A stretch of DNA of 64,000 bases, taken from assembly GCF_003790525.1 (NCBI RefSeq), contig NZ_CP033635.1, one strand, 5' to 3'. Under the pieces are notes generated by a model that was not told the DNA's origin, made no database searches, and saw only the letters and a list, made by a program, of their open reading frames with translations. This stretch comes from Escherichia coli. GTDB taxonomy: Bacteria > Pseudomonadota > Gammaproteobacteria > Enterobacterales > Enterobacteriaceae. The position numbers and the translations under genes were made by a program. Of the stretch, positions 1 through 64,000 are shown in pieces. How positions within the stretch are numbered: position 1 is the stretch's first letter; the number at the start of each line of letters is the position of its first letter.

Positions 1-79
1 GGGACGTGGCAAAGCCGATGTCGGCAGTTTTATTACGGCGCTTAATCTCGCCATCAAAATGATTGTTAACACCCAATGA
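1..79 (+). CDS. pdxA: 4-hydroxythreonine-4-phosphate dehydrogenase PdxA, 3' end (partial, enters from window edge)
   Basis: Open frame from window edge ending ...KMIVNTQ* with stop overlapping the ksgA start codon (ATGA at 76-79), the known pdxA-ksgA arrangement. Confidence 0.55.
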
Positions 80-897
80 ATAATCGAGTCCACCAGGGCC
101 ACTTAGCCCGTAAACGCTTCGGGCAAAACTTTCTCAACGATCAGTTCGTGATCGACAGCATTGTTTCTGCCATTAACCCGCAGAAGGGCCAGGCGATGGT
201 CGAAATCGGCCCCGGTCTGGCGGCATTGACCGAACCGGTCGGCGAACGTCTGGACCAGCTGACGGTCATCGAACTTGACCGCGATCTGGCGGCACGTCTG
301 CAAACGCATCCATTCTTAGGCCCGAAACTGACGATTTATCAGCAGGATGCGATGACCTTTAACTTTGGCGAACTGGCCGAGAAAATGGGTCAGCCGCTGC
401 GTGTTTTCGGCAACCTGCCTTATAACATCTCCACGCCGTTGATGTTCCATCTGTTTAGCTATACTGATGCCATTGCCGACATGCACTTTATGTTGCAAAA
501 AGAGGTGGTGAATCGTCTGGTTGCAGGACCGAACAGCAAGGCGTATGGTCGATTAAGCGTCATGGCGCAATACTATTGCAACGTGATCCCGGTGCTGGAA
601 GTACCGCCGTCAGCCTTTACACCACCACCCAAAGTGGATTCCGCCGTCGTGCGCCTGGTTCCTCATGCAACGATGCCTCACCCGGTTAAAGATGTTCGCG
701 TGTTGAGTCGCATCACCACCGAAGCCTTTAACCAGCGTCGTAAAACCATTCGTAACAGCCTCGGCAACCTGTTTAGCGTCGAGGTGTTAACCGGAATGGG
801 GATCGACCCGGCGATGCGAGCGGAAAATATCTCTGTCGCGCAATATTGCCAGATGGCGAACTATCTGGCGGAGAACGCGCCTTTGCAGGAGAGTTAA
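76..897 (+). CDS. rsmA: 16S rRNA (adenine1518/1519-N6)-dimethyltransferase KsgA/RsmA
   Basis: 273 aa translation [30 protein letters not shown]... recognised as KsgA; conserved position upstream of apaG. Confidence 0.95.
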
Positions 898-899
898 CG

Positions 900-1277
900 A
901 TGATCAATTCGCCCCGAGTGTGTATTCAGGTTCAAAGCGTCTACATTGAGGCACAATCTTCACCTGATAATGAACGTTACGTTTTTGCTTATACCGTAAC
1001 CATACGCAATCTGGGGCGAGCGCCAGTGCAGTTGTTGGGGCGTTACTGGCTGATCACCAATGGCAATGGCCGTGAAACCGAAGTCCAGGGCGAAGGAGTG
1101 GTTGGCGTCCAGCCACTTATCGCGCCTGGCGAAGAGTACCAGTACACCAGCGGTGCAATCATTGAAACCCCGCTGGGCACCATGCAGGGTCACTACGAAA
1201 TGATCGATGAAAATGGCGTCCCTTTCAGCATCGACATTCCCGTATTCCGACTCGCCGTTCCCACACTCATTCATTAA
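900..1277 (+). CDS. apaG: ApaG (DUF525) protein
   Basis: Track ORF 846-1277 trimmed to ATG at 900 ([17 protein letters not shown]...), 125 aa, matches ApaG; 2 nt after ksgA stop. Confidence 0.9.
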
Positions 1278-1283
1278 AAGAAT

Positions 1284-2132
1284 ATGGCGACATACCTTAT
1301 TGGCGACGTTCATGGTTGTTACGATGAACTGATCGCATTGCTGCATAAAGTAGAATTTACCCCTGGGAAAGATACCCTCTGGCTGACGGGCGATCTGGTC
1401 GCGCGCGGCCCGGGTTCGCTGGATGTTCTGCGCTATGTGAAATCCTTAGGCGACAGCGTACGTCTGGTGCTGGGCAATCACGATCTGCATCTGCTGGCGG
1501 TATTTGCCGGGATCAGCCGCAATAAACCGAAAGATCGCCTGACACCGCTGCTGGAAGCGCCGGATGCCGACGAGCTGCTTAACTGGCTGCGTCGCCAGCC
1601 TTTGCTGCAAATCGACGAAGAGAAAAAGCTGGTGATGGCCCACGCCGGGATCACGCCGCAGTGGGATCTGCAGACCGCCAAAGAGTGCGCGCGCGATGTA
1701 GAAGCGGTGCTGTCGAGTGACTCCTATCCCTTCTTCCTTGATGCCATGTACGGCGATATGCCAAATAACTGGTCACCGGAATTGCGGGGGCTGGGAAGAC
1801 TGCGGTTTATCACCAACGCCTTTACCCGGATGCGTTTTTGCTTCCCGAACGGTCAACTGGATATGTACAGCAAAGAATCGCCGGAAGAGGCCCCTGCCCC
1901 ACTGAAACCGTGGTTTGCGATTCCTGGCCCCGTCGCTGAAGAATACAGCATCGCCTTTGGTCACTGGGCATCGCTGGAGGGCAAAGGTACGCCGGAAGGT
2001 ATTTACGCGCTGGATACCGGCTGCTGTTGGGGCGGGACATTAACCTGCCTGCGCTGGGAAGATAAACAGTATTTTGTCCAGCCGTCGAACCGGCATAAAG
2101 ATATGGGTGAGGGAGAGGCGGCCGCGTCTTAA
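1284..2132 (+). CDS. apaH: Bis(5'-nucleosyl)-tetraphosphatase (symmetrical) ApaH
   Basis: 282 aa [23 protein letters not shown]... metallophosphatase motifs GDxHG/GDxxxRG/GNHD; recognised as ApaH. Confidence 0.95.
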
Positions 2133-2156
2133 CGCTTTACCATTCAGGGAGGAATA

Positions 2157-2756
2157 ATGGCTGACTATTTTGAAATACGTGCTGATTACAATCAGCACAC
2201 CATCACGGTTTATCAGGCTTACAATGATGCAATCGCTGACGTCGCCGTACGTGACGGGCGATTTGGCGCACCTTTTTCATTCAACCGCATGACCTGGATT
2301 AAACCCTCTTTTATGTGGATGATGGAGCGTAGCAACTGGGGACTGAAAAAAGATCAACAACGCATTCTCGCAATCCGAATCAAACGCACCTTCTTTGATA
2401 CATTGCTGGAACAAGCGGTGCTAACCACGCCGGAAGCCCATGTCTATCCACATGCAGGAGTTTGGGAAACGTTATTTGCGCAAGCAAATGTATATGTTCA
2501 GTGGGACCCAGAACGCAGCATAAATGGCAAAAAACTGGAGCACCGATCATTACAGCTTGGTATTTCTCGTAACTTGATCAGTCAATTTAACGAAGACGCC
2601 ATTGTTGCCATTGATGATCTGACGCCGCTGGTGCGAAAGTGTCATAACCTTTTGATAAACGGTAAAACAACACAGGCGAAATCCTTCCTGCCGCCAGAAA
2701 AAATTTATCCTGTTAGTGCAACTGCAAGAAAGGCTTGGGGAATGAAAAATTCCTGA
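2157..2756 (+). CDS. Hypothetical protein, accessory (199 aa; Trp/aromatic rich; possibly DUF4291-like, from memory only)
   Basis: Complete ORF with strong RBS (GGGAGG, 7 nt spacer) 24 nt after apaH stop; AT-rich relative to flanking core genes; no counterpart at this position in the K-12 layout as I remember it. Confidence 0.6.
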   Translation: MADYFEIRADYNQHTITVYQAYNDAIADVAVRDGRFGAPFSFNRMTWIKPSFMWMMERSNWGLKKDQQRILAIRIKRTFFDTLLEQAVLTTPEAHVYPHAGVWETLFAQANVYVQWDPERSINGKKLEHRSLQLGISRNLISQFNEDAIVAIDDLTPLVRKCHNLLINGKTTQAKSFLPPEKIYPVSATARKAWGMKNS

Positions 2757-2791
2757 GACAAATACGCGCCTATTAAGCGGAAAATATCTAA

Positions 2792-3241
2792 GTGCGACAA
2801 ATCAACGCCGGGCTTAATACCAGAGAAATTATTCTGGAAATGATTGACGAAGCAGATGAACCCCCGTTTGCTGAGCAGCGAACCTGGCATCGCAGGCGAA
2901 TCGCTTTTCTTTGTGAGTGCATCAGCGTTGCTGTCGACTACGGCTTCTTCTGTTCTGTCTCTCAGCAGTCAATAATGAACATAACCAGGATGGCTGAAGA
3001 TGTATGGATAACAGAAAGTAAAACGACCCAACTCATTGATATCTGGCAGCAACTTAAGCAGCTTTATCCGCCAGAAACTATTCCCTATACCCAGCAGTTA
3101 CCCGCTAAAGAATTGCTTGAACTGCTACTTTCCAGTCCTGACGATCTTCGAATAATTGAAATCCCTGACATCATCGGCGATGTTTTTGATGACCAAACCT
3201 GGATTCGATTATTCAAAAAACACTTTGCTGATGTTATCTAA
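2792..3241 (+). CDS. Hypothetical acidic protein, accessory (149 aa from GTG; alternative ATG start at 2836)
   Basis: ORF 36 nt downstream of the previous ORF, same strand; D/E-rich composition; start codon uncertain (GTG at 2792 or ATG at 2836, both with weak RBS). Confidence 0.45.
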   Translation: MRQINAGLNTREIILEMIDEADEPPFAEQRTWHRRRIAFLCECISVAVDYGFFCSVSQQSIMNITRMAEDVWITESKTTQLIDIWQQLKQLYPPETIPYTQQLPAKELLELLLSSPDDLRIIEIPDIIGDVFDDQTWIRLFKKHFADVI

Positions 3242-3557
3242 CTACGATGTGATGTGTAACAATCTAAAATACATCGCCAGACGACAGACCAAAAAGAAAG
3301 TATTTAGCAGATACTCAACATTCTGACTTCTGTACAGAAATAGCAGAGTTTAAAAACTTAAAATTTCCGGTACTCATCAGAGAAACATCCTGTTTCTTCT
3401 GCAAGTTCATTTAATGCCGAGATGGCATCCTCGTTTACTTCAGTCCACTGTAGAGTGGCTTGAGGGTTTAGACCTACGCAATGAGCGCGACTCACAAAAT
3501 CGCGCTCACTGGTAAAATCAGACGTCTTATCGTTCAATTTGTAGTCATAGCAAAAAC

Positions 3558-6083
<2,526 letters not shown>

Positions 6084-6091
<8 letters not shown>

Positions 6092-6614
6092 GATGTGCCT
6101 CCTGCCATTCCAGCAGACGTTGCTTATAGTGACGCGCCTGTCCTTCGAGGGTTTCGTCGTCACAAATAAAGGTGCAGTGCATGGCAAACGGTGGCAGCCA
6201 GTTCAGCCCGCAGTAGATTGCCGTCGCCTGTAGCGGCTGCGACAGCACATCAAAGCCCGGATGCGCACCAATCTCAAAATGGCTTTCCCCACCGCCGGTC
6301 GTCACCGCCCACAGCAAATGTTTGCCATGCAGCGCCGTGCCGCCGTGACCGTAAGCCCAGCCGTGCGAGAAGACTTTATCGATCCAAAGTTTGAGGAGCG
6401 GTGGAATGCTGTACCACTGCATCGGGTGCTGCCAGACGATCAGATCGGCGCGAGACAGCGCCTCCTGCTCGGCGGCAATATCGATATTGAAGTCAGGATA
6501 GAGTTGATAAAGAGAGCGAATTTCGACGCCTTCCAGCGTCCTTGCCTGTTCAAGCATCCGTTTATTCGCATGGGAATGATGCGGATACGGATGCGCATAA
6601 ATTATAAGAATCAT
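6084..6614 (-). CDS. kefF: KefC ancillary protein / quinone oxidoreductase KefF
   Basis: 176 aa [25 protein letters not shown]... flavodoxin-like NAD(P)H oxidoreductase immediately upstream of kefC. Confidence 0.9.
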
Positions 6615-6721
6615 AGGTAGCCCGCGTGATTACGCCTTTGTTTTCCCACAAAGTGTAGTCATATATTCACGCGGCTTATAGTCAATAATATTGATTCAGA
6701 AAAGAGAGAAATCTGAACAAA

Positions 6722-8053
6722 TTACCCCATTCTCTGCCCGCGGATCGTCATATTGCTGGTCTGCGCCAGTGACATCCCTCGAGTCTCCGGAGCAAACGCT
6801 ACGGAAATCAACAAGCCAAATAGCGAGATACCCGCCCCCATCAGCATGGTGCTACTGATGCCGTAATTATTGATAAAGATTGGCAGTGCCCAGGTCGAAA
6901 CAATGGTGCCAATACGGCTTAAGGACATAATCACGCCCACGGCAGAGGCGCGGATATCCGTCGGGAAGAGTTCATTAGGATAGAGCCACTGCAAATTACC
7001 CGGCCCGCCAGAGAAAAAGGCATACACCGCAAATGCCATCACTACCAGCCAGATCCCCATATCCGGGATCAGCCCCAAAACCGCCAGCGCCAGCGTCATC
7101 ATGGCAAAACTGCCAATCAACAATGGACGCCGTCCGGCGGTGTTTAACCACAGCATCGGCGGAATACAGCCAAGCATAAAGAACAGGCTAATCACCACAT
7201 TCCCCAACGCCGCGTTTTTGCCAACTCCCAATCCCAACAAACCAACGATTTGCGGGCCAAAGGTGTAAATGGCGAACATGGGGATCACCTGGCAGGTCCA
7301 GATGGCGGCAACAAACAGAACAAAAGGAAAATGGCGGCGATTAAACAGATCGCGAAAACGGGTTTGCTGCGGCTGCTCTTCATCGAAAGCCACCGGTTCG
7401 CCAAACAGTTTTATCATCATCTCTTCGCACTCTTTTACTCGCCCTTTGCGTAACAACCAGCGGGGAGATTCAGGCAGTTCGAATCGACCAATCAAAATCA
7501 ACAAACAGGGGATCGCTGCGCTACCCAGCATCCAGCGCCAACCACCTTCCACATCATAAAGCCAGTAACCGACCAGATCGGCGCAGGTCGCGCCGACATA
7601 CCACATCGCGGCAATAAAGCTGATGGAAAACGCCCGCTGACGGGTACTGGAGAACTCGGTGATCATTGAGGTGGCGATGGGATAATCCGCACCGATGACA
7701 ATGCCGATAAGTACCCGCATCACCAACAGTTCGACGGGGGATGAGACAAACATCGTCGCCACAGATATCACGCCGATGGCGATGATATCAATGAGGAACA
7801 TTTTGCGCCGTCCGACTTTATCGGAGATATAGCCAAACAGCGATGTGCCAACGAACAGCCCGGCGAGCGTTCCCGCGCCCAGCAAGCCAATCCAGTCAGC
7901 GTCCAGTTTCAGCGCCGGAGTCAGTTGCTCCAGCGCCACGCCAATCATTACCAGTACATAACCATCCAGAAACGGACCACCGCTTCCCCACAGCAAAATG
8001 CGGCGGTGAATAGAGGAGAATTTAAGATCGTCAAAGTTTCTGGACGGTTGCAT
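6722..8053 (-). CDS. yaaU: MFS transporter YaaU
   Basis: 443 aa multi-pass membrane protein with MFS sugar-transporter-like motifs; conserved position between kefF and fixX. Confidence 0.85.
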   Translation of the reverse strand: MQPSRNFDDLKFSSIHRRILLWGSGGPFLDGYVLVMIGVALEQLTPALKLDADWIGLLGAGTLAGLFVGTSLFGYISDKVGRRKMFLIDIIAIGVISVATMFVSSPVELLVMRVLIGIVIGADYPIATSMITEFSSTRQRAFSISFIAAMWYVGATCADLVGYWLYDVEGGWRWMLGSAAIPCLLILIGRFELPESPRWLLRKGRVKECEEMMIKLFGEPVAFDEEQPQQTRFRDLFNRRHFPFVLFVAAIWTCQVIPMFAIYTFGPQIVGLLGLGVGKNAALGNVVISLFFMLGCIPPMLWLNTAGRRPLLIGSFAMMTLALAVLGLIPDMGIWLVVMAFAVYAFFSGGPGNLQWLYPNELFPTDIRASAVGVIMSLSRIGTIVSTWALPIFINNYGISSTMLMGAGISLFGLLISVAFAPETRGMSLAQTSNMTIRGQRMG

Positions 8054-8111
8054 GGGTTATTCCTGTTTTTTTGCAATGAGAGTCAGTACGGCGTTACGTA
8101 TCAAACCAACA

Positions 8112-8399
8112 TCAGCCGTAACGGAACTCCACACCAAAGGTGCCGCGCGGGTATTCCCACTGTTCCAGCGCCGACCCCAGCCCCAGAATGCGACAGGTGC
8201 CGCACTCCAGACATCCGGCGTAATCGAAGCGCACACTGCCGTCATCCTGCTTCTTGTACAGACCTGCGGGGCACGCTTTCACCAGCAGCTCCAGCGCCTG
8301 TTTATCGGCATCGGCCTTCACAACAATGTGCGGATGCTCTTCATCGACATTGAATTTATTGACGCCCAGTTTGACGTCCACATTGACGGGAGAAGTCAT
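8112..8399 (-). CDS. fixX: Ferredoxin-like protein FixX
   Basis: 95 aa with CPAGLY...CLECGTC ferredoxin motifs; overlaps fixC stop by 4 nt. Confidence 0.9.
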   Translation of the reverse strand: MTSPVNVDVKLGVNKFNVDEEHPHIVVKADADKQALELLVKACPAGLYKKQDDGSVRFDYAGCLECGTCRILGLGSALEQWEYPRGTFGVEFRYG

Positions 8400-9682
8400 A
8401 AAACGGTCACTCCTTTCATGCCATCCTTGATCAGATTGATGAAGCCCACTTTCTTGCCGTGGCGGAGGATTTTCTTGCGCATCAGTTCCGGCGCACTGCC
8501 GTCAATGGTGAACAGGTCACGCGCCACGCCCACCGCCAGTTCCGGGTAGCCGTTAAACATGCGTGGGTTATCAAGGAACGCCGGTAGTTTCTGGTACATG
8601 CGCATATCGCGCAGCGGGCCACTCTCAAGATGCTGACGATATTCCGCGAGTTTTTGCTTACTGAAATCGTCGCTTTTCATCGCTGAAAGCACAGTTTTTG
8701 CTGCTGCTTCCCCGGCGGCAATCGCCAGATCCATACCGCGAATGGTAAAACCGAGGTTCATACACATTCCGGCGGCATCACCGGCAATCAGTACGCCGTC
8801 ACCAACCAACTCCGGCAGCATGTTGATGCCTGCTTCCGGCACTACGTGAGCGGAATATTCCACCAGCTTGCCGCCTGCGATCAGCGGTGCAACGGCCGGA
8901 TGTTGTTTGAAATCTTCCAGCATTTGCGGCACCGATTTTTTTGCGTCATGCAGATGATGCAAACCACAAACCAGCCCCAGCGACAGGGTATTTTCATTGG
9001 TATAAAGGAAGCCACCGCCCATCAGGCCATCGGTGGGTGATCCCGCAAACAGGCAAGCCGCGCCCTGATTACCCTGCAACTGAAAACGGTCTTCGATAAC
9101 CGACTTCGGTAACTCGATCAGTTCCTTCACGCCAACCGCCACATCCGTCGGTTTAACGCGTTTTGCCATCCCCAGCTTTTCGGCAAGGATGGAATTCACC
9201 CCATCAGCAAGGATCACCGTTTTCGCTTCAATCACATCGCCATCAGCTTCTACGCCGACAACTTTGCCATCGCGCTGTACGAGGTTATCGACGCGGATCC
9301 CGGTAATTAACTGCGCGTCCGCTTCTTCGGCCTGCTCCATCAGCCAGGCATCAAATTTACTGCGCAAAACGGAGTAAGAACGCTGGGATGGCGAGGTTTC
9401 GTCGCCATTGCAGTAGTCCATAGTCATCGCTGACTTTTCCGTCATAAACGCGAGTTTTTCATGGGTGATCAGGCGTTCTACGGGGGCGGAGTCAGCGAAA
9501 CCAGGAATAATGTGTTCCAGACTGTGGGCATAGAGACGCCCGCCGGTGACGTTCTTGGCACCTGCGGAATTGCCTCGCTCGATAACTAACACTTGCGCAC
9601 CTTCGCGGGCGAGCACCAGTGCGGCAACCGAACCGGCAAGCCCTGCACCGACGATGATGGCGTCAAAGATATCTTCGGACAT
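8396..9682 (-). CDS. fixC: Flavoprotein oxidoreductase FixC (ETF-QO-like)
   Basis: 428 aa, N-terminal FAD-binding GxGxxG (IVGAGLAGSVAA); downstream of fixB. Confidence 0.9.
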   Translation of the reverse strand: MSEDIFDAIIVGAGLAGSVAALVLAREGAQVLVIERGNSAGAKNVTGGRLYAHSLEHIIPGFADSAPVERLITHEKLAFMTEKSAMTMDYCNGDETSPSQRSYSVLRSKFDAWLMEQAEEADAQLITGIRVDNLVQRDGKVVGVEADGDVIEAKTVILADGVNSILAEKLGMAKRVKPTDVAVGVKELIELPKSVIEDRFQLQGNQGAACLFAGSPTDGLMGGGFLYTNENTLSLGLVCGLHHLHDAKKSVPQMLEDFKQHPAVAPLIAGGKLVEYSAHVVPEAGINMLPELVGDGVLIAGDAAGMCMNLGFTIRGMDLAIAAGEAAAKTVLSAMKSDDFSKQKLAEYRQHLESGPLRDMRMYQKLPAFLDNPRMFNGYPELAVGVARDLFTIDGSAPELMRKKILRHGKKVGFINLIKDGMKGVTVL

Positions 9683-9732
9683 AAGAGCTCCCTGTCAGCG
9701 GCAGGGCCAAAATGCAGCCCTGCCAGAGTGGA

Positions 9733-10674
9733 TCAACGCGCTAAAGCTGCGGTCAGTGCCGGAAGGATTTTCACGGCGTCGCCAACAATGCCGTAATCCG
9801 CGTACTGGAAGATCGGCGCATTTTTATCTTTGTTGATGGCGAAAATGGTTTGCGACGCATTAGCGCCAACCATGTGCTGGATCTGCCCGGAGATCCCCAC
9901 CGCCAGGTACAGTTCAGGTTTCAGCATCAGGTTGGAGATACCGACATAGCGTTCGTGCTCCATCCATTTTTCGTTTTCCGCCACCGGACGAGAACAGGCC
10001 AGCTCCGCACCTATCGCCTTACAAAGCTGTTCTGCCAGCGCAATGTTCTCTTTGCTGCCAATACCGCGACCGACGCTGACCACCAGTCGGGCTTTGTCGA
10101 GATCGACGCTGTTGCTCTGACGCGCCTGGGTTGCCGTGCGGGTAATCGCCACAGCCGGAGCCTGCCACTCCACGGTGTGCGTTTCGCCAGTGCGTGACGC
10201 GTCTGGCTGAGCCGCATCGAACGTGCCGCTGCTGATGGTCAGTACCGCATACGGCGTGGCAATGCGTTCTTCGCCAATCGCCAGACCGCCGTAAACCATG
10301 TGTTTCACTGTCGCTTTACCGTCCTGTACGCTGACGGTGCTGGCATCGTTAGACACCGCCGCTTTAAGGCGATAACCCAGTTTTGCCGCCAGTAATTTGC
10401 CGCGACGGGTGTTTGGCAACAGCACCAGACCGTCTGCGCCGTGCTGGCGAATAGTGTCAGCCATGACACCGGCGTAATCTTCGATCATCCGCTCGTCCGG
10501 TTTGCCGCTTAATTTCCAGACATGATTAGCGCCGAGCTGGATTGCCTGTGCGCCGTCGGCATCATTGAGGACAAAAGTGTTGATTTGATTAGCTAAAGCC
10601 TGCGCACCGTTCATCAGTTCCGGCAGACGAGAAGGGGTATCGCTGAATACCCAGACTTGAGAAAACGTGTTCAT
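9733..10674 (-). CDS. fixB: Electron transfer flavoprotein alpha subunit FixB
   Basis: 313 aa ETF alpha-like sequence; fixABCX order. Confidence 0.9.
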
Positions 10675-10688
10675 AGCATCCCCTGTAA

Positions 10689-11459
10689 TTAAATGACTTT
10701 GCGAAGATTTTCAGCAAATGCGGCGATCTGTTCTTCGCCGTCGCCTTCAATCACGATGCGCTGACGCTCGCGCTGTTTCGGCGCGGCAACCTGTTGTTCT
10801 GACCAGGCTGCCTCTGCGTTAAAACCGATATCCGCCGCCGACCATACCTGGACTGGCTTTTTCGCCGCGCCGAGAATGGCTTTCATCGAAGGAATTTGTG
10901 GGGAGTTGATATCAGTGGAAACAGCAACAACCGCAGGCAGCGGAATGCTTAAGGTTTCGGTTTCATCTTCCAGTTCGCGCTCAACGGTGAGGGTATCTGC
11001 CGTCAGGGAGATAATTTTGCTGACGCCGTTAACTGCCGGAATATTGAGGATTTCGCCTACCAGCAAACCAACCTGCTGGGCATAAAGGTCGGAAGAACCA
11101 TCGCCACAGAGGATCAAATCAAAGCCTGCTTTCTGGGCGGCGGCAGCCAGTGCGCTCGCCGTTTGTTGCGGCAGTGCCTGCTCGAACTGGTCATCAATCA
11201 CCACAATCAGTTCATCCGGACCGCGCGATAGCACATCTTTACGCCCTTTGGCGTTGGTCAGGGCTTTTCCGCCCACACTTAAGGCCGTCACCTGCCCCTC
11301 TGCTGCCTGTTGCTTTAGCTGGCAAGCCGCTTCAATAGCGTTGAGATCGTATTGGCTTATTTTGGCATCGGCTTTACTGAAGTCTAACGAACCATCAGCA
11401 TTATTGACCGCAATATCCTGTTCATCAGGCACGCACTTATAGCAAGTAATAATCTTCAT
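10689..11459 (-). CDS. fixA: Electron transfer flavoprotein beta subunit FixA
   Basis: Track ORF trimmed to [18 protein letters not shown]..., 256 aa ETF beta-like. Confidence 0.9.
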
Positions 11460-11553
11460 TGCATCTCCAGAAATCATGAAGGAAACGTCGTTCATATCGG
11501 TGGTGTTAATTACAGATATCACGCCCTTTAATTCGGAAATAAAACTTTAATCA

Positions 11554-11681
11554 CCAATATTGAAAATGTCACACGCAGATAAATCCAACTTTCAATATTG
11601 TTAAGCTCCTCACCAATATTGAAAACATGGCGTAGCAAAAAGAAATTTTCAATATTGTTTTATGGATCACCAATATTGAAA
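11554..11681. promoter_or_regulatory. Divergent cai/fix control region with two CaiF-type operators (inverted half-sites TTCAATATTG / CAATATTGAA separated by 13 bp) plus one extra half-site
   Basis: Half-sites at 11591-11600/11614-11623 and 11648-11657/11671-11680 with exactly 13-bp spacers; additional lone CAATATTGAA at 11554-11563; matches the published description of CaiF sites as inverted repeats separated by 13 bp. Confidence 0.5.
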
Positions 11682-11928
11682 GTCAGATGCTATTTTTTTA
11701 CTCACAATCAAACTCATCACATTGATAAACAATGAATATTTACACAAAAACGCCCTGTTTTTACCCGATAAAAAACTGTGACTAACATCACAGAATGCAG
11801 CCAATTGAATACCCATTATGAGTTAGCCATTAACGCGTCCACGAGGTTAATAATAATTATATTAAATGTTAACAAAAATAAAACAAACGGGAACGCAAAA
11901 TAAATATTCGTTTTCACAGTGGAATTAA

Positions 11929-13446
<1,518 letters not shown>

Positions 13447-13476
13447 TTAACCCCCAAAATATCAAGAGGTTGAAAG

Positions 13477-14619
13477 ATGGATTTTAATTTAAATGATGAG
13501 CAGGAACTGTTTGTCGCCGGTATCCGCGAACTGATGGCCAGCGAAAACTGGGAGGCCTATTTTGCCGAGTGCGACCGTGACAGCGTCTACCCGGAACGTT
13601 TTGTCAAAGCACTGGCGGATATGGGTATCGACAGTCTGCTGATCCCTGAAGAGCACGGTGGTCTGGACGCGGGGTTTGTTACTCTCGCCGCCGTGTGGAT
13701 GGAGCTGGGACGTCTGGGGGCACCAACCTATGTGCTGTACCAGTTGCCGGGCGGGTTCAATACCTTCCTGCGCGAAGGCACACAAGAGCAGATCGACAAG
13801 ATTATGGCTTTCCGCGGCACCGGTAAGCAGATGTGGAACTCAGCGATTACCGAACCGGGTGCGGGCTCCGACGTGGGTAGCCTGAAAACGACTTATACCC
13901 GTAGAAATGGTAAGATTTATCTTAATGGTAGTAAGTGTTTTATTACCAGTAGCGCCTACACCCCGTACATCGTGGTGATGGCGCGCGACGGGGCTTCTCC
14001 GGACAAACCTGTCTACACCGAATGGTTTGTTGATATGAGCAAACCGGGCATCAAAGTGACCAAACTTGAAAAGCTCGGTCTGCGTATGGATAGCTGCTGT
14101 GAAATCACTTTTGACGACGTGGAACTGGACGAGAAAGACATGTTCGGTCGGGAAGGTAACGGCTTTAACCGCGTCAAAGAAGAGTTCGACCATGAACGTT
14201 TCCTGGTAGCCCTGACCAACTACGGTACGGCGATGTGCGCCTTTGAAGATGCGGCGCGCTACGCCAACCAGCGTGTGCAGTTTGGCGAGGCTATTGGTCG
14301 TTTCCAGTTGATTCAGGAAAAATTCGCCCACATGGCGATCAAATTAAACTCCATGAAAAACATGCTGTATGAAGCAGCGTGGAAAGCAGACAACGGCACC
14401 ATCACCTCTGGCGATGCAGCGATGTGCAAATACTTCTGCGCCAATGCGGCATTTGAAGTGGTGGATAGCGCAATGCAGGTGCTGGGCGGTGTCGGGATTG
14501 CGGGCAACCACCGCATCAGCCGCTTCTGGCGTGACCTGCGTGTAGACCGCGTTTCCGGAGGATCTGACGAAATGCAGATCCTGACGCTGGGTCGCGCGGT
14601 GCTGAAGCAATACCGCTAA
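13477..14619 (+). CDS. caiA: Crotonobetainyl-CoA reductase/dehydrogenase CaiA
   Basis: 380 aa acyl-CoA dehydrogenase family sequence. Confidence 0.95.
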
Positions 14620-14620
14620 G

Positions 14621-14722
14621 TCCGTGCGCTGCCTGATGCGACGCTGACGCGTCTTATCAGACCTACGGGAGCACGAATGTAGGCCGGATAAAGCGTTTAC
14701 GCCGCATCCGGCAGTCATTCGC
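14621..14722. repeat. REP/BIME-type repetitive extragenic palindromes
   Basis: GC-rich imperfect palindromes ...gcctgatgcgacgctgacgcgtcttatcag...gtaggccggataa...gccgcatccggc in caiA-caiB intergenic region. Confidence 0.6.
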
Positions 14723-14729
14723 TACATAA

Positions 14730-15965
<1,236 letters not shown>

Positions 15966-16038
15966 ACGCGTGGCGTCAGTCAGCTTGCCTGACTAGCGCC
16001 CGCCCAATAACAAACGAACAAAAATGGATAGAGGTGCA

Positions 16039-17592
16039 ATGGATATCATTGGCGGACAACATCTACGTCAAATGTGGGACGATCTGGCGGACGTTTACGG
16101 TCATAAAACGGCGCTGATTTGTGAATCCAGCGGCGGAGTCGTTAACCGGTATAGTTATCTTGAGTTAAATCAGGAGATTAACCGCACGGCAAACCTGTTT
16201 TATACGCTGGGGATTCGCAAAGGCGACAAGGTTGCTCTACATCTCGACAACTGCCCGGAATTTATCTTTTGCTGGTTCGGGCTGGCAAAAATTGGCGCGA
16301 TTATGGTGCCGATTAACGCCCGCCTGTTACGCGAGGAAAGCGCGTGGATCCTGCAAAATAGCCAGGCGTGCCTGCTGGTGACCAGTGCGCAATTCTATCC
16401 CATGTATCAACAGATTCAGCAGGAAGATGCCACGCAGTTGCGGCACATTTGCCTGACAGATGTGGCACTTCCCGCTGATGATGGCGTGAGTTCGTTTACT
16501 CAACTGAAAAATCAACAACCTGCCACCTTGTGCTATGCACCGCCGCTATCGACTGACGATACGGCGGAAATTCTCTTCACCTCCGGCACTACCTCCCGAC
16601 CGAAAGGTGTGGTGATTACCCATTACAACCTGCGCTTCGCTGGATATTACTCCGCCTGGCAGTGTGCACTGCGTGACGATGACGTCTACCTGACGGTAAT
16701 GCCTGCGTTTCATATCGATTGCCAGTGTACTGCGGCGATGGCGGCGTTTTCTGCCGGGGCCACCTTTGTGCTGGTCGAGAAATACAGCGCCCGCGCCTTC
16801 TGGGGACAGGTGCAGAAGTACCGCGCCACCATTACCGAATGTATTCCGATGATGATCCGTACCTTGATGGTGCAACCGCCTTCTGCGAACGATCAGCAAC
16901 ACCGCCTGCGGGAAGTGATGTTTTATCTCAACTTGTCGGCGCAGGAAAAAGACGCATTTTGTGAACGCTTCGGCGTTCGCTTGCTGACGTCTTATGGGAT
17001 GACGGAAACCATTGTGGGCATTATCGGCGATCGCCCTGGCGATAAACGGCGCTGGCCGTCGATTGGTCGGGCGGGCTTTTGCTACGAAGCGGAGATCCGC
17101 GACGATCACAATCGCCCGCTCCCGGCAGGTGAGATCGGTGAAATCTGTATTAAAGGCGTACCAGGGAAAACCATCTTCAAAGAGTATTTTCTCAACCCGA
17201 AAGCCACTGCGAAAGTGCTGGAAGCCGACGGCTGGCTACATACCGGCGATACCGGATACCGCGACGAAGAGGGCTTTTTTTATTTCGTCGATCGCCGCTG
17301 CAATATGATCAAACGCGGTGGCGAGAATGTCTCCTGCGTGGAGCTCGAAAATATCATCGCCACCCATCCAAAAATTCAGGATATCGTGGTTGTGGGAATT
17401 AAAGATTCGATACGCGATGAAGCCATCAAAGCATTTGTGGTGCTGAATGAAGGTGAAACATTGAGCGAAGAGGAATTTTTCCGCTTCTGCGAACAAAATA
17501 TGGCGAAATTTAAAGTGCCCTCTTATCTGGAGATCAGAAAAGATCTGCCACGTAATTGCTCGGGGAAAATAATTAGAAAGAATCTGAAATAA
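16039..17592 (+). CDS. caiC: Crotonobetaine/carnitine-CoA ligase CaiC
   Basis: Track ORF trimmed to [15 protein letters not shown]...; AMP-binding motif [11 protein letters not shown]. Confidence 0.9.
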
Positions 17593-17700
17593 ATGAAACG
17601 GCAGGGAACTACCCTGCCAGCTAATAATCACGCTCTAAAACAATATGCATTTTTTGCAGGGATGTTGTCGTCCCTGAAAAAGCAAAAATGGAGAAAAGGA

Positions 17701-18486
17701 ATGAGTGAATCATTACATCTGACCCGCAATGGATCAATTCTGGAAATTACCCTTGATCGTCCAAAAGCGAATGCTATTGATGCAAAAACCAGCTTTGAAA
17801 TGGGCGAAGTATTTCTAAATTTCCGTGACGATCCGCAATTACGTGTCGCCATTATTACCGGTGCCGGAGAGAAATTCTTTTCCGCGGGCTGGGATTTAAA
17901 AGCGGCAGCAGAAGGCGAAGCACCGGATGCTGACTTTGGCCCGGGAGGTTTTGCGGGATTAACCGAAATTTTCAATCTCGACAAACCGGTCATCGCAGCT
18001 GTGAACGGCTATGCCTTTGGCGGCGGCTTTGAACTGGCGCTGGCGGCAGATTTTATTGTTTGTGCCGATAACGCCAGCTTCGCCCTACCGGAAGCCAAAC
18101 TGGGCATCGTTCCTGACAGCGGCGGCGTGCTGCGTCTGCCGAAGATCCTGCCGCCTGCCATCGTCAATGAAATGGTGATGACCGGCAGACGAATGGGCGC
18201 AGAAGAGGCGCTGCGTTGGGGGGTAGTCAACCGCGTGGTTAGCCAGGCGGAACTGATGGATAACGCCCGCGAACTGGCGCAGCAGCTGGTTAACAGCGCT
18301 CCGCTGGCGATTGCGGCGCTGAAAGAGATCTACCGCACCACCAGCGAAATGCCGGTAGAAGAAGCGTATCGCTATATTCGCAGCGGCGTGTTGAAAAACT
18401 ATCCATCGGTTCTGCATTCGGAGGATGCCATTGAAGGGCCGCTGGCGTTTGCCGAGAAGCGCGATCCAGTGTGGAAAGGACGTTAA
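17701..18486 (+). CDS. caiD: Carnitinyl-CoA dehydratase CaiD (enoyl-CoA hydratase family)
   Basis: Track ORF trimmed to [27 protein letters not shown]..., 261 aa crotonase fold. Confidence 0.9.
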
Positions 18487-18491
18487 CAACC

Positions 18492-19082
18492 GTGAGCTAT
18501 TACGCCTTTGAGGGGTTAATTCCGGTGGTTCACCCGACGGCGTTTGTCCATCCCAGTGCAGTCTTGATTGGCGATGTGATTGTGGGAGCCGGTGTCTACA
18601 TCGGTCCACTCGCCTCACTGCGTGGTGACTACGGGCGGTTGCTCGTGCAAGCGGGAGCCAATATTCAGGATGGCTGCATTATGCATGGCTACTGCGACAC
18701 TGACACCATCGTTGGGGAAAACGGCCATATCGGGCACGGAGCGATCCTGCATGGTTGTGTGATTGGTCGCGATGCACTGGTCGGGATGAACAGCGTGATT
18801 ATGGATGGCGCGGTCATTGGCGAAGAGAGCATTGTTGCCGCTATGAGCTTTGTCAAAGCGGGCTTTCGCGGCGAGAAACGCCAGTTGTTGATGGGTACGC
18901 CAGCCCGCGCTGTACGCAGCGTGAGTGACGACGAGTTACACTGGAAACGGTTGAATACTAAAGAGTATCAGGATCTTGTCGGGCGCTGTCATGCATCGTT
19001 ACATGAAACGCAACCACTGAGGCAAATGGAGGGAAATCGCCCCCGTTTGCAGGGGACGACGGATGTTGCGCCGAAACGGTAA
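18492..19082 (+). CDS. caiE: Carnitine operon protein CaiE (hexapeptide-repeat / gamma-carbonic-anhydrase-like)
   Basis: Conserved protein begins (V)[14 protein letters not shown]... at a GTG codon; 196 aa. Confidence 0.85.
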
Positions 19083-19084
19083 CA

Positions 19085-19175
19085 TCGTCGGATGCGGCAT
19101 AAACGCCTTATCCGACCTGGCTGGAGAGCAACCGTAGGCCGGATAAGATGCGCCAGCATCGCATCCGGCGACCAG
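19085..19175. repeat. REP/BIME-type repetitive extragenic palindromes
   Basis: cggatgcggcataaacgccttatccgacc ... gtaggccggataagatgcgccagcatcgcatccggc downstream of caiE. Confidence 0.6.
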
Positions 19176-19200
19176 GTCGCACGGTATCATCGAAATGACA

Positions 19201-19596
19201 TTAACGACGCATACTCTTTGACAACATCATCTGCCACTTCTGCTCGCGGTTAAGTTCCGTGAGCGGAACGGCAGGAATACGCGGCGTCTTTCTTACGCCG
19301 ACTAATTTTTCCCGACTGTTATTGCGCAGGCGCGCGTAAATTTGCTCATCGATATCGACCACTTTAACCAGTCGCTGACACTGGCATCCCCGCCCTTCCA
19401 GCTTATTAGGGATCATCTTAACTTCGCAGCTTATTTCTGTGACTTCCGACAGAATATAAGTCAGGGTATTAACCGCCTTGCTGTGTTCAATATCGAAATG
19501 AATAGAGATCTCTCTTGCTATCACCCACCGATTTTCAGCCATCATCCATTCGGCGATTAACAAGTAGAGTGGTTTTTCAACATATCCTTCACACAT
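19201..19596 (-). CDS. caiF: Transcriptional activator of carnitine metabolism CaiF
   Basis: Track ORF trimmed to MCEGYVEKPLYLLIAEWMMAENRWVIAREI..., 131 aa. Confidence 0.9.
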   Translation of the reverse strand: MCEGYVEKPLYLLIAEWMMAENRWVIAREISIHFDIEHSKAVNTLTYILSEVTEISCEVKMIPNKLEGRGCQCQRLVKVVDIDEQIYARLRNNSREKLVGVRKTPRIPAVPLTELNREQKWQMMLSKSMRR

Positions 19597-19856
19597 ACGA
19601 ACTCCAGTTTCACAAATTAAAAGTCTGGCTATGACTCGTTTTGAAGCAATTAAACAAGGCCATATTAAAATTGTGGATATATCGATAGTATGCAACTTCA
19701 CCGTCGATAAGTGTGAGCTAAATCCTGCTTATGTCATCAAAAATATCGATTCCCCAAAAGATTTACTTAATGGGCAAAAAAAACGGTCCTCATCAGAGAA
19801 CCGTATTAGTTATTCGATCAAATTAGCGGATGAAAAATATCCGCCATGACACGCTA

Positions 19857-23078
<3,222 letters not shown>

Positions 23079-23095
23079 GGCTCTTTTACTCCTGA

Positions 23096-24244
23096 TTACT
23101 TAGCGGTTTTACGGTACTGCTCAATTAACTCGATAAAGTGGTCGAACAACGGCGCGGCGTCGTGTGGACCAGGGCTGGCTTCCGGGTGACCCTGGAAGCT
23201 GAACGCCGGTTTATCGGTGCGATGAATGCCCTGTAACGTACCGTCGAACAGGGATTTATGCGTGACACGCAGGTTTGCAGGTAATGTTGCTTCATCCACC
23301 GCAAAACCGTGGTTCTGGGCGGTGATCATCACCACGTTTTTCTCAACATCTTTAACCGGATGGTTGCCGCCGTGGTGACCAAATTTCATTTTGACAGTCT
23401 TCGCACCGCTCGCCAGCGCCAGCAGCTGATGACCGAGGCAGATGCCGAATACCGGAATATCGGTTTCGAGGAATTTCTGGATGGCGGTAATGGCGTAATC
23501 GCATGGGGCCGGGTCGCCAGGGCCGTTGGAGAGGAAGATGCCGTCTGGATTCATTTTCAACACATCTTCCGCAGAAGTTTGCGCCGGAACGATAGTCAGA
23601 CGACAGCCTCTGTCCACCAACATGCGCAGGATGTTGCGCTTGGCACCAAAATCATAAGCCACAACATGGAACGGCAGCTCGTCTTCTTTCTTCGCTTCTG
23701 GCAGGCCGCCGGTCAGCGTCCAGCTCCCTTGTGTCCAGCTATACGTTTCTGCGGTGGTCACTTCTTTTGCCAGATCCATGCCGTTCAGACCTGGGAACGC
23801 GCGGGCTTTTTCTAACGCCAGCGCCGCATCCGGGTTATCGCCCGCGATAATGCAGCCATTCTGTGCGCCTTTCTCGCGCAGTAAACGCGTCAGCTTACGG
23901 GTATCGATATCGGCAATCGCCACGATGTTATGGCGCTTCAGGTAAGAAGAGAGGTCTTCGGTATTACGGAAGTTGCTGGCAATCAGCGGCAGGTCGCGAA
24001 TCACCAGACCTTGTGCATGTACCTGAGAAGATTCTTCATCGGCGTCATTAGTGCCGACATTGCCAATATGGGGATAAGTAAGAGTAACGATTTGACGAGA
24101 ATAGGAAGGATCAGTGAGGATTTCTTGATAACCGGTCATTGAAGTATTGAAAACGACTTCCCCAACCGCCGAACCTGTTGCCCCTATGGCCCGACCGTGA
24201 AACTGGGTTCCGTCTTCCAGAACCAATAGCGCTGACTTAATCAA
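23096..24244 (-). CDS. carA: Carbamoyl-phosphate synthase small (glutaminase) subunit
   Basis: Conserved protein starts (L->M)[20 protein letters not shown] at a TTG codon (known unusual carA start); 382 aa; 17 nt upstream of carB. Confidence 0.95.
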
Positions 24245-24253
24245 AACACCCTC

Positions 24254-24292
24254 CAGAGAATATTCACTCACTTTATTTGCATATTAATTCAC
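24254..24292 (-). promoter_or_regulatory. Tandem ARG boxes (ArgR operator) overlapping carAB P2
   Basis: On the coding strand: TGTGAATTAATATGCAAA-TAA-AGTGAGTGAATATTCTCT, two 18-bp imperfect palindromes 3 bp apart matching the ARG box consensus, immediately upstream of carA. Confidence 0.5.
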
Positions 24293-24518
24293 AATGATGA
24301 CGTAAATCAATGCAAATCTGCTTACCGACGAATTTCTGGCAAACGGCGGCATTCTGGAGATATGGGAGCTAAAAGTCAACTTAATGGCGGGATTTTTTAT
24401 ATTATTTTGTGGCTCATGCATGTTTTACAGGCATTAAGCGACAAAAAGATCATATAACATGTTCTGGAAAACGCTTGCGCAGCAAGAAGATTGCATGAAA
24501 TCAAAATGAGCAGAAAAA

Positions 24519-24536
24519 AGTGGACCAAATGGTCAA
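24519..24536 (-). promoter_or_regulatory. RutR-type binding site upstream of carAB P1
   Basis: TTGACCATTTGGTCCACT (reverse strand) matches the TTGACCAnnTGGTCAA-type RutR box reported in the carAB control region. Confidence 0.5.
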
Positions 24537-24699
24537 AATTTACATTAAAACAACAAAAACAGAATGCAAAACATGTAATTTTTGGCATTTACATTAAATT
24601 TAAAAGCATAACACTAAAAATAAAAGGGCCAAAAATTAAAGCCCTTTATATTCAATGGATTAAATGTGTTATTTTTGCATCACTATAAATATTTTGTGG

Positions 24700-25536
<837 letters not shown>

Positions 25537-25687
25537 TTAATTTGCATAGACCGTTTTCAGAGTAACCAGCGCATCGCTACGCCGCCAGCCAAAAACGCTG
25601 ATAATTAGAAATTAATGATAAACAGGGAGGGATATCAGTGAAAGGCATGAGTCGATGAATGACTGCATGCCGATAACATGTGACAGG

Positions 25688-26602
25688 TTACGACGCCAGA
25701 GCCAGCACCTCAGCCACCCACTGCTGGAAACCTTTCACATCCAGATCCAGCGCCACCTGCACGTTTGCAGGTTTACTCAGGCAACCATCAATATCAACAA
25801 CCGTAGTACCTGAGGTAAATTCACCCTGAGTTTCCACCGCCACAAAACACGGTTTGAGAGTGAACAAGTCTGGGCGCACCAGCCAGGCGATAGCGCAGAG
25901 ATCGTGCATACGCAGACCGCTTTGCATACTGCCGCTACGGTAGTGGCTAAACAGGGCGTGCAACATTTTCCCGGTACGATTCAACTCCGGCAAAGTAGCG
26001 AGATAGTCAGGAGTTAATATTGCCTGATTGGTGACATCCAGACCGCACATAACGATTTCGATGCCGCTACGGAAGACACAGGCTGCCGCTTCTGGATCGG
26101 CAGCGATATTAAACTCGGCGTTTGGTGTACAGTTGCCGCGACCAGCAGAACCGCCCATGATCACCAGACGACGAATATACTGTTTACATTCCGGGCATTG
26201 TGAAAGTAACAGCGCAATATTGGTTAACGGGCCGATGGCCACCAGGGTAACAGGCTCTGGTGCACGCATCAGGGCATCACGAATCGCCAGAAATGCGGGT
26301 TTGTCCAGTGGGCTTCTGTTGTGCTCGACAAAGTCGTAGCCAGCCATTCCCGATTCACCGTGCACAGATGCTGCATTACGCGGTGCGCGTACCAGCGGCA
26401 CAGCGGCTCCCTGGGCGAGCGGAATCTCCGCATTCCAGAAATGCAGCAGTTGCAGGGCGTTGCGGGTAGTTTTCTCTACCGAGACATTACCCGCGACGGT
26501 GGTCATCAGTTGCAGGTCAAGTTCCGGGGCAAAAATCGCGGCGGCAATGGCGACGGCATCGTCAATGCCGGGGTCAGTATCGAGGAAGATAGGTAAACGC
26601 AT
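25688..26602 (-). CDS. rihC: Non-specific ribonucleoside hydrolase RihC
   Basis: 304 aa with N-terminal DTDPGIDD nucleoside hydrolase motif. Confidence 0.9.
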
Positions 26603-26667
26603 GTTTTCTCCATAAAAAATGCCGGTAACAAGACCGGCATTTTCGCATAACTTAGGCTGCTAATGAC

Positions 26668-27618
26668 TTAATCGACTTCACGAATATCGACACGCAGCTC
26701 TTTCGGCACTTCGAAAACAATGTTTTCTTCACGGCCTTCCAGCGGAATGGCTTCACCACCACCCAGCTGCTGCAAACGTGCCACCACATTCTGCACCAGA
26801 ATATCCGGAGCCGATGCGCCCGCAGTCACGCCGACGCATTTAACCTCTTTCACCCACTCTTCCTGGATATCTTTCGCATCGTCAATCAAAAACGCGCGTT
26901 TGCCCATACGTTGGGCCAGCTCCGCCAGACGGTTGGAGTTGGAGGAGTTTTTCGAACCGACCACCAGCACAACTTCCGCCTGTTCTGCCAGGGCGCGTAC
27001 CGCTTCCTGACGGTTAGTCGTGGCGTAACAGATGTCATCTTTGCGCGGACCGACAATTTTCGGGAAGCGTTTACGCAGCGCGTCGATCACATCAGACGTG
27101 TCATCCACCGACAGCGTGGTTTGGGTCATAAAGGAGAGCTTCTCTTCGTTTTTGACCGTCAGTTTCCACACATCGTCTGGCGATTCGACCAGATACATTC
27201 CCCCTTCCGGGTTGCTGTACTGACCCATTGTCCCTTCCACTTCCGGGTGACCGGCGTGGCCGATGAGAATAGATTCTTCGCCACGGCGACTGGCGCGGGC
27301 GACTTCCATATGCACTTTGGTCACCAGCGGACAGGTGGCGTCGAATACCGTCAAATCACGGCTTTTCGCTTCGTTACGTACCGCCTGAGAAACACCGTGT
27401 GCGGAGAAAATCAGGATCGCGCCGTCCGGTACTTCGCTAATCTGCTCAATAAAGATAGCCCCACGCTCGCGCAGGCTATCGACCACGTAGCGGTTATGCA
27501 CCACTTCGTGACGGACATATATCGGTGCGCCGTAAATGGCCAGCGCGTTTTCAACAATGCTGATAGCGCGGTCTACCCCGGCACAAAAACCACGCGGGTT
27601 GGCCAACAGGATCTGCAT
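26668..27618 (-). CDS. ispH: 4-hydroxy-3-methylbut-2-enyl diphosphate reductase IspH (LytB)
   Basis: Track ORF trimmed to [23 protein letters not shown]..., 316 aa. Confidence 0.95.
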
Positions 27619-27619
27619 G

Positions 27620-28069
27620 TTACGCCTCCAGTGCCGGATCGATTTCCAGCACTTCAATATCAAAATGAACGGTCTGCCCGGCCAGCGGATGGTTGAAATC
27701 AACGGTAATGGAGTCGCCGTTAATTTCGCGGATCACGCCAGGCATCTCACTGCCATCCATTGCGGTAAAAAGCATGATTGCGCCAATTTCTGGCTCGCCT
27801 GCATCCATAAACTCACGGCGGGAGAAGTACTGAATCAGGTCTGGTGACGGCACGCCAAACGCCGCATCGGGCTCCAGCGAGAAAGTGGTTTTATCGCCCA
27901 CTTTCAGCCCCAGCAGGTGTTGCTCCAGCCCTTCAGAAAGAGAAGCATCGCCCAGGCGGAACAGTGCCGGTTTACCATTGTTGCGGGTAGACTCGGCGGT
28001 GGTGCCATCGTCGAGTTTTAGCGTGAAGTGCACCAGGACGGCGCTATTGCTCTGTACAGATTCAGACAT
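27620..28069 (-). CDS. fkpB: FKBP-type peptidyl-prolyl cis-trans isomerase FkpB (SlpA)
   Basis: 149 aa [28 protein letters not shown]... FKBP fold; 1 nt from ispH start. Confidence 0.9.
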
Positions 28070-28100
28070 GCAGGTTTGCTCTTATATTTTGAGGATTTTT

Positions 28101-28148
28101 GCCGGATGCAGCCTACGATTTCGCAGCAATCTGTAGGCTGCATCCGGC
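28101..28148. repeat. Perfect 16-bp-arm palindrome (REP-like hairpin / lspA terminator) in fkpB-lspA intergenic region
   Basis: gccggatgcagcctac-(16 nt loop)-gtaggctgcatccggc. Confidence 0.5.
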
Positions 28149-28156
28149 AGGGTTTA

Positions 28157-28651
28157 TTATTGTTTTTTCGCTTTAGAAGGCAAAAAACCTTCCAGCACAA
28201 TCAGTGCCGCACCGACACAGATGGCAGTATCGGCAAGGTTGAAGGTAGCGAAGTGCCAGTCGCCGACGTAGAAGTCGATCATATCGACAACGAAGCCGTG
28301 CCACAGGCGGTCGAACAGGTTGCCCAGCGCACCGCCAATAATCAGCGCGTAAGCGATATTGTTTAGCTTCTGCGTGGCCTTCGAGCGATACATCATCACT
28401 GCCAGGATCACGCTAATACCAATCGCAATACCGGCAAAGAACCAACGCTGCCAGCCGCCGCTATCGGCAAGGAAACTAAACGCCGCGCCATAGTTACGCG
28501 CATAATGCAGATTAAGCGACGGGAACAGCGGGACCGTATCCCCCAGAGCAAAGTTCTGGAGGATCAGGTATTTGCTGCCCAGATCGATAATCAGCACGAC
28601 TACCACCAGCCACAGCCAGCGTAGCCCTGTTGAACAGATCGATTGACTCAT
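28157..28651 (-). CDS. lspA: Lipoprotein signal peptidase (signal peptidase II)
   Basis: 164 aa multi-pass membrane protein recognised as LspA; start overlaps ileS stop. Confidence 0.95.
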
Positions 28652-31467
28652 CAGGCAAACTTACGTTTTTCACCGTCACCGGCGACGTTGCTGACACAGC
28701 GGCCGCAGATTTCTGCGTGTTCCGCCACCTTGCCGACATCCTGGGTGTAGTGCCAGCAGCGTGGGCACTTCTCACCTTCGGCTTTACTCAACGCGACTTT
28801 CAGCCCTTTGAGTACTTCGCTCTGCTGAGCATCAGCAGGTGCATCGTTATAGTCTGCAACGGTAGCGCCGGAGGTCAACAGGACAAATCGTAATTCATCG
28901 CCCAGCGCGGTCAGTTTCGCCGCCAGTTCCGGTTCTGCATACAAGGTTACTGCCGCTTCCAGCGAGCCGCCCACTTTCTTGTCGGCACGCGCTTGCTCAA
29001 TGACTTTGTTCACTTCGCCACGCACTTTCAACAGCTCGTCCCAGAACGCATCGTTCATCGCTTCACTGTCTGCCAGACCAAACAGGCCTTCGTACCACTC
29101 GCCGGTGAAGACGTATTTTTCACGTTCGCCCGGCAGGTAGCCCCACACTTCATCAGCGGTGAAGGAGAGGATTGGTGCCATCCAGCGCACCAGCGCTTCT
29201 GCGATGTGATACAGCGCAGTCTGGCAGCTACGACGCGCCACACTGTCAGCTTTGGCGGTATACTGACGGTCTTTGATGATGTCGAGGTAGAATGAACCCA
29301 TCTCAACGGAGCAGAAGCGCATCAGACGCTGTACCACTTCGTGGAAATCGTATGCTTCGTACGCCTTGAGGATGTCTTCCTGTGCCGCTTTCGCACAACC
29401 TACGGCCCAGCGATCCAGTACCACCATCTCTTCCGGTTTCACCATATCTTTTGCCGGATCAAAACCGTTCAGGTTTGCCAGCAGGAAGCGCGCGGTGTTA
29501 CGGATACGACGATAGCTGTCGGCAGCACGTTTCAGGATTTCGTCAGAAACGGCCATTTCACCAGTGTAGTCAGTTGATGCCACCCACAGACGCAGAATAT
29601 CCGCGCCCAGTTTGTTCATCACATCCTGCGGCGAAACGGTGTTGCCGATGGATTTAGACATCTTGCGGCCCTGACCATCCACGGTAAAGCCGTGGGTCAG
29701 TACCTGACGATACGGTGCTTTGCCCTTCATCGCGGTAGAGATCATCAGAGAGGACATGAACCAGCCACGGTGCTGGTCTGAACCTTCCAGATACATGTCC
29801 GCAGCGTGACCGGCAAATTCCGGACGCACGTCAACAACGGAAGAGTGGGTAGATCCGGAGTCAAACCATACGTCGAGAGTATCCGGCACTTTCACGTACT
29901 GATCAGCTTCATCGCCGAGGATCTCTTTCGCATCGAGATCCCACCACGCCTGGATGCCGTCAACTTCCACGCGTTTAGCCACTTCTTCCATCAGTTCGAG
30001 GGTACGCGGATGCAGCTCTTCCGTGTCTTTATGCACGAACAGTGACATCGGTACGCCCCAGGTGCGCTGACGGGAGATACACCAGTCAGGACGGTTAGCA
30101 ACCATCGACTCGATACGCGCCTGGCCCCAGTCCGGGATCCACTGCACGCCTTTGATCTCTTTCAGTGACTGCGCACGCAGACCTTTCTGATCCATGCTGA
30201 CGAACCACTGCGGCGTCGCACGGAAGATGATCGGCGTTTTGTGACGCCAGCAGCACGGATAGCTGTGCTGCATTTTCTCAACGTGCAACAGCGCGCCTTT
30301 TTCCTGCAGCAGCGCAACAACGATGTCGTTCGCTTTGAAAACGTTCACGCCATCCAGCGTCGGGTAAGTACCCGGCAGATAAGTGCCGTCCGGGCCAACC
30401 GGGTTAGCGGTTTCCAGGCCGTATTTCTGACCGATCACATAGTCGTCCGGGCCGTGGCCAGGCGCGGTGTGAACGGCACCGGTACCGGCATCCAGGGTAA
30501 CGTGATCGCCGAGGATTGCCGGAACGTCGAAGCCCATAAACGGATGGGTAAAGCGCAGCAGCTCAAGCTCTGCACCTTTTACCGTGCCGAGAATGGTGTA
30601 ATCGGTCACGCCGATACGCTGCATTACGCTTTCAACCAGATCTTTTGCCAGAATCACGGCCTGACCGTCGATCTGCACCAGCACATAGTCGAAATCAGGT
30701 GCAATAGAGATTGCGCGGTTCGCAGGCAGAGTCCACGGCGTAGTGGTCCAGATCACCAGCGAGATTGGGCCGTTAACGTTGCTTACGGCAAATTTTGCTT
30801 TCAGTGCATCCTGATCGACCGCCTGGAAAGCGACGTCGATGGACGGAGAAGTTTTGTCGTAATACTCAACTTCCGCTTCCGCCAGCGCAGAACGGCAGTC
30901 AACGCACCAGTGTACCGGCTTCGCGCCTTTGTGCAGGTGACCGTTGCCGATGATTTTGCCCAGCGCGCGGATGATATTGGCTTCAGTTTTGAAGTCCATG
31001 GTCAGGTACGGGTGCGACCAGTCGCCCAGCACGCCCAGACGGATAAAGTCTTTGCGTTGACCGTCAACCTGGGTCGCAGCGTATTCGCGGCACTTGGCGC
31101 GGAACTCGGCAGCGGTGAATTTCTCACCCGGCTTACCGTATTCTTGCTCTACTTTCAGCTCGATCGGCAGACCATGACAGTCCCAGCCAGGCACATACGG
31201 CGAGTCATAACCGGAAAGCCCTTTGGACTTCACGATAATGTCTTTCAGAATCTTGTTAACCGAGTGACCAATATGAATGCTGCCATTCGCATAAGGAGGG
31301 CCATCATGCAGAATGAAGGTTTTTTTGCCTTTTTTAGCCGCACGGATGATGCCGTACAGATCATCATCAGTCCAACGCGCCAGCATTCCCGGTTCGCGCT
31401 TGGCGAGATCGCCACGCATCGGGAACCCTGTTTCCGGCAAATTCAGGGTTGATTTATAGTCACTCAT
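28651..31467 (-). CDS. ileS: Isoleucine--tRNA ligase
   Basis: 938 aa with HIGH ([11 protein letters not shown]) and KMSKS motifs; C-terminal zinc-binding cysteines. Confidence 0.97.
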
Positions 31468-31509
31468 CAGATTCTCGGTTCCGTGTTTCGGTTTGATTAC
31501 ATAACAGGC

Positions 31510-32451
31510 TTAAGCCGGTTTTGTTAGCCCAAAAAATTCGCGGGCGGTTAATTCATCACGCGCAATCTGCGCTTTCAGTTCGTCCAGCGACGCAAATCGC
31601 TGCTCATTGCGTATTTTTTTACGCAGCACTACTTGTATATGGCGACCGTAAAGGTCCATTGCAACATCTAACAAATGCACTTCCAGCTGCTGGCGAATAC
31701 CGGCAACCGTTGGGCGTGTTCCGATGTTTGCCACGCCGGGTAACGGCTTTTCACCGAGGCCCAGCACTTCTACCGCATAAACCCCTTTCACCGGGGAAAC
31801 CTGACGGCGTAGCGGTACATTCGCCGTCGGGAAACCTATAGTGCGCCCTAATTCATCACCGTGGACTACACGCCCGGAGATGGCAAACGGGTGCCCCAGT
31901 AAACTTTCTGCCAGAGCCAGATTGTCATCCGCCAGCGCCTGACGCACGGCGGTGCTGCTGATACGCACGCCACCTTCGCAAAAAGTTTGCGTACTGGTGA
32001 TATCGAAGCCGTATTCCGCGCCAGCTTTCTGTAATAACAAGAAATCGCCTTCACGACCAGCGCCAAAGCGGAAATCATCACCTACGGCAAGAAATTTTAC
32101 CCGCAAATGCTTCACCAGAAGATCGCTGATGAAATTTTGCGCGGTTAACGCCGCGAAACGCCTGTCGAAACGCACGCACAGCACGTAATCAACGCCACAC
32201 TCTGCAAGGTAACGCAGTTTTTCCCGCAGCCGGGTCAGCCGTGCCGGGGCTTTATCGGTAGCAAACAGTTCCAGTGGTTGAGGTTCAAAAAGCATCAACA
32301 TCACCGGTAAGTTGCGCTTGCGCCCTTCTTCCTGCAAGCCCTGTAACAGCGCGCGATGACCGCGATGCACGCCGTCGAAATTACCAATAGTCAGCACACA
32401 CCCTTCTTGCGGGGCCTGGCTGAGATTATGTATGCCGCGTATCAGCTTCAT
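31510..32451 (-). CDS. ribF: Bifunctional riboflavin kinase / FMN adenylyltransferase
   Basis: 313 aa MKLIRGIHNLSQAPQEGCVLTIGNFDGVHRGHRALL... Confidence 0.95.
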   Translation of the reverse strand: MKLIRGIHNLSQAPQEGCVLTIGNFDGVHRGHRALLQGLQEEGRKRNLPVMLMLFEPQPLELFATDKAPARLTRLREKLRYLAECGVDYVLCVRFDRRFAALTAQNFISDLLVKHLRVKFLAVGDDFRFGAGREGDFLLLQKAGAEYGFDITSTQTFCEGGVRISSTAVRQALADDNLALAESLLGHPFAISGRVVHGDELGRTIGFPTANVPLRRQVSPVKGVYAVEVLGLGEKPLPGVANIGTRPTVAGIRQQLEVHLLDVAMDLYGRHIQVVLRKKIRNEQRFASLDELKAQIARDELTAREFFGLTKPA

Positions 32452-32458
32452 GTCTGGC

Positions 32459-32677
32459 TCAAAACAGTGAAAATCGTCCGAGTATACCTTGTACAGCGGT
32501 CAAGGTTAACCGGCGATTGAGTACCGAAATCAGAAAGAAGTGGCTTTTCATTGCCATGGCGCAAATCACGGGAAGAAACTGACCGCCTGCTGCAATTTTT
32601 ATCGCGGAAAAGCTGTATTCACACCCCGCAAGCTGGTAGAATCCTGCGCCATCACTACGTAACGAGTGCCGGCACAT
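32459..32677 (-). CDS. yaaY: Uncharacterized small protein YaaY
   Basis: 72 aa ORF directly upstream of ribF on the same strand, the position of yaaY in K-12; no functional evidence. Confidence 0.5.
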   Translation of the reverse strand: MCRHSLRSDGAGFYQLAGCEYSFSAIKIAAGGQFLPVICAMAMKSHFFLISVLNRRLTLTAVQGILGRFSLF

Positions 32678-32758
32678 TAACGGCGCTTATTTGCACAAAT
32701 CCATTGACAAAAGAAGGCTAAAAGGGCATATTCCTCGGCCTTTGAATTGTCCATATAG

Positions 32759-33043
<285 letters not shown>

Positions 33044-33066
33044 TTGCCAATTTGCTGAAGCTTTGT

Positions 33067-33097
33067 GAAAAAGCCCGCGCAAGCGGGTTTTTTTATG
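33067..33097 (+). terminator. Rho-independent terminator of rpsT
   Basis: aaaaagcccgcgcaagcgggttttttt: GC stem-loop followed by T-run 24 nt after rpsT stop. Confidence 0.75.
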
Positions 33098-33450
33098 CCT
33101 GCACGCCTGGAAATTTCAAATGAAAGGCATATCTCTTTTACTTATTTCTGCCGCCATATATTTCCCCAAGTATAAAACATTTAACATTTCATCATAAAAG
33201 TTAAAATGTTTTATTCTCTGATAAAACGTGAACTGCATAACAAAATACAGAGAAACAAAGCCAAAAACGAATTAACGCAAACTTAAAACGAAAAATTATA
33301 ATTGTCGCCATCACTCTCCTTAACTAACCTCATTCCCACAACGTTGTTTAAATCATTAATAAATATGCATTAAGGAAAGTCAGTATGTATTTGCTTAGAA
33401 AATAAAAGCTTTTTTTCTGAGACAGGCATTCTTGTTCTGGAGAGAATATA

Positions 33451-34824
33451 ATGAGTTCCGTCATTGAAACTACTCAATCAACTTCATCCGATTCCTTACC
33501 TTTAATACAGCGGATTAGCTACGGCTCACTGGATGTTGCCGGTAATCTGCTCTACTGTTTTGGCTCTACCTACATTCTTTATTTCTACACCGACGTAGCA
33601 GGGATTAGTCTGGCGGTTGCAGGCATAATCCTACTGCTGGCGCGCATTGTAGACGGTATTGATGCGCCAGTGTGGGGAATCATTATCGATAAAACCCATT
33701 CGCGTTATGGAAAATGCCGTCCATGGTTTTTATGGTTACCATTACCTTTTGCTGTATTTAGTGCGCTTTCTTTCTGGTCACCCGATATCAGCATGACAGG
33801 GAAAGCTGTTTATGCAGCAATATCGTACATGTTAGCCAGCATTCTGTTCACTGGGTTGAATACACCATTAAGCGCTATATTACCGCTGATGACGCTGTCA
33901 CCAAAGGAACGCCTGGTATTAAACTCATATCGCATGACTGGTGGGCAAATTGGCGTACTATTAATGAATGCGACAGCATTGCCATTGGTCGCTTTCCTTG
34001 GTAATGGTAACGATAAAGCAGGCTTTATATATACTGCCATAGTCTTTGCCGTAATATCCTGTGCCTTAACGTTGTTTGCCTTTAAAAATATTCGCGAACT
34101 GGATACCGATAAAATACAGCAAGAACCACGACTGCCGATGAAAAAGAGTTTTTCGGCAATGAAAGGGAACTGGCCGTGGCTCCTGATGGTAGTGGCGAAC
34201 CTTATCTTCTGGATTGCCCTACAGCAGCGCAACACTACTATTGTTTACTATTTAACCTACAATCTGGATCGCAAAGATCTGGTCCCGCTGGTTAACAGCC
34301 TCGCCACCATTCAGATCCTGTTTATCATTGCCATTCCGTTCTTCAGTCGCTATCTCACCAAAACCTGGATTTGGATTACCGGGCTGCTGGTTGCGATGTT
34401 AGGCGGGGGCCTCATGTGGCTGGCTGCCGACAGCATCCCTTTGATGATCGCCGCCTGGGTACTCGCCAATATCGGCAGCGGTATCGCCTGTTCTATGCCT
34501 TTCGCGATGCTCGGTTTCGCCGTTGACTTTGGTCGCTGGAAAACCGGCATTAAAGCTACCGGCATTCTGATCGCCTTCGGCAGCACCTTCTGCATCAAGA
34601 TGGGCAGTGGTATCGGTACAGCTTTCGCTGCCTTTATTATGGACAGCTTTGGTTATATCCCCAACCAACAACAGACGGCTGCGGGGTTGGAAGGTATCAG
34701 CCTGGCATTTATCTGGGTCCCTGCGCTGCTCTTTGCTCTCGCGGCTGTACCACTGCTCTTCTTTCGCCAGTATGAAGCGATGGAAGGTCGTATCCAACAC
34801 GATCTGCAAGCCCACAATCGTTGA
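33451..34824 (+). CDS. Glycoside-pentoside-hexuronide (GPH) family cation symporter (MelB/YicJ/YihO-like), accessory
   Basis: 457 aa, 12-TM-like; N-terminal GPH signature YGSLDVAGN...YFYTDVAGISLAVAGIILLLARIVDGIDAPVWGIIIDKTHSRYGKCRPW; RBS GGAGAG upstream. Confidence 0.85.
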   Translation: MSSVIETTQSTSSDSLPLIQRISYGSLDVAGNLLYCFGSTYILYFYTDVAGISLAVAGIILLLARIVDGIDAPVWGIIIDKTHSRYGKCRPWFLWLPLPFAVFSALSFWSPDISMTGKAVYAAISYMLASILFTGLNTPLSAILPLMTLSPKERLVLNSYRMTGGQIGVLLMNATALPLVAFLGNGNDKAGFIYTAIVFAVISCALTLFAFKNIRELDTDKIQQEPRLPMKKSFSAMKGNWPWLLMVVANLIFWIALQQRNTTIVYYLTYNLDRKDLVPLVNSLATIQILFIIAIPFFSRYLTKTWIWITGLLVAMLGGGLMWLAADSIPLMIAAWVLANIGSGIACSMPFAMLGFAVDFGRWKTGIKATGILIAFGSTFCIKMGSGIGTAFAAFIMDSFGYIPNQQQTAAGLEGISLAFIWVPALLFALAAVPLLFFRQYEAMEGRIQHDLQAHNR

Positions 34825-34863
34825 ATTTAATCAACATGCCACTTGCTCCTGGGAGGAACAATT

Positions 34864-36903
34864 ATGTCGTTTATTAAGCAAGATCCCCACCGTCTGGTCT
34901 GGCAACAAGACGATCGTTATCTCTGGATTGAAGCCTGGGGCGAAAACAGCTTACGCGTGCGAAGCGGCCGCCATTTACCGGTAATGCGCAATGAAAACTG
35001 GGCGTTAACTCAGGATCCTGGCGATGCTGTCGCTCATATCACCTGGGATGAAAAACAGGCAACGCTGAGAAATGGTAAAATCACTGCCATCGTAAATCTT
35101 CAGGGCCAGCTCTCTTTCTGGCGTAATGATGATAAATGCCTGCTGCAAGAGTTCTGGCGTCAACGTGGCGAAATTGGTGAAGATGAGTCAGCACACGGCC
35201 AATATGTGAGCGCTCTTAATCTACAGGCCCGTGAATTCAAGCCTATTCCTGGCGGGAAATTTACGATTAAGGCACGATTTGAAGCCAACGATGGCGAGAA
35301 ACTCTTTGGCATGGGTCAGTATCAGCAACCAAACCTGGATTTAAAAGGTTGCATGCTGGAGCTGGCACAACGTAACTCGCAGGCTTCTGTTCCCTTCCTG
35401 CTATCAAATCAGGGTTATGGTTTTCTGTGGAATAACCCAGCAATTGGCCGCGTCACCTTCGCGCAAAACGGTACGGAATGGGTAGCAGAAGTCAGTGAAC
35501 AACTGGACTACTGGATCACTGCGGGCGATACTCCGGCTGAGATCAGTGAAGCCTATGCACGAGTAACCGGTACGCCACCGATGATGCCTGATTACGCAAT
35601 GGGGTTCTGGCAATGCAAGCTTCGCTATCGTAATCAACAAGAATTGTTAGAAGTCGCACGCGGCTACAAGCAACGCAATCTTCCGATCTCGGTGATTGTC
35701 ATCGATTTCTTCCATTGGCCGAATCAGGGTGACTGGATGTTCGATCTGCGTGACTGGCCCGATCCCGATGCGATGATCGCCGAATTAAAAGAAATGGGTA
35801 TCGAACTGATGGTTTCATTCTGGCCTACCGTAGATAACCGTACCGAGAGTTATCGGGAGATGAAAGAAAACGGCTGGCTAGTCCACACCGAGCGTGGTTT
35901 GCCTATCAATATGGATTTCCTTGGCAACACCACGTTCTTTGATGCGACACATCCTGGCGCACGGGAATATGTCTGGAACAAAGCCAAACGCAATTATTAC
36001 GATAAAGGCGTGAAACTGTTCTGGCTGGATGAAGCCGAGCCAGAGTTCGGTGTTTACGATTATGACAACTATCGTTACTACGCAGGGCCAGTGCTGGAAG
36101 TCGGTAATATCTATCCGCGTATGTACGCCAAAACGTTCTTCGATGGCATGCAGGCAGCCGGAGAAAAGCAGGTGATCAATTTGCTACGCTGCGCCTGGGC
36201 CGGTAGTCAGAAATATGGTGCCCTGGTGTGGTCAGGCGATATCCACTCCTCCTTCCGTTCTCTGCGCAATCAGTTTGCTGCGGGGCTGAACATGGGAATT
36301 GCCGGGATCCCGTGGTGGACGACGGATATTGGCGGTTTCCACGGTGGCAACATACATGATCCAAAATTTCATGAACTGCTTATTCGCTGGTTCCAGTGGG
36401 GGGTATTCAGCCCAGTAATGCGTTTACATGGCAACCGCGACCCGCAAGTTTTGCCTGAACAACCCTATCGTGATGGCATCGCACAATGTCCGACTGGCGC
36501 GCCGAATGAAGTCTGGAGCTATGGTGAAGAAACCGGTGAAATTCTCACTTCCTGCCTGCAGTTGCGTGAGAAGCTGAAACCTTATATCAGTAAAATTATG
36601 GCTGAGACGCACGAGAAGAACAGCCCGGTAATGCGCACGATGTTCTTTGAGTTTCCAGACCAGGCAGAAAGCTGGAATATTTATGATCAGTACTGCTTTG
36701 GCCCGGACCTTCTCGTTGCCCCTGTAATGCACGAAGGTACACGTTCACGTGATGTCTGGTTGCCTGCCGGAGAGACATGGATCGATTTTTATACCCATGA
36801 ACACTACGCGGGTGGGCAAAAGCTTCATCATTGCGCGCCGCTGCACCAGATACCGGTATTCATTCGTGAGAAAGGGAAATATCGCCAGTTATTACCCGTT
36901 TAA
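34864..36903 (+). CDS. Glycoside hydrolase family 31 enzyme (alpha-xylosidase/alpha-glucosidase/sulfoquinovosidase-like), accessory
   Basis: Track ORF trimmed to ATG at 34864 (RBS GGGAGG); 679 aa; GH31-like motifs around FWLDEAEPE (putative nucleophile Asp) and WSGDIHS (putative acid/base Asp); paired with GPH transporter as in yicJI / yihOPQ. Confidence 0.8.
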   Translation: MSFIKQDPHRLVWQQDDRYLWIEAWGENSLRVRSGRHLPVMRNENWALTQDPGDAVAHITWDEKQATLRNGKITAIVNLQGQLSFWRNDDKCLLQEFWRQRGEIGEDESAHGQYVSALNLQAREFKPIPGGKFTIKARFEANDGEKLFGMGQYQQPNLDLKGCMLELAQRNSQASVPFLLSNQGYGFLWNNPAIGRVTFAQNGTEWVAEVSEQLDYWITAGDTPAEISEAYARVTGTPPMMPDYAMGFWQCKLRYRNQQELLEVARGYKQRNLPISVIVIDFFHWPNQGDWMFDLRDWPDPDAMIAELKEMGIELMVSFWPTVDNRTESYREMKENGWLVHTERGLPINMDFLGNTTFFDATHPGAREYVWNKAKRNYYDKGVKLFWLDEAEPEFGVYDYDNYRYYAGPVLEVGNIYPRMYAKTFFDGMQAAGEKQVINLLRCAWAGSQKYGALVWSGDIHSSFRSLRNQFAAGLNMGIAGIPWWTTDIGGFHGGNIHDPKFHELLIRWFQWGVFSPVMRLHGNRDPQVLPEQPYRDGIAQCPTGAPNEVWSYGEETGEILTSCLQLREKLKPYISKIMAETHEKNSPVMRTMFFEFPDQAESWNIYDQYCFGPDLLVAPVMHEGTRSRDVWLPAGETWIDFYTHEHYAGGQKLHHCAPLHQIPVFIREKGKYRQLLPV

Positions 36904-36924
36904 AGGACATCGTTTGTTCATTAG

Positions 36925-36949
36925 CACGCCCCGTATATAGCGGGGCGTG
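36925..36949. terminator. Bidirectional hairpin between the GH31 gene and nhaR
   Basis: cacgccccgtatatagcggggcgtg perfect stem-loop between convergent genes. Confidence 0.5.
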
Positions 36950-36960
36950 AGTTTTAATAT

Positions 36961-37866
36961 CTATCGTGAGGCGGGAGAAAACAACGAAGAATAATCCGTA
37001 TTGCAGATTCGCTGTACCGCCGGGTGCTGAATCATCCGCTCAGCAAAAATAGCATGGTACTCTTCCATCACATTTTCGACGCGACCAATTTCTACGACAG
37101 TTTTATCGGCATAAAAGTCATATGCATAAAGCGTTGGGGCAACGAAGATTGCATTGTGCATCGCACCAAAAGCTTTCATCAACGCGGCATCATCAAACTC
37201 GCCGAGGATTTCTACGTTTAATCCCTGGGAGTTAAACCAGTTAAGCAATTTGCGCCCTAACATTGAACGTCGCCCAGGAATCAAAAGCCGCCGTTCTTCC
37301 AGACAAGCCGGGAACGGTTTTTCCGGTGGTGGATTTGTACACCAGAAACTCACGCCACATTCGCCAATTCTCACGGAGAACAGACCTTCCTGCTGCGTAG
37401 AATCTATCGGACAGTCGGAAATGATCATATCCAGTTTATGCTGACTTAATTGCTCCAGCAGCATTTCGTGGGTGGATTCGAAGCAGCGAAGATGAATCGG
37501 CTCGCCTTCTACCACTGCGGCGTTAAGTACGCTACTGACCAGGCGTTTAGAAAGTGCATCAGCCACGCCAACGTCAAACAATAAATTGGATTCTTTGCGA
37601 TAGTTCACGATATCCAGCATTTCCTGGCTTAAGGTGAACATTTTATCGGCATAGCGATAGACCAGCTCTCCCAGCTCGCTGGGCTCGAGGCCACGTCCCT
37701 TGCGCTTAAATAATTTGCCTTGCAGGCGCTCTTCCAGCGCCCGAATCTGTCCGGTAATGGTTTGTGGTGTTAAATAAAGCGCCTCCGCTGCGCCAACCAC
37801 GGAACCTTCTTTATAGACATGCCAGAAGTAATACAAGTGGTTGTAATTGATATGAGACATGCTCAT
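36961..37866 (-). CDS. nhaR: LysR-family transcriptional activator NhaR
   Basis: Track ORF trimmed to [45 protein letters not shown]..., 301 aa. Confidence 0.95.
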
Positions 37867-37925
37867 TTCTCTCCCTGATAACAATGAAAAGGGAGCCGTT
37901 TATGGCTCCCCGGTAAACCGTCCTG

Positions 37926-39092
37926 TCAAACTGATGGACGCAAACGAACGCGTAACCAGCTGTATCCAATTACCGCCGAAGAGATAGAACCGACCAGGAT
38001 ACCGAGTTTCGCCCAGTTAATCAGTTCTGGATCTACGCTACCAAAGGCAAGGCTGGCAATAAAGATAGACATAGTAAAACCGATACCGCATAGGATCCCC
38101 ACCGCCATAATTTGCTGATAAGTCGTTCCCTCAGGCAGATGCGCCAGTTTCAAACGCAGCGCCAACCAGCAGAACAGACTAATACCCAGTGGCTTGCCAA
38201 TCAGCAAACCGGCGATGATCCCTAATGGCAGAATGGAGGTCAGGCCATCCAGCGTCACGCCTTGCAGAGATACCCCCGCATTGGCAAACGCAAACAACGG
38301 CAAAATCAGATATGCCACCCACGGATGCAAAACATGCTCCAGACGTTTAGCCGGAGAGCGCCCATGCTTCTCTTTTAACGGAATAAAGAAGCCGACAATG
38401 ACGCCAGCCAGCGTTGCATGGACACCTGATTTCAACACCGCTGTCCACAGTACCACGCCAACCAGAATATAAACGCCCGTGCGACGAACACCACAGATAT
38501 TCAGTACCGCGAGTACGGCAATCGCTACTGCCGCAACGCCGAGAGACGCCATCGATAAGTCATTAGTGTAGAACAATGCGATGATAATGATGGCCCCAAG
38601 ATCGTCGATAATAGCCAGAGCCATCAAAAAGATCTTCAGCGCTAACGGAACACGACTTCCCAACAGCGCCAGCACACCAAGTGCAAAGGCAATGTCAGTA
38701 GCCGCCGGGATCGCCCACCCTTCGCGGGTAATCGGATCGGCATAGTTAAAGGCCAGATAGAGCAATGCCGGCACAATCATCCCACCAATAGCGGCGATAA
38801 CTGGAAATGCGGCCTGGCGTAAGCTGGCTAGCGATCCTTGCATCAGTTCACGTTTAACTTCCAGACCGACTAACAGGAAAAATACCGCCATCAGCGCGTC
38901 ATTTATCCATAACAGCATGTTTTTGTTGATTTCGAGTGAACCAACCCGGAGCTGAACCGGCGTCTCCAGAAAGTCGTGATACCATCCACTGGTTGCGCCG
39001 CTATTGGCCATAATCATCGCCAGGATAGCGGCAATGATAAGAATAATGCCTCCCGAGGCATCACTGCTAAAGAATCGATGCAGATGTTTCAC
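37926..39092 (-). CDS. nhaA: Na+/H+ antiporter NhaA
   Basis: 388 aa [48 protein letters not shown]... Confidence 0.97.
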
Positions 39093-39343
39093 TTTTTATT
39101 TCTCTTTCAGGTGAATAGATCGTTTTTACTATTTTACCCCGCACGAATCATCGTTAAAATCAGATTATAGTGTAGGAATAATTCGTTTTTTACGAACCAT
39201 TGAAGGATTTGTGCCATCAGCGATGAGATGATTTTTTGACGGCTGTAAGCGCTCACGAGTGACCCTAAGCCCTGATAATCATAGCTTAAGGTGAGGATTT
39301 CTGAGGGATTAATTAGGAAAAGTAATAATAAAATCGCACTGTG

Positions 39344-40588
39344 CTATAGCTGTTTATTCCAGAGATGCTTGAAAATATCTAATGTGGAGACAACATTGGC
39401 AGGCGACATTCGGTTTAATGAGGATAGAAAGGGATGAGACTCCAGGAAGTTGATAAAACGAGTCGCGCTTGCTAACGTCGAATACCGCATTTCATTTGCT
39501 TTCTTGTTTCCTGTAAGGTTACAAACAGCCATTGAATAATCACGGGCGGAAAATGTACGCCAAACATTATTTCTCACGCCACCACTCAAAAACAACCGCG
39601 GCGGCGTATCATAATGAGTCGTTTTCTCGCCGCGTTCTTTCACAAATGAAATATGGCACCGGCCTTGATGAATATGCTGTAAATTAGCCATCAGACAACC
39701 ACCTAATATAAAGCACTCGTGATCAAGGTAGTGTTGAATATTTATAGAATATGCTTCAGTCAGTGCTCTAACCAGTTCAAAATGGCGATACGCCGGAAGA
39801 ACCGGTTTCACCAACATCCCCGGATCGTTTTGATGTAATATCGCCCGACCATAATCAATATCAAATAAGGTATCACGCCGCATAGTAAGTAACTCCTTGC
39901 GTTGTACGTGATGCGCCAGTGTACCTGGAGACAAACGCTCTTCATAACTTGATGCATATTGATAATGCGACTCTACCGCTGATGGAGAATAATTTGTTGA
40001 AATAGCGACGACTCTACCGCTTTGTTCTTCTGCGGTAACAAGGCTATAAAGATAGTTATTACTACCGTTAAACTTTACGCGAAAAGCGCGGGTAGATAGA
40101 GAAATATCAGAAGCAGAAGAGTATTGGTAACTTTCTTTATAGTTTACTTCCCGGGCTAGTTTCATCAACTCACGGTTAAGCCCTGTGCTATTAAGAAGTA
40201 ATAATTTACGGATATCTGCAAGTGAAGCGCCTTGATCAATCATCAATGCTAAATGTGTTCTTCGCGGCGTTGTATTTACATGATCCAGAGTGATAAAAGT
40301 TCTGGAACAATGATGACAATACATTCTCCTCTGCCCCTGAGCTGAATAGCCATACTTTTTCAGAGATGTGCTTCCGCAAGCTGAACATTGTGGAACCAAC
40401 CCTCTCCATGAATGATTAACACGATTACGATAAATATTAAGAGATCGTTCAGATATCACAGGAAACAAGTAACCGCATTCCCGACATAAAATATTTTTTC
40501 CTTGTGCAATATAATCCTGGCTATTCAACAACCCCAGGTTTTTGCATCCTGGTGTTTTGCAACAATCAACATTTACGTTGGTAAACAT
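39344..40588 (-). CDS. Hypothetical protein with two N-terminal CxxC...CxxC zinc-ribbon motifs (IS1 InsA / transposase-type zinc finger-like), accessory
   Basis: Track ORF 39344-40624; preferred start at internal ATG 40588 preceded by AGGGAG RBS; motifs CKNLG...CRECG and CSACGSTSLKKYGYSAQGQRRMYCHHCSRTF resemble InsA CPSCSATDG...GHQRYLCSHCRKTW; very AT-rich. Confidence 0.6.
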   Translation of the reverse strand: MFTNVNVDCCKTPGCKNLGLLNSQDYIAQGKNILCRECGYLFPVISERSLNIYRNRVNHSWRGLVPQCSACGSTSLKKYGYSAQGQRRMYCHHCSRTFITLDHVNTTPRRTHLALMIDQGASLADIRKLLLLNSTGLNRELMKLAREVNYKESYQYSSASDISLSTRAFRVKFNGSNNYLYSLVTAEEQSGRVVAISTNYSPSAVESHYQYASSYEERLSPGTLAHHVQRKELLTMRRDTLFDIDYGRAILHQNDPGMLVKPVLPAYRHFELVRALTEAYSINIQHYLDHECFILGGCLMANLQHIHQGRCHISFVKERGEKTTHYDTPPRLFLSGGVRNNVWRTFSARDYSMAVCNLTGNKKANEMRYSTLASATRFINFLESHPFLSSLNRMSPANVVSTLDIFKHLWNKQL

Positions 40589-40717
40589 ATTCACTCCCTG
40601 CGAATACCCGGATATTATCGTCATATGTCAAAGAAAAGAACCTGACTCAATGTGTAACATTGAATCAGGCGGGCATGGCCCTGAAAGGCATACATTACAT
40701 TTATTATGGTTATCAGA

Positions 40718-42211
40718 TTAGCCCCAGGTTACCGCTTCCGGTTTATCACCTCTGGCTTTCATTAATGAATCATTATCAATATCGGCTTTATACTTTAAGA
40801 ACTTACCATACATTTGTTTTTCAATGTCTGGATTTTTACCTATCTGATTAATGGTCTCAAAACGATCGGTTTTGAGGTTGTATAGGTACTTTGGCTTATT
40901 GTTACGATCGATGATCATTTTCCAGTCACCATCACGTATCGCCCATTCGTCGGTTGGATCATCCTGGAATGGCATGTCAATTCCGAAGATTAATGGCTTT
41001 TCACGTTTTAGCGCTTTGTTCTCAAGGACAGGAACCAACGATTCGCCATCAAAAGTCCGGTCCGTCGGTAATTTGAAGTTCATCATTTTCGCCAGCGTAG
41101 GCATCCAGTCCAGACCATAAACAGGCGTATCTGAAACCATTCCCTTTGGAAGATGCTTTCCGTATTTAATAATCGCCGGAACACGGATGCCACCTTCCCA
41201 GAGATTATCCTTGCGACCACGTAATCCATCAGTTTCCCCTGCCAAATTCAGTTCATAAACTTTGCGCGCTTCACGCGTTACTGGTCCGTTATCACTGGTA
41301 AAAATAACGATGGTGTTATCTTCTTCACCCATCGCTTTGATTTTATCCAGTACTTTTCCAACCTGAGCATCCAGATAACTGATGTTGGCATAATATTCTC
41401 CTGTACCACGCCAGGGTTTATCCGCCCAGTCGCCATAAAATAAATCAGGATGCTGCTTCTGATAGTCGCTCATATATTGTGAGTACATGTCGAGGTATTT
41501 TTTGGGCGAAGCCAGGGGACTGTGCACTTCGGTAAAAGCGACATAAAGGAAGAAAGGCTTACTGTCCTTTTTGTTATCCAACCAGTTGACGACTTCCGAA
41601 CTGACATACTCACCACTCATTTTATCGGAACGTGGTGTGGGTTGCCCGTTACGCAACCAGCCCGTTGGATAGACCATGCCAAAACGGGGACGCTCCTTCG
41701 CATTATCCAGAGTAGCGTCGGTAACAAAACCCGCCGTATTAACCAGTGAGTAATCAAAGCCCATATCTTTTGCCTGCGGCTGATCGGTGCGATCGCCGCC
41801 TGCATTCAGATGCAGCTTACCCATCATGGCCGTGTCGTACCCTTGCGCTTTGAGTAGATTAGCAATCGTGAGTTCATTACGCCCTAATGCCACATCTTTT
41901 CCCGTTGGGATCCATGAGCGTATGCCGGTACGAAATGGCATCCGCCCTGTTAATAGTCCCGCCCGTGAAGGAGAACTTAAGGGGGCAGGTGCATAATAGT
42001 CGGTAAATTTGACGCCTTCCTGGGCAAGCCTGTCTATATTGGGCGTTTTAACGATCTGATGTCCATATGTTGCCAAATCACCATAGCCTAAATCATCCGC
42101 CATAATGATGACTAAATTGGGTTGTTTAGTTTCGGCGGCTACGGCTGGATTAAAAGCATTCCCTGTGCAAACTGCAAGGCCGATCAAACTGGCCATTAAT
42201 GTTTTCTGCAT
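40718..42211 (-). CDS. Secreted Ser-type sulfatase (arylsulfatase A family), accessory
   Basis: Track ORF trimmed to MQKTLMASLIGLAVCTGNAFNPAVAA (signal peptide); IIMADDLGYGDL and sulfatase signature LSSPSRAGLLTGR with Ser in place of the formylglycine-precursor Cys. Confidence 0.85.
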   Translation of the reverse strand: MQKTLMASLIGLAVCTGNAFNPAVAAETKQPNLVIIMADDLGYGDLATYGHQIVKTPNIDRLAQEGVKFTDYYAPAPLSSPSRAGLLTGRMPFRTGIRSWIPTGKDVALGRNELTIANLLKAQGYDTAMMGKLHLNAGGDRTDQPQAKDMGFDYSLVNTAGFVTDATLDNAKERPRFGMVYPTGWLRNGQPTPRSDKMSGEYVSSEVVNWLDNKKDSKPFFLYVAFTEVHSPLASPKKYLDMYSQYMSDYQKQHPDLFYGDWADKPWRGTGEYYANISYLDAQVGKVLDKIKAMGEEDNTIVIFTSDNGPVTREARKVYELNLAGETDGLRGRKDNLWEGGIRVPAIIKYGKHLPKGMVSDTPVYGLDWMPTLAKMMNFKLPTDRTFDGESLVPVLENKALKREKPLIFGIDMPFQDDPTDEWAIRDGDWKMIIDRNNKPKYLYNLKTDRFETINQIGKNPDIEKQMYGKFLKYKADIDNDSLMKARGDKPEAVTWG

Positions 42212-42230
42212 AATTATTCCCTGATGAAAA

Positions 42231-42992
42231 TTAGAAATCATAACCAAGCATATAAATCATTTGATCGCCAAAACCATCGTAGCCCAACTTATTATCGAAA
42301 TAACGCCACGTCACACTGGCTTTCCAGCGAGGATAGAACTTCCAGGCCACTGTTAAACCGCCATTTAGCCCATTCCGACCAAATTGTTGTTCCGCATAGG
42401 CATCATTTCTGTCCAGTTCTATTTCATTCCAGTTAGATAAAACAAATTTTTCGTCAAATAACGTAAAAGGTAATACTGCTGTCCAGCCAACAACATAACC
42501 ATTCCAGCCATTTGTTTGTCCATATTTGGCTGAGACGTAGTCTCCAGATTGATTATGTAATCCAATATACGGTTTAAAAAACCCCCATGAACCATTCCAG
42601 CCGAGGTAGCCCAAACCATAAAACATATCAAGATCGTCACCCCATGAGTTATCCCATTGACCATAGATCTTGCCAAAGAAAGTCATATTGGAGTCAAAGA
42701 GTCTGACATGTGTCATAGCAGAAACGGTATGATTACGCCCCGCTACGGCATGGTTAAGCACATTGCTTTCATAAAATGAGTAAAACTCGGCTTCTTTAAA
42801 ATTCACACCAAAGTCTGCAGTCACTTTCCATACTTCACCACGATGAGTGTTAACGAAGCCACTATTCCAGTCAGCATAACCTGCATTTATTGAGCCAAAG
42901 GAACCTTTATATTCTAATGAAGAATATGCAGGAAGGTGATAGAAAATCGTTGTCAGGGCACACGCAATAAGAAGCCGTCTTTTGGCAGACAT
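42231..42992 (-). CDS. Tsx-family outer membrane channel protein, accessory
   Basis: 253 aa with signal peptide, aromatic-rich beta-barrel-like sequence ending ...MIYMLGYDF (compare Tsx C-terminus ...VVGYNF); RBS GGAGAG; 19 nt upstream of sulfatase gene. Confidence 0.7.
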   Translation of the reverse strand: MSAKRRLLIACALTTIFYHLPAYSSLEYKGSFGSINAGYADWNSGFVNTHRGEVWKVTADFGVNFKEAEFYSFYESNVLNHAVAGRNHTVSAMTHVRLFDSNMTFFGKIYGQWDNSWGDDLDMFYGLGYLGWNGSWGFFKPYIGLHNQSGDYVSAKYGQTNGWNGYVVGWTAVLPFTLFDEKFVLSNWNEIELDRNDAYAEQQFGRNGLNGGLTVAWKFYPRWKASVTWRYFDNKLGYDGFGDQMIYMLGYDF

Positions 42993-43500
42993 ATAATATG
43001 CTCTCCATTCATTTTTTTTATGGTTCCATAGAAATCAATACATCAGATAATTCATTTTGATTAAGAACGACTCAGAAAGTATATTTAAAGGTGAATGGCA
43101 AAGCGTGATGGAGATCGCAGATTACTTTTACCCCCGGGTGTGGAGGTATCGTGTTTCAAAAAGTGTGTCGATTTTAAATATCACTCATTGATTTATAAAC
43201 ATTTTTCCTCACAAAAAGAAAATTCAATTCTGTACAAGAATATTTTGTATCTTCTATTACTTTCTCCAGTAATAACTCACCATTCAGGCATAACTTAAAC
43301 CTCTTGTTCATAATCTCAACTTTTGTAAATGAAAACGCACATAAGAGTTAAAATAAACAATGTACTAAAGATTGATTACGCAAAAATGCGAGGCGTCTTC
43401 AGGATTAGAATCGATAAAACAGAATGGGTTAAAGAGAGCGATATAATAGCGGCGGGTGCTTGAGGCTGTCTGTCTCAGGCATTAGCTGAACGGCAGATAG

Positions 43501-43555
43501 AGAAAAGCCCCGAGTGATATTTTACCATCAACCCGAGGCCCCCTATATGCAGAAC
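43501..43555 (-). ncRNA. sokC: sokC antisense RNA (position inferred from K-12 hokC/sokC geometry)
   Basis: Placed by conserved offset relative to the mokC start; antisense to the mokC 5' region; boundaries approximate. Confidence 0.35.
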
Positions 43556-43756
43556 ACATGTAGAGTGCCTCTTACTGACCGTAAGGTCAAGGAGAAGAGA
43601 GCAATGAAGCAGCATAAGGCGATGATTGTCGCCCTGATCGTCATCTGTATCACCGCCGTAGTGGCGGCGCTGGTAACGAGAAAAGACCTCTGTGAGGTTC
43701 ACATCCGAACTGGCCAGACGGAGGTTGCTGTTTTCACGGCTTACGAATCCGAGTAA
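43547..43756 (+). CDS. mokC: MokC, overlapping regulatory reading frame of the hokC toxin locus
   Basis: 69-codon frame MQNTCRVPLTDRKVKEKRA-MKQHKA... co-terminal with hokC. Confidence 0.65.
   Translation: MQNTCRVPLTDRKVKEKRAMKQHKAMIVALIVICITAVVAALVTRKDLCEVHIRTGQTEVAVFTAYESE
43604..43756 (+). CDS. hokC: Type I toxin HokC (Gef)
   Basis: 50 aa MKQHKAMIVALIVICITAVVAALVTRKDLCEVHIRTGQTEVAVFTAYESE recognised as Hok/Gef family toxin. Confidence 0.9.
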   Translation: MKQHKAMIVALIVICITAVVAALVTRKDLCEVHIRTGQTEVAVFTAYESE

Positions 43757-43830
43757 GAGCAACGGCGGGGAGTGATCCCCGCCACTTTACAGGTGCTCGC
43801 ATATCTTCAACGCACCCTATTTTTACCCTG

Positions 43831-43856
43831 GCCTGCCCACGGGCAGGCTTTTGGGG
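43831..43856 (+). terminator. Stem-loop plus T-run at 3' end of hokC transcript
   Basis: gcctgcccacgggcaggc followed by ttttgggg, 75 nt after hokC stop; IS186 that follows hokC in K-12 is absent here. Confidence 0.45.
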
Positions 43857-43859
43857 AGG

Positions 43860-44990
43860 TTAGCGAGTCAGGTCGTCAAAAAACTTCTTCACACCATCAA
43901 AGAAGCTCTTTGAACGCGGGCTGTTGTGCTCGCCGGTTGGGCCACCGAAGCTTTCCTGCAGCTCTTGCAGCAGCTGTTTCTGCTTCTCGTTCAGACCTAC
44001 CGGTGTTTCGACGACAACGCGGCACAGCAAGTCCCCTTGCGCACCGCCGCGAACAGACTTGACGCCTTTACCACGCATACGGAACAGCTTACCGGTCTGG
44101 GTTTCGCCAGGCACTTTCAGTTTGACGCGACCATCAAGGGTCGGTACTTCGATTTCGCCACCCAGCGCTGCCATCGCGAAGTTGATCGGGACTTCGCAAT
44201 ACAGGTTGTTACCTTCACGCTCGAAAATCGGGTGCTGTTTAACCTGAACCTGAACGTACAGATCGCCTGCCGGTGCGCCATGCTCGCCCGCTTCACCTTC
44301 GCCCGCAAGACGGATGCGGTCTCCAGTGTCCACCCCTGCCGGGATTTTAACGGACAGCGTTTTGCTGCGCTCAACACGACCATGACCATGACATTTGTTG
44401 CACGGATCTTTGATCAGCGTACCGCGGCCCTGACAGTGTGGACAGGTCTGCTGTACAGCGAAGAAGCCCTGGCGCATCTGCACCTGACCAGAACCATGAC
44501 AGGTCGGACAGGTCTGCGGCTGTGTACCTGGTTTTGCACCGCTACCGTGGCAAACGTCACACTCTTCCAGAGTCGGAATGCGGATCTCTTTGGTCACGCC
44601 ACGTACAGCTTCTTCGAGGGTGAGCTCCATGTTATAGCGTAAATCAGCACCGCGCGCCGCACGTTGACGACCACGTCCGCCGCCAAAAATATCGCCGAAA
44701 ACGTCACCAAAAATATCGCTGAAGTCTGCGCCGCCGCCAAAACCGCCGCCGCCCATGCCGCCTTGCTCAAACGCAGCATGACCATACTGATCGTATGCCG
44801 CACGTTTTTGCGAGTCGGTCAGAACTTCATAAGCTTCCTTGATCTCTTTAAATTTCGCCTCGGCCTCTTTGTCACCCTGGTTACGGTCCGGGTGGTATTT
44901 CATGGCCAGGCGTTTGTAGGCCTTTTTGATTTCACGCTCTTCCGCTGTTTTGGAAACGCCTAAAATCTCGTAATAATCTTGCTTAGCCAT
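43860..44990 (-). CDS. dnaJ: Chaperone DnaJ (Hsp40)
   Basis: Track ORF trimmed to [40 protein letters not shown]...; J-domain HPD, Gly-rich linker, four CxxCxGxG zinc motifs. Confidence 0.97.
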
Positions 44991-45078
44991 CTTTTTTAAA
45001 TTGCCCCTAGATGAATGCACGGGCGGAGAGGAAATTCCCCTTCGCCCGTGTCAGTATAATTACCCGTTTATAGGGCGA

Positions 45079-46995
45079 TTATTTTTTGTCTTTGACTTCT
45101 TCAAATTCAGCGTCGACAACATCGTCATCTTTCGCGTTGTTTGCAGAAGCATCAGCACCGGCAGTCTGCTGCTGGGCATGTTGCTGCTGGGCGATTTCCA
45201 TCAGTTTCTGGGAAACCTGTGCCAGTTCCTGCATTTTCGCTTCGATAGCGGCTTTGTCTTCACCTTTCAGAGCAGTTTCCAGTGCAGTCAGTGCAGACTC
45301 GATAGCAGTTTTGTCGTCAGCCGGCAGTTTGTCGCCTGCTTCTTCAACCTGCTTACGGGTGCTGTGCAGCAGATGGTCGCCCTGGTTGCGAGTCTGTACC
45401 AGCTCTTCAAACTTACGGTCAGCTTCGGCGTTAGCTTCTGCGTCGCGTACCATTTTCTGGATTTCATCTTCGTTCAGACCAGAAGAAGCCTTGATGGTGA
45501 TCTTCTGCTCTTTACCGCTGTTTTTATCTTTCGCGGAAACGTGCAGGATACCGTCAGCATCGATATCGAAGGTAACTTCGATCTGCGGCATGCCGCGCGG
45601 TGCCGGGTTGATACCATCCAGGTTGAACTGACCCAGAGATTTGTTATCAGCCGCACGTTTACGTTCACCCTGCAGCACGTGGATGGTTACCGCAGACTGG
45701 TTGTCTTCAGCGGTAGAGAACACCTGGCTGTGCTTGGTCGGGATAGTGGTGTTTTTCGCGATCAGCGTCGTCATCACACCGCCCATGGTTTCGATACCCA
45801 GAGACAGCGGGGTAACGTCCAGCAGCAGTACGTCTTTCACGTCACCAGTCAGAACACCACCCTGAACAGCAGCACCGATTGCTACAGCTTCGTCCGGGTT
45901 AACGTCTTTACGCGGCTCTTTACCAAAGAATTCAGCAACTTTCTTCTGAACCATTGGCATACGAGTCTGACCACCAACGAGGATAACGTCGTCGATATCA
46001 GATACGGACAGGCCAGCGTCCTGCAGTGCAACTTTCAGCGGCTCAATGGAACGGTTTACCAGATCTTCAACCAGGCTTTCCAGTTTCGCACGAGTCACTT
46101 TGATGTTCATGTGTTTCGGACCGGTCGCGTCTGCAGTGATGTACGGCAGGTTAACGTCGGTCTGCTGAGCGGAAGACAGTTCGATTTTCGCTTTTTCTGC
46201 CGCTTCTTTCAGGCGCTGCATTGCCAGCGGATCGTTGCGCAGGTCAATGCCCTGATCTTTCTTGAATTCTTCAACCAGGTAGTTGATCAGACGGCTGTCG
46301 AAGTCTTCACCCCCCAGGTGGGTATCACCGTTGGTTGCCAGAACTTCGAAGGTTTTTTCGCCGTCAACTTCGTCGATTTCGATAATAGAAATATCGAAAG
46401 TACCACCACCCAGGTCATAAACCGCGATAGTACGGTTGCCAGTACCTTTGTCCAGACCGTAAGCCAGCGCAGCTGCGGTCGGTTCGTTGATGATACGTTT
46501 TACTTCCAGACCAGCGATACGGCCTGCGTCTTTGGTTGCCTGACGCTGAGCATCGTTAAAGTATGCCGGTACGGTGATAACAGCTTCAGTTACCGGTTCA
46601 CCCAGGTAATCTTCAGCGGTTTTCTTCATTTTTTTCAGCACTTCAGCAGAGATCTGCGGCGGTGCCATTTTCTGGCCTTTAACTTCGACCCATGCGTCGC
46701 CGTTATCAGCAGCAATAATTTTGAACGGCATGATGGAAACATCACGCTGTACTTCTTCGTCCTGGAAGCGGCGGCCAATCAGGCGTTTAATCGCAAACAG
46801 GGTGTTTTGCGGGTTCGTCACTGCCTGACGTTTAGCCGGCTGACCAACCAGAGTTTCACCATCCTGGGTATAGGCAATGATAGAAGGCGTGGTGCGATCG
46901 CCTTCGGCGTTCTCCAGTACACGAGGAGTGGTGCCATCCATAATCGCTACACAAGAGTTGGTAGTACCCAGGTCGATACCAATTATTTTACCCAT
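45079..46995 (-). CDS. dnaK: Chaperone DnaK (Hsp70)
   Basis: 638 aa [65 protein letters not shown]... Confidence 0.98.
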
Positions 46996-47042
46996 CTAAA
47001 CGTCTCCACTATATATTCGGTCATCATGTGGTTGTGAGTCTG

Positions 47043-47145
47043 TAATAGGGGCGAAACGTCTGGTTTCAACTGCCCAATTTCATTTTTTTGCAGACTCACT
47101 CACTGCGGTTGACTACTAAATGGGGTCGTAACCCACGTCATCAAG
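47043..47145 (-). promoter_or_regulatory. dnaK heat-shock (sigma-32) promoters P1 and P2
   Basis: Reverse strand reads CTTGATG-(14)-CCCCATTTA (P1, 47117-47145) and TTGAAAC-(11)-CCCCTATTA (P2, 47043-47069), matching sigma-32 -35 CTTGAA / -10 CCCCATnT and my recollection of the published dnaK promoters. Confidence 0.7.
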
Positions 47146-47370
47146 GGGGAGATGCAAAAATTTTTTGTGCTTTTGCGCAGAAATTTCGCGATATGGCAGG
47201 ACAAGACATGAAACTGACCGCAATTTTATTCATATAGAGAATGAATGACAGCCAAGACATTCATAGAAAAATTGTAATAAAAAGAAAATATTACGTACCT
47301 GAATCTTCTCTTTATCAGCAGTAAACTAGTGGGTATTCATCCCCTACCTCTCCCTACTAAGAGAATCCTT

Positions 47371-47775
47371 ATGAAATCCGTTTTTACGCTTTCCGCCAGC
47401 CTGGCGATTAGCCTGCTGCTGTGCTGCACGGCGCAGGCAAACGACCATAAAATCCTCGGCGTCATTGCAATGCCGCGAAACGAAACCAACGATCTGGCGC
47501 TGAAACTTCCTGTTTGTCGCATTGTTAAACGCATTCAACTCACTGCCGACCATGGCGATTTACAGTTAAGTGGTGCATCGGTTTATTTCAAAGCCGCCCG
47601 TAGCGCCAGTCAGAGCCTGAATATTCCTTCAGAAATAAAAGAAGGGCAAACCACTGACTGGATCAACATTAACAGCGATAACGACAATAAACGCTGCGTC
47701 TCAAAAATCACCTTTTCCGGCCATACGGTGAACTCATCGGATATGGCCACGCTGAAAATTATCGGCGACGACTAA
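47371..47775 (+). CDS. yaaI: DUF2541-family secreted protein YaaI
   Basis: Track ORF trimmed to [23 protein letters not shown] (signal peptide); 134 aa; conserved position. Confidence 0.8.
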
Positions 47776-47799
47776 CGCCAGAATATAGAAGCAAAAAAA

Positions 47800-48513
47800 A
47801 TGAATGTTAATTACCTGAATGATTCAGATCTGGATTTTCTCCAGCATTGTAGTGAGGAACAATTGGCAAATTTCGCCCGGCTGCTCACCCATAATGAAAA
47901 AGGCAAAACTCGCCTCTCCAGCGTACTGATGCGCAACGAACTGTTTAAATCGATGGAAGGACATCCCGAGCAACACCGCCGCAACTGGCAGCTGATTGCC
48001 GGAGAATTACAACATTTTGGTGGCGATAGTATCGCCAACAAACTGCGCGGACACGGTAAATTGTATCGGGCCATTTTGCTCGATGTTTCAAAACGATTGA
48101 AGCTGAAAGCCGACAAAGAGATGTCTACGTTTGAAATTGAGCAACAGTTACTGGAACAATTTCTGCGTAATACCTGGAAGAAAATGGACGAGGAACATAA
48201 GCAGGAGTTTCTGCACGCGGTCGATGCCAGGGTGAATGAGCTGGAAGAGCTGCTGCCGCTGCTGATGAAAGACAAATTATTGGCAAAAGGCGTGTCGCAT
48301 TTGCTTTCCAGCCAATTGACCCGCATTTTACGCACCCACGCAGCAATGAGCGTACTTGGGCATGGTTTGCTGCGCGGCGCGGGGCTGGGAGGCCCTGTAG
48401 GCGCGGCACTAAATGGGGTTAAAGCGGTCAGCGGCAGCGCCTATCGCGTGACGATTCCAGCCGTACTGCAAATCGCCTGCCTGCGCCGGATGGTTAGTGC
48501 CACTCAGGTCTGA
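47800..48513 (+). CDS. yaaW: UPF0174-family protein YaaW
   Basis: 237 aa MNVNYLNDSDLDFLQHCSEEQLANFARLLTHNEKGK...; conserved position. Confidence 0.8.
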   Translation: MNVNYLNDSDLDFLQHCSEEQLANFARLLTHNEKGKTRLSSVLMRNELFKSMEGHPEQHRRNWQLIAGELQHFGGDSIANKLRGHGKLYRAILLDVSKRLKLKADKEMSTFEIEQQLLEQFLRNTWKKMDEEHKQEFLHAVDARVNELEELLPLLMKDKLLAKGVSHLLSSQLTRILRTHAAMSVLGHGLLRGAGLGGPVGAALNGVKAVSGSAYRVTIPAVLQIACLRRMVSATQV

Positions 48514-48661
48514 TACCGGAAACCGGGGAAAATTTTCATTTTCCCTTCAAAAGATCGTAGACACTGCCCCACTGGCTGATTATTATGCCGCGCCCTGAAA
48601 ACACTACAGTTATTCAGGGAAATTATTTCACCATTCATTCGATGATGATTTTTGAGGAATT

Positions 48662-49228
48662 ATGGGCAACACTAAGTTGGCTAATCCGGCACCGCTGGGC
48701 CTGATGGGCTTCGGCATGACCACCATTCTGCTTAACCTGCACAACGTGGGTTATTTCGCTCTTGACGGTATTATTCTTGCAATGGGCATTTTCTACGGCG
48801 GCATCGCGCAAATTTTTGCTGGTCTGCTGGAGTACAAAAAAGGCAACACTTTCGGTTTAACCGCATTCACCTCTTACGGTTCTTTCTGGCTGACGCTGGT
48901 TGCGATTCTGCTGATGCCGAAACTGGGTCTGACCGATGCGCCAAATGCACAGTTCCTTGGTGTCTACCTGGGTCTGTGGGGCGTATTTACGCTGTTTATG
49001 TTCTTCGGCACGCTGAAAGGCGCACGCGTTCTGCAATTCGTTTTCTTTAGCCTGACCGTGCTGTTTGCCCTGCTGGCGATCGGTAACATTGTCGGTAATG
49101 CCGCGATCATCCACTTTGCCGGCTGGATTGGTCTGATCTGCGGTGCCAGCGCAATCTATCTGGCGATGGGTGAAGTGCTGAACGAGCAGTTTGGTCGCAC
49201 CGTTCTGCCGATTGGTGAATCGCACTAA
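48662..49228 (+). CDS. satP: Succinate-acetate/proton symporter SatP (YaaH)
   Basis: 188 aa six-TM protein with NPAPLGL motif (GPR1/FUN34/YaaH family). Confidence 0.9.
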   Translation: MGNTKLANPAPLGLMGFGMTTILLNLHNVGYFALDGIILAMGIFYGGIAQIFAGLLEYKKGNTFGLTAFTSYGSFWLTLVAILLMPKLGLTDAPNAQFLGVYLGLWGVFTLFMFFGTLKGARVLQFVFFSLTVLFALLAIGNIVGNAAIIHFAGWIGLICGASAIYLAMGEVLNEQFGRTVLPIGESH

Positions 49229-49238
49229 TTGTTTTGAG

Positions 49239-49268
49239 ATCCCCCCGCCCGGGGGGATTTTTTTATTC
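49239..49268. terminator. Bidirectional Rho-independent terminator (satP / mog)
   Basis: tccccccgcccggggggatttttttatt: perfect GC hairpin with flanking T-run, between convergent genes. Confidence 0.7.
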
Positions 49269-49850
49269 GCTAACTTCGCGTCTTGCACTCTTCGGTCTGA
49301 ATGCAGCAACCACTTCCGGTGCCGTTTCAACGTATGGCCCTTCCAGCAACTGAATGCAGTACGGTACGCTGGCAAAAATACCGTGCACCACAACGTTACC
49401 CTCAGCGTCCTTTACACCTTCCAGCGTCTCTTTAATCGACTTCGGCTGACCGGGTAAGTTAAGGATCAGCGCCTGTTTGCGAATCACACCCACCTGACGA
49501 GAAAGGATCGCAGTTGGTACAAAATGCAGGCTGATCTGGCGCATCTGTTCACCAAAGCCTGGCATCTCGCGGTCCGCTACTGCCAGCGTCGCATCGGGCG
49601 TTACGTCACGACGCGCCGGGCCAGTTCCGCCCGTGGTGAGCACCAGATGGCAACTCATTTCATCCACCAGCTCACACAACGTTTGCTCGATGATCGCCTG
49701 CTCATCGGGGATTAAGCGGGTTTCCAGTTCAAACGGCGTGGTTAGCGCCGATGTCAGCCATTCTTCCAGCGCAGGGATGCCTTTATCCTGATAAACGCCG
49801 CTGGATGCGCGATCAGAGATGGAAACTAAGCCAATACGTAAAGTATTCAT
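49263..49850 (-). CDS. mog: Molybdopterin adenylyltransferase MogA
   Basis: Track ORF trimmed by one codon to MNTLRIGLVSISDRASSGVYQDKGIPALEEWL..., 195 aa. Confidence 0.9.
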   Translation of the reverse strand: MNTLRIGLVSISDRASSGVYQDKGIPALEEWLTSALTTPFELETRLIPDEQAIIEQTLCELVDEMSCHLVLTTGGTGPARRDVTPDATLAVADREMPGFGEQMRQISLHFVPTAILSRQVGVIRKQALILNLPGQPKSIKETLEGVKDAEGNVVVHGIFASVPYCIQLLEGPYVETAPEVVAAFRPKSARREVSE

Positions 49851-49964
49851 CAAGATTTTTCCGTTTAAACAGTCTCGTTAAACAGAATGATACACTGCGA
49901 AGGGAGTGACAGACAGGCTTCAGAAGAGGTAGCGTGACCGACTTCCCGGTCACGCTAAGAATGA

Positions 49965-50918
49965 TTACAGCAGATCGCCGATCATTTTTTCCAGTTTTTC
50001 CTGGTCAACAGCAAACTTACGGATACCTTCCGCCAGTTTATCTACTGCCATTGGATCCTGGTTGTGCTGCCACAGGAACTCGGACTCAGTGATACGCGCC
50101 GGACGCGCTTTCACTTCGCCGGTGTAAGACAGTTTACGTTCGATAGCCCCTTCGCTCTCCGCCAGCTCTTTCAGCAGTGCCGGTGCGATGGTCAGACGGT
50201 CGCAGCCTGCCAGTTCCAGAATTTCGCCGATGTTACGGAAGCTTGCGCCCATAACCACGGTTTCATAACCGTGCTCTTTGTAGTACTGGTAGATTTCAGA
50301 TACAGAAACCACGCCCGGATCTTCTGCCGGAGCGTACTCTTTCTTATCGGTATTCGCTTTGTACCAGTCAAGAATACGGCCAACAAACGGCGAGATCAGG
50401 AACACGCCCGCTTCCGCACAAGCACGAGCCTGAGCAAAGGAGAACAGCAGGGTCAGGTTACAGTTGATGCCTTCTTTTTCCAGCTGTTCCGCAGCACGGA
50501 TACCCTGCCAGGTAGAAGCCAGTTTGATCAGAATACGATCGTTGCTAATCCCTGCATCGTTGTAGAGTTTGATCAGGCGTTTTGCTTTCGCAATTGACGC
50601 TTCGGTGTCATAGGAAAGACGCGCATCAACTTCAGTTGAGATACGGCCCGGAACCAGTTTCAGGATTTCCAGACCAATATTTACTGCCAGTTTGTCGGTC
50701 GCGTCCACGATCTGCTGCGCGCGATCGTTGCTCTGCTGTTTCGCCCAGGCGACAGCATCATCAATCAACTTACGGTATTCCGGAATCTGCGCTGCGTTAA
50801 GAATGAGAGAAGGGTTGGTTGTGGCATCCTGCGGTTGATACAGCTTCATTGCCGCGATGTCCCCAGTGTCGGCCACTACGGTGGTGTACTGACGAAGGGA
50901 GGTCAATTTGTCCGTCAT
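49965..50918 (-). CDS. talB: Transaldolase B
   Basis: Track ORF trimmed to [44 protein letters not shown]..., 317 aa. Confidence 0.97.
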
Positions 50919-51196
50919 GATAGTATTTCTCTTTAAACAGCTTGTTAGGGGGATGTAACCGGTCTGCCCTGATGATATCACGACGCAACGTCAGCGCAAC
51001 CGCCGACAAGACGGTTATCGCCAGGCGAGACTGTTTCGGATTTCTGACACTGCGTTGATATCGCCCGCCATTTTTATACAAAACCTCATGTATGCTACGC
51101 AGAAGTTATCAAGTACCTCGTAGCGTATATACTTCTTAAACAATTGGTAACGTTTACACAGGAAAGTCATCGCGACCGGCAATAAGAGGGATATGC

Positions 51197-52627
51197 ATGC
51201 CAGATTTTTTCTCCTTTATTAACAGCGTCCTTTGGGGATCGGTAATGATTTACCTGCTCTTCGGCGCAGGTTGTTGGTTCACTTTTCGCACCGGATTTGT
51301 GCAGTTTCGCTACATCCGCCAGTTTGGCAAAAGTCTTAAAAATAGCATTCATCCACAGCCAGGCGGTTTAACCTCATTTCAGTCATTGTGTACCAGTCTT
51401 GCGGCGCGCGTGGGTAGCGGCAACCTGGCTGGCGTTGCGCTGGCTATTACCGCCGGTGGACCAGGTGCCGTCTTCTGGATGTGGGTTGCCGCGTTTATCG
51501 GCATGGCGACCTCGTTTGCCGAATGTTCCCTTGCACAACTTTATAAAGAACGTGACGTTAATGGGCAGTTTCGTGGCGGACCGGCATGGTATATGGCGCG
51601 CGGGCTGGGGATGCGCTGGATGGGCGTTCTGTTCGCCCTCTTTTTGCTCATCGCCTACGGCATAATTTTCAGCGGAGTTCAGGCGAACGCCGTTGCCCGA
51701 GCCCTGAGTTTTTCTTTTGATTTTCCTCCGCTGGTGACAGGCATTATTCTCGCTGTCTTTGCTCTGCTGGCAATCACTCGCGGTCTTCATGGCGTCGCCC
51801 GGCTCATGCAGGGGTTTGTCCCGTTGATGGCGATAATCTGGGTACTGACCAGCCTGGTAATTTGCGTAATGAATATCGGGCAACTTCCCCACGTCATTTG
51901 GTCTATTTTTGAGAGTGCTTTTGGCTGGCAGGAAGCGGCAGGCGGCGCGGCGGGATATACCTTAAGCCAGGCGATTACTAACGGTTTTCAGCGCAGTATG
52001 TTTTCCAATGAGGCGGGAATGGGGTCGACGCCAAACGCGGCAGCGGCAGCGGCGTCCTGGCCTCCGCATCCCGCAGCGCAAGGAATTGTCCAGATGATTG
52101 GCATTTTTATCGACACCCTGGTCATCTGTACGGCAAGCGCCATGCTGATATTACTGGCGGGTAACGGCACAACCTACATGCCGCTGGAAGGTATTCAGCT
52201 TATCCAGAAGGCGATGCGGGTGTTAATGGGTTCCTGGGGTGCTGAGTTTGTTACCCTCGTGGTTATTCTGTTTGCCTTCAGCTCCATCGTTGCCAACTAC
52301 ATTTATGCCGAAAACAATCTCTTCTTTTTACGCCTGAACAACCCTAAAGCGATCTGGTGTCTGCGGATCTGCACCTTCGCAACGGTCATCGGCGGCACCT
52401 TGCTAAGTCTTCCGCTGATGTGGCAACTGGCAGATATCATAATGGCCTGCATGGCTATTACCAATTTGACCGCCATATTACTGCTCTCGCCTGTGGTTCA
52501 TACCATTGCCAGTGATTATCTACGCCAGCGTAAACTCGGCGTGCGCCCGGTGTTTGATCCGTTGCGTTATCCGGAGATCGGTCGCCAGCTTTCTCCAGAC
52601 GCGTGGGATGACGTTTCGCAGGAGTAA
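51197..52627 (+). CDS. yaaJ: Alanine/glycine:cation symporter (AGCS family) YaaJ
   Basis: 476 aa multi-pass membrane protein with AGCS-like sequence. Confidence 0.9.
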   Translation: MPDFFSFINSVLWGSVMIYLLFGAGCWFTFRTGFVQFRYIRQFGKSLKNSIHPQPGGLTSFQSLCTSLAARVGSGNLAGVALAITAGGPGAVFWMWVAAFIGMATSFAECSLAQLYKERDVNGQFRGGPAWYMARGLGMRWMGVLFALFLLIAYGIIFSGVQANAVARALSFSFDFPPLVTGIILAVFALLAITRGLHGVARLMQGFVPLMAIIWVLTSLVICVMNIGQLPHVIWSIFESAFGWQEAAGGAAGYTLSQAITNGFQRSMFSNEAGMGSTPNAAAAAASWPPHPAAQGIVQMIGIFIDTLVICTASAMLILLAGNGTTYMPLEGIQLIQKAMRVLMGSWGAEFVTLVVILFAFSSIVANYIYAENNLFFLRLNNPKAIWCLRICTFATVIGGTLLSLPLMWQLADIIMACMAITNLTAILLLSPVVHTIASDYLRQRKLGVRPVFDPLRYPEIGRQLSPDAWDDVSQE

Positions 52628-52696
52628 TCACAACTATCGATCAACTCATTCTCTTTTTTTGCTAAAGTCGGCATAAATTTCCTGCAAGGACTGGAT

Positions 52697-53473
52697 ATGC
52701 TGATTCTTATTTCACCTGCGAAAACGCTTGATTACCAAAGCCCGTTGCCCACCACGCGCTATACGCTGCCGGAGCTGTTAGACAACTCCCAGCAGCTGAT
52801 CCATGAAGCGCGGAAACTGACGCCCCCGCAGATTAGCTCCCTGATGCGCATCAGCGACAAACTGGCGGGTATCAACGCCGCTCGCTTTCATGACTGGCAG
52901 CCAGATTTCACGTCGGAGAATGCCCGCCAGGCGATTCTGGCATTTAAAGGTGATGTCTACACCGGCTTGCAGGCCGAAACCTTCAGCGAAGACGATTTCG
53001 ATTTTGCCCAACAGCATTTGCGAATGCTTTCCGGCTTGTATGGCGTACTGCGCCCGCTCGATTTAATGCAGCCTTATCGTCTGGAAATGGGGATACGTCT
53101 TGAGAATGCCCGAGGGAAAGATCTGTATCAATTCTGGGGAGATATCATCACCAACAAGCTGAACGAGGCGCTCGCAGCACAAGGCGATAATGTGGTGATA
53201 AATCTGGCGTCAGATGAGTATTTTAAATCGGTGAAGCCGAAGAAATTGAATGCCGAGATTATCAAGCCAGTGTTCCTCGATGAGAAGAACGGCAAATTTA
53301 AGATAATCAGCTTCTACGCTAAGAAAGCACGCGGTCTGATGAGTCGTTTCATTATTGAAAATCGGCTGACCAAACCAGAGCAACTGACTGGTTTTAATAG
53401 CGAAGGTTACTTCTTTGATGAAGCTTCCTCCAGCAATGGCGAACTGGTGTTTAAACGCTACGAGCAGCGTTAA
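52697..53473 (+). CDS. yaaA: Peroxide stress resistance protein YaaA (UPF0246)
   Basis: 258 aa [28 protein letters not shown]... Confidence 0.9.
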
Positions 53474-53512
53474 GTTTGCAGTAAATGCCGGATGGCAATC
53501 CGGCATTGATAT

Positions 53513-53809
53513 TTAGCGATGATGTTTGTCAGGCCCCGGACGATGATCGCCACGATGATCATTGTGCTTGTTATGGCGCGGCGATGGCGGCGGTCCGTGT
53601 GGGTGCCAGCGATTGCCTCGCCATTCATAATGTTGTTTCCACCAGCCGTGGTCGCGCCAGTGACCGCCATCCCAGTAATAGCCACGATTATCACGATCGC
53701 CTATCTGTAATTTTACTGACGGGACTAACGTAATTTCCGCAGCCTGTGCTGCCATGGGAGCGACCAGAACCAGGGAAAGTGCGAGTACGATAGATTGCAT
53801 CTTTTTCAC
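53513..53809 (-). CDS. yaaX: DUF2502-family secreted His/Trp/Arg-rich small protein YaaX
   Basis: 98 aa with signal peptide [23 protein letters not shown] and [22 protein letters not shown] repeats; conserved position next to thrC. Confidence 0.7.
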
Positions 53810-54022
53810 AGGTTACTCCTTTTATCATTGCCCGTTATGGGTCGATATCCGGAGATTACGCGATGAGAACGGCAGTTGTTATTCTCCGCAATCCTAATCT
53901 CTAAGTTACCGCATTTATTGAGAATTTCTCCTTTTTCCCTGTCGTTTTTCTCCATATTTTCTTCATAAAAAAGCCGGGCTGCATAAAAGCAAACCCGGCC
54001 TGATTGAGATAATGAATAGATG

Positions 54023-55309
54023 TTACTGATGATTCATCATCAATTTACGCAACGCAGCAAAATCGGCGGGCAGGTTATGCGAAAGCAAGGGTAAATCAGC
54101 ACGTTCTGCCAGCTCTTTTGGCAGATCCAATGTTTCACCGAGAATCGCTTCCACGCTCTCTTTAAATTTCGCCGGATGCGCGGTGCCGAGGAACAAGCCA
54201 TATTCGCCTGGATGCAACTGGTCACGCAGCGCACGATAAGCTACGGCAGCGTGCGGCTCCGAGGTATAGCCCAGTTCTTTTAACTCACGCATTGTCTGTT
54301 GCGTGGTTTCATCATCCACGGCTGCATACCCCAGCTCTTTCAGTTGCCAGATTTTGCGGCGGAACAACTCTTCCACACGCGGCCAGTTGTTTGGCTGGCT
54401 AACATCCATCGCATTGGATAACGTCGCCTGAGTCGCTTTGGGTGACCACTGACCGTCGTGCAGGAAACGTGGCACGGTATCGTTCACGTTGGTCGCAGCA
54501 ATAAAACGTTTCACCGGCAGACCGAGTGACTTCGCCAGCAGACCCGCCGTCAAATCGCCGAAGTTTCCGCTTGGCACCGAGACAACCAGCTGGTTGCGCG
54601 CTTCCTGCGGCAGCTGCGCAACAGCTTCAAAGTAGTAGCAAATCTGCGCCAGCAAACGGCTGATGTTAATGGAGTTAGCAGAGTTTAGCCCCAGCGCCAC
54701 TTTCAGTTCTTCATCATCAAACGCCTGCTTCACCAGCGCCTGACAGGCATCGAAATCGCCGTCGATGGCAACAGTTTCGATATTGCCGCCCAATGTACAG
54801 AACAGTTTTTCTTGCAGTGGACTGATTTTGCCTCGTGGATAGAGGATAACCACTTTCACATTCGGTAAACCGTAGAAAGCATGAGCCACTGCCGCTCCAG
54901 TATCACCAGATGTCGCGGTCAGAATGGTCACTGGCTTATCGCCCGCAATATGGGTCAGCATTTGTGCCATAAAGCGACCGCCGAAATCTTTAAATGCCAG
55001 CGTTGGCCCGTGAAACAATTCCAGACAACCGACATCGCTTTCAACATTGGCGACCGGAGCCGGGAAGGCAAACGCCGCGCGTACGCGCTCTTCCAGGATT
55101 TCCTGCGGGATTTCATCACCAATAAACGCCGAGAGGATCTTCGCACTGCGGGTGACAAAATCCAGCTTCAGCATCTCATCAATTTCAGTCAGGCTGAATT
55201 CCGGCAGGTCGTGCGGGAAAAACAGCCCCTGATTTTTGCCCAACCCCTGGGTTACGGCTTGCGCAAAGCTGACCTGCTCATTGTGATCTTTCAGATTGTA
55301 GAGTTTCAT
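54023..55309 (-). CDS. thrC: Threonine synthase
   Basis: 428 aa MKLYNLKDHNEQVSFAQAVTQGLGKNQGLFFP... Confidence 0.97.
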   Translation of the reverse strand: MKLYNLKDHNEQVSFAQAVTQGLGKNQGLFFPHDLPEFSLTEIDEMLKLDFVTRSAKILSAFIGDEIPQEILEERVRAAFAFPAPVANVESDVGCLELFHGPTLAFKDFGGRFMAQMLTHIAGDKPVTILTATSGDTGAAVAHAFYGLPNVKVVILYPRGKISPLQEKLFCTLGGNIETVAIDGDFDACQALVKQAFDDEELKVALGLNSANSINISRLLAQICYYFEAVAQLPQEARNQLVVSVPSGNFGDLTAGLLAKSLGLPVKRFIAATNVNDTVPRFLHDGQWSPKATQATLSNAMDVSQPNNWPRVEELFRRKIWQLKELGYAAVDDETTQQTMRELKELGYTSEPHAAVAYRALRDQLHPGEYGLFLGTAHPAKFKESVEAILGETLDLPKELAERADLPLLSHNLPADFAALRKLMMNHQ

Positions 55310-56242
55310 TTAGTTTTCCAGTACTCGTGCGCCCGCCGTATCCAGCTGGCAAATATGAACAAAACCTTCCTGATTTTGCAGGTAGTTCTTACCCAACCAG
55401 TCGGCAACGCGCTGGGCGGTTTCCGGCTTGTCACACAGAGCGAACAAGGTCGGGCCGGAGCCGGAGATACCGCTCGCTACCGCGCCGATTTCCGCGACCG
55501 CCTGCCGCGCCTGCCGGAAGCCTGGCAGTAACCGTTCACGGTAGGGTTCAGCGATAACATCTTTCATCAGCTTCGCGGCAAGCTCAGGCTGACGGGAATA
55601 GCAGGCGTGAATGAAGCCTGCCAGATGTCGCCCGTGCGCAATGCAATCCTGGCGGCGATACTGCGCCGGTAAAATAGCCCGGGCTTCTGCCGTCGAGACT
55701 TTAATCCCCGGATACGCCAGCACCCACAGCCACTCATCAAACCCTGGCACTTGCTGACTGATGATGTCGTTTTCTTCGATCATCAACTGCATACCACCAA
55801 GAAAACACGGTGCCACGTTGTCGTAATGAATGCTGCCGGAGATACGGCCTTCCAGCTCGCCCATCAAAGCCAGCAAACGAGTGTCATTAAGCGGCTTGCC
55901 GCAGTGTTCATTCATCGCCATCAGCGCCGCGACCACCGAACAGGCACTGGAGCCTAAGCCCGAACCGATCGGCATATTCTTTTCCAGGGTCATCGCCACT
56001 GGAATTTGCTTACCCAGTTCCTGGCAAAAACGCTCCCAGCACTGATAAACGATATTTTCCCGTGGTTCTGACGGCAGCTTATCGGCAAAGCGTCCGAGGT
56101 TGTTGAGACTGAATGTCTCTGCCGCCTCAACCGTGACTACATCTCCGAGCAATGCACCATCAACAGGTGTCACCGCCGCCCCGAGCACATCAAACCCGAC
56201 GCTCATATTGGCACTGGAAGCCGGGGCATAAACTTTAACCAT
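55310..56242 (-). CDS. thrB: Homoserine kinase
   Basis: 310 aa [24 protein letters not shown]... GHMP kinase motif [10 protein letters not shown]. Confidence 0.97.
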
Positions 56243-56243
56243 G

Positions 56244-58706
56244 TCAGACTCCTAACTTCCATGAGAGGGTACGTAGCAGATCGGCAAAGACACCAGCAGC
56301 TGTAACGTCATTGCCCGCGCCATATCCGCGCAGAACCAACGGCAGCGGCTGATAATAGTGGCTATAGAAGGCCAGGGCGTTTTCGCCATTTTTCACTTTG
56401 AACAGCGGATCATTGCCATCCACTTCGGCAATCTTCACGCGGCAGATGCCATCTTCATCAATATTGCCAACATAGCGCAAAACTTTGCCCTCATCACGAG
56501 CCTTCGCCACGCGTGCGGCAAAGAGATCGTCGAGCTGTGACAGATTCGCCATAAAAGCGGCAACATCACCCTCTGCGTTAAACTCTGCGGGCAGCACAGG
56601 TTCAATTTCAATATCCGCCAGTTCCAGTTCACGTCCCGTTTCACGGGCGAGAATCAATAGCTTACGCGCCACATCCATACCAGAAAGATCATCTCGCGGG
56701 TCCGGTTCGGTATAACCCATTTCCCGCGCCAGCGTGGTCGCCTCGGAGAAACTCATGCCTTCGTCTAACTTGCCGAAGATATAAGAAAGCGAACCAGAAA
56801 GAATGCCGGAGAACTTCATCAATTCATCACCTGCATTGAGCAGATTTTGCAGGTTCTCAATAACCGGTAATCCAGCCCCAACGTTGGTGTCATAGAGGAA
56901 TTTACGCCGCGATTTTTCCGCCGCATAACGCAACTGATGGTAGTAATCCATCGACGAGGTGTTGGCCTTTTTGTTCGGCGTGACAACGTGGAAACCTTCG
57001 CGCAGGAAGTCGGCATATTGATCCGCCACTGCCTGGCTGGAAGTGCAGTCAACAATGACCGGGTTCAGCAGATGATATTCTTTCACGAGGCGAATTAAGC
57101 GCCCGAGATTAAACGGCTCTTTGGCTTGCGCCAGTTCTTCCTGCCAGTTTTCCAGATTAAGGCCATGTACATTGGTGAGCAGTGCCTTCGAGTTGGCAAC
57201 ACCGCAGACACGTAAGTCGATATGTTTATTCTTCAACCAGCTTTGCTGACGCTTCAGTTGCTCCAGCAGCGCACCGCCAACGCCACCGACACCAATCACA
57301 AACACTTCGATAACCTGATCGGTGTTGAACAGCATCTGATGAGTAACGCGCACGCCAGTGGTCGCATCATCGTTATTGACCACGACAGAGATTGAGCGTT
57401 CAGAAGATCCCTGAGCAATGGCGACAATGTTGATATTGGCGCGGGCCAGCGCGGCAAAGAATTTCGCCGAGATCCCACGCAAGGTGCGCATACCATCACC
57501 TACCACCGAGATAATGGCCAGCCGTTCCGTCACCGCCAGCGGCTCCAGCAAGCCTTCCTTCAGTTCAAGATAGAACTCTTCCTGCATCGCCCGTTCAGCT
57601 CGCACACAGTCGCTTTGTGGAACGCAGAAACTGATACTGTATTCAGAAGACGATTGCGTAATCAGCACCACGGAAATACGGGCGCGTGACATCGCTGCAA
57701 AGACACGCGCCGCCATGCCAACCATCCCTTTCATCCCCGGGCCGGAAACGCTGAACATTGCCATGTTATTCAGATTGGAAATGCCCTTGACCGGTAATTC
57801 GTCTTCATCACGGCTGGCACCAATGAGCGTACCTGGTGCTTGAGGATTTCCGGTATTTTTAATCAGGCAAGGGATCTGGAACTGGGCGATAGGGGTAATT
57901 GTGCGGGGGTGAAGAACTTTAGCGCCGAAGTAGGAAAGCTCCATCGCTTCCTGGTAGGACATCGACTTCAACAACCTCGCATCGGGCACCTGACGCGGGT
58001 CGCAGGTATAGACCCCGTCAACGTCCGTCCAAATCTCGCAACAATCGGCGCGTAGACAGGCAGCCAGCACCGCAGCAGAGTAGTCGGAACCGTTGCGTCC
58101 AAGCACCACCAGTTCGCCTTTTTCATTACCGGCGGTGAAACCTGCCATCAGCACCATGTGATCAGCCGGAATACGACTTGCCGCAATACGGCGGGTGGAC
58201 TCAGCAATATCGACGGTAGATTCGAGGTAATGCCCCACTGCCAGCAGTTTTTCGACCGGATCGATAACGGTAACGTTGTGACCGCGCGCTTCTAATACGC
58301 CGGCCATAATGGCGATCGACATTTTCTCGCCACGGCAAATCAGCGCAGCGTTGATGCTATCCGGGCACTGCCCCAACAAACTAATGCCATGCAGGACATG
58401 TTTTATTTGGGCAAATTCCTGATCGACGAAAGTTTTCAATTGCGCCAGCGGGAACCCCGGCTGGGCGGCGGCGAGTCCCGTCAAAAGTTCGGCAAAAATA
58501 CGTTCGGCATCGCTGATATTGGGTAAAGCATCCTGGCCGCTAATGGTTTTTTCAATCATCGCCACCAGGTGGTTGGTGATTTTGGCGGGGGCAGAGAGGA
58601 CGGTGGCCACCTGCCCCTGCCTGGCATTGCTTTCCAGAATATCGGCAACCCGCAGAAAACGTTCTGCATTTGCCACTGATGTACCGCCGAACTTCAACAC
58701 TCGCAT
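56244..58706 (-). CDS. thrA: Bifunctional aspartokinase I / homoserine dehydrogenase I
   Basis: 820 aa [48 protein letters not shown]... Confidence 0.97.
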
Positions 58707-58732
58707 GGTTGTTACCTCGTTACCTTTGGTCG

Positions 58733-58770
58733 AAAAAAAAAGCCCGCACTGTCAGGTGCGGGCTTTTTTC
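58733..58770 (-). terminator. thr operon attenuator (Rho-independent terminator)
   Basis: Reverse strand: GC-rich hairpin agcccgcacctgacagtgcgggct followed by a T-run, between thrL and thrA. Confidence 0.85.
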
Positions 58771-58787
58771 TGTGTTTCCTGTACGCG

Positions 58788-58856
<69 letters not shown>

Positions 58857-59066
58857 TGTTGTGTACTCTGTAATTTTTATCTGTCTGTGCGCTATGCCTA
58901 TATTGGTTAAAGTATTTAGTGACCTAAGTCAATAAAATTTTAATTTACTCACGGCATGTAACCAGTTCAGAAGCTGCTATCAGACACTCTTTTTTTAATC
59001 CACACAGAGACATATTGCCCGTTGCAGTCAGAATGAAAAGCTGAAAAATACTTACAAAGGCGTTTT

Positions 59067-59753
59067 TTATTTGGTGATATTTTTTTCAATATCATGCAGC
59101 AAACGGTGCAACATTGCCGTGTCTCGTTGCTCTAAAAGCCCCAGGCGTTGTTGTAACCAGTCGACCAGTTTTATGTCATCTGCCACTGCCAGAGTCGTCA
59201 GCAATGTCATGGCTCGTTCGCGTAAAGCTTGCAGTTGATGTTGGTCTGCCGTTGCATCACTTTTCGCCGGTTGTTGTATTAATGTTGCTAATTGATAGCA
59301 ATAGACCATCACCGCCTGCCCCAGATTGAGCGAAGGATAATCCGCCACCATCGGCACACCAGTAAGAACGTCAGCCAACGCTAACTCTTCGTTAGTCAAC
59401 CCGGAATCTTCGCGACCAAACACCAGCGCGGCATGGCTCATCCATGAAGATTTTTCCTCTAACAGCGGCACCAGTTCAACTGGCGTGGCGTAGTAATGAT
59501 ATTTCGCCCGACTGCGCGCAGTGGTGGCGACAGTGAAATCGACATCGTGTAACGATTCAGCCAGTGTCGGGAAAACTTTAATATTATCAATAATATCACT
59601 AGATCCATGTGCGACCCAGCGGGTGGCTGGCTCCAGGTGTGCCTGACTATCGACAATCCGCAGATCGCTAAACCCCATCGTTTTCATTGCCCGCGCCGCT
59701 GCCCCAATATTTTCTGCTCTGGCGGGTGCGACCAGAATAATCGTTATACGCAT
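59067..59753 (-). CDS. lasT: SpoU/TrmH-family RNA 2'-O-methyltransferase LasT (YjtD)
   Basis: Track ORF trimmed to MRITIILVAPARAENIGAAARAMKTMGFSDLRIV..., 228 aa. Confidence 0.85.
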   Translation of the reverse strand: MRITIILVAPARAENIGAAARAMKTMGFSDLRIVDSQAHLEPATRWVAHGSSDIIDNIKVFPTLAESLHDVDFTVATTARSRAKYHYYATPVELVPLLEEKSSWMSHAALVFGREDSGLTNEELALADVLTGVPMVADYPSLNLGQAVMVYCYQLATLIQQPAKSDATADQHQLQALRERAMTLLTTLAVADDIKLVDWLQQRLGLLEQRDTAMLHRLLHDIEKNITK

Positions 59754-60151
59754 ATTGCCACTCTTCTTGATCAAATAACCGCGAACCGGGTGATCACTGT
59801 CAACTTATTACGCGGTGCGAATTTACAAATTCTTAACGTAAGTCGCAGAAAAAGCCCTTTACTTAGCTTAAAAAAGGCTAAACTATTTCCTGACTGTACT
59901 AACGGTTGAATTGTTAAAAAATGCTACATATCCTTCTGTTTACTTAGGATAATTTTATAAAAAATAAATCTCGACAATTGGATTCACCACGTTTATTAGT
60001 TGTATGATGCAACTAGTTGGATTATTAAAATAATGTGACGAAAGCTAGCATTTAGATACGATGATTTCATCAAACTGTTAACGTGCTACAATTGAACTTG
60101 ATATATGTCAACGAAGCGTAGTTTTATTGGGTGTCCGGCCCTCTTAGCCTG

Positions 60152-60292
60152 TTATGTTGCTGTTAAAATGGTTAGGATGACAGCCGTTTTTGACACTGTC
60201 GGGTCCTGAGGGAAAGTACCCACGACCAAGCTAATGATGTTGTTGACGTTGATGGAAAGTGCATCAAGAACGCAATTACGTACTTTAGTCAT
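60152..60292 (-). CDS. yjjY: Small protein YjjY (46 aa)
   Basis: Below track threshold; reverse-strand ORF MTKVRNCVLDALSINVNNIISLVVGTFPQDPTVSKTAVILTILTAT* found 96 nt upstream of arcA, the K-12 position of yjjY. Confidence 0.5.
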   Translation of the reverse strand: MTKVRNCVLDALSINVNNIISLVVGTFPQDPTVSKTAVILTILTAT

Positions 60293-60387
60293 GTTACGCC
60301 GATCATGTTAATTTGCAGCATGCATCAGGCAGGTCAGGGACTTTTGTACTTCCTGTTTCGATTTAGTTGGCAATTTAGGTAGCAAAC

Positions 60388-61104
60388 ATGCAGACCCCGC
60401 ACATTCTTATCGTTGAAGACGAGTTGGTAACACGCAACACGTTGAAAAGTATTTTCGAAGCGGAAGGCTATGATGTTTTCGAAGCGACAGATGGCGCGGA
60501 AATGCATCAGATCCTCTCTGAATATGACATCAACCTGGTGATCATGGATATCAATCTGCCGGGTAAGAACGGTCTTCTGTTAGCGCGTGAACTGCGCGAG
60601 CAGGCGAATGTTGCGTTGATGTTCCTGACTGGCCGTGACAACGAAGTCGATAAAATTCTCGGCCTCGAAATCGGTGCAGATGACTACATCACCAAACCGT
60701 TCAACCCGCGTGAACTGACGATTCGTGCACGCAACCTGCTGTCCCGTACCATGAATCTGGGTACTGTCAGCGAAGAACGTCGTAGCGTTGAAAGCTACAA
60801 GTTCAATGGTTGGGAACTGGACATCAACAGCCGTTCGTTGATCGGCCCTGATGGCGAGCAGTACAAGCTGCCGCGCAGTGAGTTCCGCGCCATGCTTCAC
60901 TTCTGTGAAAACCCAGGCAAAATTCAGTCCCGTGCTGAACTGCTGAAGAAAATGACCGGCCGTGAGCTGAAACCGCACGACCGTACTGTAGACGTGACGA
61001 TCCGCCGTATTCGTAAACATTTCGAATCTACGCCGGATACGCCGGAAATCATCGCCACCATTCACGGTGAAGGTTATCGCTTCTGCGGTGATCTGGAAGA
61101 TTAA
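60388..61104 (+). CDS. arcA: Two-component response regulator ArcA
   Basis: 238 aa [43 protein letters not shown]... OmpR-family receiver plus winged helix. Confidence 0.97.
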
Positions 61105-61121
61105 TCGGCTTTACCACCGTC

Positions 61122-61157
61122 AAAAAAACGGCGCTTTTTAGCGCCGTTTTTATTTTT
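61122..61157. terminator. Bidirectional Rho-independent terminator (arcA / creD)
   Basis: aaaaaaacggcgctttttagcgccgtttttattttt: hairpin flanked by A- and T-runs between convergent genes. Confidence 0.7.
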
Positions 61158-61162
61158 CAACC

Positions 61163-62515
61163 TTATTTCCAGATACGTAATTCATCGTCCGTTGTAACTT
61201 CTTTACTGGCTTTCATTTTCGGCAGTGAAAACGCATACCAGTCGATATTACGGGTCACAAACATCATGCCGGCCAGCGCCACCACCAGCACACTGGTTCC
61301 CAACAACAGCGCGCTATCGGCAGAGTTGAGCAGTCCCCACATCACACCATCCAGCAACAACAGCGCGAGGGTAAACAACATGCTGTTGCGCCAACCTTTC
61401 AATACCGCCTGCAAATAAATACCGTTCATTAACGCCCCAATCAGACTGGCGATTATCCATGCCACGGTAAAACCGGTATGTTCAGAAAGCGCCAGCAAGA
61501 GCAAATAAAACATCACCAATGAAAGCCCCACCAGCAAATATTGCATTGGGTGTAAGCGTTGCGCGGTGAGCGTTTCAAAAACAAAGAACGCCATAAAAGT
61601 CAGCGCAATCAGCAGAATGGCATACTTAGTCGCCCGGTCAGTTAATTGGTATTGATCGGCTGGCGTCGTCACTGCGACGCTAAACGCCGGGAAGTTTTCC
61701 CAGCCGGTATCATTGCCTGAAGCAAAACGCTCACCGAGATTATTAGCAAACCAGCTGCTTTGCCATTGCGCCTGAAAACCTGACTCACTAACTTCCCGTT
61801 TGGCTGGTAGAAAATCACCTAAAAAACTGGGATGCGGCCAGTTGCTGGTTAAGGTCATTTCGCTATTACGCCCGGCAGGCACCACAGAAAGATCGCCGGT
61901 ACCGCTTAAATTCAGTGCCATATTCAGCTTCAGGTTCTGCTTCCGCCAGTCCCCTTCGGGTAAAGGGATATGCACGCCCTGCCCGCCTTGCTCTAACCCG
62001 GTGCCGGGTTCAATGGTCAGCGCCGTTCCGTTAACTTCAGGCGCTTTCACCACACCAATACCACGCGCATCCCCGACGCTAATCACAATAAATGGCTTGC
62101 CAAAGGTGATATTTGGCGCGTCGAGTTCGCTAAGACGCGAAACATCGAAATCGGCTTTTAGCGTTAAATCACTGTGCCAGACCTGACCGGTATAAATCCC
62201 TATCTTGCGTTCTTCCACGTTCTGATTGCCATCAACCATCAATGACTCAGGTAACCAAAAATGGATAAAACTTCGTTTCCGCTCCACGGTTTTATCCTCT
62301 TCCTGCACCGTATAAAGCTCGGTCACAGGAATAGCGATGAGCGGCCCAACGAGTTTTTGCGGCCCGCTGGTACTTTGGCGAATCGCATCTTCCACATCGC
62401 TACGGTAATCGGCACGTTCGACAATCACCTGCCGAATCAGCATTATCGGAATCAACAACAGCAATACGGCACCAAACAGGGTGGTCATTTTCCAGAACAG
62501 GGGGGATTTCAACAT
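61163..62515 (-). CDS. creD: Inner membrane protein CreD
   Basis: 450 aa MLKSPLFWKMTTLFGAVLLLLIPIMLIRQVIVERADYRSDVEDAIRQS... Confidence 0.9.
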   Translation of the reverse strand: MLKSPLFWKMTTLFGAVLLLLIPIMLIRQVIVERADYRSDVEDAIRQSTSGPQKLVGPLIAIPVTELYTVQEEDKTVERKRSFIHFWLPESLMVDGNQNVEERKIGIYTGQVWHSDLTLKADFDVSRLSELDAPNITFGKPFIVISVGDARGIGVVKAPEVNGTALTIEPGTGLEQGGQGVHIPLPEGDWRKQNLKLNMALNLSGTGDLSVVPAGRNSEMTLTSNWPHPSFLGDFLPAKREVSESGFQAQWQSSWFANNLGERFASGNDTGWENFPAFSVAVTTPADQYQLTDRATKYAILLIALTFMAFFVFETLTAQRLHPMQYLLVGLSLVMFYLLLLALSEHTGFTVAWIIASLIGALMNGIYLQAVLKGWRNSMLFTLALLLLDGVMWGLLNSADSALLLGTSVLVVALAGMMFVTRNIDWYAFSLPKMKASKEVTTDDELRIWK

Positions 62516-62572
62516 AGTCTTCTCCTTTGCAATGGCAGCAGGATACGAAGGCTATGTGGGAAGAATTTGAAG

Positions 62573-63997
62573 CTATGTGAAGTGACGGTGAAGTCGAAGC
62601 GAGGCCAGCACGCCACCTTCCTGCACGTTGTGCAGCGTGACTTCGCCGTTAAACAAACGGGCGACCTCACTGACGAACGCCAACCCCAGACCGCTGCTTT
62701 TTTGCCCATTTGCACGCGGCAAAGAGTAAAAGCGTTCAAAAATACGTGAAAGCGCGTAGTCAGGAATACCACTACCGGTATCCAGCACCTTAAGCGTGAC
62801 GTGTTCCTGCTCCACTTCGGCGCTTAGCGTTATACGACCGCTCTCGGGGGTAAAATCGATGGCGTTATCCAGTAAATTCCCCAGCGCCTGCTCCAGTAAC
62901 GTCGGTTCAGCAGCAACGTTAACCTCGGTGGGCATAACATGCAGAGTGATTTTTTTTTCTGCCAACTGCACGGTGCGCGCTTCGCTGACGCGGCGGAATA
63001 ATGCCGCCACATCAACAACAGTCAGAACGACTTCCTGACGATTCTCCAGTCTTGCCTGGCGTAGTAACGTTTCCACCAGTGCCTGCATACGCGCATTTTG
63101 CGTCAGAATGTTGTCAGTAAAACGAGCCACCACTTCCGGCGGCGGACCTTCGCGTAAAATTTCCGCCGCGCCACGAATCGCCGCCAGTGGGCTTTTTAGC
63201 TCATGGGTTAACGCATAAACATACTGCTCAATATAGTTTTTCCCTTCCAGCTTCACGCGCATACTTTCCAGCGCCTGCGCGAGTTTACGCAACTCGCTAC
63301 TACCGAGATCGGGGAGAGGAACGGGCTTATTGTCAGTGACGGAATCAGCATAGCGAGTGAGCCGGGCAATAGAGCGGTTGATCCACCAAACCATGCCTGC
63401 GCCAATCACCAGTGCAATCCCCAACAAAATGGCGCTGGCCCATAAAATTCGCCGCTCGCTACGCTTAATGACCGGAGCCATCGCCGCGTTCGGTTTGCCT
63501 ACGCTCAAAACGCCAATAAGCCGCGAGCCGTCCATAATCGGTGCGGCAACATACATCACAGAACTTTCGGGATCGGCAGGATTTTGCAACGTGCTGCGCG
63601 CACCATACTGACCACGCAACGTTAGCCAGACGTCATTCCAGCGCGAATAATCCTGTCCAACGGCTTTATTTGCCGAATCGAACAATACTTTGCCCTGCGC
63701 ATCGGTCATATAGACATGATATTCATTGCGCACTTTGTTAATGCCACCGATATTGGCGCGAAACGGGCGATGTTGTAGCTGATTAAACGCCTGCGCCAGT
63801 TGCCCATGCGTTGGGTCCCCAGAGAGCAAATCGGGACGCGCCAGCTCCGCCAGCAACGTTGCGGTGTCGATCAACGTCCCCTCCGTTGCTCTTCGCACGC
63901 CCGGTTTAACTTCTTTGACAAAAATGGCCAGTACGAACCAGGCTGCCACCGCCACCAGTAAAAAATAGCCCAGCAACAACCGCATGCCGATACGCAT
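62573..63997 (-). CDS. creC: Sensor histidine kinase CreC
   Basis: 474 aa with two TM segments and HisKA/HATPase motifs (LTHELKSPLAAIRG ... DTGSGIP ... GLGL); the creB stop would overlap its start at the window edge. Confidence 0.9.
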   Translation of the reverse strand: MRIGMRLLLGYFLLVAVAAWFVLAIFVKEVKPGVRRATEGTLIDTATLLAELARPDLLSGDPTHGQLAQAFNQLQHRPFRANIGGINKVRNEYHVYMTDAQGKVLFDSANKAVGQDYSRWNDVWLTLRGQYGARSTLQNPADPESSVMYVAAPIMDGSRLIGVLSVGKPNAAMAPVIKRSERRILWASAILLGIALVIGAGMVWWINRSIARLTRYADSVTDNKPVPLPDLGSSELRKLAQALESMRVKLEGKNYIEQYVYALTHELKSPLAAIRGAAEILREGPPPEVVARFTDNILTQNARMQALVETLLRQARLENRQEVVLTVVDVAALFRRVSEARTVQLAEKKITLHVMPTEVNVAAEPTLLEQALGNLLDNAIDFTPESGRITLSAEVEQEHVTLKVLDTGSGIPDYALSRIFERFYSLPRANGQKSSGLGLAFVSEVARLFNGEVTLHNVQEGGVLASLRLHRHFT

Positions 63998-64000
63998 TAC

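Follow-up and report, generated by a model that had tools for sequence, protein, structure and literature searches.

The window analysed here is a stretch of 64,000 nucleotides from Escherichia coli SMS-3-5, in which the spacer between apaH and folA extends over 1,425 bp from stop codon to stop codon (positions 2133-3557; apaH stop codon at 2130-2132, folA stop codon at 3558-3560 on the - strand), whereas K-12-type strains have a 77-bp apaH-folA spacer made up of a REP element. An earlier sequence-only reading of the same DNA had recognised this difference, about 1.4 kb against a short K-12 spacer, and had placed two ORFs in the segment, both of which are annotated in RefSeq at the positions it gave (Table 1). 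Junction alignment shows that homology with K-12 ends exactly at the apaH stop codon and resumes a few nucleotides ahead of that of folA. The G+C content of the spacer is 0.37-0.47, compared with 0.52-0.59 for apaH and its upstream flank and approximately 0.53 for folA, in agreement with the AT-richness already noticed in that reading.

Table 1. Features of the apaH-folA interval of E. coli SMS-3-5 and its borders, in window positions.
Feature	Position	Strand	Description	Basis
apaH	1284..2132	+	Last conserved gene of the surA-pdxA-rsmA(ksgA)-apaG-apaH operon	ORF list, RefSeq annotation, K-12 junction alignment
Shine-Dalgarno sequence of ORF1, GGGAGG	2147..2152	+	4 nt ahead of the ATG	Direct reading
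ORF1 (DUF4291)	2157..2756	+	199 aa, ATG start, pI 9.3, RefSeq WP_000796361.1	
ORF2	2792..3241	+	149 aa, GTG start, pI 4.57, RefSeq WP_001248958.1	
Gap between ORF2 and ccdA remnant	3242..3357	no strand	Non-coding, AT-rich, without Rfam family or clear terminator	
Decayed ccdA	3358..3537	-	RefSeq annotates 3358-3495 as CcdA-family antitoxin	
folA (dihydrofolate reductase)	3558..4037	-	Convergent with the cassette	

The apaH stop codon and ORF1 are separated by a 24-nt gap (2133-2156) in which a terminator scan detected no terminator-like hairpin; both this and the strong ribosome-binding site had been read correctly from the letters. Since it lies close behind apaH with no predicted terminator in between, ORF1 is probably transcribed by read-through from the ksgA-apaG-apaH operon. 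Scanned for Rfam families, repeats, promoters, and terminators, the spacer revealed no RNA family, flanking repeats, or mobile-element signature. The flanking genes are housekeeping genes by RefSeq annotation and not a defence island, and no PADLOC-DB 2.0 family was matched by ORF1, ORF2, or the ccdA stub at E <= 1; the defence-island setting that the sequence-only reading had thought worth checking is therefore not what surrounds the segment. Searches of the same three features against NCBIfam, PADLOC, and PHROGs likewise gave nothing meaningful, and in the PDB, neither sequence searches with the two proteins nor profile searches with the two families brought up a relative.

The interval closes with a ccdA remnant, located in its final 200 bp, that the earlier reading had overlooked. 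It shares 80.5% nucleotide identity with ccdA(O157) over 77 bp only (3366-3442). When its translations were compared in six strains, the C-terminal toxin-binding part alone was recognisably conserved, the N-terminal part being degenerate and approximately 13 aa being lost by an internal deletion. The only available starts are TTG or GTG, with no ATG, and the product is not a full-length CcdA with its DNA-binding part; its pN/pS is 0.35, a value resting on only seven substitutions. A ccdB-like sequence is absent from the cassette. The stub is proposed to be the leftover of a ccdAB module that once occupied the apaH-folA site.

The folA-apaH interval is a published hotspot of plasticity (Mine et al., 2009, as cited in PMC7232551, PMC3184786, and PMC7167474), where ccdO157 is described as decaying in the title of that work (Mine et al., 2009, cited in PMC7167474). 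Among 5,426 complete E. coli genomes, ccdAB lies at this site in 2025, the present cassette in 540-542 (approximately 10%, including EHEC O26 and O111), and a K-12-like, empty REP spacer in the remaining ~2,860, so that this locus, already known to be plastic, exists in three main states, of which the cassette is one. The picture of a real and variable segment, AT-rich and inserted behind the last gene of the ksgA-apaG-apaH operon, thus stands, while the description of an "undescribed system" was overstated, since the hotspot has been published (Mine et al., 2009, as cited in PMC7232551 and PMC3184786) and DUF4291, to which ORF1 belongs, was proposed to be ADP-ribosyltransferase (ART)-like in 2025, as stated in PMC12522546.

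Between E. coli lineages, dS is 0.08-0.15 for the two ORFs and 0.08-0.13 for apaH and folA, with dN/dS at 0.08-0.27 in ORF1 and at 0.14-0.45 in ORF2 (Fisher p <= 3e-4); both genes are thus under significant purifying selection across the full depth of E. coli divergence. Because the ORFs diverged in step with apaH and folA, the cassette is old in E. coli and not a recent arrival; the horizontal acquisition suggested earlier is plausible from base composition, but it was not recent. At least 80% of each gene is kept in ~535 of 540 genomes. The sole broken allele examined, that of the O111:H8 strain 1074-2, has a frameshifted DUF4291 gene beside an intact ORF2, and in strain HH97 the cassette is partly deleted. 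Outside Escherichia, the same post-apaH junction and the same gene order (ORF1, ORF2) are found in Superficieibacter.

ORF1 is a full-length DUF4291 protein (Pfam PF14124, E = 2.2e-68, residues 6-184 against model positions 1-180 of 180), the very family that the sequence-only reading had tentatively suggested, and its six Trp residues and aromaticity of 0.116 fit the Trp- and aromatic-rich character seen there; the protein is basic. All 35 invariant columns of a 34-sequence DUF4291 alignment are present in it, and the motifs IRA, YQA[YF], RMTWIKPS, QWDPER, [AS]xQ.G, and LPxE..Y are kept. The mean column identity over the 34 sequences is 63%, and those named to genus span five phyla; among the matches listed, ORF1 is 53-61% identical to most homologues from outside Enterobacteriaceae, including those of Chryseobacterium and Prevotella. 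The family has more than 7,800 homologues and has been reported from fungi and some animals as well as bacteria (PMC12522546). Arms-race toxins are not typically conserved to this extent.

The model of ORF1 shows an ART core fold, with the C-terminal domain of RhsP2 (PDB 7RT7) as the closest structure and with toxins making up nearly all of the nearest structural relatives. DUF4291 was proposed in 2025 as an atypical ART-like family, for which docking of NAD+ has also been published (PMC12522546). By the motif assignment of that study, ORF1 has no canonical H-Y-E or R-S-E triad, and Q-A-Y, W-I-K, and S-L-Q stand in its place. An invariant Gln, Q133, lies where the catalytic Glu is aligned on strand beta-5 (PMC12522546), an assignment made from motifs, and an invariant Glu, E119 of QWDPER, sits one strand earlier than S-L-Q. 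RhsP2 catalysis depends on R-Y-E, and replacing the Glu of this triad by Gln abolishes activity (PMC12340436); given the invariant Q133, DUF4291 may therefore fall outside the classical transferases.

The genome contexts of DUF4291 were also compared. In Chryseobacterium, its neighbours are NADAR, PARG, DUF2971, SIR2, and ADP_ribosyl_GH; in Prevotella, they are an NrtR-type NUDIX regulator, two NADAR, three ADP_ribosyl_GH, and PTS_2-RNA. A macro-like gene lies near DUF4291 in Bacteroidota, the macro call being made by eye only, and the DUF4291 gene of Treponema is the first of an array in which an SMI1/KNR4 (SUKH) protein is also encoded. The Chryseobacterium and Prevotella contexts agree with a published neighbourhood census, in which TetR accounts for 28%, NUDIX for 18%, and Macro, ARH, and PTS_2-RNA for approximately 10% each (PMC12522546). 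Bacterial PARG is known to undo the RNA modification introduced by RhsP2 (PMC11833690). A search of 50,697 phage records returned no DUF4291 match.

ORF2 is acidic (24 D+E against 14 K+R), although "highly acidic", as it had been called, is slightly strong for a pI of 4.57. It has no match in Pfam, NCBIfam, or PADLOC, and its family counts 19 representatives among 1.84 billion proteins. The members are built from an N-terminal Cys4 segment and an all-helical domain, with the conserved motifs GLSA, WHRRRIAF, and W..LF.KHF. The E. coli protein is N-terminally truncated and misses the Cys4 segment; in SMS-3-5, a CAA>TAA change also drops the last six residues present in 155-aa alleles. Members without DUF4291 occur in at least four contexts, namely, an enterobacterial contig (L003, at the apaH-folA site), the yqhG-yqhH interval of E. 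albertii, and two spirochaetes, in one of which the genes around a distant member form an array of unrelated small genes (DUF4261, DUF1963, DUF3781, and ankyrin repeats). No NCBIfam immunity name was found among the neighbours of the distant members. The modelled fold weakly resembles the helical immunity proteins SsdAI, DUF416, and Imm5-like proteins; no Pfam match, Imm families included, was obtained at E <= 0.001 for any of 17 members, the PDB gave no match by sequence, and no RhsI2-type immunity protein is present among the best 60 structural matches listed. The HMM and structure searches that the sequence-only reading had recommended thus give a DUF4291 protein with an ART fold and a second protein without a Pfam family whose fold is weakly immunity-like.

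With a little better than even confidence, the 1.4-kb stretch is best read as an old allelic state of a plastic spacer with three independent passengers, and not as a dedicated two-gene system. The first passenger is an intact, selected DUF4291 gene, probably read through from the ksgA-apaG-apaH operon. Its product may work in the cytoplasm as an enzyme using NAD+ or handling ADP-ribose, with a highly conserved nucleic acid or nucleotide as its substrate, and may belong to the same biochemical neighbourhood as the KptA/Tpt1, NADAR, ARH, PARG, macro, and Sir2 enzymes; being presumably non-toxic, it would be tolerated by the host without a dedicated antidote. The second is ORF2, truncated yet selected, from a very rare Cys4 and helical family with its own separate distribution, and the third is a dead ccdA, probably from a former ccdAB module.

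The reading that comes next takes the two genes as a toxin-antidote pair, similar to type II toxin-antitoxin (TA) or to toxin/immunity systems, in which ORF1 would be an RhsP2-like ART that poisons the RNA of the cell, while ORF2 would neutralise it by binding, the pair being kept by addiction or as an abortive-infection module. This arrangement is partly supported, in that a basic larger protein is followed 35 bp on by a small acidic one, the gene order is maintained in Superficieibacter, and the broken allele of 1074-2 has lost the putative toxin and kept the putative antidote, the direction that a TA system tolerates. E. coli is also not known to carry erasers of the PARG type such as lie beside DUF4291 in Bacteroidota, which would count on the same side. 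The distribution of the two families nevertheless makes the pair unlikely. Conservation as neighbours across unrelated genomes, as expected of TA or immunity partners, is not observed: more than 7,800 DUF4291 proteins face 19 ORF2-family members, relatives of ORF2 live without DUF4291 in the contexts listed above, and an ORF2-like neighbour of DUF4291 is present in none of the six non-enterobacterial loci examined (Listeria, Chryseobacterium, Prevotella, Ralstonia, Streptomyces, and Treponema). The two genes were found side by side in Escherichia and Superficieibacter alone, and there at the same junction; their co-occurrence therefore reduces to a single evolutionary event. The loss of the Cys4 segment from E. 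coli ORF2, the empty PADLOC result, and the conservation of DUF4291 across phyla together with its presence in fungi and animals (PMC12522546), unlike what would be expected of a self-poison, argue in the same direction. An obligate toxin/antidote or defence pair, which the sequence-only reading had put forward as a hypothesis, therefore fails the co-occurrence test that this reading had itself proposed, each family occurring without the other; a lineage-specific toxin/inhibitor relation may exist, the genes being 35 bp apart and together in two genera. That toxins make up nearly all of the closest structural relatives of ORF1, and that the best named match to the ORF2 fold is an immunity protein, also counts against the three-passenger reading. 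Three further observations were discarded: the equal counts of ORF1 and ORF2 (540 genomes each) were rejected as a sign of coupling, since only 35 bp separate the genes within a single allele; an apparent case of truncated ORF2 beside intact ORF1 (P0007) was traced to an assembly whose genes are all fragmented; and DUF4291 neighbours in Prevotella and Chryseobacterium were rejected as ORF2 homologues on comparison.

Two other readings are quite improbable. In the first, the interval would be a protective islet, with ORF2 as an orphan immunity protein against a competitor toxin, the ccdA stub as an anti-addiction factor against plasmid CcdB, and DUF4291 in the repair or detoxification of ADP-ribosylation. 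The resemblance of the ORF2 family to SsdAI and Imm-5-like proteins fits this, although the immunity links are structural and weak (Foldseek E > 1), with no Pfam Imm match, and ORF2 is truncated. The small-gene array around the distant spirochaete member and the Treponema array with its SMI1/KNR4 (SUKH) protein also fit, but no immunity names were found among the array neighbours. A role as defence modules directed at ART toxins has been proposed for NADAR, PARG, and macrodomain ADP-ribosylhydrolases (PMC11833690), and DUF4291 lies among NADAR, ARH, PARG, and macro-like genes in Bacteroidota; a protein of ART fold, however, is normally a writer and not an eraser. The ccdA remnant retains the toxin-binding C-terminal region, but it lacks an ATG and its pN/pS draws on few substitutions. 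In the second, equally speculative, ORF1 would be an endogenous RhsP2-like RNA ADP-ribosylating enzyme at the tail of an RNA modification/decapping operon (ksgA, apaH) in Escherichia and Superficieibacter, whose marks are erased elsewhere by PARG, macro, ARH, and NADAR and for which ORF2 would have been recruited as an inhibitor in enterobacteria, where these neighbours are missing. If true, the cassette would amount to a so far undescribed kind of RNA ADP-ribosylation module, either reversible or kept in check.

A new, infection-triggered type of anti-phage defence is very improbable: nucleic-acid ARTs do serve in phage defence, as in DarTG and CmdTAC (PMC11618068, PMC11543638), and the segment is variable, AT-rich, and confined to approximately 10% of strains, but it has no PADLOC family, mobile-element hallmarks, or flanking repeats, its flanks are housekeeping genes, its two genes are not a conserved pair, and DUF4291 is missing from the 50,697 phage records while being strongly conserved across phyla and reported in eukaryotes (PMC12522546). 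It is just as hard to regard the ORFs as decaying junk, stranded like the ccdA stub at a hotspot of recombination, since the truncation of ORF2 at its N-terminus (and in SMS-3-5 at its C-terminus), the decayed alleles of 1074-2 and HH97, and the decay of ccdO157 at the same site named in the title of Mine et al. (2009, cited in PMC7167474) are outweighed by significant purifying selection on both ORFs, the retention of every invariant DUF4291 residue in ORF1, and the near-complete genes of ~535 of 540 genomes.

Under the three-passenger reading, the cassette reveals no new defence or TA system, and the folA-apaH/ccdO157 hotspot, a textbook case, gains a third, long-lived state. DUF4291 is a very large, unusually conserved, and uncharacterised family of bacteria, fungi, and some animals, and the E. 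coli copy would be a convenient entry to its function, given the clean site and the natural empty, ccdAB-bearing, and frameshifted alleles that can serve as controls. The structural link to RhsP2, taken with PARG and other erasers beside DUF4291 in Bacteroidota, suggests that the substrate may be RNA or a nucleotide rather than the protein substrate proposed earlier.

Among known systems, ccdAB(O157) shares the site of the cassette and is bounded by the same two stop codons, and the cassette still holds a ccdA-derived stub; it differs in lacking ccdB, in its degenerate ccdA, and in its two + strand genes, which are unrelated to the Ccd proteins. The best named structural match of the ORF2 family is SsdAI (PDB 7JTU chain B), an immunity protein, at a weak Foldseek E > 1. 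SsdAI and Imm5 have no sequence or profile similarity to the family, which has an extra N-terminal Cys4 segment compared with SsdAI and Imm-5-like proteins, a segment lost in E. coli, and unlike in immunity systems, no cognate delivered toxin is encoded beside ORF2. RhsP2 is a type VI secretion system (T6SS)-delivered RNA 2'-OH ADP-ribosyltransferase of Pseudomonas aeruginosa, with 10% sequence identity to ORF1 and no profile-level sequence link, whereas ORF1 has no Rhs cage, PAAR, or delivery domain. With the published DUF4291 proteins (PMC12522546), ORF1 shares QAY (20-22), WIK (47-49), and S-L-Q (131-133) in a single domain of approximately 200 aa.

The window aligns with 100% identity to the chromosome of E. 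coli SMS-3-5 (NC_010498.1). The 2133-3557 segment is the exact spacer between the convergent apaH and folA stop codons, which in K-12-type strains is 77 bp long and made up of a REP element. The sequence-only reading had described an AT-rich two-gene cassette behind apaH, and all of its sequence-level statements were borne out. ORF1 has a strong ribosome-binding site (GGGAGG, 4 nt 5' of the ATG, 24 nt 3' of the apaH stop), and a terminator scan found no terminator-like hairpin in the apaH-ORF1 gap. The G+C content of the spacer is 0.37-0.47, compared with 0.52-0.59 in apaH and the upstream flank and ~0.53 in folA; ORF1 is Trp-rich and also basic (pI 9.3), and ORF2 is acidic (pI 4.6). A third, minus-strand ORF had been overlooked. 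Neither flanking repeats nor an Rfam family were found in the spacer.

Gene order around the apaH-folA spacer (window positions)
Feature	Position	Strand	Remark
rsmA/ksgA	76-897		
apaG			between rsmA/ksgA and apaH
apaH	1284-2132		stop borders the spacer
ORF1	2157-2756	+	
ORF2	2792-3241	+	
small ORF	3358-3537	-	degenerate ccdA
folA	3558-4037	-	convergent with apaH
kefC			next after folA

The minus-strand ORF is a degenerate ccdA, of which only 77 bp align to the O157:H7 gene (80.5% identity), corresponding to the C-terminal, CcdB-binding part of the antitoxin (…EDAISALNELAEETGCFSDEYRKF). It has lost the N-terminal part, has no ATG and is missing ~13 internal residues, and no ccdB adjoins it. The stub is kept in 6/6 alleles examined. 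Within its degenerate part, at 3479-3511, 12-bp inverted arms enclose a 9-nt loop; read along the folA strand, this repeat lies 47 nt past the folA stop and has no T-run after it, and it may be the folA terminator in the SMS-3-5 allele.

Across 5,426 complete genomes of E. coli, the spacer was seen in three main states: 2,025 carry ccdAB, 540-542 carry the cassette (including O26:H11, O111:H8, ETEC O6:H16 and SMS-3-5-like strains), and the remainder have a K-12-like REP spacer. Homology between the states ends exactly at the apaH stop, with the other break a few nt before the folA stop. Published work already regards the apaH-folA interval as a plastic site that admits foreign DNA (PMC7232551, PMC3184786, PMC7167474, citing Mine et al. 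2009). Decayed cassette alleles are rare in E. coli. For instance, O111:H8 strain 1074-2 has a frameshift in DUF4291 but an intact ORF2 (locus L027, 721-1307), and in strain HH97 (L031, 1500-1814) the cassette is partly deleted and more divergent (~88% identity), with its DUF4291 annotated as a pseudogene without the N-terminus. The truncated database proteins from GCA_046507445.1 (L023) were rejected as assembly artefacts, since that assembly has rsmA, apaH, folA and kefC, and so all the genes surrounding the locus, in fragments. Three plasmid places in the collection show a match to ORF2 only. One of these is in E. coli ESBLEC_HM50, on a resistance plasmid of 202 kb (NZ_JBSQBT010000002.1; L028, 3001-3516), where an ORF2 fragment without ORF1 lies between IS1 and IS26 and adjoins aac(3)-IVa and aph(4)-Ia; the fragment resembles a piece of chromosome captured through IS26 activity.

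ORF1 is a DUF4291 member of full length (Pfam E = 2e-68), as the earlier reading had tentatively suggested. Sequence comparison marks DUF4291 as a very large and strikingly conserved family, with >7,800 homologues at E <= 1e-5 and 53-61% identity between ORF1 and most listed homologues outside Enterobacteriaceae (Chryseobacterium and Prevotella included). In an alignment of 34 sequences, of which those named to genus span five phyla, ORF1 keeps every one of the 35 invariant positions. Sequence and profile searches found no relative among solved structures. A 2025 survey independently put DUF4291 forward as an ART-like family of atypical kind, with the motifs QA[YF], WIK and [AS]IQ, which in ORF1 read QAY, WIK and SLQ, and set it near diphtheria toxin and exotoxin A, with protein targets suggested (PMC12522546). 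A structure search supports an ART fold, in agreement with that survey, and points to RhsP2, an RNA ADP-ribosyltransferase toxin domain of Pseudomonas aeruginosa, as the nearest relative; on that basis RNA, rather than protein, would be the target of ORF1.

ORF2 has no match in Pfam, NCBIfam, PADLOC or PDB sequences. A word-based search returned only Escherichia variants and one protein of 57% identity, while an exhaustive profile search recovered 19 members among 1.84 billion representatives; only three of ~100,000 species genomes hold a homologue. Full-length members (190-240 aa) carry a CPxC...VCxxC segment in the N-terminal part, followed by the conserved motifs GLSA, WHRRRIAF and W..LF.KHF. 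In E. coli the protein (149 or 155 aa) is without the Cys4 segment, ~200 bp of intergenic and ~190 bp of coding DNA being missing relative to Superficieibacter. Most E. coli alleles run on to …ADVIQLRCDV (155 aa), and that of SMS-3-5 ends six residues early through a CAA>TAA change (TAA at 3239-3241). Relatives are found after DUF4291 in Superficieibacter and, standing alone, in a Spirochaetales MAG and between apaH and folA on an enterobacterial contig with flanks that share 81-83% identity with E. coli. A Breznakiellaceae genome has one in an array made up of unrelated small genes (DUF4261, DUF1963, DUF3781, ankyrin repeats). In addition, E. albertii has a full-length 227-aa paralogue with the Cys4 segment (L016/L017, 4001-4684), which has yqhG (DUF3828) on one side and the lipoprotein gene yqhH on the other, is followed by an uncharacterised 115-aa ORF and has no DUF4291 nearby.

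The synonymous divergence of both genes matches that of the flanks. Between E. coli lineages, dS is 0.08-0.10 for ORF1 and 0.13-0.15 for ORF2, compared with 0.10-0.13 for apaH and 0.08-0.10 for folA, and the closely related GF43 allele falls under these ranges in all four genes alike. The cassette and its flanks have thus descended together across the whole depth of the species' diversity. The horizontal acquisition proposed earlier therefore keeps a plausible foreign origin from base composition but not recency, the acquisition being ancient. E. whittamii has the same arrangement, E. albertii has close homologues of both proteins on record, and Superficieibacter electus shows the order apaH-DUF4291-ORF2 homologue at the same junction, with TAACGCTT directly 3' of the apaH stop in common with E. 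coli. In place of the ccdA stub it carries a 206-aa PRiA4_ORF3-family gene (L008, 5558-6178, minus strand), another sign that unrelated passengers gather at this spot.

The proposal that the two ORFs travel as a pair largely failed. They are paired only in Escherichia and Superficieibacter, at one junction and so by one event; elsewhere each family occurs without the other, and the family sizes are orders of magnitude apart. Co-occurrence inside E. coli is uninformative because the genes lie 35 bp apart in a single allele. The earlier interpretation as a toxin/antidote- or defence-like cassette is therefore only partly supported, and we favour, by a modest margin over even chances, an old allele of the hotspot carrying three independent passengers. 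The first would be a working DUF4291 enzyme with an ART fold. Spacing and the lack of a predicted terminator make its transcription from the apaH operon probable; its probable substrates are RNA or nucleotides, within ADP-ribose processing, and it would leave its host unpoisoned. The second would be a truncated but selected ORF2, and the third a dead ccdA. A lineage-specific toxin/inhibitor pair of ORF1 and ORF2, which the modelled fold resemblances and the direction of the broken 1074-2 allele support, is improbable given how the pairing is distributed. Slightly less probable still is a protective islet of orphan immunity-type genes, and a new anti-phage system is very improbable. Equally remote is junk, which is contradicted by low dN/dS between E. 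coli lineages (ORF1 0.08-0.27, ORF2 0.14-0.45) and a significant synonymous excess in both genes (Fisher p <= 3e-4), showing that both are maintained by selection.

The cassette is already in RefSeq annotation, the locus is a published hotspot and the ORF1 family has been described. The value of the cassette is practical: it makes a large, uncharacterised ART-like family tractable in E. coli. The DUF4291 neighbours include NADAR, microbial PARG, DUF2971, SIR2 and ADP-ribosylglycohydrolase in Chryseobacterium, and an NrtR-type NUDIX regulator, two NADAR, three ADP-ribosylglycohydrolases and KptA/PTS_2-RNA in Prevotella. Directly 3' of the Prevotella gene, a 159-aa protein with no Pfam match on record (L011, 4609-5088) looks macro-domain-like by eye (…GDATSP…ISNDIGGWGKGFVLAI…); if so, an eraser adjoins the putative writer. 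DUF4291 comes after a histidine phosphatase in Listeria costaricensis, lies amid oxidoreductases in Streptomyces, adjoins a two-partner-secretion/FHA locus in divergent orientation in Ralstonia, and is first in an array that includes an SMI1/KNR4 protein in Treponema. No ORF2 homologue is present at any of the six, by testing of neighbours in the first two and from gene lists or record annotation in the others. These neighbourhoods agree with a published census (TetR 28%, NUDIX 18%, Macro, ARH and PTS_2-RNA ~10% each; PMC12522546). DUF4291 was not found in 50,697 phage records, and on plasmids it is largely confined to megaplasmids and chromids.

RhsP2 modifies the 2'-OH of structured RNA by ADP-ribosylation via a basic surface, with an R-Y-E triad whose E>Q mutant is inactive (PMC12340436), and its modification is reversed by the bacterial PARG enzyme class (PMC11833690). 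Unlike the usual ARTs, ORF1 has Gln where the catalytic Glu is expected (position per the motifs of PMC12522546); an invariant Glu, E119 (in QWDPER), is predicted to lie on the preceding strand. ORF1 may have an RhsP2-like activity aimed at RNA, for which PARG, macro, ARH and NADAR proteins would be the erasers in other phyla.

Follow-up and report, generated by a model that had tools for sequence, protein, structure and literature searches.

Control of the cai and fix operons by CaiF is a textbook case of a small regulon. The locus analysed here, which lies in a 64-kb stretch of Escherichia coli DNA (the window), raises the question of why the region between the two operons carries, in addition to two complete CaiF operators, a single half-site on the fixA side. 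The fixA–caiT intergenic region is 470 bp long and is 100% identical to that of E. coli SMS-3-5 and 92.8% identical to that of K-12 derivatives. As the original prediction had recognised, it is the cai–fix divergent region, with fixA on the minus strand (start codon at 11459) and caiT on the plus strand (start at 11932). The elements that concern CaiF are the following.

11590–11624, centre 11607: CaiF operator F1, TTTCAATATTG-N13-CAATATTGAAA, the published consensus (PMC12083890, PMC3680233)
11647–11681, centre 11664: CaiF operator F2, TTTCAATATTG-N13-CAATATTGAAA, with 11-nt arms that are 100% complementary and 13 nt apart
11551–11565, plus strand: the lone half-site, here called F0, TCACCAATATTGAAA (fix-sense strand TTTCAATATTGGTGA), identical at 15/15 positions to the right halves of F1 and F2
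19201–19596, minus strand: caiF, the activator gene, encoding 131 amino acids followed by a stop codon

The 8-bp half-site core CAATATTG is palindromic in itself and occurs five times within 11555–11678, with starts at 11555, 11593, 11614, 11650, and 11671, which bears out the palindrome and the count of five given in the original prediction. The 64-kb window contains eight copies as against 1.63 expected, and no shuffled sequence contains eight. The remaining copies (841, 26215, and 56459) are without the TTCA/TGAA flanks. Four of the five copies form F1 and F2, whose centre-to-centre distance is 57 bp, and the predicted match with the published CaiF sites holds. Sites with this consensus go back to Buchet et al. 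1999, as quoted in PMC12083890 and PMC3680233, and the footprints as quoted there name F1 and F2 alone. In the CaiF literature searched, we found no description of a fifth CaiF site. In the comparison of SMS-3-5 with K-12, nearly all of the intergenic divergence falls between F2 and the cai CRP site (window 11690–11800), and the fix-side half of the region is almost identical.

The fifth copy is the lone one. The 11-bp half-site CAATATTGAAA is exact there (11555–11565), with the oriented 10-mer CAATATTGAA at 11555–11564; the copy was thus correctly spotted, and the coordinates first given for it, 11554–11563, are off by one. It was also said to lie unpartnered and about 40 bp nearer to fixA, and the distance from the F1 left half is indeed 38 bp, core start to core start, with F0 on the fixA side. 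At the canonical 13-nt spacing the window has cggaaata, which matches the core at 3/8 positions. The lack of an inverted half-site 13 bp away indicates that F0 is not a complete operator of the F1/F2 type. In its flank F0 resembles a right half: the TCAC inner flank is confined to right halves, and the left halves continue with TT, CT, or CC. The 16-mer ATCACCAATATTGAAA occurs three times in direct repeat, at the lone site and at both right halves, with start-to-start distances of 59 and 57, and TCACCAATATTGAA occurs three times in the 64 kb, all in the intergenic region, where about 2e-5 copies are expected.

Comparison across species bears on whether F0 is a functional element. A CaiT scan of 100,044 species genomes yields 80 loci, of which 55 are Enterobacterales loci with a divergent fixA within 800 bp; together with the window they make up a set of 56 cai–fix intergenic regions from 21 genera. 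The lone site is absent from one of the 56 regions, and its 14-mer TCACCAATATTGAA is exact in 50/55 of the regions that have it (17/20 genera). When the 21 genera are aligned with the lone site as anchor, every column of the site is either invariant or conserved to at least 90%. Within the five-site E. coli clade, 23/25 regions have an exact lone core, as against 15/25 with an exact F1 left half. Within E. coli itself, the 45 bp at 11536–11580 are identical in 5308/5389 genomes, whereas the whole intergenic region is only 90–95% identical in most. The number and arrangement of the other sites differ between lineages, as follows (distances are from the fixA start codon).

Escherichia, Citrobacter, Salmonella, Pseudocitrobacter, Phytobacter, and Intestinirhabdus: lone site at 96 and two operators at 134, 155 and 191, 212
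Pluralibacter, Yokenella, Atlantibacter, Trabulsiella, and two further Enterobacteriaceae: lone site at 96 and one operator at 134, 155
Proteus: lone site at 96 and three operators at 134, 155, at 193, 214, and at 252, 273
Providencia: lone site and two operators, partly degenerate
Edwardsiella, Hafnia, Leminorella, Limnobaculum, and Serratia sp. H1w: one R-type site, the lone site only, with no inverted-repeat operator
Budvicia: two direct R-type copies 27 bp apart and no operator
Entomohabitans: one operator and no recognisable lone site

Where the lone site accompanies one, two, or three operators, the number of half-sites is consequently odd (3, 5, or 7). The lone-only architecture is found in nine species of five genera (L045, L047, and L052, Edwardsiella; L050 and L053, Hafnia; L049, L021, L044, and L051). 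In these genera the site lies 254–339 nt from fixA and 137–152 bp upstream of the cai CRP-like site, and, DNA adjoining the fixA and caiT starts aside, intergenic conservation in the group is found mainly at the cai core promoter and at the lone site together with the blocks that flank it. Judged by this distribution, the lone site is the most widely conserved putative CaiF recognition element, and no decayed leftover.

Several lineages have features of their own. In Leminorella and Limnobaculum (L021, L044/L051), an extra exact TTTCAATATTG lies 28–29 nt upstream of the fixA start codon, where it adjoins the ribosome-binding region of fixA, about 230 bp from the lone site. In Budvicia, two direct copies of AATACCTnnATCACCAATATTGAAA replace the inverted repeat, at 302 and 329 in one locus (L048) and at 270 and 297 in the other (L081). 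Entomohabitans, the sole exception among the 21 genera, has a complete operator (intergenic 140–216), with AAATAAAAAC-TCACC-CGACGTCG at the position of the module described below.

The comparison argues against the two readings offered in the original prediction, of which one was a low-affinity auxiliary site. In its fuller form this reading takes F0 to be a weak auxiliary or cooperative site that is occupied only through CaiF on F1 and stabilises the array. The 38 bp that separate F0 from the F1 left half are near the 36–38 bp between operators, and published work, as quoted, names F1 and F2 only. However, the lone site is present and exact where F1 is absent, its conservation exceeds that of the F1 left half, and its spacing to F1 is flexible (38–40 bp) whereas its spacing to the fix-side blocks is fixed. 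We consider an auxiliary role improbable, and the label of low affinity fits poorly with a site that is the best conserved CaiF element by the counts given above.

The other reading was a decayed third operator. At the partner position, the left half shows 3–6/10 matches in the 55 regions from 20 genera, and at other spacings the best partner reaches 7/10 and does so in only three of the 55 regions; thus none of the 20/20 genera with the lone site has a partner half-site, and the operator-less lineages keep the lone site. The direct-repeat register of the right halves, at 59 and 57 bp, would suit such a functionless relic or a by-product of tandem duplication of a 57–59-bp unit, and the operator number, which ranges from one to three between genera, indicates that duplication has occurred. 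However, no genus retains a relic of a left half, and Tandem Repeats Finder reports no array. As the lone site is common to lineages that include operator-less ones, it appears to be ancestral to the duplication and neither its remnant nor its product. Decay or duplication is therefore a very improbable origin.

The position of F0 is tied to fix. The distance from the lone site to the fixA start codon is 93–99 nt from Escherichia through Proteus and in 3/4 Providencia, with P. heimbachae at 129 nt, whereas the distance to F1 is 38–40 bp and that to the cai CRP site varies from 137 to 303 bp. The fixed spacing on the fix side and the variable distances on the other indicate that the lone site goes with the promoter side of fix rather than with cai or the operator array. 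With a range of 137–303 bp, a constant phase of the lone site relative to the cai promoter is ruled out. The 21-genus alignment further reveals three conserved blocks amid otherwise unalignable DNA. One of them, block C, is the lone site TCACCAATATTGAA itself (11551–11564); the other two are listed below.

11537–11545, minus strand: block B, AAATAAAAC (fix-sense GTTTTATTT), 5 nt from the lone-site TCAC and in the same register in 55/55 regions
11509–11524, minus strand: block A, with the fix-sense invariant RTGnTAnnnnT at 11521–11512, 43–44 nt downstream of the half-site

In block B, alignment columns T56, A58, and A60 are invariant and A54, A55, A57, and C61 are at least 90% conserved. A left half-site would fall where block B lies, and we considered an asymmetric full operator, on which a CaiF dimer would contact the perfect right half and a degenerate left half in block B (CnAAAATA). 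Such a dimer would be centred near −11 of fix and would provide a brake or a second type of control, so that F0 would not be a monomer site. In 41/55 regions, the left position at 13 nt matches TTCAATATTG at 5–6/10 positions, compared with a background mode of 2–3 and a probability of about 0.15 for at least 5, and block B keeps a constant distance from the half-site. As the regions are phylogenetically related, these 41/55 matches amount effectively to one observation. Moreover, the conservation in block B (AATAAAAC, −17 to −10 from the core) runs across the boundary between the putative core and spacer instead of falling on a half-site; an A-rich motif gives such matches by chance, and no lineage has a better left half. 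With block B out of register with a half-site and matches of only 5–6/10, a decayed operator is excluded and an asymmetric operator is a minor rival, which we regard as unlikely. Block B is probably a −10 or initiation-region element.

The offset of block A is constant in 22/22 representatives, with invariant alignment columns A28, T33, A34, C36, and A37. The block begins with ATG or GTG, after which come hydrophobic codons (MVFLL, MLIIY, VISV, MIII*), and in E. coli, though not elsewhere, the open reading frame shares the frame of fixA. We did not adopt the idea that block A encodes a leader or extends FixA at its N terminus: neither frame nor length is constant (4 to more than 21 codons), and a Shine–Dalgarno sequence is lacking. 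Nor did we adopt an extended −10 element, since TGnTA is invariant but lacks the T at −7. A search of the fix leader for known RNA elements returned one noise match, to snR83, at 15.7 bits compared with a gathering score of 75.

The sequence also allows F0 to be placed relative to the promoters and CRP sites of the region.

11572–11544, minus strand: sigma-70-like fix promoter, with −35 GTGACA (11572–11567), N17, and −10 TAAAGT (11549–11544)
11599–11614: CRP-like site TGTTAAGCTCCTCACC inside F1, 8/10 matches to TGTGA-N6-TCACA
11656–11671: CRP-like site TGTTTTATGGATCACC inside F2, 8/10 matches to TGTGA-N6-TCACA
11777–11792, plus strand: perfect CRP site TGTGACTAACATCACA of the cai promoter, followed by −10 CATTAT (11814–11819)

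GTGACA-N17-TAAAGT is the sole minus-strand promoter-like match in 11440–11950, and its 17-bp spacer, TTTTCAATATTGGTGAT, contains the lone half-site. A promoter scan of the region gives 3 matches compared with 3.1 in shuffles; since matches are no commoner than in shuffles, the fix promoter match is weak when taken alone. Nevertheless, GTGAC(A/T) and TAWDGT are conserved in 24/25 regions of the Escherichia/Citrobacter/Salmonella clade (TAWDGT in the variants TAAAGT, TAATGT, TATTGT, TATGGT, and TAAGGT). The spacer is 17 bp in 25/25 regions of the E. coli clade, rather than the sub-optimal 18 bp of the GrlA type, on which activation there depends. Beyond this clade, the hexamers at the −35 and −10 positions are not promoter-like, and 10 nt downstream of the core there is a conserved TWTWAT, which is part of block B. 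At this distance, the half-site would overlap the −35 position in the other clades, and the lack of promoter-like hexamers suggests that clades may differ by about 5 bp in the register of the half-site with respect to RNA polymerase. The lone half-site would lie within the core promoter in either register, in the spacer in E. coli and overlapping the −35 position in the other clades.

Earlier mapping of the two promoters is in line with this placement. Buchet et al. reportedly found in 1998 that the cai and fix starts are 289 bp apart, with CRP site 1 at −41.5 of cai and CRP sites 2 and 3 at −69.5 and −126.5 of fix; in the same work, transcription of cai is said to have required a 50-bp region that overlaps the start of the fix mRNA. 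We take the CRP-like sites inside F1 and F2 to be the published CRP sites 2 and 3, and the published fix start to be window position 11537, in agreement with the start implied by GTGACA-N17-TAAAGT. Mapped onto the window, these spacings put cai +1, counted from CRP site 1, at 11826, 7 nt after CATTAT, and fix +1 at 11537, and the TGTTA-N6-TCACC sequences in F1 and F2 then lie exactly at −69.5 and −126.5 of fix. The reported CRP and start positions are thus internally consistent with the sequence, which supports them. Given this start, the lone half-site is placed at −18 to −28 of fix. The 50-bp region reportedly required for cai is neither explained nor covered by F1 and F2; it is covered by F0 and block B.

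Some further features of these promoters were observed. The CRP-like TGTTA-N6-TCACC lies exactly within the 13-bp spacers of F1 and F2, so that the CaiF and CRP sites are concentric. The CRP site and CATTAT of cai are kept in nearly all genera. A CaiF-like half-site in the cai core promoter was also considered: in some Edwardsiella and Hafnia (L045, L047, and L053), TCAC(G/A)GATTATTGAA lies between the CRP-like site and the cai −10 element, with 8/10 matches to the half-site. It is not conserved elsewhere and was set aside. A weak RpoN and NtrC genomic SELEX peak has been reported in the caiT/fixA spacer at K-12 42,372, about window 11490 (PMC8743547).

Whether the conserved 14-mer is read by CaiF at all deserves attention, since TCAC is also the right half of the CRP-like sites in F1 and F2 and F0 overlaps the core promoter. 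Accordingly, CRP, through TCAC, or RNA polymerase, through a promoter element, could be the reader. However, the lone site has no CRP left half (TAAAA or TAATA compared with TGTGA), it matches the proven CaiF half-sites at 15/15 positions, and the motif is confined to lineages that bear CaiF. A reader other than CaiF is hence a distant prospect. The TCAC next to the lone site is conserved despite there being no CRP left half at that position.

The protein is conserved along with the site. CaiF belongs to Pfam family PF07180, CaiF_GrlA (28.5 bits, cut-off 25), and its sole relative in the PDB is GrlA (4KT5_C, E = 0.001). CaiF orthologues with 44–98% identity are present at every Enterobacterales locus with sufficient flank. 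At the loci of Shewanella, Campylobacter, Ferrimonas, and a few other distant organisms, CaiF was not found, and the DNA upstream of caiT has no recurrent CAATATTG site, only scattered single matches. Residues Y11, N43, Y47, and R75 are invariant in 22/22 aligned CaiF sequences, including those of the lone-only genera. These are the proposed DNA-contact residues, and their alanine substitution lowers CaiF-dependent output (PMC12083890). The invariance of these residues indicates that the half-site specificity of CaiF is probably unchanged. The orthologues also share an invariant GxGCQCQR (residues 68–75) and a conserved C-terminal tail, LNREQKWQ.MLSK, which in Edwardsiella CaiF is preceded by an acidic insertion of 10–20 residues.

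Sites between −35 and −10 elements are more often repressive, and the position of the lone site inside the spacer of the promoter-like match would suit an occluding role for F0. CaiF, perhaps in its effector-free form, would block RNA polymerase at fix and thereby sharpen the off state or limit fix relative to cai. However, the lone site is the only CaiF-type site of the region in five genera, the paralogue GrlA activates from a spacer, and the only role known for CaiF is to activate the two operons (PMC3680233, PMC2131755). These points make repression hardly probable.

On balance, we favour the view that F0 is a real, selected CaiF recognition element, and one that would belong to the fix core promoter rather than to the upstream operator array. 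The best reading of the sequence is a promoter-embedded CaiF site that is apparently undescribed; its occupancy by CaiF, binding of CaiF there as a monomer, and an activating role are what we infer. The proposed mechanism resembles the reported action of GrlA, the second member of the CaiF_GrlA family to be characterised, at the LEE1 P1 spacer. One CaiF protomer would bind TCACCAATATTGAA directly upstream of the fix −10 region, in E. coli inside the 17-bp spacer (about −18 to −28) and in other clades over the −35 position, 10 nt upstream of TWTWAT. From there CaiF would help RNA polymerase directly. F1 (−70) and F2 (−127), together with CRP, would then be clade-specific upstream loading or enhancer sites, which some lineages are missing. 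A bolder proposal, which we put forward only tentatively and hold to be rather less likely than its opposite, is that the module block A-N13–15-AAATAAAAC-N5-TCACCAATATTGAA could be an ancestral and sufficient CaiF response element, served by a single protomer within the fix core promoter, in the manner of GrlA at LEE1, to which F1 and F2 would have been added later as clade-specific amplifiers.

The published model, in which CaiF acts through two operators, probably leaves something out, and it would be incomplete if F0 were the primary CaiF contact. CaiF and the fix promoter are the basis of L-carnitine biosensors (PMC12083890), and the engineering of sensor and promoter should in that case aim at F0. 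If the tripartite module holds, CaiF and GrlA would be small winged-helix activators that act within the −35/−10 region, and there would be an explanation for why cai transcription reportedly needs DNA that overlaps the fix start. If F0 is the primary CaiF contact, CaiF and the virulence regulator GrlA would share an unusual activation from inside the core promoter, with CaiF as a tractable non-pathogenic model. As one regulator at one locus is concerned, the general impact is moderate.

Compared with F1 and F2, F0 has the identical 11-bp half-site and TCAC inner flank, lies in the same intergenic region, and presumably serves the same protein. Unlike them, it is single and has no inverted partner, it lies at about −23 from the fix start rather than at −70 and −127, and it is conserved far beyond the clades that carry F1 and F2. 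A second comparison is with class II activator sites over the −35 position, such as the pho box 10 bp upstream of −10. Outside the E. coli clade, the half-site likewise lies 10 nt upstream of TWTWAT with no −35-like hexamer; in E. coli, by the reported start, F0 lies in the spacer and not over −35. In addition, CaiF is not a response regulator.

A further parallel is GrlA of EHEC and EPEC, which is reported to activate LEE1 P1 from the −35/−10 spacer at a target with no dyad symmetry (PMC4730234, PMC10877973, PMC3130263; Islam et al. 2011 as cited). The promoter TTGACA-TTTAATGATAATGTATTT-TACACA lies upstream of ler in 463 genomes. The two systems differ in that the LEE1 spacer is a sub-optimal 18 bp and that of fix an optimal 17 bp, in that GrlA, unlike CaiF, has no known upstream dimer operators, and in that the action of CaiF at F0 is a prediction. 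In the same register, −25 to −18, TGATAATG of LEE1 and CAATATTG of fix agree at 5/8 positions, a weak likeness that may be due to chance. Both promoters have a −35 element of the form (T/G)TGACA-TTT... followed by an A/T-rich spacer, and in both a regulator of family PF07180 has a target with no dyad partner, reported for GrlA and putative for CaiF, which in fix would lie between −35 and −10 of the predicted E. coli promoter.

Follow-up and report, generated by a model that had tools for sequence, protein, structure and literature searches.

The window analyzed here is a 64,000-nucleotide stretch of Escherichia coli contig NZ_CP033635.1, in which, according to its open reading frame list, the interval between rpsT and nhaR holds two genes: one for a GPH (glycoside-pentoside-hexuronide):cation symporter of 457 aa (33451..34824, + strand) and one for a predicted cytoplasmic GH31 alpha-xylosidase of 679 aa (34864..36903, + strand). 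A sequence-only reading of this DNA had placed a symporter and a hydrolase of these sizes between the rpsT terminator and nhaR, with no adjacent regulator visible; both reading frames and both family assignments were confirmed, and no regulator was found next to the pair. RefSeq labels the two genes merely "MFS transporter / GH31 family protein." Upstream, rpsT (32780-33043) is followed by a terminator hairpin and T-run (33070-33094), and downstream, nhaR (36961-37860) is convergent with the pair. The hydrolase length is counted from an ATG at 34864; an alternative TTG start lies at 34843. The 39-nt intercistronic spacer (34825..34863, + strand) carries a Shine-Dalgarno sequence, GGGAGG (34851-34856), and no terminator, indicating that the symporter and hydrolase genes form one operon. 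An intrinsic terminator with a 10-bp stem (8 G-C pairs) and a T-rich tail lies between the convergent hydrolase and nhaR genes (36925..36949, + strand).

The hydrolase matched all three GH31 domains, namely the TIM-barrel catalytic domain (PF01055, 269.9 bits, Pfam cut-off 23.5) and the N- and C-terminal ones; the domain search returned these three only, without PA14, and the protein lacks a signal peptide. The earlier reading had proposed putative catalytic Asp residues in the motifs WLDEAEPE and WSGDIHS. Both motifs are present, and their Asp residues, D389 and D459, share alignment columns with D416/D482 of YicI and D405/D472 of YihQ, where they are invariant, which establishes the catalytic pair on alignment. 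Together with R442, W456, F492, and H522, they line up with active-site residues of YicI. Among solved structures, the five best relatives were all alpha-xylosidases: MeXyl31 (PDB 5ZN6, 1035 bits), 6DRU, 7KMP, 5JOU, and 2XVG; YicI and YihQ scored 166 and 109 bits in the same comparison. Identity to MeXyl31 was about 64% over 664 residues, compared to 28% for YicI and 23% for YihQ, and the YicI equivalog model NF007940 (NCBIfam alpha-xylosidase) gave 245.9 bits, below its cut-off of 606. MeXyl31, a soil metagenome enzyme (PDB 5ZN6/5ZN7), resembles the hydrolase in length (687 vs. 679 aa), in its three domains without PA14, and in identical WLDEAEPE and WSGDI motifs, although one residue in three is different. 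The subfamily label GH31_4 for the MeXyl31 type is taken from PMC10792220 and not from a CAZy/dbCAN subfamily model. MeXyl31 is reported to be highly active on pNP-alpha-xyloside but to lack such activity on isoprimeverose and on oligosaccharides of xyloglucan (PMC10792220). We conclude from these alignments that the hydrolase is a predicted alpha-xylosidase of the MeXyl31 type, at an identity that leaves the enzyme's specificity unfixed. The substrate, left wholly open by the sequence-only reading, is narrowed by this similarity to alpha-xylosides as the predicted class.

Because GH31 is functionally diverse, the enzyme could instead be an alpha-glucosidase, alpha-galactosidase, or transglycosylase within an operon that imports an alpha-glucoside or similar compound. 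Sub-threshold NCBIfam matches to alpha-glucosidase models (MalA, 221 bits; PRK10426, 200 bits) would fit such a specificity, as would the lack of a known natural substrate for enzymes of the MeXyl31 type (PMC10792220). We regard this as improbable, since no enzyme other than an alpha-xylosidase appears among the five best solved relatives, alpha-glucosidases score 5-10 times lower, and the predicted XylR-type operator described below ties the operon to xylose. Moreover, the conserved Asp281 is followed by Phe-Phe (F282-F283), at the positions of C307-F308 in YicI and resembling that Cys-Phe; alpha-glucosidases reportedly carry Ile-Asp here, according to work of Okuyama and colleagues from 2006.

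The pair also has both protein families in common with the yihO/yihP-yihQ system (23% identity for the hydrolase, 26-28% for the transporters), and a sulfatase island lies beyond nhaAR on the other side, which together could suggest a module for sulfoquinovose glycosides. Speciale and colleagues are said to have identified R301, W304, and Y508 as the sulfonate-binding residues of YihQ in 2016, and we checked the letters at these positions in the K-12 sequence. In the hydrolase, R301 is replaced by D281 and Y508 by F492; W304 is kept as W285, but YicI has this Trp as well. The hydrolase scored far lower against YihQ than against MeXyl31 and stayed well below the PRK10426 cut-off of 553, and no sulfoglycolysis genes lie next to or downstream of the pair. 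With the sulfonate-binding Arg and Tyr missing, a sulfoquinovosidase identity is refuted at the sequence level, so that of the options the earlier reading wanted separated by these residues, sulfoquinovosidase fails, and a sulfoquinovose module is extremely unlikely. The same reading had wondered whether the two sugar-related islands flanking nhaAR might be linked; CFT073, UTI89, and IAI39 carry the sulfatase island without the pair, and we attribute the proximity to coincidence.

The symporter matched the GPH model TIGR00792 over residues 21-453 (363.8 bits, cut-off 231.35) and MFS_2 with 261 bits (1-423 of 427 covered). None of the named E. coli GPH models (MelB, UidB, YagG, PRK11462 type) was reached, with NCBIfam scores of 224 vs. 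a cut-off of 456, 230 vs. 528, 248 vs. 610, and 174 vs. 836. Identity to YicJ, MelB, YihO, and YihP was 26-28%, and the symporter stands close to no characterized GPH member. Its predicted cation site reads D55/N58/D59, compared to D/D/A at the matching positions of MelB. Related hydrolases in Rahnella, Sphingomonas, and Microvirga are likewise paired with GPH or MFS_2 transporters; the partner of a Clostridium relative is an ABC sugar transporter.

The YicJ-YicI pair of K-12, a putative xyloside transporter and an alpha-xylosidase, has the same gene order, families, and predicted chemistry, with active-site R, W, D, F, and H in common, which supports the sequence-only reading of a glycoside uptake and hydrolysis unit built like yicJ-yicI. 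YicI, at 772 aa, extends further at its N-terminus and has an additional domain at its C-terminus, and identity is 28% for both proteins; the pair is only distantly paralogous to yicJI and yihOPQ (23-28% identity). The PA14-containing GH31_4 enzymes CjXyl31A (2XVG), BoGH31A (5JOU), and a Xanthomonas enzyme (7KMP) share the catalytic-domain clade with the hydrolase (286-314 bits over residues ~200-670). They are 955-1020 aa long, lie in multi-enzyme loci, and bind large xyloglucan oligosaccharides through the PA14 insertion (PMC10792220). In our pair, the absence of PA14 and the presence of nothing more than a symporter point to a small substrate. A similar logic has reportedly been described by Chaillou and colleagues in 1998 for XylP-XylQ of Lactobacillus pentosus, said to be an isoprimeverose symporter and a GH31 alpha-xylosidase under a xylose-responsive regulator. 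Going by that description, XylP-XylQ likewise combines a GPH symporter with a cytoplasmic GH31 enzyme, and it differs in its regulator, a ROK-type repressor rather than the AraC-type activator XylR.

Upstream of the symporter gene, a candidate promoter can be read from the sequence (33302..33330, + strand), with TTGTCG at -35 (33302-33307), a 17-bp spacer, and TAACCT at -10 (33325-33330), from which transcription would start. This geometry equals that of xylA (TTGAGC-17-CAATAT) and xylE (TTGCCT-17-CAACAT), and the Citrobacter counterpart reads TTGATC-17-TACTTT. A generic promoter scan of the intergenic region detected nothing, as would be expected if the promoter is activator-dependent. Abutting the -35 element, in the orientation of the gene, are two predicted XylR half-sites in tandem direct repeat with 21-bp spacing: R1 (AAACGAATTAACGCAAACT; 33265..33283, + strand), the distal member, and R2 (AAACGAAAAATTATAATTG; 33286..33304, + strand), which, like its proximal counterparts at xylA, xylF, and xylE, ends in TAATTG. 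The block is conserved across taxa. Two direct repeats beside -35 are the described layout of XylR sites (PMC3561964), and the xylE promoter combines CRP with tandem XylR (PMC6003448). The K-12 xylAB, xylFGH, and xylE promoters share with the operon the 21-bp spacing of the repeats, the TAATTG proximal end, a weak -35 beginning with TTG, and the 17-bp spacer, whereas their genes serve xylose uptake and catabolism and the operon encodes a glycoside system.

The sites were scored with a weight matrix trained on the K-12 xylA and xylF sites only (four half-sites), with xylE held out and with the register picked after the sequences had been inspected. The tandem at 33265-33304 scored 22.2, ranking first of 127,922 window positions and exceeding the 20.7 of xylE; when a further 129 kb of E. 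coli DNA from outside the window was scored, the maximum was the true xylE site, below the tandem's score. The result held at site lengths of 15, 17, and 19. When all fetched loci, 2.28 million positions in total, were scored, the top 9 fell at this promoter in both E. coli alleles, in four Citrobacter, and in Superficieibacter and Rahnella, with the next best score at 15.4. Seven further operons of this kind, that of Rahnella included, have the site. Nothing similar is present at the yicJ promoter (best score 10.8 vs. 22.2).

These data suggest that XylR, acting in trans, is probably the regulator of the operon. A false positive generated by an AT-rich promoter, with control resting on another unlinked regulator or only on CRP or H-NS, is the most serious competing explanation, and we give it a minority share of our belief. 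The motif is A/T-rich and the matrix small, a xylA-only matrix was uninformative and gave no signal, a plain local alignment of the promoter with the xylA-xylF intergenic region was not significant, and in distant relatives the role falls to LacI or AraC-type response regulators. However, when this AT-rich region was shuffled 2000 times with its dinucleotides preserved, the score was never reached; the held-out xylE site was recovered, the orientation and position next to -35 are correct, and 8 different operon copies have the site at their promoter, among them that of Rahnella, whose promoter cannot be aligned, with a clear score gap to all other DNA.

A weak CRP-like site, CGTGAACTGCATAACA (33227..33242, + strand), is separated by 22 bp from the predicted XylR tandem downstream of it and matches 8/10 consensus positions. 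Its core, GTGA-N6-TA.CA, is kept in E. coli, Citrobacter, and Superficieibacter; CRP-like matches in the window, at 16 observed vs. 25.7 expected, make such a match alone no better than chance. The putative site sits about 10 and 20 bp farther upstream than the CRP sites that we assign by eye at xylF and xylE. CRP-type sites also occur upstream in the xyl promoters (PMC3561964, PMC6003448). In the predicted 5' untranslated region, a conserved 10-bp stem-loop (33393..33422, + strand) has a stem (GCUUAGAAAA/UUUUUCUGAG) kept in 6/6 sequences, with no pair altered on both sides. The leader did not fold better than shuffled sequences (z = -0.79), and a search of Rfam gave no matching family.

The polymorphic segment of the rpsT-nhaR interval spans 33103..36988, from just past the rpsT terminator to within the last ~9 codons of nhaR. 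Comparison of site states showed that all of them share ...TTTTTTTATGCCTGC at the left border and diverge beyond it, and that they come together again at ...AGAATAATCC, inside nhaR. At least four states exist in E. coli: the pair, espX1 with fimbriae, an empty site, and IS1. K-12 has IS1A and a 138-bp fimbrial pseudogene remnant with no trace of the pair, in line with the earlier reading, which put IS1 and little else there in K-12. The pair is found in 638/5426 complete E. coli genomes, among them ST131 strains such as SE15 and an SMS-3-5-like group; K-12, O157, and the B2 strains CFT073 and UTI89 lack it. At this locus, SMS-3-5 and some 60 further complete genomes match the window with 100% identity. 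E. coli has two alleles of the pair, with about 87% identity overall, and identity between them switches at the segment borders from 98-100% outside to 70-88% within.

The sequence-only reading took the pair for an accessory island. A recent, strain-specific island at the site where K-12 has IS1 would be compatible with the limited number of genomes that carry the pair, with the AT-rich upstream intergenic region (34% GC), and with alleles that differ by about 13% in DNA, far above the flanks, a divergence that implies import of at least one allele from a diverged lineage. However, four Citrobacter species, Klebsiella spallanzanii, and Superficieibacter have the pair at this site too, and the order ileS-ribF-rpsT-GPH-GH31-nhaR-nhaA is preserved in other genera. 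Third-position identity to Citrobacter is 0.50-0.51 for the pair, equal to that of the neighboring core genes (nhaR, 0.52; nhaA, 0.50), and gene GC is 48-50%, as in nhaR and nhaA. The interval holds no integrase, transposase, or tRNA and no flanking direct repeats, and its borders, one within nhaR, resemble homologous-recombination breakpoints. A recent island is therefore unlikely, and the pair was not inserted in this strain. On this evidence, the Escherichia/Citrobacter group has long had the pair at this place in the chromosome, and what K-12 shows is a derived state.

Purifying selection on both genes is strong. A comparison of the two E. coli alleles gave dN/dS ratios of 0.029 (symporter) and 0.038 (hydrolase), and against Citrobacter the ratio was about 0.04 (dS across these comparisons, 0.55-1.09). 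Loss of the pair from most E. coli lineages and an ISApl1 insertion in the hydrolase gene of two genomes could be read as signs of cryptic or decaying genes without function. Given such low ratios at deep synonymous divergence, intact reading frames annotated at full length in essentially all listed genomes, and conserved promoter elements, we find decay very hard to believe.

Together, these data make it likely that the two genes form a catabolic operon that serves the use of a small alpha-xyloside, with control by XylR included in that reading. The symporter would import the alpha-xyloside with a cation (H+ or Na+), and the cytoplasmic hydrolase would release alpha-D-xylose by retaining double displacement, in which D389 would act as the nucleophile and D459 as the acid/base; the xylose would then pass to XylA/XylB. 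XylR-xylose bound to the two repeats would activate the weak promoter, probably assisted by CRP-cAMP, such that glucose would repress the operon and the hydrolysis product would induce it in a feed-forward loop. More tentatively, and with considerable doubt on our part, the operon may be an unrecognized member of the XylR regulon for an alpha-xyloside other than the classical xyloglucan product; if so, its lineage-restricted retention could mirror a difference in gut nutritional niche. A literature search returned no paper that mentions the protein pair.

The pair, which gains a concrete predicted function and regulator in place of bare database labels, does not overturn current understanding and belongs to a familiar class of sugar-scavenging units. 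If this assignment is right, E. coli would have a second alpha-xyloside system, separate from yicJI and linked to xylose sensing. The IS1 site of K-12 can now be seen as a degraded version of a polymorphic locus with four states, the history of which is of use to E. coli population genomics and to the study of ST131 metabolism. Finally, the pair places the question of what PA14-less MeXyl31-type enzymes naturally act on in a genetically tractable host.

The interval between rpsT and nhaR contains the two open reading frames that the sequence-only reading had placed there: a GPH-family symporter of 457 aa (33451-34824, plus strand) and a GH31 hydrolase of 679 aa counted from its ATG (34864-36903, plus strand). 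On the left the interval is limited by the rpsT terminator (hairpin and T-run, 33070-33094), and on the right the pair is convergent with nhaR, whose stop codon lies at 36961. Because the frames share a strand, are separated by a 39-nt spacer that lacks a terminator and carries the ribosome-binding site GGGAGG, and are followed by a strong terminator 3' of the GH31 gene (36925-36949), they form a two-gene operon. The reported absence of an adjacent regulator gene was borne out at the locus. The locus in the window is 100% identical to that of E. coli SMS-3-5 and of about 60 further complete genomes, and RefSeq names the products merely "MFS transporter" and "glycoside hydrolase family 31 protein". 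The sequence-only reading placed IS1 at this site in K-12, and IS1A was indeed found there, together with a 138-bp fimbrial pseudogene remnant.

The hydrolase contains three GH31 domains and none besides. Compared with all solved structures, it was closest by a wide margin to MeXyl31 (5ZN6; 1035 bits, with 64% of 664 residues identical), a soil-metagenome alpha-xylosidase with which it grouped, and the next four matches (6DRU, 7KMP, 5JOU and 2XVG; 286-335 bits) were all alpha-xylosidases; YicI scored 166 bits. The catalytic Asp motifs proposed from the sequence, WLDEAEPE and WSGDIHS, held on alignment, where D389 lined up with D416, the nucleophile of YicI, and D459 with its acid/base residue D482, and R442, W456, F492 and H522 coincided with further YicI active-site residues. 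After the conserved D281 the hydrolase has Phe-Phe and YicI has Cys-Phe; alpha-glucosidases reportedly have Ile-Asp at this two-residue place (Okuyama et al. 2006). A check for a sulfoquinovosidase of the YihQ type had also been proposed, and the sulfonate-binding residues spoke against one: YihQ R301 and Y508 correspond to D281 and F492 of the hydrolase, YihQ reached only 109 bits in the structure search, and this option was dismissed. From these comparisons, the hydrolase is very probably an alpha-xylosidase.

The N-terminus (MSFIKQDPHRLVW...) shows no signal peptide, and the enzyme is therefore taken to be cytoplasmic. According to PMC10792220, a PA14 insertion enables CjXyl31A and BoGH31A to hold large xyloglucan oligosaccharides; unlike these two enzymes, the window hydrolase was found by domain search to be missing the insertion. 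That paper describes MeXyl31, of subfamily GH31_4, as highly active on pNP-alpha-xyloside but not on isoprimeverose or xyloglucan oligosaccharides, and its authors infer that the natural substrates may be unknown alpha-xylosides; both the subfamily label and the MeXyl31 specificity are second-hand here, taken via PMC10792220. On this activity profile, xylose is well supported as the sugar set free by the hydrolase, more so than any particular aglycone.

The symporter matched the GPH model TIGR00792 over its full length (363.8 bits; cut-off 231) as well as Pfam MFS_2, and fell far under every cut-off of the equivalog models for named E. coli GPH proteins. YicJ, MelB, YihO and YihP were only 26-28% identical to it, and by these comparisons it is orthologous to no named E. 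coli GPH protein. The MelB cation-site residues D55/N58/D59 correspond to D/D/A in the symporter, so the coupling ion may be either H+ or Na+. Both genes are under strong purifying selection. Between the two E. coli versions of the pair, allele A (that of the window) and allele B, many synonymous differences were accompanied by few amino-acid changes, with a dS of 1.09 and dN/dS of 0.029 for the symporter and a dS of 0.55 and dN/dS of 0.038 for the hydrolase; dN/dS of the pair against Citrobacter was about 0.04. In NZ_CP029747.1 and NZ_CP041996.1, which are otherwise identical genomes, an ISApl1 (IS30-like) insertion splits the GH31 gene.

Alignment of the upstream regions of E. coli alleles A and B, four Citrobacter and Superficieibacter revealed conserved blocks within a poorly conserved, AT-rich spacer. 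XylR operators consist of two direct repeats adjoining the -35 element, and XylR is reported to bind the known sites at about 25-33 nM (PMC3561964); the xylE promoter combines CRP with tandem XylR sites (PMC6003448). When the upstream region was aligned locally with the intergenic DNA of xylA-xylF and of yicJ, scores stayed inside the shuffle range, and a weight-matrix test was substituted. The matrix was built from only four half-sites, those of the K-12 xylA and xylF promoters, which form 21-bp tandem repeats that were also recovered by automatic search, and tandem pairs were scored. Positions 33265-33304 had the top score, 22.2, ranking first of 127,922 positions on both strands of the 64-kb window. 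Every position in a further 129 kb of E. coli DNA scored below 22.2, the maximum there (20.7) being the genuine xylE operator, which was outside the training set, and when the AT-rich region was shuffled 2000 times with dinucleotides preserved, all scores fell short of 22.2. The result was stable when the site length was set to 15, 17 or 19 and with a xylF-only matrix; the signal was lost with a xylA-only matrix (two sequences). Over the 2.28 million positions of all loci compared, the top nine matches all lay at the promoter of this operon and the next scored 15.4. Tandem scores were 21.8-23.1 in Citrobacter, 22.2 for allele A, 19.8 for allele B, 20.2 in Superficieibacter and 21.0 in Rahnella. 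Upstream of K-12 yicJ (5931-6222 of the compared locus L085, minus strand), the 10-mer GAATTAACGC is common with the distal predicted half-site (33265-33283); the best tandem score there was only 10.8.

The window promoter also resembles promoters of the XylR regulon. Both predicted half-sites have an ACGAA core. The hexamer TAATTG (33299-33304) closes the proximal repeat, as it does at xylA, xylF and xylE, and its TTG begins a weak -35 element, TTGTCG (33302-33307, plus strand), which is followed after 17 bp by TAACCT at the -10 position (33325-33330, plus strand). Transcription is predicted to start near 33337. A generic promoter scan of the intergenic region gave no match. A conserved CRP-like sequence (33227-33242) lies 22 bp upstream of the predicted XylR site; its consensus match at 33227 does not exceed chance, the window shows no enrichment of such matches, and we retained it on conservation alone. 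Control of the operon by XylR is likely on these sequence grounds. XylR-xylose would activate the operon, CRP-cAMP would probably add activation, and the product of hydrolysis would in this way induce its own supply route.

Other features of the upstream region were less distinctive. A 10-bp stem-loop (GCUUAGAAAA...UUUUUCUGAG, 33393-33422) in the predicted leader, some 30 nt before the start codon of the symporter, is kept in E. coli and Citrobacter, with no compensatory changes or covariation and no T-run behind it. The leader RNA fold was not significantly stable, and an Rfam scan of the leader found no family, only sub-threshold matches caused by the rpsT terminator. An AT-rich near-palindrome upstream of the CRP-like site (33169-33217; 24-nt arms, 79% complementary, 1 nt apart) was unconserved in allele B and Citrobacter.

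We scanned for homologues in one genome per species. The closest relatives among the matches listed (81-86% protein identity) came from Citrobacter (werkmanii, youngae, portucalensis and sp. FP75), Klebsiella spallanzanii and Superficieibacter electus. Loci covering both flanks had the order ileS-ribF-rpsT-GPH-GH31-nhaR-nhaA throughout, and the shorter loci (Superficieibacter, K. spallanzanii and C. portucalensis) agreed on the single flank included. Third-position identity to Citrobacter was 0.50-0.51 for the pair, 0.52 for nhaR and 0.50 for nhaA; the GC content of the pair was ordinary, and integrase, tRNA and flanking repeat were all absent at the locus. Given this shared gene order, nhaAR-like divergence, ordinary composition and absence of mobility signs, the pair appears to be old here and the K-12 arrangement derived; we are highly confident that the pair is ancestral at the rpsT-nhaR site. 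A plasmid search returned no close copies of the pair, bar a single E. coli record of 834 kb (96.8% identity), and brought up the Rahnella megaplasmid module described below. Salmonella LT2 may have a similar pair at this site; neither Salmonella nor other Escherichia species occurred among the best 80 loci listed.

Farther afield, relatives of the hydrolase at about 55-62% identity were common in Firmicutes among the matches listed, which also included Sphingomonas, Microvirga and spirochaetes. In Clostridium beijerinckii the GH31 gene comes after an AraC-type response regulator and an ABC sugar transporter, and in Sphingomonas and Microvirga it has a LacI regulator on one side and an MFS_2/GPH transporter on the other, with a CBM35 protein and a TonB-dependent receptor coming next. 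Paenibacillus pectinilyticus was the exception, with other glycosidases (GH38, GH32 and a protein resembling alpha-1,3-glucanase) and an isolated ABC ATPase gene as neighbours. Rahnella aceris again has a bare GPH-GH31 pair (4496-8040 of locus L094), carried on the 617-kb megaplasmid pRAHAQ01 with a XylR-type tandem site 129 nt upstream. Its hydrolase is 64% identical to that of E. coli and its symporter only 28%, which together with the site points to the same enzyme clade, a different transporter lineage and the same predicted control; because the module sits among unrelated genes on a megaplasmid and its GPH gene is so diverged, the Rahnella site is close to independent. Three out of four examined contexts, plus Rahnella, have the enzyme with a transporter and no adjoining beta-glucosidase or beta-galactosidase, and this common pairing fits a small alpha-xyloside as substrate. 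The likeness to yicJ-yicI drawn earlier stood as regards the mode of working but not as orthology. The xylP-xylQ genes of Lactobacillus pentosus are said to work on the same principle.

Within E. coli, the interval occurs in at least four states: the GPH-GH31 pair, in 638 of 5426 complete genomes (SMS-3-5, SE15); the type III effector gene espX1 with a chaperone-usher fimbrial operon of four genes (O157 and IAI39, with a degraded form in IAI1); an empty 95-bp spacer (CFT073, UTI89); and IS1A with the fimbrial remnant (K-12). The second state fills the interval in most other E. coli. The fimbrial operon has a frameshift in O157 and a truncation in IAI1, and the K-12 "fimbrial family protein" fragment is the last remnant of this operon. 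Allele A was present in 73 genomes and allele B in 566, among them the ST131 strains SE15 and "O25b:H4-ST131". The variable segment runs from 33103, directly after the rpsT terminator, to about 36988, within the last approximately nine nhaR codons. This nhaR 3' end (36961-36990) exists in at least three versions that use different codons for nearly one peptide (SSLFSPASR in the window, SALFSPAVR in K-12 and O157, SALFTPASK in CFT073), and since the version co-segregates with the content of the adjoining interval, a recombination breakpoint lies inside nhaR. DNA identity between alleles A and B was only 80-88% over 33100-35750 and 93-98% across the greater part of 35750-36950, which makes the region a mosaic; set against flanks of 96-100%, this indicates that at least one allele came from a diverged lineage by homologous replacement. 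Separately, 29547-30946 (inside ileS) and 37546-38945 (nhaR/nhaA) were 91-95% identical between the two lineages, compared with 98-100% around them, which suggests further recombination imports round the locus.

The island left of nhaA (39146-43000; an ompK-like gene, a sulfatase and a 426-aa protein with a zinc-binding domain) is also highly diverged, with 75-90% identity between SMS-3-5-like and ST131-like lineages. A link between this sulfatase island and the pair had been suspected, but CFT073, UTI89 and IAI39 have the island without the pair, so its distribution is independent and the proximity a coincidence.

Literature searches with four RefSeq protein accessions and the SMS-3-5 locus tags of the pair gave no match, and those on isoprimeverose/yicJ, ST131 with xylosidase, and rpsT/nhaR/espX1 returned nothing relevant and no paper naming the pair. 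The pair is a new, uncharacterised example of a familiar type of system, with nothing that would greatly surprise a specialist; what it offers is a regulatory prediction that is specific and testable, and a population distribution of interest.

Follow-up and report, generated by a model that had tools for sequence, protein, structure and literature searches.

A transposase-derived zinc-ribbon protein as a candidate regulator of a neighbouring porin-sulfatase operon in Escherichia coli

A minus-strand gene of E. coli, lying beside porin and sulfatase genes in a 64-kb window (the whole stretch of 64,000 nucleotides analyzed here), encodes a 414-aa zinc-ribbon/HTH/RNase H-like protein for which the domestication of a transposase is well supported. 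Indeed, a domesticated transposase, one of the readings proposed by an earlier note on this DNA, agrees with the DDE-type fold without its Asp-Asp pair, the single copy without repeats, the purifying selection and the synteny across genera, while the same selection, copy-number and synteny data led to the rejection of a degenerate insertion sequence (IS). We lean towards the exapted transposase acting locally to regulate transcription of the porin-sulfatase operon, because the zinc finger and HTH have been retained, members of the family are placed beside scavenging operons, often divergently, and a block of the operon promoter is conserved. The features discussed below are collected in Table 1.

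Table 1. Positions of the features in the window.
Feature	Positions	Strand	Basis or remark
Accessory island, 4,048 bp (porin, sulfatase, zinc-ribbon gene)	39333..43380		blastn junctions vs K-12, Sakai, CFT073
CDS, 414-aa zinc-ribbon/HTH/RNase H-like protein	39344..40588	-	RefSeq WP_012311863; stop codon 39344-39346
Predicted RNase H-like (DDE transposase/integrase-type) domain, residues 160-414, without conserved Asp-Asp pair	39347..40111	-
Three-helix HTH, residues 108-153, homologous to InsA HTH	40130..40267	-
Zinc ribbon 2, InsA-type, residues 68-94 (C68, C71, C91, C94)	40307..40387	-	conservation and profile matches
Zinc ribbon 1, residues 10-38 (C10, C15, C35, C38)	40475..40561	-	4 Cys at least 90% conserved, 45 relatives
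Terminator-like hairpin, 14-bp stem and U-rich run	40640..40670	-	between sulfatase stop and gene start
Periplasmic sulfatase, 497 aa, active-site motif SSPSR	40718..42211	-
OmpK/Tsx-family outer-membrane channel, 253 aa	42231..42992	-	Pfam Channel_Tsx in orthologous loci
CRP-like site TGCGATCTCCATCACG	43104..43119	-	one per promoter, 9 porin/sulfatase promoters, 5 genera
Conserved block, core ACAYnTnTnTGAnAC, candidate operator	43152..43175	-	gapless alignment, fixed spacing from CRP-like site
IHF-consensus-like block AATCAATGAGTGA vs WATCAANNNNTTR	43179..43196	-	0-2 mismatches, same aligned position, 9/9 promoters

Coding sequence and domains of the protein

The open reading frame (ORF) was first called on the minus strand at 39344-40624. 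Its stop codon and intact frame were retained, whereas its start proved 12 codons too long, because the true start codon is the ATG at 40588, preceded by a GGGAG Shine-Dalgarno sequence, and all homologues begin with the residues MF (alignments of 25 and of 45 sequences). The RefSeq name of the product is [quoted passage not shown]. With a GC content of 41.0% for the coding sequence against 51.0% for the window, the "extreme AT-richness" first ascribed to the gene was an overstatement. Comparison with the CFT073 allele revealed purifying selection, with a dN/dS of 0.095 (dS of about 1.0) for the whole gene, 0.109 for the N-terminal domain and 0.087 for the C-terminal domain. The gene is one uninterrupted ORF and, compared with K-12 insA/insB, shows no pair of overlapping frames to be linked by a programmed -1 frameshift.

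The N-terminal half contains two zinc ribbons, all eight cysteines of which are invariant or at least 90% conserved among 45 relatives. Tandem CxxC modules had been proposed; this description suits the second ribbon (C68-x2-C71-x19-C91-x2-C94) but not the first, which reads C10-x4-C15...C35-x2-C38. In an AlphaFold2 (AF2) model, ribbon 1 is predicted as beta-hairpins with a pLDDT of about 90. In ribbon 2, C68, C91, C94, G80 and R88 do not vary, and C71 is conserved in at least 90% of the relatives. The protein scored 31.7 bits against the NCBIfam model IS1_IS1595_Zn (NF050000; cut-off 28), and Pfam Zn_ribbon_InsA was matched in 8 of the 45 family members and weakly in 22. The resemblance of this module to the IS1 InsA zinc finger, pointed out in the earlier note, was borne out by profile alignment: family residues 65-145 align with InsA 5-88, spanning both zinc finger and HTH (hhalign probability 96.6%, E 6e-10). 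Judged from this alignment, the likeness is true homology, HTH included.

The C-terminal domain, described before as some 300 unrecognisable residues, is indeed without a match by sequence in Pfam, NCBIfam, PHROG, PADLOC or the PDB sequences, but its fold could be recognized. AF2 on 25 close orthologues gave a pLDDT of 59 and an uninterpretable C-terminal domain; this was resolved by adding 20 distant relatives, and the model from these 45 diverse relatives reached a pLDDT of 92.1 and a pTM of 0.92. A profile search for homologues beyond the first alignment gained almost no further sequences. In the model, the domain has the recognisable RNase H-like core of the DDE transposase/retroviral integrase superfamily, with two additions, a beta-sheet at residues 311-357 and a C-terminal helical bundle. 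Matches to C2H2 zinc fingers were dismissed as coincidences of Cys/His pattern rather than homology, and a reading of the gene as part of a defence system was also rejected.

The Asp residues expected of a DDE enzyme appear to be absent, since E291 (40 E and 4 D of 44) is the single acidic column conserved at 90% or more in the domain among the 45 relatives. No column of beta1 reaches 50% D/E; D161 occurs in 13 of 45 relatives, the D243 position holds 20 D and 10 E of 45, and beta4 is followed by P262 in 44 of 45. As the D1, D2 and E positions were assigned by secondary-structure order and not by structural superposition, the family seems to lack conserved acidic positions both on beta1 and, so far as the site can be placed, after beta4. 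Therefore, going by residue conservation, the protein is most likely unable to cut or join DNA.

Compared with IS1 InsAB', the protein shares the homologous InsA-type zinc ribbon and HTH, followed by what is predicted to be the same DDE-type RNase H-like fold; InsA itself is a DNA-binding transcriptional repressor. The two differ in length (232 aa for InsAB' against 414 aa) and in the extra N-terminal zinc ribbon. In addition, the gene studied here is single-copy, without terminal repeats and without a programmed frameshift, and its C-terminal domain has neither conserved Asp columns nor a match to Pfam DDE_Tnp_IS1 (PF03400). This profile was present in all genuine IS1 transposases examined, whereas it gave no match in the protein or in any of the 45 relatives; likewise, the NCBIfam model transpos_IS1 (NF033558) gave 28 bits for the whole protein against a cut-off of 100, over model positions 1-86 only. 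InsAB' as a homologue query returned near-identical IS1 copies only. The cores of the IS256/Mutator-family transposase ISCth4 (PDB 6xg8) and of retroviral integrases have 7-12% sequence identity to the domain, and their catalytic D, D and E are not conserved in the family.

Copy number, island and neighboring genes

The gene was carried by 1171 of 5426 complete E. coli genomes, always as one chromosomal copy and never on a plasmid, and was full-length in 1164 of the carriers; the "plasmid" matches inspected in E. coli, Citrobacter and Salmonella were chromosome-like records or fragments. Multiple identical copies were not found within any of these 1171 genomes, and intact orthologues occur in at least 7 genera. 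The search for terminal or flanking inverted repeats at the ends of the gene and of the island, for which true IS1 ends (repeats of about 23 bp) were read as a comparison, gave a best score of 21 against 17.5 +/- 2.9 for shuffled sequences, that is, none above chance. Hence the statements that no IS termini are visible and that the gene is not an intact insertion sequence were both confirmed. Nevertheless, relatives are sometimes named "IS1 family transposase" by PGAP and UniProt, a mis-annotation that inflates IS counts and conceals a conserved host gene. Longer relatives, of 570-630 aa, bear the names "IS1 family transposase" or "insertion element protein" in AFDB, among them entries from Geobacter, Thiocapsa and Paraburkholderia.

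The island is missing from K-12 and O157 Sakai and has a GC content of 41.7%. DNA shared with K-12 resumes 12 bp past the stop codon of the gene (blastn), and the 122 bp standing in for the island in K-12 are unrelated to it. A cassette of Tsx, sulfatase, radical-SAM maturase and zinc-ribbon genes is kept in Salmonella, Klebsiella and Citrobacter, and the same cassette is found at other chromosomal sites in Scandinavium (41% identity) and Atlantibacter (33%). In these five genera, the gap between the maturase gene and the zinc-ribbon gene is only 11-27 nt, and the zinc-ribbon/HTH protein is the sole regulator-like product accompanying the cassette. In E. coli, which is without the maturase, its place is taken by the terminator-like hairpin, which is contained in a 76-nt stretch (40625-40700) with a minimum free energy of -26.5 kcal/mol (z -4.5). 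With this terminator splitting the gene from the sulfatase, and with the maturase gone, the gene as found in E. coli might be a relic with a partner pathway in transition. Among E. coli, the porin/sulfatase cassette is enriched in extra-intestinal (B2) strains; Salmonella and Klebsiella also have it, and there sulfatases have been linked to host-glycan foraging.

Six distant relatives (22-28% identity) all adjoin genes for nucleoside or nucleotide scavenging, and all but one are oriented divergently from these genes. Their neighbors are, respectively, a deoCABD-add operon; deoB-deoD with a nucleoside symporter; nupC with a purine nucleoside phosphorylase; a cluster of porin, AphA-type phosphatase and phosphodiesterase; and, for the last two, a gene for a UshA-like 5'-nucleotidase, either in Vibrio aquaticus or between metL and metF in Salmonella, Citrobacter and E. 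coli. E. coli carries two accessory paralogues of the family.

The porin-sulfatase promoter and the proposed role

Nine porin/sulfatase promoters share, in gapless order, an IHF-like site, the conserved block, a CRP-like site and a -10 hexamer. The CRP-like site is assigned class II geometry because a TATACT hexamer (43078-43083) sits 20 nt downstream of it; in 8 of the 9 promoters a TAnnnT hexamer follows the site at 20-21 nt. Eleven columns of the alignment were identical in at least 7 of the 9 promoters, against 1.7 +/- 1.2 in a circular-shift null that still includes common descent, which partly accounts for the promoter conservation. The conserved block is the single match to its position weight matrix within the window, and could belong to another factor. 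By inspection, it fitted neither a further CRP site nor a -35 element. The IHF-like block was also considered as an operator resembling an IS1 end and rejected: the shared AACTTA is found in only 3 of the 9 promoters and the sequence matches the IHF consensus WATCAANNNNTTR instead, so that the likeness is attributed to chance.

In the mechanism that we propose, the N-terminal half is the part of an IS1-type transposase that binds DNA (InsA-like zinc ribbon and HTH, with an extra zinc ribbon before them), the C-terminal half has kept the RNase H-like fold of the DDE catalytic core, and the protein, now immobile, is kept by selection as a host gene. It may bind the promoter of the neighboring operon for the OmpK/Tsx porin and the sulfatase, where the candidate operator lies about -92 from the likely start site, between the IHF-like and class II CRP-like sites. 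Once bound, it would modulate CRP-dependent transcription of the operon, and the old catalytic domain might have become an oligomerisation or ligand-sensing module.

More tentatively, and with somewhat less confidence than an even chance, the protein may be the founding member of a gammaproteobacterial family of transcription factors derived from a catalytically dead DDE transposase. Such factors would work with CRP (and IHF) on operons for scavenging in the outer membrane and periplasm (sulfatase and Tsx-type porin, deo, nupC, 5'-nucleotidases), with the old catalytic pocket (H269/H286/H290/E291/R238) sensing a nucleoside-like or sulfated ligand. Eukaryotes offer well-documented cases of transposases domesticated into regulators; for the DDE transposases of bacteria there is, to our knowledge, hardly any such record. 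A limited full-text literature search (sulfatase, STM0035-37, c0020/c0021, transposase exaptation) retrieved no description of the gene or family and no transcriptome or ChIP data on it, and Das et al. 2013 reportedly concerns a different sulfatase. If the regulatory role is true, E. coli CFT073, Nissle and ST131, together with Salmonella, would provide a tractable bacterial model for the passage of a mobile-element protein to a host regulator. Genes now named "cytoplasmic protein", "hypothetical protein" or, mistakenly, "IS1 family transposase" would also gain a function, and the point at which the sulfatase/porin cassette is controlled would be identified.

Alternative explanations and known systems

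The RNase H-like domain might still be an enzyme with a re-tooled site (H269, H286, H290, E291, R238, N199), serving as a nuclease or processing factor on a nucleic acid or nucleotide-like substrate. Across the 45 relatives (17-80% identity), R238 and H269 are invariant, while H286, H290, E291, N199, Y211 and W343 are 82-98% conserved, and the family-wide tie to nucleotide and nucleoside genes fits a nucleotide ligand or substrate. However, two-metal catalysis in RNase H-like nucleases requires at least two carboxylates and beta1 holds no conserved acidic residue; moreover, no nuclease family was matched by sequence, and divergent neighboring operons with a kept zinc finger/HTH are typical of local regulators. 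We consider such an enzyme unlikely. The short distance to the maturase gene in five genera would suit a sulfatase accessory factor (for maturation, export or assembly with the radical-SAM maturase) rather than a DNA-binding regulator. This is improbable, as the gene persists in E. coli despite the loss of the maturase, its paralogues adjoin deo, nupC and nucleotidase genes without a sulfatase, and its N-terminus is a transposase DNA-binding module.

The stop codon of the gene lies 252 bp upstream of the GTG of nhaA, with no terminator-like site found between them, and nhaAR differs unusually strongly between B2 and non-B2 strains (PMC4182557); these points would favor a role of the protein in regulating or insulating nhaA-nhaR. 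The position beside the nhaA promoter, remarked upon earlier, holds in the window but is not a conserved feature: the cassette lies away from nhaA in Scandinavium and Atlantibacter, an arylsulfotransferase gene intervenes in Salmonella and Citrobacter, and nhaA is regulated without the gene in most E. coli strains, which leaves this role very improbable. Slighter still are the chances of an active transposase or recombinase moving the porin-sulfatase cassette as cargo. The cassette does occupy at least three chromosomal sites across genera, and the E. coli island ends 11 bp past the stop codon, but the lack of terminal repeats, the invariable single chromosomal copy, the absent Asp columns and the existence of paralogues without any cassette oppose mobility. 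As for a decaying, functionless IS remnant, to which the transposase labels and the AT-rich region could point, it is scarcely credible for a gene that is full-length in nearly all carriers and intact across genera, with both domains constrained at a dS of about 1.

The regulator reading has parallels in known systems. FHY3/FAR1 are eukaryotic domesticated DDE transposases, derived from Mutator-like elements, that act as transcription factors. By analogy, the same logic may apply here (DNA-binding domain kept, mobility and catalysis lost, purifying selection, fixed location), although the present protein is bacterial, has an IS1/IS256-like ancestor and would be, if at all, a local regulator of the adjacent operon. 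TldR proteins are bacterial, TnpB-derived, nuclease-dead RNA-guided repressors found beside their own target genes. They provide an earlier bacterial case of a nuclease encoded by a transposon and turned into a transcription regulator, but they belong to the RuvC/TnpB superfamily and are RNA-guided, whereas a DDE ancestor and protein-based DNA recognition, with no guide RNA evident, are proposed here. The exaptation of TnpB has been discussed elsewhere (PMC10691335). Finally, CytR of E. coli, whose octamer motif is GTTGCATT, controls tsx, deo, nupC, nupG and cdd in a CRP-dependent manner. It is a LacI-family protein without homology to the zinc-ribbon/HTH protein, and the conserved block is unlike its octamer; the resemblance is functional only, and lies in the type of target (Tsx-type channel, deo, nupC, nucleotidases) and in a factor site placed upstream of the CRP site.

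The ZnR gene and its island beside nhaA

The open reading frame reported at 39344-40624 is real, but its start had been placed too early: the zinc-ribbon (ZnR) gene (WP_012311863, 414 aa) begins at the ATG at 40588, which has a GGGAG ribosome-binding site and gives the MF N-terminus of all homologues. Its island, with a GC content of 41.7% vs 51.0% for the window, is found in CFT073 and missing from K-12 and O157 Sakai. The island boundary lies 11 bp past the ZnR stop codon, and nhaA starts 252 bp downstream of this stop. The stretch from the stop to nhaA (39093-39343) showed no terminator-like site, so that read-through into nhaA is possible in island-bearing strains. Accessory content lies on either side of nhaAR, which makes the locus a hotspot; past nhaR, K-12 carries IS1A and rpsT, and Sakai carries fimbrial genes. 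The island has been drawn as 'putative cerebroside sulfatase' genes beside nhaAR, nothing more (PMC4182557).

Features of the island, its surroundings and the ZnR protein (window positions, or residues where stated)
Feature	Position	Strand	Remark
OmpK/Tsx-family porin gene	42992-42231	-	
Periplasmic sulfatase gene	42211-40718	-	
Terminator-like hairpin, strong	40640-40670		between sulfatase and ZnR genes; z -4.5 when folded within a 76-nt stretch
ZnR gene	40588-39344	-	followed by nhaA, nhaR
Island	39333-43380		three genes, 4,048 bp
IHF-consensus-like block	43179-43196		
Block 2, candidate operator	43152-43175		
CRP-like site	43104-43119		
sok antitoxin RNA, hokC/mokC locus	43454-43606	+	Rfam; borders island
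tpke11 sRNA	44991-45068	-	Rfam; upstream of dnaJ
Glycoside hydrolase family 31 and MFS transporter genes	about 33400-36903		past nhaR
Zinc ribbon 1	residues 10-38		Cx4C...CxxC
Zinc ribbon 2	residues 68-94		CxxC-x19-CxxC
Three-helix HTH	residues 108-153		

The copy-number check proposed in the earlier note speaks against an ordinary IS: of 5426 complete E. coli genomes, 1171 have the ZnR coding sequence, each in a single chromosomal copy and never on a plasmid. Matches inspected in plasmid and phage collections were chromosome-like records or fragments. The lack of IS termini was likewise borne out, no inverted repeat at the gene flanks or between the island ends standing above chance. Two allele classes were distinguished, one at least 95% identical (230 genomes) and one about 81% identical (941 genomes, including CFT073, ST131 and Nissle), with a dN/dS between them of 0.095 (0.109 and 0.087 for the N- and C-domains) at a dS of about 1.0. 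Within-species divergence between the alleles of SMS-3-5, the strain of the window, and B2 (37926-42992 vs CFT073) is very deep, dS being about 1.0 for the ZnR gene, 0.6 for both the porin and the sulfatase genes, and 0.35 for nhaA. This is an extension of the published nhaAR divergence (PMC4182557). In AFDB50, host-restricted Salmonella serovars appear to have a shortened orthologue, of 327 aa in Typhi, 247 aa in Paratyphi C and 375 aa in Dublin, which could reflect pseudogenisation or fragmentary gene models.

An immobile derivative of a DDE transposase

The ZnR gene derives from an IS1/IS256-like DDE transposase and is immobile, present in single copy and under selection; its product has kept the DNA-binding module, as well as the fold of the catalytic core, and lost the Asp pair. 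Both N-terminal modules had been described as CxxC...CxxC, which holds for the second and not for the first. Across an alignment of 45 close to distant relatives, the eight zinc-ribbon cysteines either never vary or reach at least 90% conservation. The suggested likeness to IS1 InsA is homology, ribbon 2 plus the HTH matching whole InsA with an hhalign probability of 96.6% (E 6e-10). The NCBIfam IS1/IS1595 zinc domain scored 31.7 bits, above its cut-off of 28; the full IS1 transposase model gave 28 bits, below its cut-off of 100, and matched at model positions 1-86 only. Pfam Zn_ribbon_InsA was detected in 8 of the 45 relatives (22 counting weak matches), and DDE families in none.

The C-terminal half, in which the earlier note had recognised nothing, matched no sequence library searched, but its fold could be recognised from an AF2 model. 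A first model from close orthologues only was poor (pLDDT 59); with distant relatives added, an exhaustive phmmer search having returned full-length ones at 17-33% identity, pLDDT reached 92.1 and pTM 0.92. Residues 160-307 are modelled as beta1-beta2-beta3-alpha-beta4-alpha-beta5-alpha, after which come an additional beta-sheet (311-357) and a bundle of helices. Structural matches included, lower in the list, Mos1, Tn5, Mu, TnsB, Hermes, piggyBac and Argonaute PIWI domains, and Foldseek was concordant; the C-domain is therefore an RNase H-like DDE-type core, the fold that the earlier note had proposed to look for. The start of the helix following beta5 is the usual place of the DDE-triad Glu, and E291, located there, is the sole conserved acidic column in the 45 relatives. 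No column of beta1 reaches 50% Asp/Glu, and a near-invariant proline, P262, comes after beta4. The catalytic signature is missing, with positions assigned through secondary-structure order rather than superposition. R238 and H269 are conserved in 45/45 relatives, and N199, Y211, F270, H286, H290, W343 and N411 are further conserved residues.

The porin-sulfatase cassette and its promoters

The genera with orthologues, at 36-97% identity, are Escherichia, Salmonella, Klebsiella, Citrobacter, Kluyvera, Buttiauxella and Scandinavium. The order porin, sulfatase, radical-SAM/SPASM maturase, ZnR gene is found upstream of nhaA in Salmonella and Citrobacter (an arylsulfotransferase gene following), between dnaJ and nhaA in Klebsiella, near cdd in Scandinavium (41% identity) and near an acylphosphatase gene in Atlantibacter (33%). 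Since the cassette is kept at differing chromosomal places, the ZnR gene goes with the cassette and not with nhaA, and its position by the nhaA promoter, remarked on in the earlier note, is not conserved. The formylglycine position of the sulfatase is Ser (SSPSR) in both E. coli alleles, whose island has no maturase gene, and Cys (CSPSR) beside an adjoining maturase gene in 5/5 other genera. Despite this, purifying selection on the E. coli sulfatase is strong (dN/dS 0.029).

Nine promoters from five genera were compared, of the porin only in E. coli (two alleles), Klebsiella, Scandinavium and Atlantibacter, and of both porin and sulfatase in Salmonella and Citrobacter. Each of the 9 holds exactly one CRP-like site, NGNGA-N6-TCAC, followed 20-21 nt downstream in 8/9 by a TAnnnT hexamer, a class II geometry. 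Gapless alignment of the 80 nt upstream of this site gave 11 columns identical in at least 7/9, against 1.7 +/- 1.2 (maximum 8 in 2000 trials) under a circular-shift null; this null keeps shared ancestry, so that the conservation is supporting rather than decisive evidence. Block 1 matches the IHF consensus WATCAANNNNTTR with 0-2 mismatches in 9/9. Block 2 has the core ACAYnTnTnTGAnAC, and its centre lies some 52 bp upstream from the CRP-like site; it fits no consensus known to us and is a candidate operator. A matrix from both blocks had no further match within the 64 kb.

Distant relatives and possible function

Distant relatives (22-28% identity, 376-478 aa) adjoin other scavenging genes. 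They are divergent from deoCABD-add, from deoB-deoD with a nucleoside symporter gene, from nupC with a purine nucleoside phosphorylase gene and, in Salmonella serovar Give, from porin, AphA-type phosphatase and phosphodiesterase genes; in Vibrio aquaticus one lies downstream of a UshA-like 5'-nucleotidase gene. In Salmonella, Citrobacter and E. coli, a paralogue (376 aa in the last) lies between metL and metF and is also divergent from a UshA-like 5'-nucleotidase gene; a DNA query of the E. coli paralogue with the metL start was at least 80% covered in 1701/5426 genomes. Its 132-bp intergenic region (4470-4601 of the E. coli 118UI locus, L024; also L021 and L022) is conserved in the three genera and includes a perfect CRP site, which reads TGTGAGAGTACTCACA in E. 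coli and has half-sites invariant in 3/3. A CAACGA-N14-TCGTTG palindrome lies immediately upstream of the paralogue start, and intergenic regions of distant relatives also hold consensus CRP sites.

Together with the kept DNA-binding module and the conserved promoter block, these arrangements suggest that the ZnR protein would act as a local transcription regulator of the porin-sulfatase operon, probably associated with CRP, with the dead catalytic domain perhaps re-used for oligomerisation or ligand sensing. Two alternatives keep some weight. The conserved His and Glu residues might instead form the active site of a re-tooled enzyme, which we consider unlikely beside a kept DNA-binding module. 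Still less probable is an accessory factor specific to the sulfatase: the gene does accompany the sulfatase in the cassettes, but the distant relatives adjoin nucleoside and nucleotide genes. Transposases exapted into regulators are a known kind of event; if the regulatory reading is true, a new form of such exaptation would be represented by an IS1-headed, DDE-fold regulator family placed beside catabolic operons of bacteria. In databases the protein goes under 'cytoplasmic protein', 'hypothetical protein' or 'IS1 family transposase', and a limited full-text search of the literature found no study of it or its family.

The sulfatase cassettes of Salmonella and Citrobacter have a metallophosphatase/5'-nucleotidase gene (520-523 aa) alongside them (L002 168-1730 and L019 1171-2742), and a similar gene immediately precedes the distant family member in V. 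aquaticus (L011 4387-5949). The sulfatase-type and nucleotide-type loci hint at a common substrate theme, nucleoside-like compounds taken up via Tsx-type channels. In AFDB, the family extends throughout Enterobacterales and Vibrionales, some genomes having two divergent paralogues, and more remote 'insertion element' proteins of 570-630 aa, from Geobacter, Thiocapsa and Paraburkholderia, may represent its mobile ancestors.

Follow-up and report, generated by a model that had tools for sequence, protein, structure and literature searches.

The locus considered here raises the question of whether, and how, a Ser-type sulfatase of Escherichia coli is matured when no radical-SAM maturase gene accompanies it. 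The enzyme is encoded on the minus strand at positions 40718-42211 of the window (the whole stretch of E. coli DNA that was analysed, 64,000 nucleotides), in an ORF of 497 aa plus stop that RefSeq labels 'sulfatase family protein' (WP_001173013.1). The Pfam Sulfatase domain (PF00884) matched residues 31-378 with an E-value of 5e-59, and the N-terminus, read by eye, presented a hydrophobic Sec-type signal peptide (residues 1 to ~26) devoid of a twin-arginine motif. The sulfatase signature reads P-L-S79-S-P-S-R83-A-G-L-L-T-G-R and fits the S1 pattern (C/S)-x-P-x-R-xxx-L-T-G-R; by sequence and ortholog alignment, the codon AGT at 41975-41977 (minus strand) places Ser79 at the formylglycine position. 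Residues D39, D40, R83, K132, H134, H230, D307, N308 and K334 were invariant among 19 aligned orthologs, and we assume their metal-binding and catalytic roles by motif analogy to human ARSA. Judged by its sequence, signature and catalytic residues, the island protein is a bona fide S1 sulfatase. The sequence-only reading of this DNA had called Ser, not Cys, at the critical position, and it was right: the codon at 41977-41975 is AGT, and Ser is also found in the sequence of the PDB entry 3ED4. A misreading or a strain-specific mutation was ruled out by that PDB sequence and by the AGT codon in all the Escherichia copies. Since a chance expectation is not definable for a single motif in a homologous enzyme, the weight of this observation rests on the fixation of Ser in the sampled Escherichia copies.

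A PDB search with the sulfatase returned 84 sulfatase sequences at E<1e-5. Entry 3ED4 ('arylsulfatase from E. coli', NYSGXRC, unpublished) was essentially identical (E=0), and steryl-sulfatase, GalNAc-6-sulfatase, carrageenan sulfatases and ARSA followed with similar scores (E ~1e-50), which pointed to no particular substrate or SulfAtlas subfamily. 3ED4 is the same protein, represented by the CFT073 allele (1 mismatch); it differs from the window protein at ~20 positions over residues 6-497 (~96% identity) and has Ser at the same position. In the literature searched, we found no published analysis of the function, substrate or maturation of 3ED4; queries with the CFT073 locus tags gave unrelated metabolomics papers alone, and those with aslA, ydeN and yidJ gave no relevant results. 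The 3ED4 protein, a CFT073 allele made in E. coli, has been grouped with mutant sulfatases lacking the metal-sulfate contact (PMC9063841), a placement suggesting that the crystal may contain Ser in its unmodified form. A Ser-type enzyme without a private maturase explains why this protein may have crystallised unmodified.

The sulfatase is part of a three-gene island on the minus strand (39333-43374) between sokC/hokC and nhaA; its limits come from a blastn comparison of the window with the K-12 locus (L036). In K-12 the island is missing, and ~113 bp replace window positions 39333-43374. The minus-strand gene order is dnaK, dnaJ, channel gene, sulfatase, Cys-rich gene, nhaA and nhaR, with hokC/mokC/sokC on the plus strand between dnaJ and the channel gene. 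The latter (42231-42992, minus strand) encodes a 253-aa outer-membrane channel of the Tsx/OmpK family (RefSeq 'outer membrane protein OmpK'; Pfam Channel_Tsx PF03502, E 1e-13) and is separated from the start of the downstream sulfatase by 19 bp, so that the two genes probably belong to the same operon. Of 21 orthologous loci, 14 have a same-strand channel gene directly before the sulfatase, five have a more divergent copy upstream in the opposite orientation, and two have none. The ompK-like gene is frameshifted in E. albertii (L022, 9178-9977) and in E. coli MFDS1022581 (L034, 2721-3480). A terminator-like hairpin with a 14-bp stem and a T-run (40640-40670, minus strand), recognised as a pattern match by a consensus scan and from the sequence, follows the sulfatase stop codon closely and precedes the transposase-like Cys-rich gene. 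In the Rfam scan of the island, sok alone was matched (116.9 bits), and the promoter scan of the island gave no excess over the shuffled expectation.

No maturase was encoded nearby. A six-frame scan of the 64 kb for CX3CX2C (stop-to-stop segments of at least 80 aa) found no match in or near the island, in agreement with the earlier claim that an adjacent radical-SAM maturase is lacking; the sole match in the window was an 84-aa frame at nt 23611, ~17 kb away. The sequence-only reading had also considered that an anaerobic sulfatase-maturating enzyme (anSME) just outside the island might have been misread; this candidate was ruled out across the whole window. The search of a complete genome for anSME genes, which the same reading had proposed, gave a positive result. 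The 4.2 kb around the sulfatase is 100% identical, in reverse orientation, to the chromosome of E. coli SMS-3-5 (NC_010498.1), in which aslA-aslB and ydeN-ydeM are intact and both maturases (aslB, 4262605-4263840; ydeM, 1671347-1672504) contain CX3CX2C. The nearest anSMEs are these two, aslB at a distance of ~0.82 Mb when the chromosome is treated as circular (4.25 Mb if record coordinates are used) and ydeM at ~1.65 Mb. In K-12, AslA (SSPTR) and YdeN (SGPSR) are Ser-type sulfatases whose neighbours AslB and YdeM carry CX3CX2C, and the partner sulfatases in SMS-3-5 read the same. At a coverage of at least 80%, aslB was present in 5424 and ydeM in 5334 of 5426 complete E. coli genomes. Thus, the island sulfatase shares its genome with two other Ser-type sulfatases and with the only anSMEs available, but AslA and YdeN are just 25-29% identical to it and each keeps its maturase next door.

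We compared this arrangement with orthologous loci, taking one genome per species, which yielded 21 loci that were nearly all at the dnaJ-nhaA position. All 18 non-Escherichia orthologs (Citrobacter, Salmonella arizonae/diarizonae, Klebsiella oxytoca/spallanzanii, Kluyvera, Phytobacter, Kosakonia, Atlantibacter, Franconibacter and Buttiauxella) carried Cys (TGT/TGC) at the formylglycine position, and 13 of these 18 loci presented a ~400-aa anSME ORF with CX3CX2C between the sulfatase and the Cys-rich gene. The C. braakii ORF, the one scanned against Pfam, matched Radical_SAM and SPASM. These island anSMEs constituted an orthologous group of their own, with 53-91% identity within the group and 43-49% and 41-46% identity to AslB and YdeM, respectively. 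The Cys-type module, as found in Citrobacter, Salmonella arizonae, Phytobacter, Kosakonia, Atlantibacter, Franconibacter and Buttiauxella, resembles the E. coli island in its location, its gene order and its channel, sulfatase (67-89% identity) and zinc-ribbon genes, and differs from it by the Cys and, in 13 of 18 loci, by the Radical_SAM/SPASM anSME. In contrast, Ser79 (AGT) was found in nine Escherichia copies representing four species and five diverged E. coli alleles, none of which had an anSME ORF (the named copies being E. coli SMS-3-5, CFT073, UTI89, MFDS1022581 and STEC719, E. albertii, E. whittamii and Escherichia sp. MOD1-EC7003).

Alignment to the C. braakii locus (L019) located the deletion junction at 40607-40629 (minus strand), where 23 nt stand in place of the ~1.2-kb radical-SAM/SPASM anSME gene. 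The E. coli intergenic segment aligned to L019 positions 11417-11582 and 12799-12905, and L019 ~11583-12798, essentially the whole anSME ORF, had no E. coli counterpart. By this alignment, the anSME gene is cleanly deleted in Escherichia. Since Cys is found in all the other genera and the anSME in 13 of the 18 loci, the Ser form without a maturase is the derived state, with a single origin in the Escherichia stem. The absence of a maturase beside a Ser-type sulfatase accordingly goes back to two changes in the ancestor of Escherichia, a switch from Cys to Ser and the deletion of the adjacent gene. As the switch and the loss amount to a single event, their link is beyond statistical test, and the coincidence of C79S with the anSME loss may be due to chance. 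In the literature searched, one combination appears to be undescribed, namely a Cys-to-Ser switch in one lineage that is accompanied by loss of the private maturase gene while purifying selection persists.

Some further differences were seen among these loci. The E. coli stretch around the 40640-40670 hairpin aligned, as a stretch, upstream of the anSME gene in the loci that keep it. The anSME was lost independently, with Cys kept, in K. oxytoca, Kluyvera intermedia, K. spallanzanii, Phytobacter massiliensis and S. diarizonae (L009, L010, L014, L015 and L023), and S. diarizonae lost the transposase-like gene too. In the C. amalonaticus assembly the sulfatase itself was split (L024, 9977-11505), which may be a sequencing error.

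Selection on the sulfatase was estimated from pairwise dN/dS. Values ranged from 0.020 to 0.033 among Escherichia species (dS up to 0.89) and from 0.022 to 0.055 among E. coli alleles (dS up to 0.61), in the same range as those of the Cys-type clade (0.016-0.085); inter-genus dS was saturated and left the NG86 values undefined. Just 12 residues were fixed specifically in Escherichia, four of them in the signal peptide, and only C79S and G193P affected positions that are invariant in other genera. Residue 193 (window 41633-41635) is Gly in all the other genera and Pro in all Escherichia. These data indicate, at the sequence level, that the Ser form is not decaying.

Our preferred explanation, to which we assign a probability of about 0.58, is that Ser79 is matured to formylglycine in trans by the core-genome AslB and/or YdeM, following the C-to-S change and the loss of the dedicated maturase. 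The periplasmic, Sec-exported sulfatase belongs to a conserved enterobacterial module, located between dnaJ/hokC and nhaA, whose other members are a Tsx/OmpK-like channel, a dedicated anSME and a transposase-derived zinc-ribbon protein. Two changes, in either order, took place in the ancestor shared by all Escherichia: a single T>A substitution converted TGT into AGT (Cys into Ser), and the radical-SAM maturase gene was excised cleanly. AslB and/or YdeM would then act in the cytoplasm on the still unfolded precursor, oxidising Ser79 to formylglycine prior to export, as is established for AtsB and AtsA. A small sulfated solute would cross the outer membrane via the Tsx-like channel and be desulfated in the periplasm. 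Because radical-SAM anSMEs are oxygen-sensitive, sulfatase activity would probably be confined to anaerobic growth. Maturation by AslB or YdeM had been one of three options offered by the sequence-only reading, and it is now the best supported: both genes are intact, near-universal and placed beside Ser-type sulfatases, and the orphan is under purifying selection, so that a Ser-type enzyme of this kind is most likely still matured. What that reading had taken as usual, a maturase encoded next door, was too strong, since a single anSME serves all 28 Bacteroides thetaiotaomicron sulfatases in trans (bioRxiv 10.1101/2020.11.20.392076) and non-adjacent maturases are therefore normal. Several Ser-type sulfatases are among those matured by this distant enzyme, which provides a precedent, but it comes from another phylum and concerns PUL-embedded carbohydrate sulfatases, and trans maturation was shown genetically there and is proposed here from genomic comparison. 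In addition, one study reports a Ser-type S1 sulfatase that was active when produced in E. coli with no maturase co-expressed (PMC8379841).

The classical system for comparison is AtsA/AtsB of Klebsiella pneumoniae. The island sulfatase resembles AtsA in the Ser at the formylglycine position, the Sec-type signal peptide and the S-x-P-x-R-xxx-L-T-G motif, and it presumably needs a radical-SAM anSME, which is available in the genome. It differs in that the adjacent maturase gene has been deleted and in that it represents another S1 lineage, AtsA being placed by its description and not by alignment. The E. coli sulfatase system is of an ordinary kind with a lineage-specific twist, and no new kind of system.

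Several points count against maturation in trans. Klebsiella AtsA reportedly needs co-expressed AtsB in E. coli. The five lineages that lack the anSME have kept Cys, the island is dispensable, and 3ED4 has been grouped with mutant sulfatases (PMC9063841). Moreover, in standard aerobic recombinant expression, E. coli is said to convert Cys only, not Ser (bioRxiv 10.1101/2020.11.20.392076).

A first rival is that Ser79 stays unconverted, acting as a weak nucleophile itself or leaving the protein with another hydrolytic or binding role that does not involve formylglycine. We consider this unlikely. In characterised S1 sulfatases, the activity of Cys/Ser-to-Ala or unmodified forms is lower by orders of magnitude. 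In the island protein, the entire S1 signature and all residues of formylglycine chemistry are invariant, the motif SSPSRAGLLTGR is a perfect anSME recognition signature, and the cell has two anSMEs at its disposal. On the other side, the strong purifying selection fits any retained function, and Escherichia carries, in G193P, a second change of its own at a site that does not vary elsewhere. The treatment of 3ED4 as similar to a non-matured variant (PMC9063841) is also consistent with an unconverted Ser. The Ser-type S1 sulfatase obtained from E. coli was likewise active after cell-free expression, for which its authors considered an intrinsic E. coli activity or proposed a formylglycine-free one (PMC8379841).

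A related and rather doubtful idea is that the Cys-to-Ser change was adaptive and not incidental, its stronger variant being function with an unmodified Ser nucleophile. If the change were adaptive, Ser would take the sulfatase off the oxygen-tolerant Cys-only route and make it depend exclusively on the oxygen-sensitive AslB/YdeM. Activity would then be gated post-translationally to the anaerobic gut, and the orphan would fit the substrate type of the remaining maturases.

Conversion of Ser79 by another, as yet unidentified E. coli maturation system, not AslB/YdeM, seems improbable. We know of no non-radical-SAM route from Ser to formylglycine, which counts against it. A third formylglycine-forming system of E. 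coli was proposed by Benjdia et al. 2007, as cited in PMC8379841 and PMC6189696, but the system is described for Cys-type substrates. The reported inability of E. coli to convert Ser (bioRxiv 10.1101/2020.11.20.392076) also argues against such a route.

We give equally little credence to a catalytically dead relic, which would correspond to the inactive enzyme of the sequence-only reading. C-to-S is a classic inactivating substitution at this residue, the cognate maturase is gone, and the island could be on its way out of E. coli: a 4.2-kb query spanning it was covered by at least 80% in 1271 of 5426 complete E. coli genomes, so that it is absent from ~77% of them, including K-12, and is dispensable. 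The ompK-like partner is, in addition, frameshifted in E. albertii and in one E. coli strain. However, the sulfatase ORF was intact in all nine Escherichia copies examined, dN/dS (0.02-0.05, with dS up to 0.9) was indistinguishable from that of the Cys-type clade, and the catalytic residues were invariant. Similarly, in a spread sample of the 1277 E. coli hits, all 59 full-length copies covered 100% of the query in one aligned piece under a sulfatase-named feature (pseudogene flags not being displayed). Pseudogenisation as the main reading was thus ruled out by dN/dS, and inactivity is disfavoured as a decay scenario.

The third gene of the island (39344-40588, minus strand) encodes a Cys-rich, transposase-derived protein of 414 aa, in which two zinc ribbons and an HTH region similar to that of IS1 InsA precede a C-terminal domain of RNase-H-like fold. 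As the earlier reading had seen, it carries CxxC pairs (C35/C38, C68/C71 and C91/C94) instead of a radical-SAM motif. Its N-terminal 4-Cys zinc-binding domain matched NF050000 with 31.8 bits (cutoff 28), C68, C71, C91 and C94 were invariant, and the cysteines correspond to zinc ribbons of the IS1/IS1595 type. The fold matches DDE transposases and integrases, and the first strand showed no invariant Asp. The gene was present in 19 of the 21 orthologous loci, with or without the anSME, which points to an ancestral, transposase-derived component of the module and not to a replacement maturase. Of the 13 loci with a dedicated anSME, 12 also have this gene (the 13th, L006, is truncated by a contig end within the anSME gene), and in most of the anSME-bearing loci its frame starts 4-12 bp from the end of the anSME ORF. 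The suggestion that this neighbour replaces the radical-SAM maturase, prompted by its adjacency, its cysteines and its conservation with the sulfatase, can practically be dismissed, being ruled out by the coexistence with the anSME, the IS1/IS1595-type zinc ribbons, the DDE-transposase-like fold and the lack of both a Radical_SAM, SPASM or FGE match in Pfam and a CX3CX2C motif. With its zinc ribbon, HTH and RNase-H-like fold, the protein looks like a domesticated transposase of the IS1/IS1595 type, and its role is most plausibly that of a DNA-binding regulator. Its vertical conservation at a single chromosomal locus extends over at least 10 genera.

The locus is of wider interest because E. 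coli is the standard host for sulfatase production and AslB and YdeM are only 'putative' maturases. The island represents a natural experiment, conserved in both forms, in which Cys with a private maturase in many genera can be set against Ser without one across Escherichia. The sulfatase, carried by B2/F strains (CFT073, UTI89, Nissle 1917 and SMS-3-5), is also a tractable substrate for asking whether AslB/YdeM act as Ser-type maturases in vivo.

Within E. coli, the island haplotypes were deeply diverged and mosaic. Between SMS-3-5 and CFT073, dS reached 0.61 for the sulfatase, 0.60 for the ompK-like gene and ~1.0 for the transposase-like gene, and was 0.11 for the flanking dnaJ. In UTI89, the ompK-like gene was similar to that of SMS-3-5 (dS 0.006) and the sulfatase was diverged. 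The high dS of the island together with the UTI89 mosaic implies old alleles and recombination inside the island. Two other elements of the region are worth recording: the type I toxin-antitoxin locus hokC/mokC/sokC (43454-43606 and 43514-43756, both on the plus strand), which adjoins the island on the dnaJ side, and a pair of genes for an MFS sugar transporter and a GH31 glycosidase (33451-36903, plus strand) between nhaR and rpsT.

Follow-up and report, generated by a model that had tools for sequence, protein, structure and literature searches.

The uninterrupted hokC/mokC/sokC locus beside dnaJ in Escherichia coli retains the elements of R1 hok/sok save one loop motif

The described systems closest to the locus considered here are the hok/mok/sok (parB) locus of plasmid R1 and the chromosomal hokC loci of Escherichia coli strains K-12, ECOR24 and NRG857c. 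In K-12 MG1655, hokC (gef), mokC and sokC (sof), annotated as b4412, b0018 and b4413, carry IS186A (15387-16731), which begins 19 bp after the hokC stop, and, as the first-pass annotation of the present DNA correctly stated, the literature regards the K-12 hok loci as inactivated (PMC7232551, PMC12214031). The hok-1 locus of the AIEC strain NRG857c, a strain of another phylogroup than ours, is a hokC homologue at about 15.5 kb that lies beside a genomic island and was called an 'intact locus lacking IS elements' (PMC7232551), in a report that noted only the absence of IS, with no RNA element analysis. The IS-free hokC of ECOR24 went further into the laboratory: by the account of Pedersen & Gerdes 1999 given in bioRxiv 10.1101/2025.08.07.668861 it showed neither post-segregational killing or plasmid stabilisation nor activation by rifampicin, and its transcript is put at about 330 nt (PMC3562002). 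Plasmid stabilisation is thus mediated by R1 and reportedly not by chromosomal hokC.

The locus described here lies within a 64,000-nucleotide stretch of the E. coli contig NZ_CP033635.1 (the window, whose plus-strand coordinates are used unless noted). It extends over about 43442-43852, from the promoter -10 through the terminator, and its comparison with the systems above points, with a probability of about 0.9, to the ancestral, uninterrupted allele of the E. coli chromosomal hokC/mokC/sokC type I toxin-antitoxin locus, convergent with dnaJ. An IS-free hokC/mokC/sokC locus beside dnaJ is real, and it is already known, having been described and tested in 1999. A start at 43501, as first proposed, is too far downstream, since it cuts off the tac element (43454-43465) and the hok promoter -10 (43442-43447). 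The window is 100% identical across 11 kb to E. coli SMS-3-5, where PGAP annotates mokC adjoining dnaJ, and 43454-43606 fits the Rfam sok/hok-leader model RF01794 over its full length with 116.9 bits (gathering score 59, E=1e-27), far beyond chance; a minus-strand match to the Rfam model rpsL_pseudo (19.6 bits, gathering score 70, E=0.3) was dismissed as fortuitous. In comparison with K-12, HokC is identical and neither the sokC promoter nor the position beside dnaJ differs, the DNA being 99.2% identical as far as the IS186 junction (43381-43779) and 97% identical beyond the insertion point. Three SNPs separate the two alleles (window/K-12: 43422 G/A, 43541 C/T and 43551 A/T), and the window, unlike K-12, has a 4-kb island between hokC and nhaA and lacks IS186, so that its 3' hairpin runs on uninterrupted into fbi and the terminator.

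The published hok elements present here are the promoter -10, tac, ucb, the mok Shine-Dalgarno (SD), dcb, the post-stop GC hairpin, fbi and the terminator, to which sequence and the mapping of the K-12 annotation add the sokC promoter and RNA. Comparison with R1, a check that had been suggested for the initial reading, bore it out for tac, fbi, ucb and the sokC promoter and went against it in one place: the U-turn (YUNR) motif of the Sok-target loop is absent from the window allele. R1 and the window otherwise agree in element order, in the spacing of the -10 and in having a GC hairpin behind the stop codon, a terminator beyond fbi and a Sok promoter that overlaps the GCCTCTTAC box; their predicted folds, full-length and truncated, are alike as well. 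They differ in that R1 Hok is about 40% identical to HokC, with about 60% mean column identity in a six-sequence family DNA alignment, and in that mok is in frame with hok in hokC and out of frame in R1.

The main features lie where they were first placed, in agreement with the frames, the inverted repeat, the Pfam match and the MG1655 annotation. The hokC gene (43604-43756; SD AGGAG at 43590-43594) encodes a 50-aa toxin that matches Pfam HOK_GEF (PF01848) with 85.5 bits against a cut-off of 22 (E=1.8e-24). The protein is WP_000809168.1, annotated as a type I toxin under that accession in a K-12 derivative and in SMS-3-5 as well, and it is identical among distant lineages (K-12, SMS-3-5, APEC and B2-type strains). 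The mokC frame (43547-43756) has 69 codons, MQNTCRVPLTDRKVKEKRA followed by HokC, and agrees with the MG1655 mokC annotation; its ATG at 43547 lies 57 nt before that of hokC at 43604, so the two share a frame as well as a stop, and its SD, GAGG, is at 43535-43538, 8 nt upstream of the ATG. A 95-aa ORF antisense to hokC and an 80-aa GTG-extended frame were set aside as mechanical ORFs.

Transcription would start from a promoter whose -10, TATAAT (43442-43447), is invariant in 8 E. coli alleles, the sequence upstream of the hexamer diverging; R1, R27, pnd-like, hokB and plasmid hokD-like loci have a TAnnAT hexamer equally far ahead of tac. The -35 region of the window promoter is poor and not conserved, and for want of a -35 the hok promoter was not called in a strict consensus promoter scan. 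The scan made two calls, both on the minus strand (a promoter-like site and a hairpin within hokC), about as many as chance would yield. The full-length hokC mRNA would be about 400 nt (43454-43852), its 5' end placed by the start of the Rfam model and by homology to R1 +1 and its 3' end by the terminator, with an end just past fbi, near 43820, also possible. The region of this mRNA is almost invariant in 8 alleles of different lineages, variation being found upstream of the -10 and in the spacer between fbi and the terminator.

The predicted fold of the full-length mRNA (MFE -168.6 kcal/mol, z=-7.0 versus shuffles) keeps its closing 5'/3' stem in the centroid structure. In it tac, GGGUGCUUGAGG (43454-43465, conserved across the family), is paired with 43805-43817, and nucleotides 43507-43511 of ucb, the upstream complementary box AAGCCCC (43505-43511; GCCCC invariant in 6 family members), are paired with the mok SD region 43535-43539. 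When the molecule is truncated to 43454-43785, tac is instead predicted to pair with ucb (43505-43511), and the mok SD region 43535-43539 with dcb, the downstream complementary box GCCUC (43567-43571), which belongs to the GCCTCTTAC box that is nearly invariant in the family. Either way the mok SD is predicted to be sequestered, with ucb as its partner before truncation and dcb after it. Both folds emerge from unconstrained energy minimisation, an R1-type locus folded in parallel behaves alike, and the predicted switch between full-length and trimmed forms agrees with the model in PMC9841398.

The translational activator element, tac, finds its partner in the fold-back inhibition element fbi, CUUCAACGCACCC (43805-43817), which is invariant in 7 IS-free E. 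coli alleles and forms 12 bp with tac in both the MFE and the centroid structure; the helix contains a single bulged C (43811) and a single G-U pair, where R1 has an internal G-G mismatch. The assertion that the 3' fold-back element is intact thus stands, fbi being contiguous with hokC and predicted to pair with the 5' end of the mRNA. Across the family the tac/fbi pairs carry compensatory changes (R1 GGCGC/GCGCC, pnd-like GGGCGC/GCGCC, R27 GGUGC/GCACC, hokB GGGUGCCUGAGA/UCUCAUGGCACCC), and the pair GGGUGCUUGAGG/CCUCAANGCACCC recurs in about 40 distinct prophage or plasmid relatives. The formal covariation count was limited to the proximal 6 tac/fbi pairs, because MAFFT loses the structural register in the distal half, where the positions of bulges and internal loops differ among R1, pnd, R27 and hokB; over these pairs 94% of cells are paired, against 33-62% when the strands are slid, with one compensatory pair (U-A to C-G), and the test is weak, as it has 6 sequences and 43 of 500 shuffles do equally well. 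The energy of the tac/fbi duplex, -18.3 kcal/mol, is not rare: 38 of 1156 random 110-nt windows and 115 of 1000 shuffles attain it. Since it is uninformative by itself, the case for fbi rests on position, homology and family covariation.

The antisense RNA sokC (minus strand, 43555 to 43497; 59 nt) was mapped from MG1655 16952-17010 through the 99.2% identical alignment and overlaps the initial 9 nt of mokC. It is predicted to fold into a single-stranded 5' tail of about 12 nt followed by a terminator hairpin and U-run (-20.7 kcal/mol, z=-3.7). Its promoter (minus strand, 43562-43590) has a -35 TTGACC (43590-43585), a 17-nt spacer and a -10 CACTCT (43567-43562), and is homologous to the R1 Sok promoter TTGCGC-17-TATCCT; the -10 is a poor match to the consensus, though identical to that of K-12, where sokC is an annotated RNA and the whole of 43556-43600 is the same. 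In the truncated fold the Sok target (sokT) is displayed as a hairpin loop, CAGAACA (43550-43556), where K-12-type alleles read CUGAACA, a YUNR U-turn. The difference is the A/T SNP at 43551, which changes mokC codon 2 from Leu in K-12 to Gln in the window and, in giving CAGA for CUGA, removes the YUNR motif. In R1 this U-turn is decisive for fast Sok binding (PMC6562991). The loop carries A in 1898 of 5426 complete E. coli genomes (about 35%) and T in 3473, and most relatives read AUG-CU... at this place; ECOR24 may carry the CUGA allele rather than the CAGA of the window.

Downstream of the hokC stop stands a GC-rich hairpin, GGCGGGGA/TCCCCGCC (43764-43783), a perfect 8-bp inverted repeat and the target of IS186. 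Its R1 homologue is the hairpin at +342 to +361, where the 361-nt processed form of R1 ends, and by analogy the window hairpin would form the 3' end of a processed hokC mRNA of about 330 nt. The predicted processed form, 43454-43783, matches in length the transcript of about 330 nt reported for ECOR24; both loci are chromosomal and IS-free, with an intact fbi and a cis-encoded SokC. A second hairpin, the terminator-like GCCTGCCC-AC-GGGCAGGC with TTTT (43831-43852), consists of a perfect 8-bp inverted repeat (43831-43848) and a T-run (43849-43852) oriented for hokC, lies 75 nt past the hokC stop and 8-11 nt away from the stop of dnaJ (43860-43862, minus strand), and is shared with the convergent dnaJ. 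A consensus terminator scan did not call it, as its T-run has only 4 T. It is invariant in 7 alleles. It could be supposed that this hairpin terminates the dnaKJ operon and not hokC, whose mRNA would then end just past fbi: the hairpin is 11 nt downstream of the dnaJ stop on the minus strand, R1-type +398, which we take to be the full-length 3' end, falls right past fbi and ahead of the next hairpin, and the spacer between fbi and the hairpin (43818-43830) varies. Such an arrangement seems unlikely, however, because the minus strand past the hairpin reads CAGGGTAAAAATA, with no U-run, against UUUU on the plus strand, and because every hok relative that was examined has its own hairpin and U-run 10-25 nt past fbi whatever the neighbouring gene; nor are roles in dnaJ and in hokC mutually exclusive.

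No IS186 lies between hokC and dnaJ in the window, as had been observed, and the site at which it would insert, where the window reads GGCGGGGAGTGATCCCCGCC, is present as a single, unduplicated copy. The K-12 target-site duplication, GGAGTGATCC, corresponds to window 43769-43778, the occupied site reading ...GGCGG GGAGTGATCC [IS186] GGAGTGATCC CCGCC.... The implication that the uninterrupted state is something special did not survive a wider comparison: it is the commonest state, shown by 3791 of 5426 complete E. coli genomes (about 70%), and it had previously been noted in NRG857c and ECOR24. The hokC leader was recovered from 5374 of the 5426 (99%). IS186 junctions occur in 840 genomes with the element oriented as in K-12 and in 953 with it reversed; together these exceed the 1635 genomes without an uninterrupted match by about 160, so the two junction counts overlap or take in other junctions. 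About 30% of E. coli genomes, K-12 included, have IS186 inserted into the GC hairpin, an insertion that separates hokC from fbi and the terminator. In other strains IS186 sits in the same hairpin in either orientation, and it is also found in hokE and in plasmid hokD-like loci.

By homology to R1 hok/sok, a weak constitutive promoter with its -10 at 43442-43447 would produce the mRNA of about 400 nt in a closed form, in which the 5' tac pairs with the 3' fbi and ucb sequesters the mok SD, so that neither ribosomes nor Sok could act. Slow 3' exonucleolytic trimming to the GC hairpin (43764-43783) would strip off fbi, whereupon tac and ucb would pair and the mok SD/dcb hairpin would form, displaying the Sok-target loop. 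SokC (43555 to 43497) would then bind the processed mRNA through its single-stranded 5' tail, blocking translation of mokC and, by coupling, of hokC, and triggering decay of the duplex. Transcript ends, processing, Sok action and toxicity are here transferred to the window locus by analogy.

Structurally the locus is intact. The further step suggested in the first-pass annotation, from intact to functional, is unwarranted given the negative results reported for ECOR24 (bioRxiv 10.1101/2025.08.07.668861) and an allele that lacks YUNR, and in laboratory culture chromosomal hokC is probably silent. A fully active killer module, in which the disappearance of SokC, as when rifampicin arrests transcription, leaves processed hokC mRNA to be translated and the cell killed or arrested, would accord with the presence of all structural elements and their R1-like folding, with the toxicity of the overexpressed HokC peptide (bioRxiv 10.1101/2025.08.07.668861), with a locus that almost every E. 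coli carries in well-conserved form, and with the finding that R1 hok kills from one chromosomal copy when Sok is absent (PMC9841398), which means that copy number is not limiting. We nevertheless think it quite unlikely, for the IS-free hokC of ECOR24 reportedly gave neither post-segregational killing nor rifampicin activation (Pedersen & Gerdes 1999, through bioRxiv 10.1101/2025.08.07.668861), roughly 30% of genomes carry and tolerate IS186 in the 3' hairpin in one orientation or the other, and alleles with nonsense or tac-mismatch changes exist.

Much of this would suit an inert relic that is transcribed and never productively translated, kept only through linkage to dnaKJ and because it costs nothing, with hairpins that serve mainly as the dnaKJ terminator and as a landing pad for IS186. 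In addition to the negative functional tests in the literature and the recurrent insertion of IS186 in both orientations, one may cite the premature stop in allele 30859_5#287, the A-C mismatch in tac of 2012C-4606, the loss of YUNR in 35% of genomes and the position of the terminator hairpin 11 nt from the dnaJ stop. This is conceivable, if doubtful: distant lineages share an identical HokC, 99% of genomes have the leader, and tac, ucb, dcb, fbi and the two hairpins show no variation where the flanking non-coding spacers do, a pattern of conservation that suggests purifying selection on RNA elements without a role in dnaJ termination.

As a discovery the IS-free, ancestral-type hokC carries little weight, being known since 1999, routinely annotated and the majority state in E. 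coli; the window does present a typical intact allele for the question restated in a 2026 preprint, namely whether chromosomal hok loci have any effect when expressed natively. The A/T polymorphism of the Sok-target loop provides a concrete variable for functional tests of chromosomal hok. At its most speculative, the CAGA allele together with an intact fbi could leave SokC control kinetically weakened and allow toxin production on transcription arrest or phage infection, unlike the ECOR24/K-12-type allele, the recurrent IS186 insertions then being a selected rewiring and not mere target preference; we regard this as very improbable. Within hokC, the UACG motif of the Tyr47 codon (43742-43745) is a reported site of TadA A-to-I editing (Tyr to Cys), for which 9% editing has been reported in K-12 hokC mRNA (PMC12214031).

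The 50-aa frame at 43604-43756 (+), which translates as MKQHKAMIVALIVICITAVVAALVTRKDLCEVHIRTGQTEVAVFTAYESE, matches Pfam HOK_GEF at 85.5 bits, and Rfam RF01794, the hok leader/sok region, aligns end to end at 43454-43606 (116.9 bits, E ~1e-27). The mokC start at 43547, in frame with hokC, matches the MG1655 annotation exactly. The hokC/mokC/sokC locus reported in the first-pass annotation is real, far beyond chance. The region 43400-43900 is Escherichia coli chromosome, and the 11 kb from 36000 to 47000 are 100% identical to E. coli SMS-3-5 and a dozen other strains. RefSeq gene order in these SMS-3-5-like strains is nhaR, nhaA, an IS1/IS1595 zinc-domain protein, a sulfatase, an OmpK-like porin, mokC, dnaJ and dnaK, where the name mokC covers the 50-aa frame; the HokC protein accession is common to a K-12 derivative, SMS-3-5 and several other lineages. 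Between nhaA and hokC, a 4,051-bp island (39330-43380) carrying the IS1/IS1595 zinc-domain protein, sulfatase and OmpK/Tsx-like porin replaces 125 bp of K-12 sequence and ends on its right side ~60 bp before the hokC -10; in ~1269 of 5426 complete genomes, coverage of the 11-kb query containing it is 80% or more.

Reading the window beside an R1-type hok/sok locus from a plasmid assigned the individual elements, all on the plus strand unless stated. The hok promoter -10 (TATAAT, 43442-43447) precedes the mRNA 5' end with its tac element (43454-43465, GGGUGCUUGAGG), followed by the upstream complementary box ucb (AAGCCCC, 43505-43511), the mok SD (GAGG, 43535-43538), the mokC ATG at 43547, the Sok-target loop (CAGAACA, 43550-43556), the downstream complementary box dcb (GCCUC, 43567-43571) and the hok SD (AGGAG, 43590-43594). 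Beyond hokC lie a GC hairpin (43764-43783, GGCGGGGA/TCCCCGCC), the fold-back inhibition element fbi (43805-43817, CUUCAACGCACCC), a terminator-like hairpin (43831-43852, GCCTGCCC/GGGCAGGC plus UUUU) and the dnaJ stop (43860-43862), on the minus strand opposite hokC. The antisense sokC, mapped from MG1655 16952-17010, runs from 43555 to 43497 on the minus strand, and its promoter (TTGACC-17 nt-CACTCT) lies in a stretch identical to K-12. The interval originally proposed, 43501-43860, leaves out tac and the hok promoter.

As the first-pass annotation had stated, K-12 carries IS186 just downstream of hokC: in MG1655, IS186A occupies 15387-16731, 19 bp past the hokC stop, with junctions GGCGG-GGAGTGATCC-[IS186]-GGAGTGATCC-CCGCC. 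The insertion breaks the GC hairpin, parting hokC from fbi and the terminator. Since the window carries a single unduplicated GGCGGGGAGTGATCCCCGCC at the target, it represents an empty IS186 site without a footprint. The hokC-to-dnaJ interval is uninterrupted in 3791 of 5426 complete E. coli genomes (70%), so that the IS-free hokC is the norm and K-12 the minority state; the K-12-orientation junction was found in 840 of the 5426 and the opposite orientation at the same place in 953, both counts being approximate and somewhat overlapping. Different strains carry IS186 (annotated as IS421 family) in this hairpin in one orientation or the other, and the element also occupies the corresponding hairpin in hokE, in hokD-like genes of P1-like plasmids and in a hokC on a viral contig (comparison loci L002, L005, L007, L017 and L084), which indicates repeated, independent insertion into a favoured site. 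IS186 reportedly prefers G-run/C-run palindromes as sites, a preference attributed to SaiSree et al. 2001, and the hits at the hokE, hokD-like and viral-contig hairpins fit it. In E. coli HS-02 (NZ_CP172818.1), whose locus is otherwise 100% identical to the window, 27 additional bp, CCCATTTTTTTTTTTTTTTTTGGGAGA, lie precisely at the IS186 target (equivalent to 43776/43777); they may be a scar left by excision, or an artefact of assembly.

Folded without constraint, 43454-43854 reaches -168.6 kcal/mol (z=-7.0 versus dinucleotide shuffles), and both the MFE and centroid predictions pair the 5' end (43454-43465) with 43805-43817, and ucb with the mok SD region. When the RNA is trimmed to 43454-43785, ending at the GC hairpin, the predicted fold moves tac onto ucb, and the mok SD and dcb form a hairpin with the Sok target as its 7-nt loop. 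The R1-type sequence, folded likewise, behaves identically, and the hokC predictions agree with the full-length/trimmed refolding model summarised in PMC9841398. The ECOR24 hokC transcript of ~330 nt (PMC3562002) has the length of window 43454-43783, the predicted processed form. SokC is predicted to fold into a ~12-nt free 5' tail and a terminator hairpin (z=-3.7).

On duplex energy alone, the fbi call is not strong: the tac/fbi duplex (14-nt 5' end against a 110-nt stretch) has -18.3 kcal/mol, a value reached in 3% of random windows of the same sequence and 11% of shuffles. Support for the assignment comes instead from position and relatives. A segment complementary to the locus's own 5' end also occurs in R1-type, R27, pnd-like and K-12 hokB loci and in ~40 distinct prophage/plasmid hok loci, 20-25 nt beyond the GC hairpin that follows the stop codon and 10-25 nt ahead of a terminator. 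Differences are compensatory at position 4 (U-A in hokC, hokB and R27 versus C-G in R1 and pnd) and, in hokB, at positions 7 (U-A to C-G) and 12 (G-C to A-U). A formal covariation count over six sequences, confined to the six pairs kept in register by MAFFT, found 94% of cells paired versus 33-62% with the partner slid, and one doubly changed pair; 43 of 500 shuffles matched it.

Across eight alleles drawn from different lineages, only scattered single changes occur in the transcribed stretch from tac through fbi. The elements tac, ucb, dcb and fbi and the two hairpins do not vary, with two exceptions of one substitution each: in tac of 2012C-4606 and in the 3' arm of the GC hairpin of APEC 102026. 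By contrast, variation is free ahead of the -10 and in the 13 nt that separate fbi from the terminator. B2-type alleles (L013-L015) diverge sharply from the window at 43425-43441, just upstream of the -10, so that within E. coli the hok promoter has an invariant -10 but an unconserved -35 region. Together with a hokC leader in 5374 of 5426 genomes, the invariant elements favour maintenance by selection. Against selection stand the 30% of genomes with IS186 and two natural alleles that look defective from their sequence: isolate 30859_5#287 has a nonsense mutation at hokC codon 3 (CAG to TAG, aligned to 43610), and in 2012C-4606 the fifth position of tac (43458) is A instead of G, giving an A-C mismatch with fbi, along with a second change in the adjoining stem.

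The suggested comparison with R1 bore out tac/fbi, ucb, the Sok-target hairpin and the sokC promoter, but not the YUNR motif in the loop, a U-turn that in R1 is decisive for rapid Sok binding (PMC6562991). The window loop, AUG-CAGA, lacks YUNR, and differs from the K-12-type AUG-CUGA at 43551 (A in the window, T in K-12); most relatives read AUG-CU. The same A makes mokC codon 2 Gln, as against Leu in K-12, O157 and others. The predicted hairpin is the same for both alleles, the difference being confined to the loop. This polymorphism is clean and common: among complete E. coli genomes, the exact 40-mer with A is present in 1898 and that with T in 3473. It argues against regarding the window allele as a textbook-complete locus.

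The earlier interpretation is partly supported: an intact locus with its fold-back element is present, whereas its function stays putative. The IS-free arrangement has been described before and is the usual state in E. coli. ECOR24 hokC/sokC is the IS-free counterpart of K-12 gef/sof (PMC3562002). According to the summary of Pedersen & Gerdes 1999 in a 2026 preprint (10.1101/2025.08.07.668861), an IS-free hokC has in effect already been put through the rifampicin killing test and came out negative; this published evidence on an equivalent allele, as relayed there, goes against a functional locus. The same preprint includes the HokC peptide among controls toxic when overexpressed, and treats the functionality of chromosomal hok loci as an open question.

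The Tyr47 codon (43742-43745) lies within UACG, the reported context of TadA A-to-I editing, which would recode Tyr to Cys; hokC mRNA is 9% edited in K-12 (PMC12214031). Further Rfam matches above gathering score, all on the minus strand of the window, are the Thr operon leader (58733-58852), ES003 sRNA (24292-24344) and tpke11 (44991-45068), the last sitting in the dnaK-dnaJ spacer.
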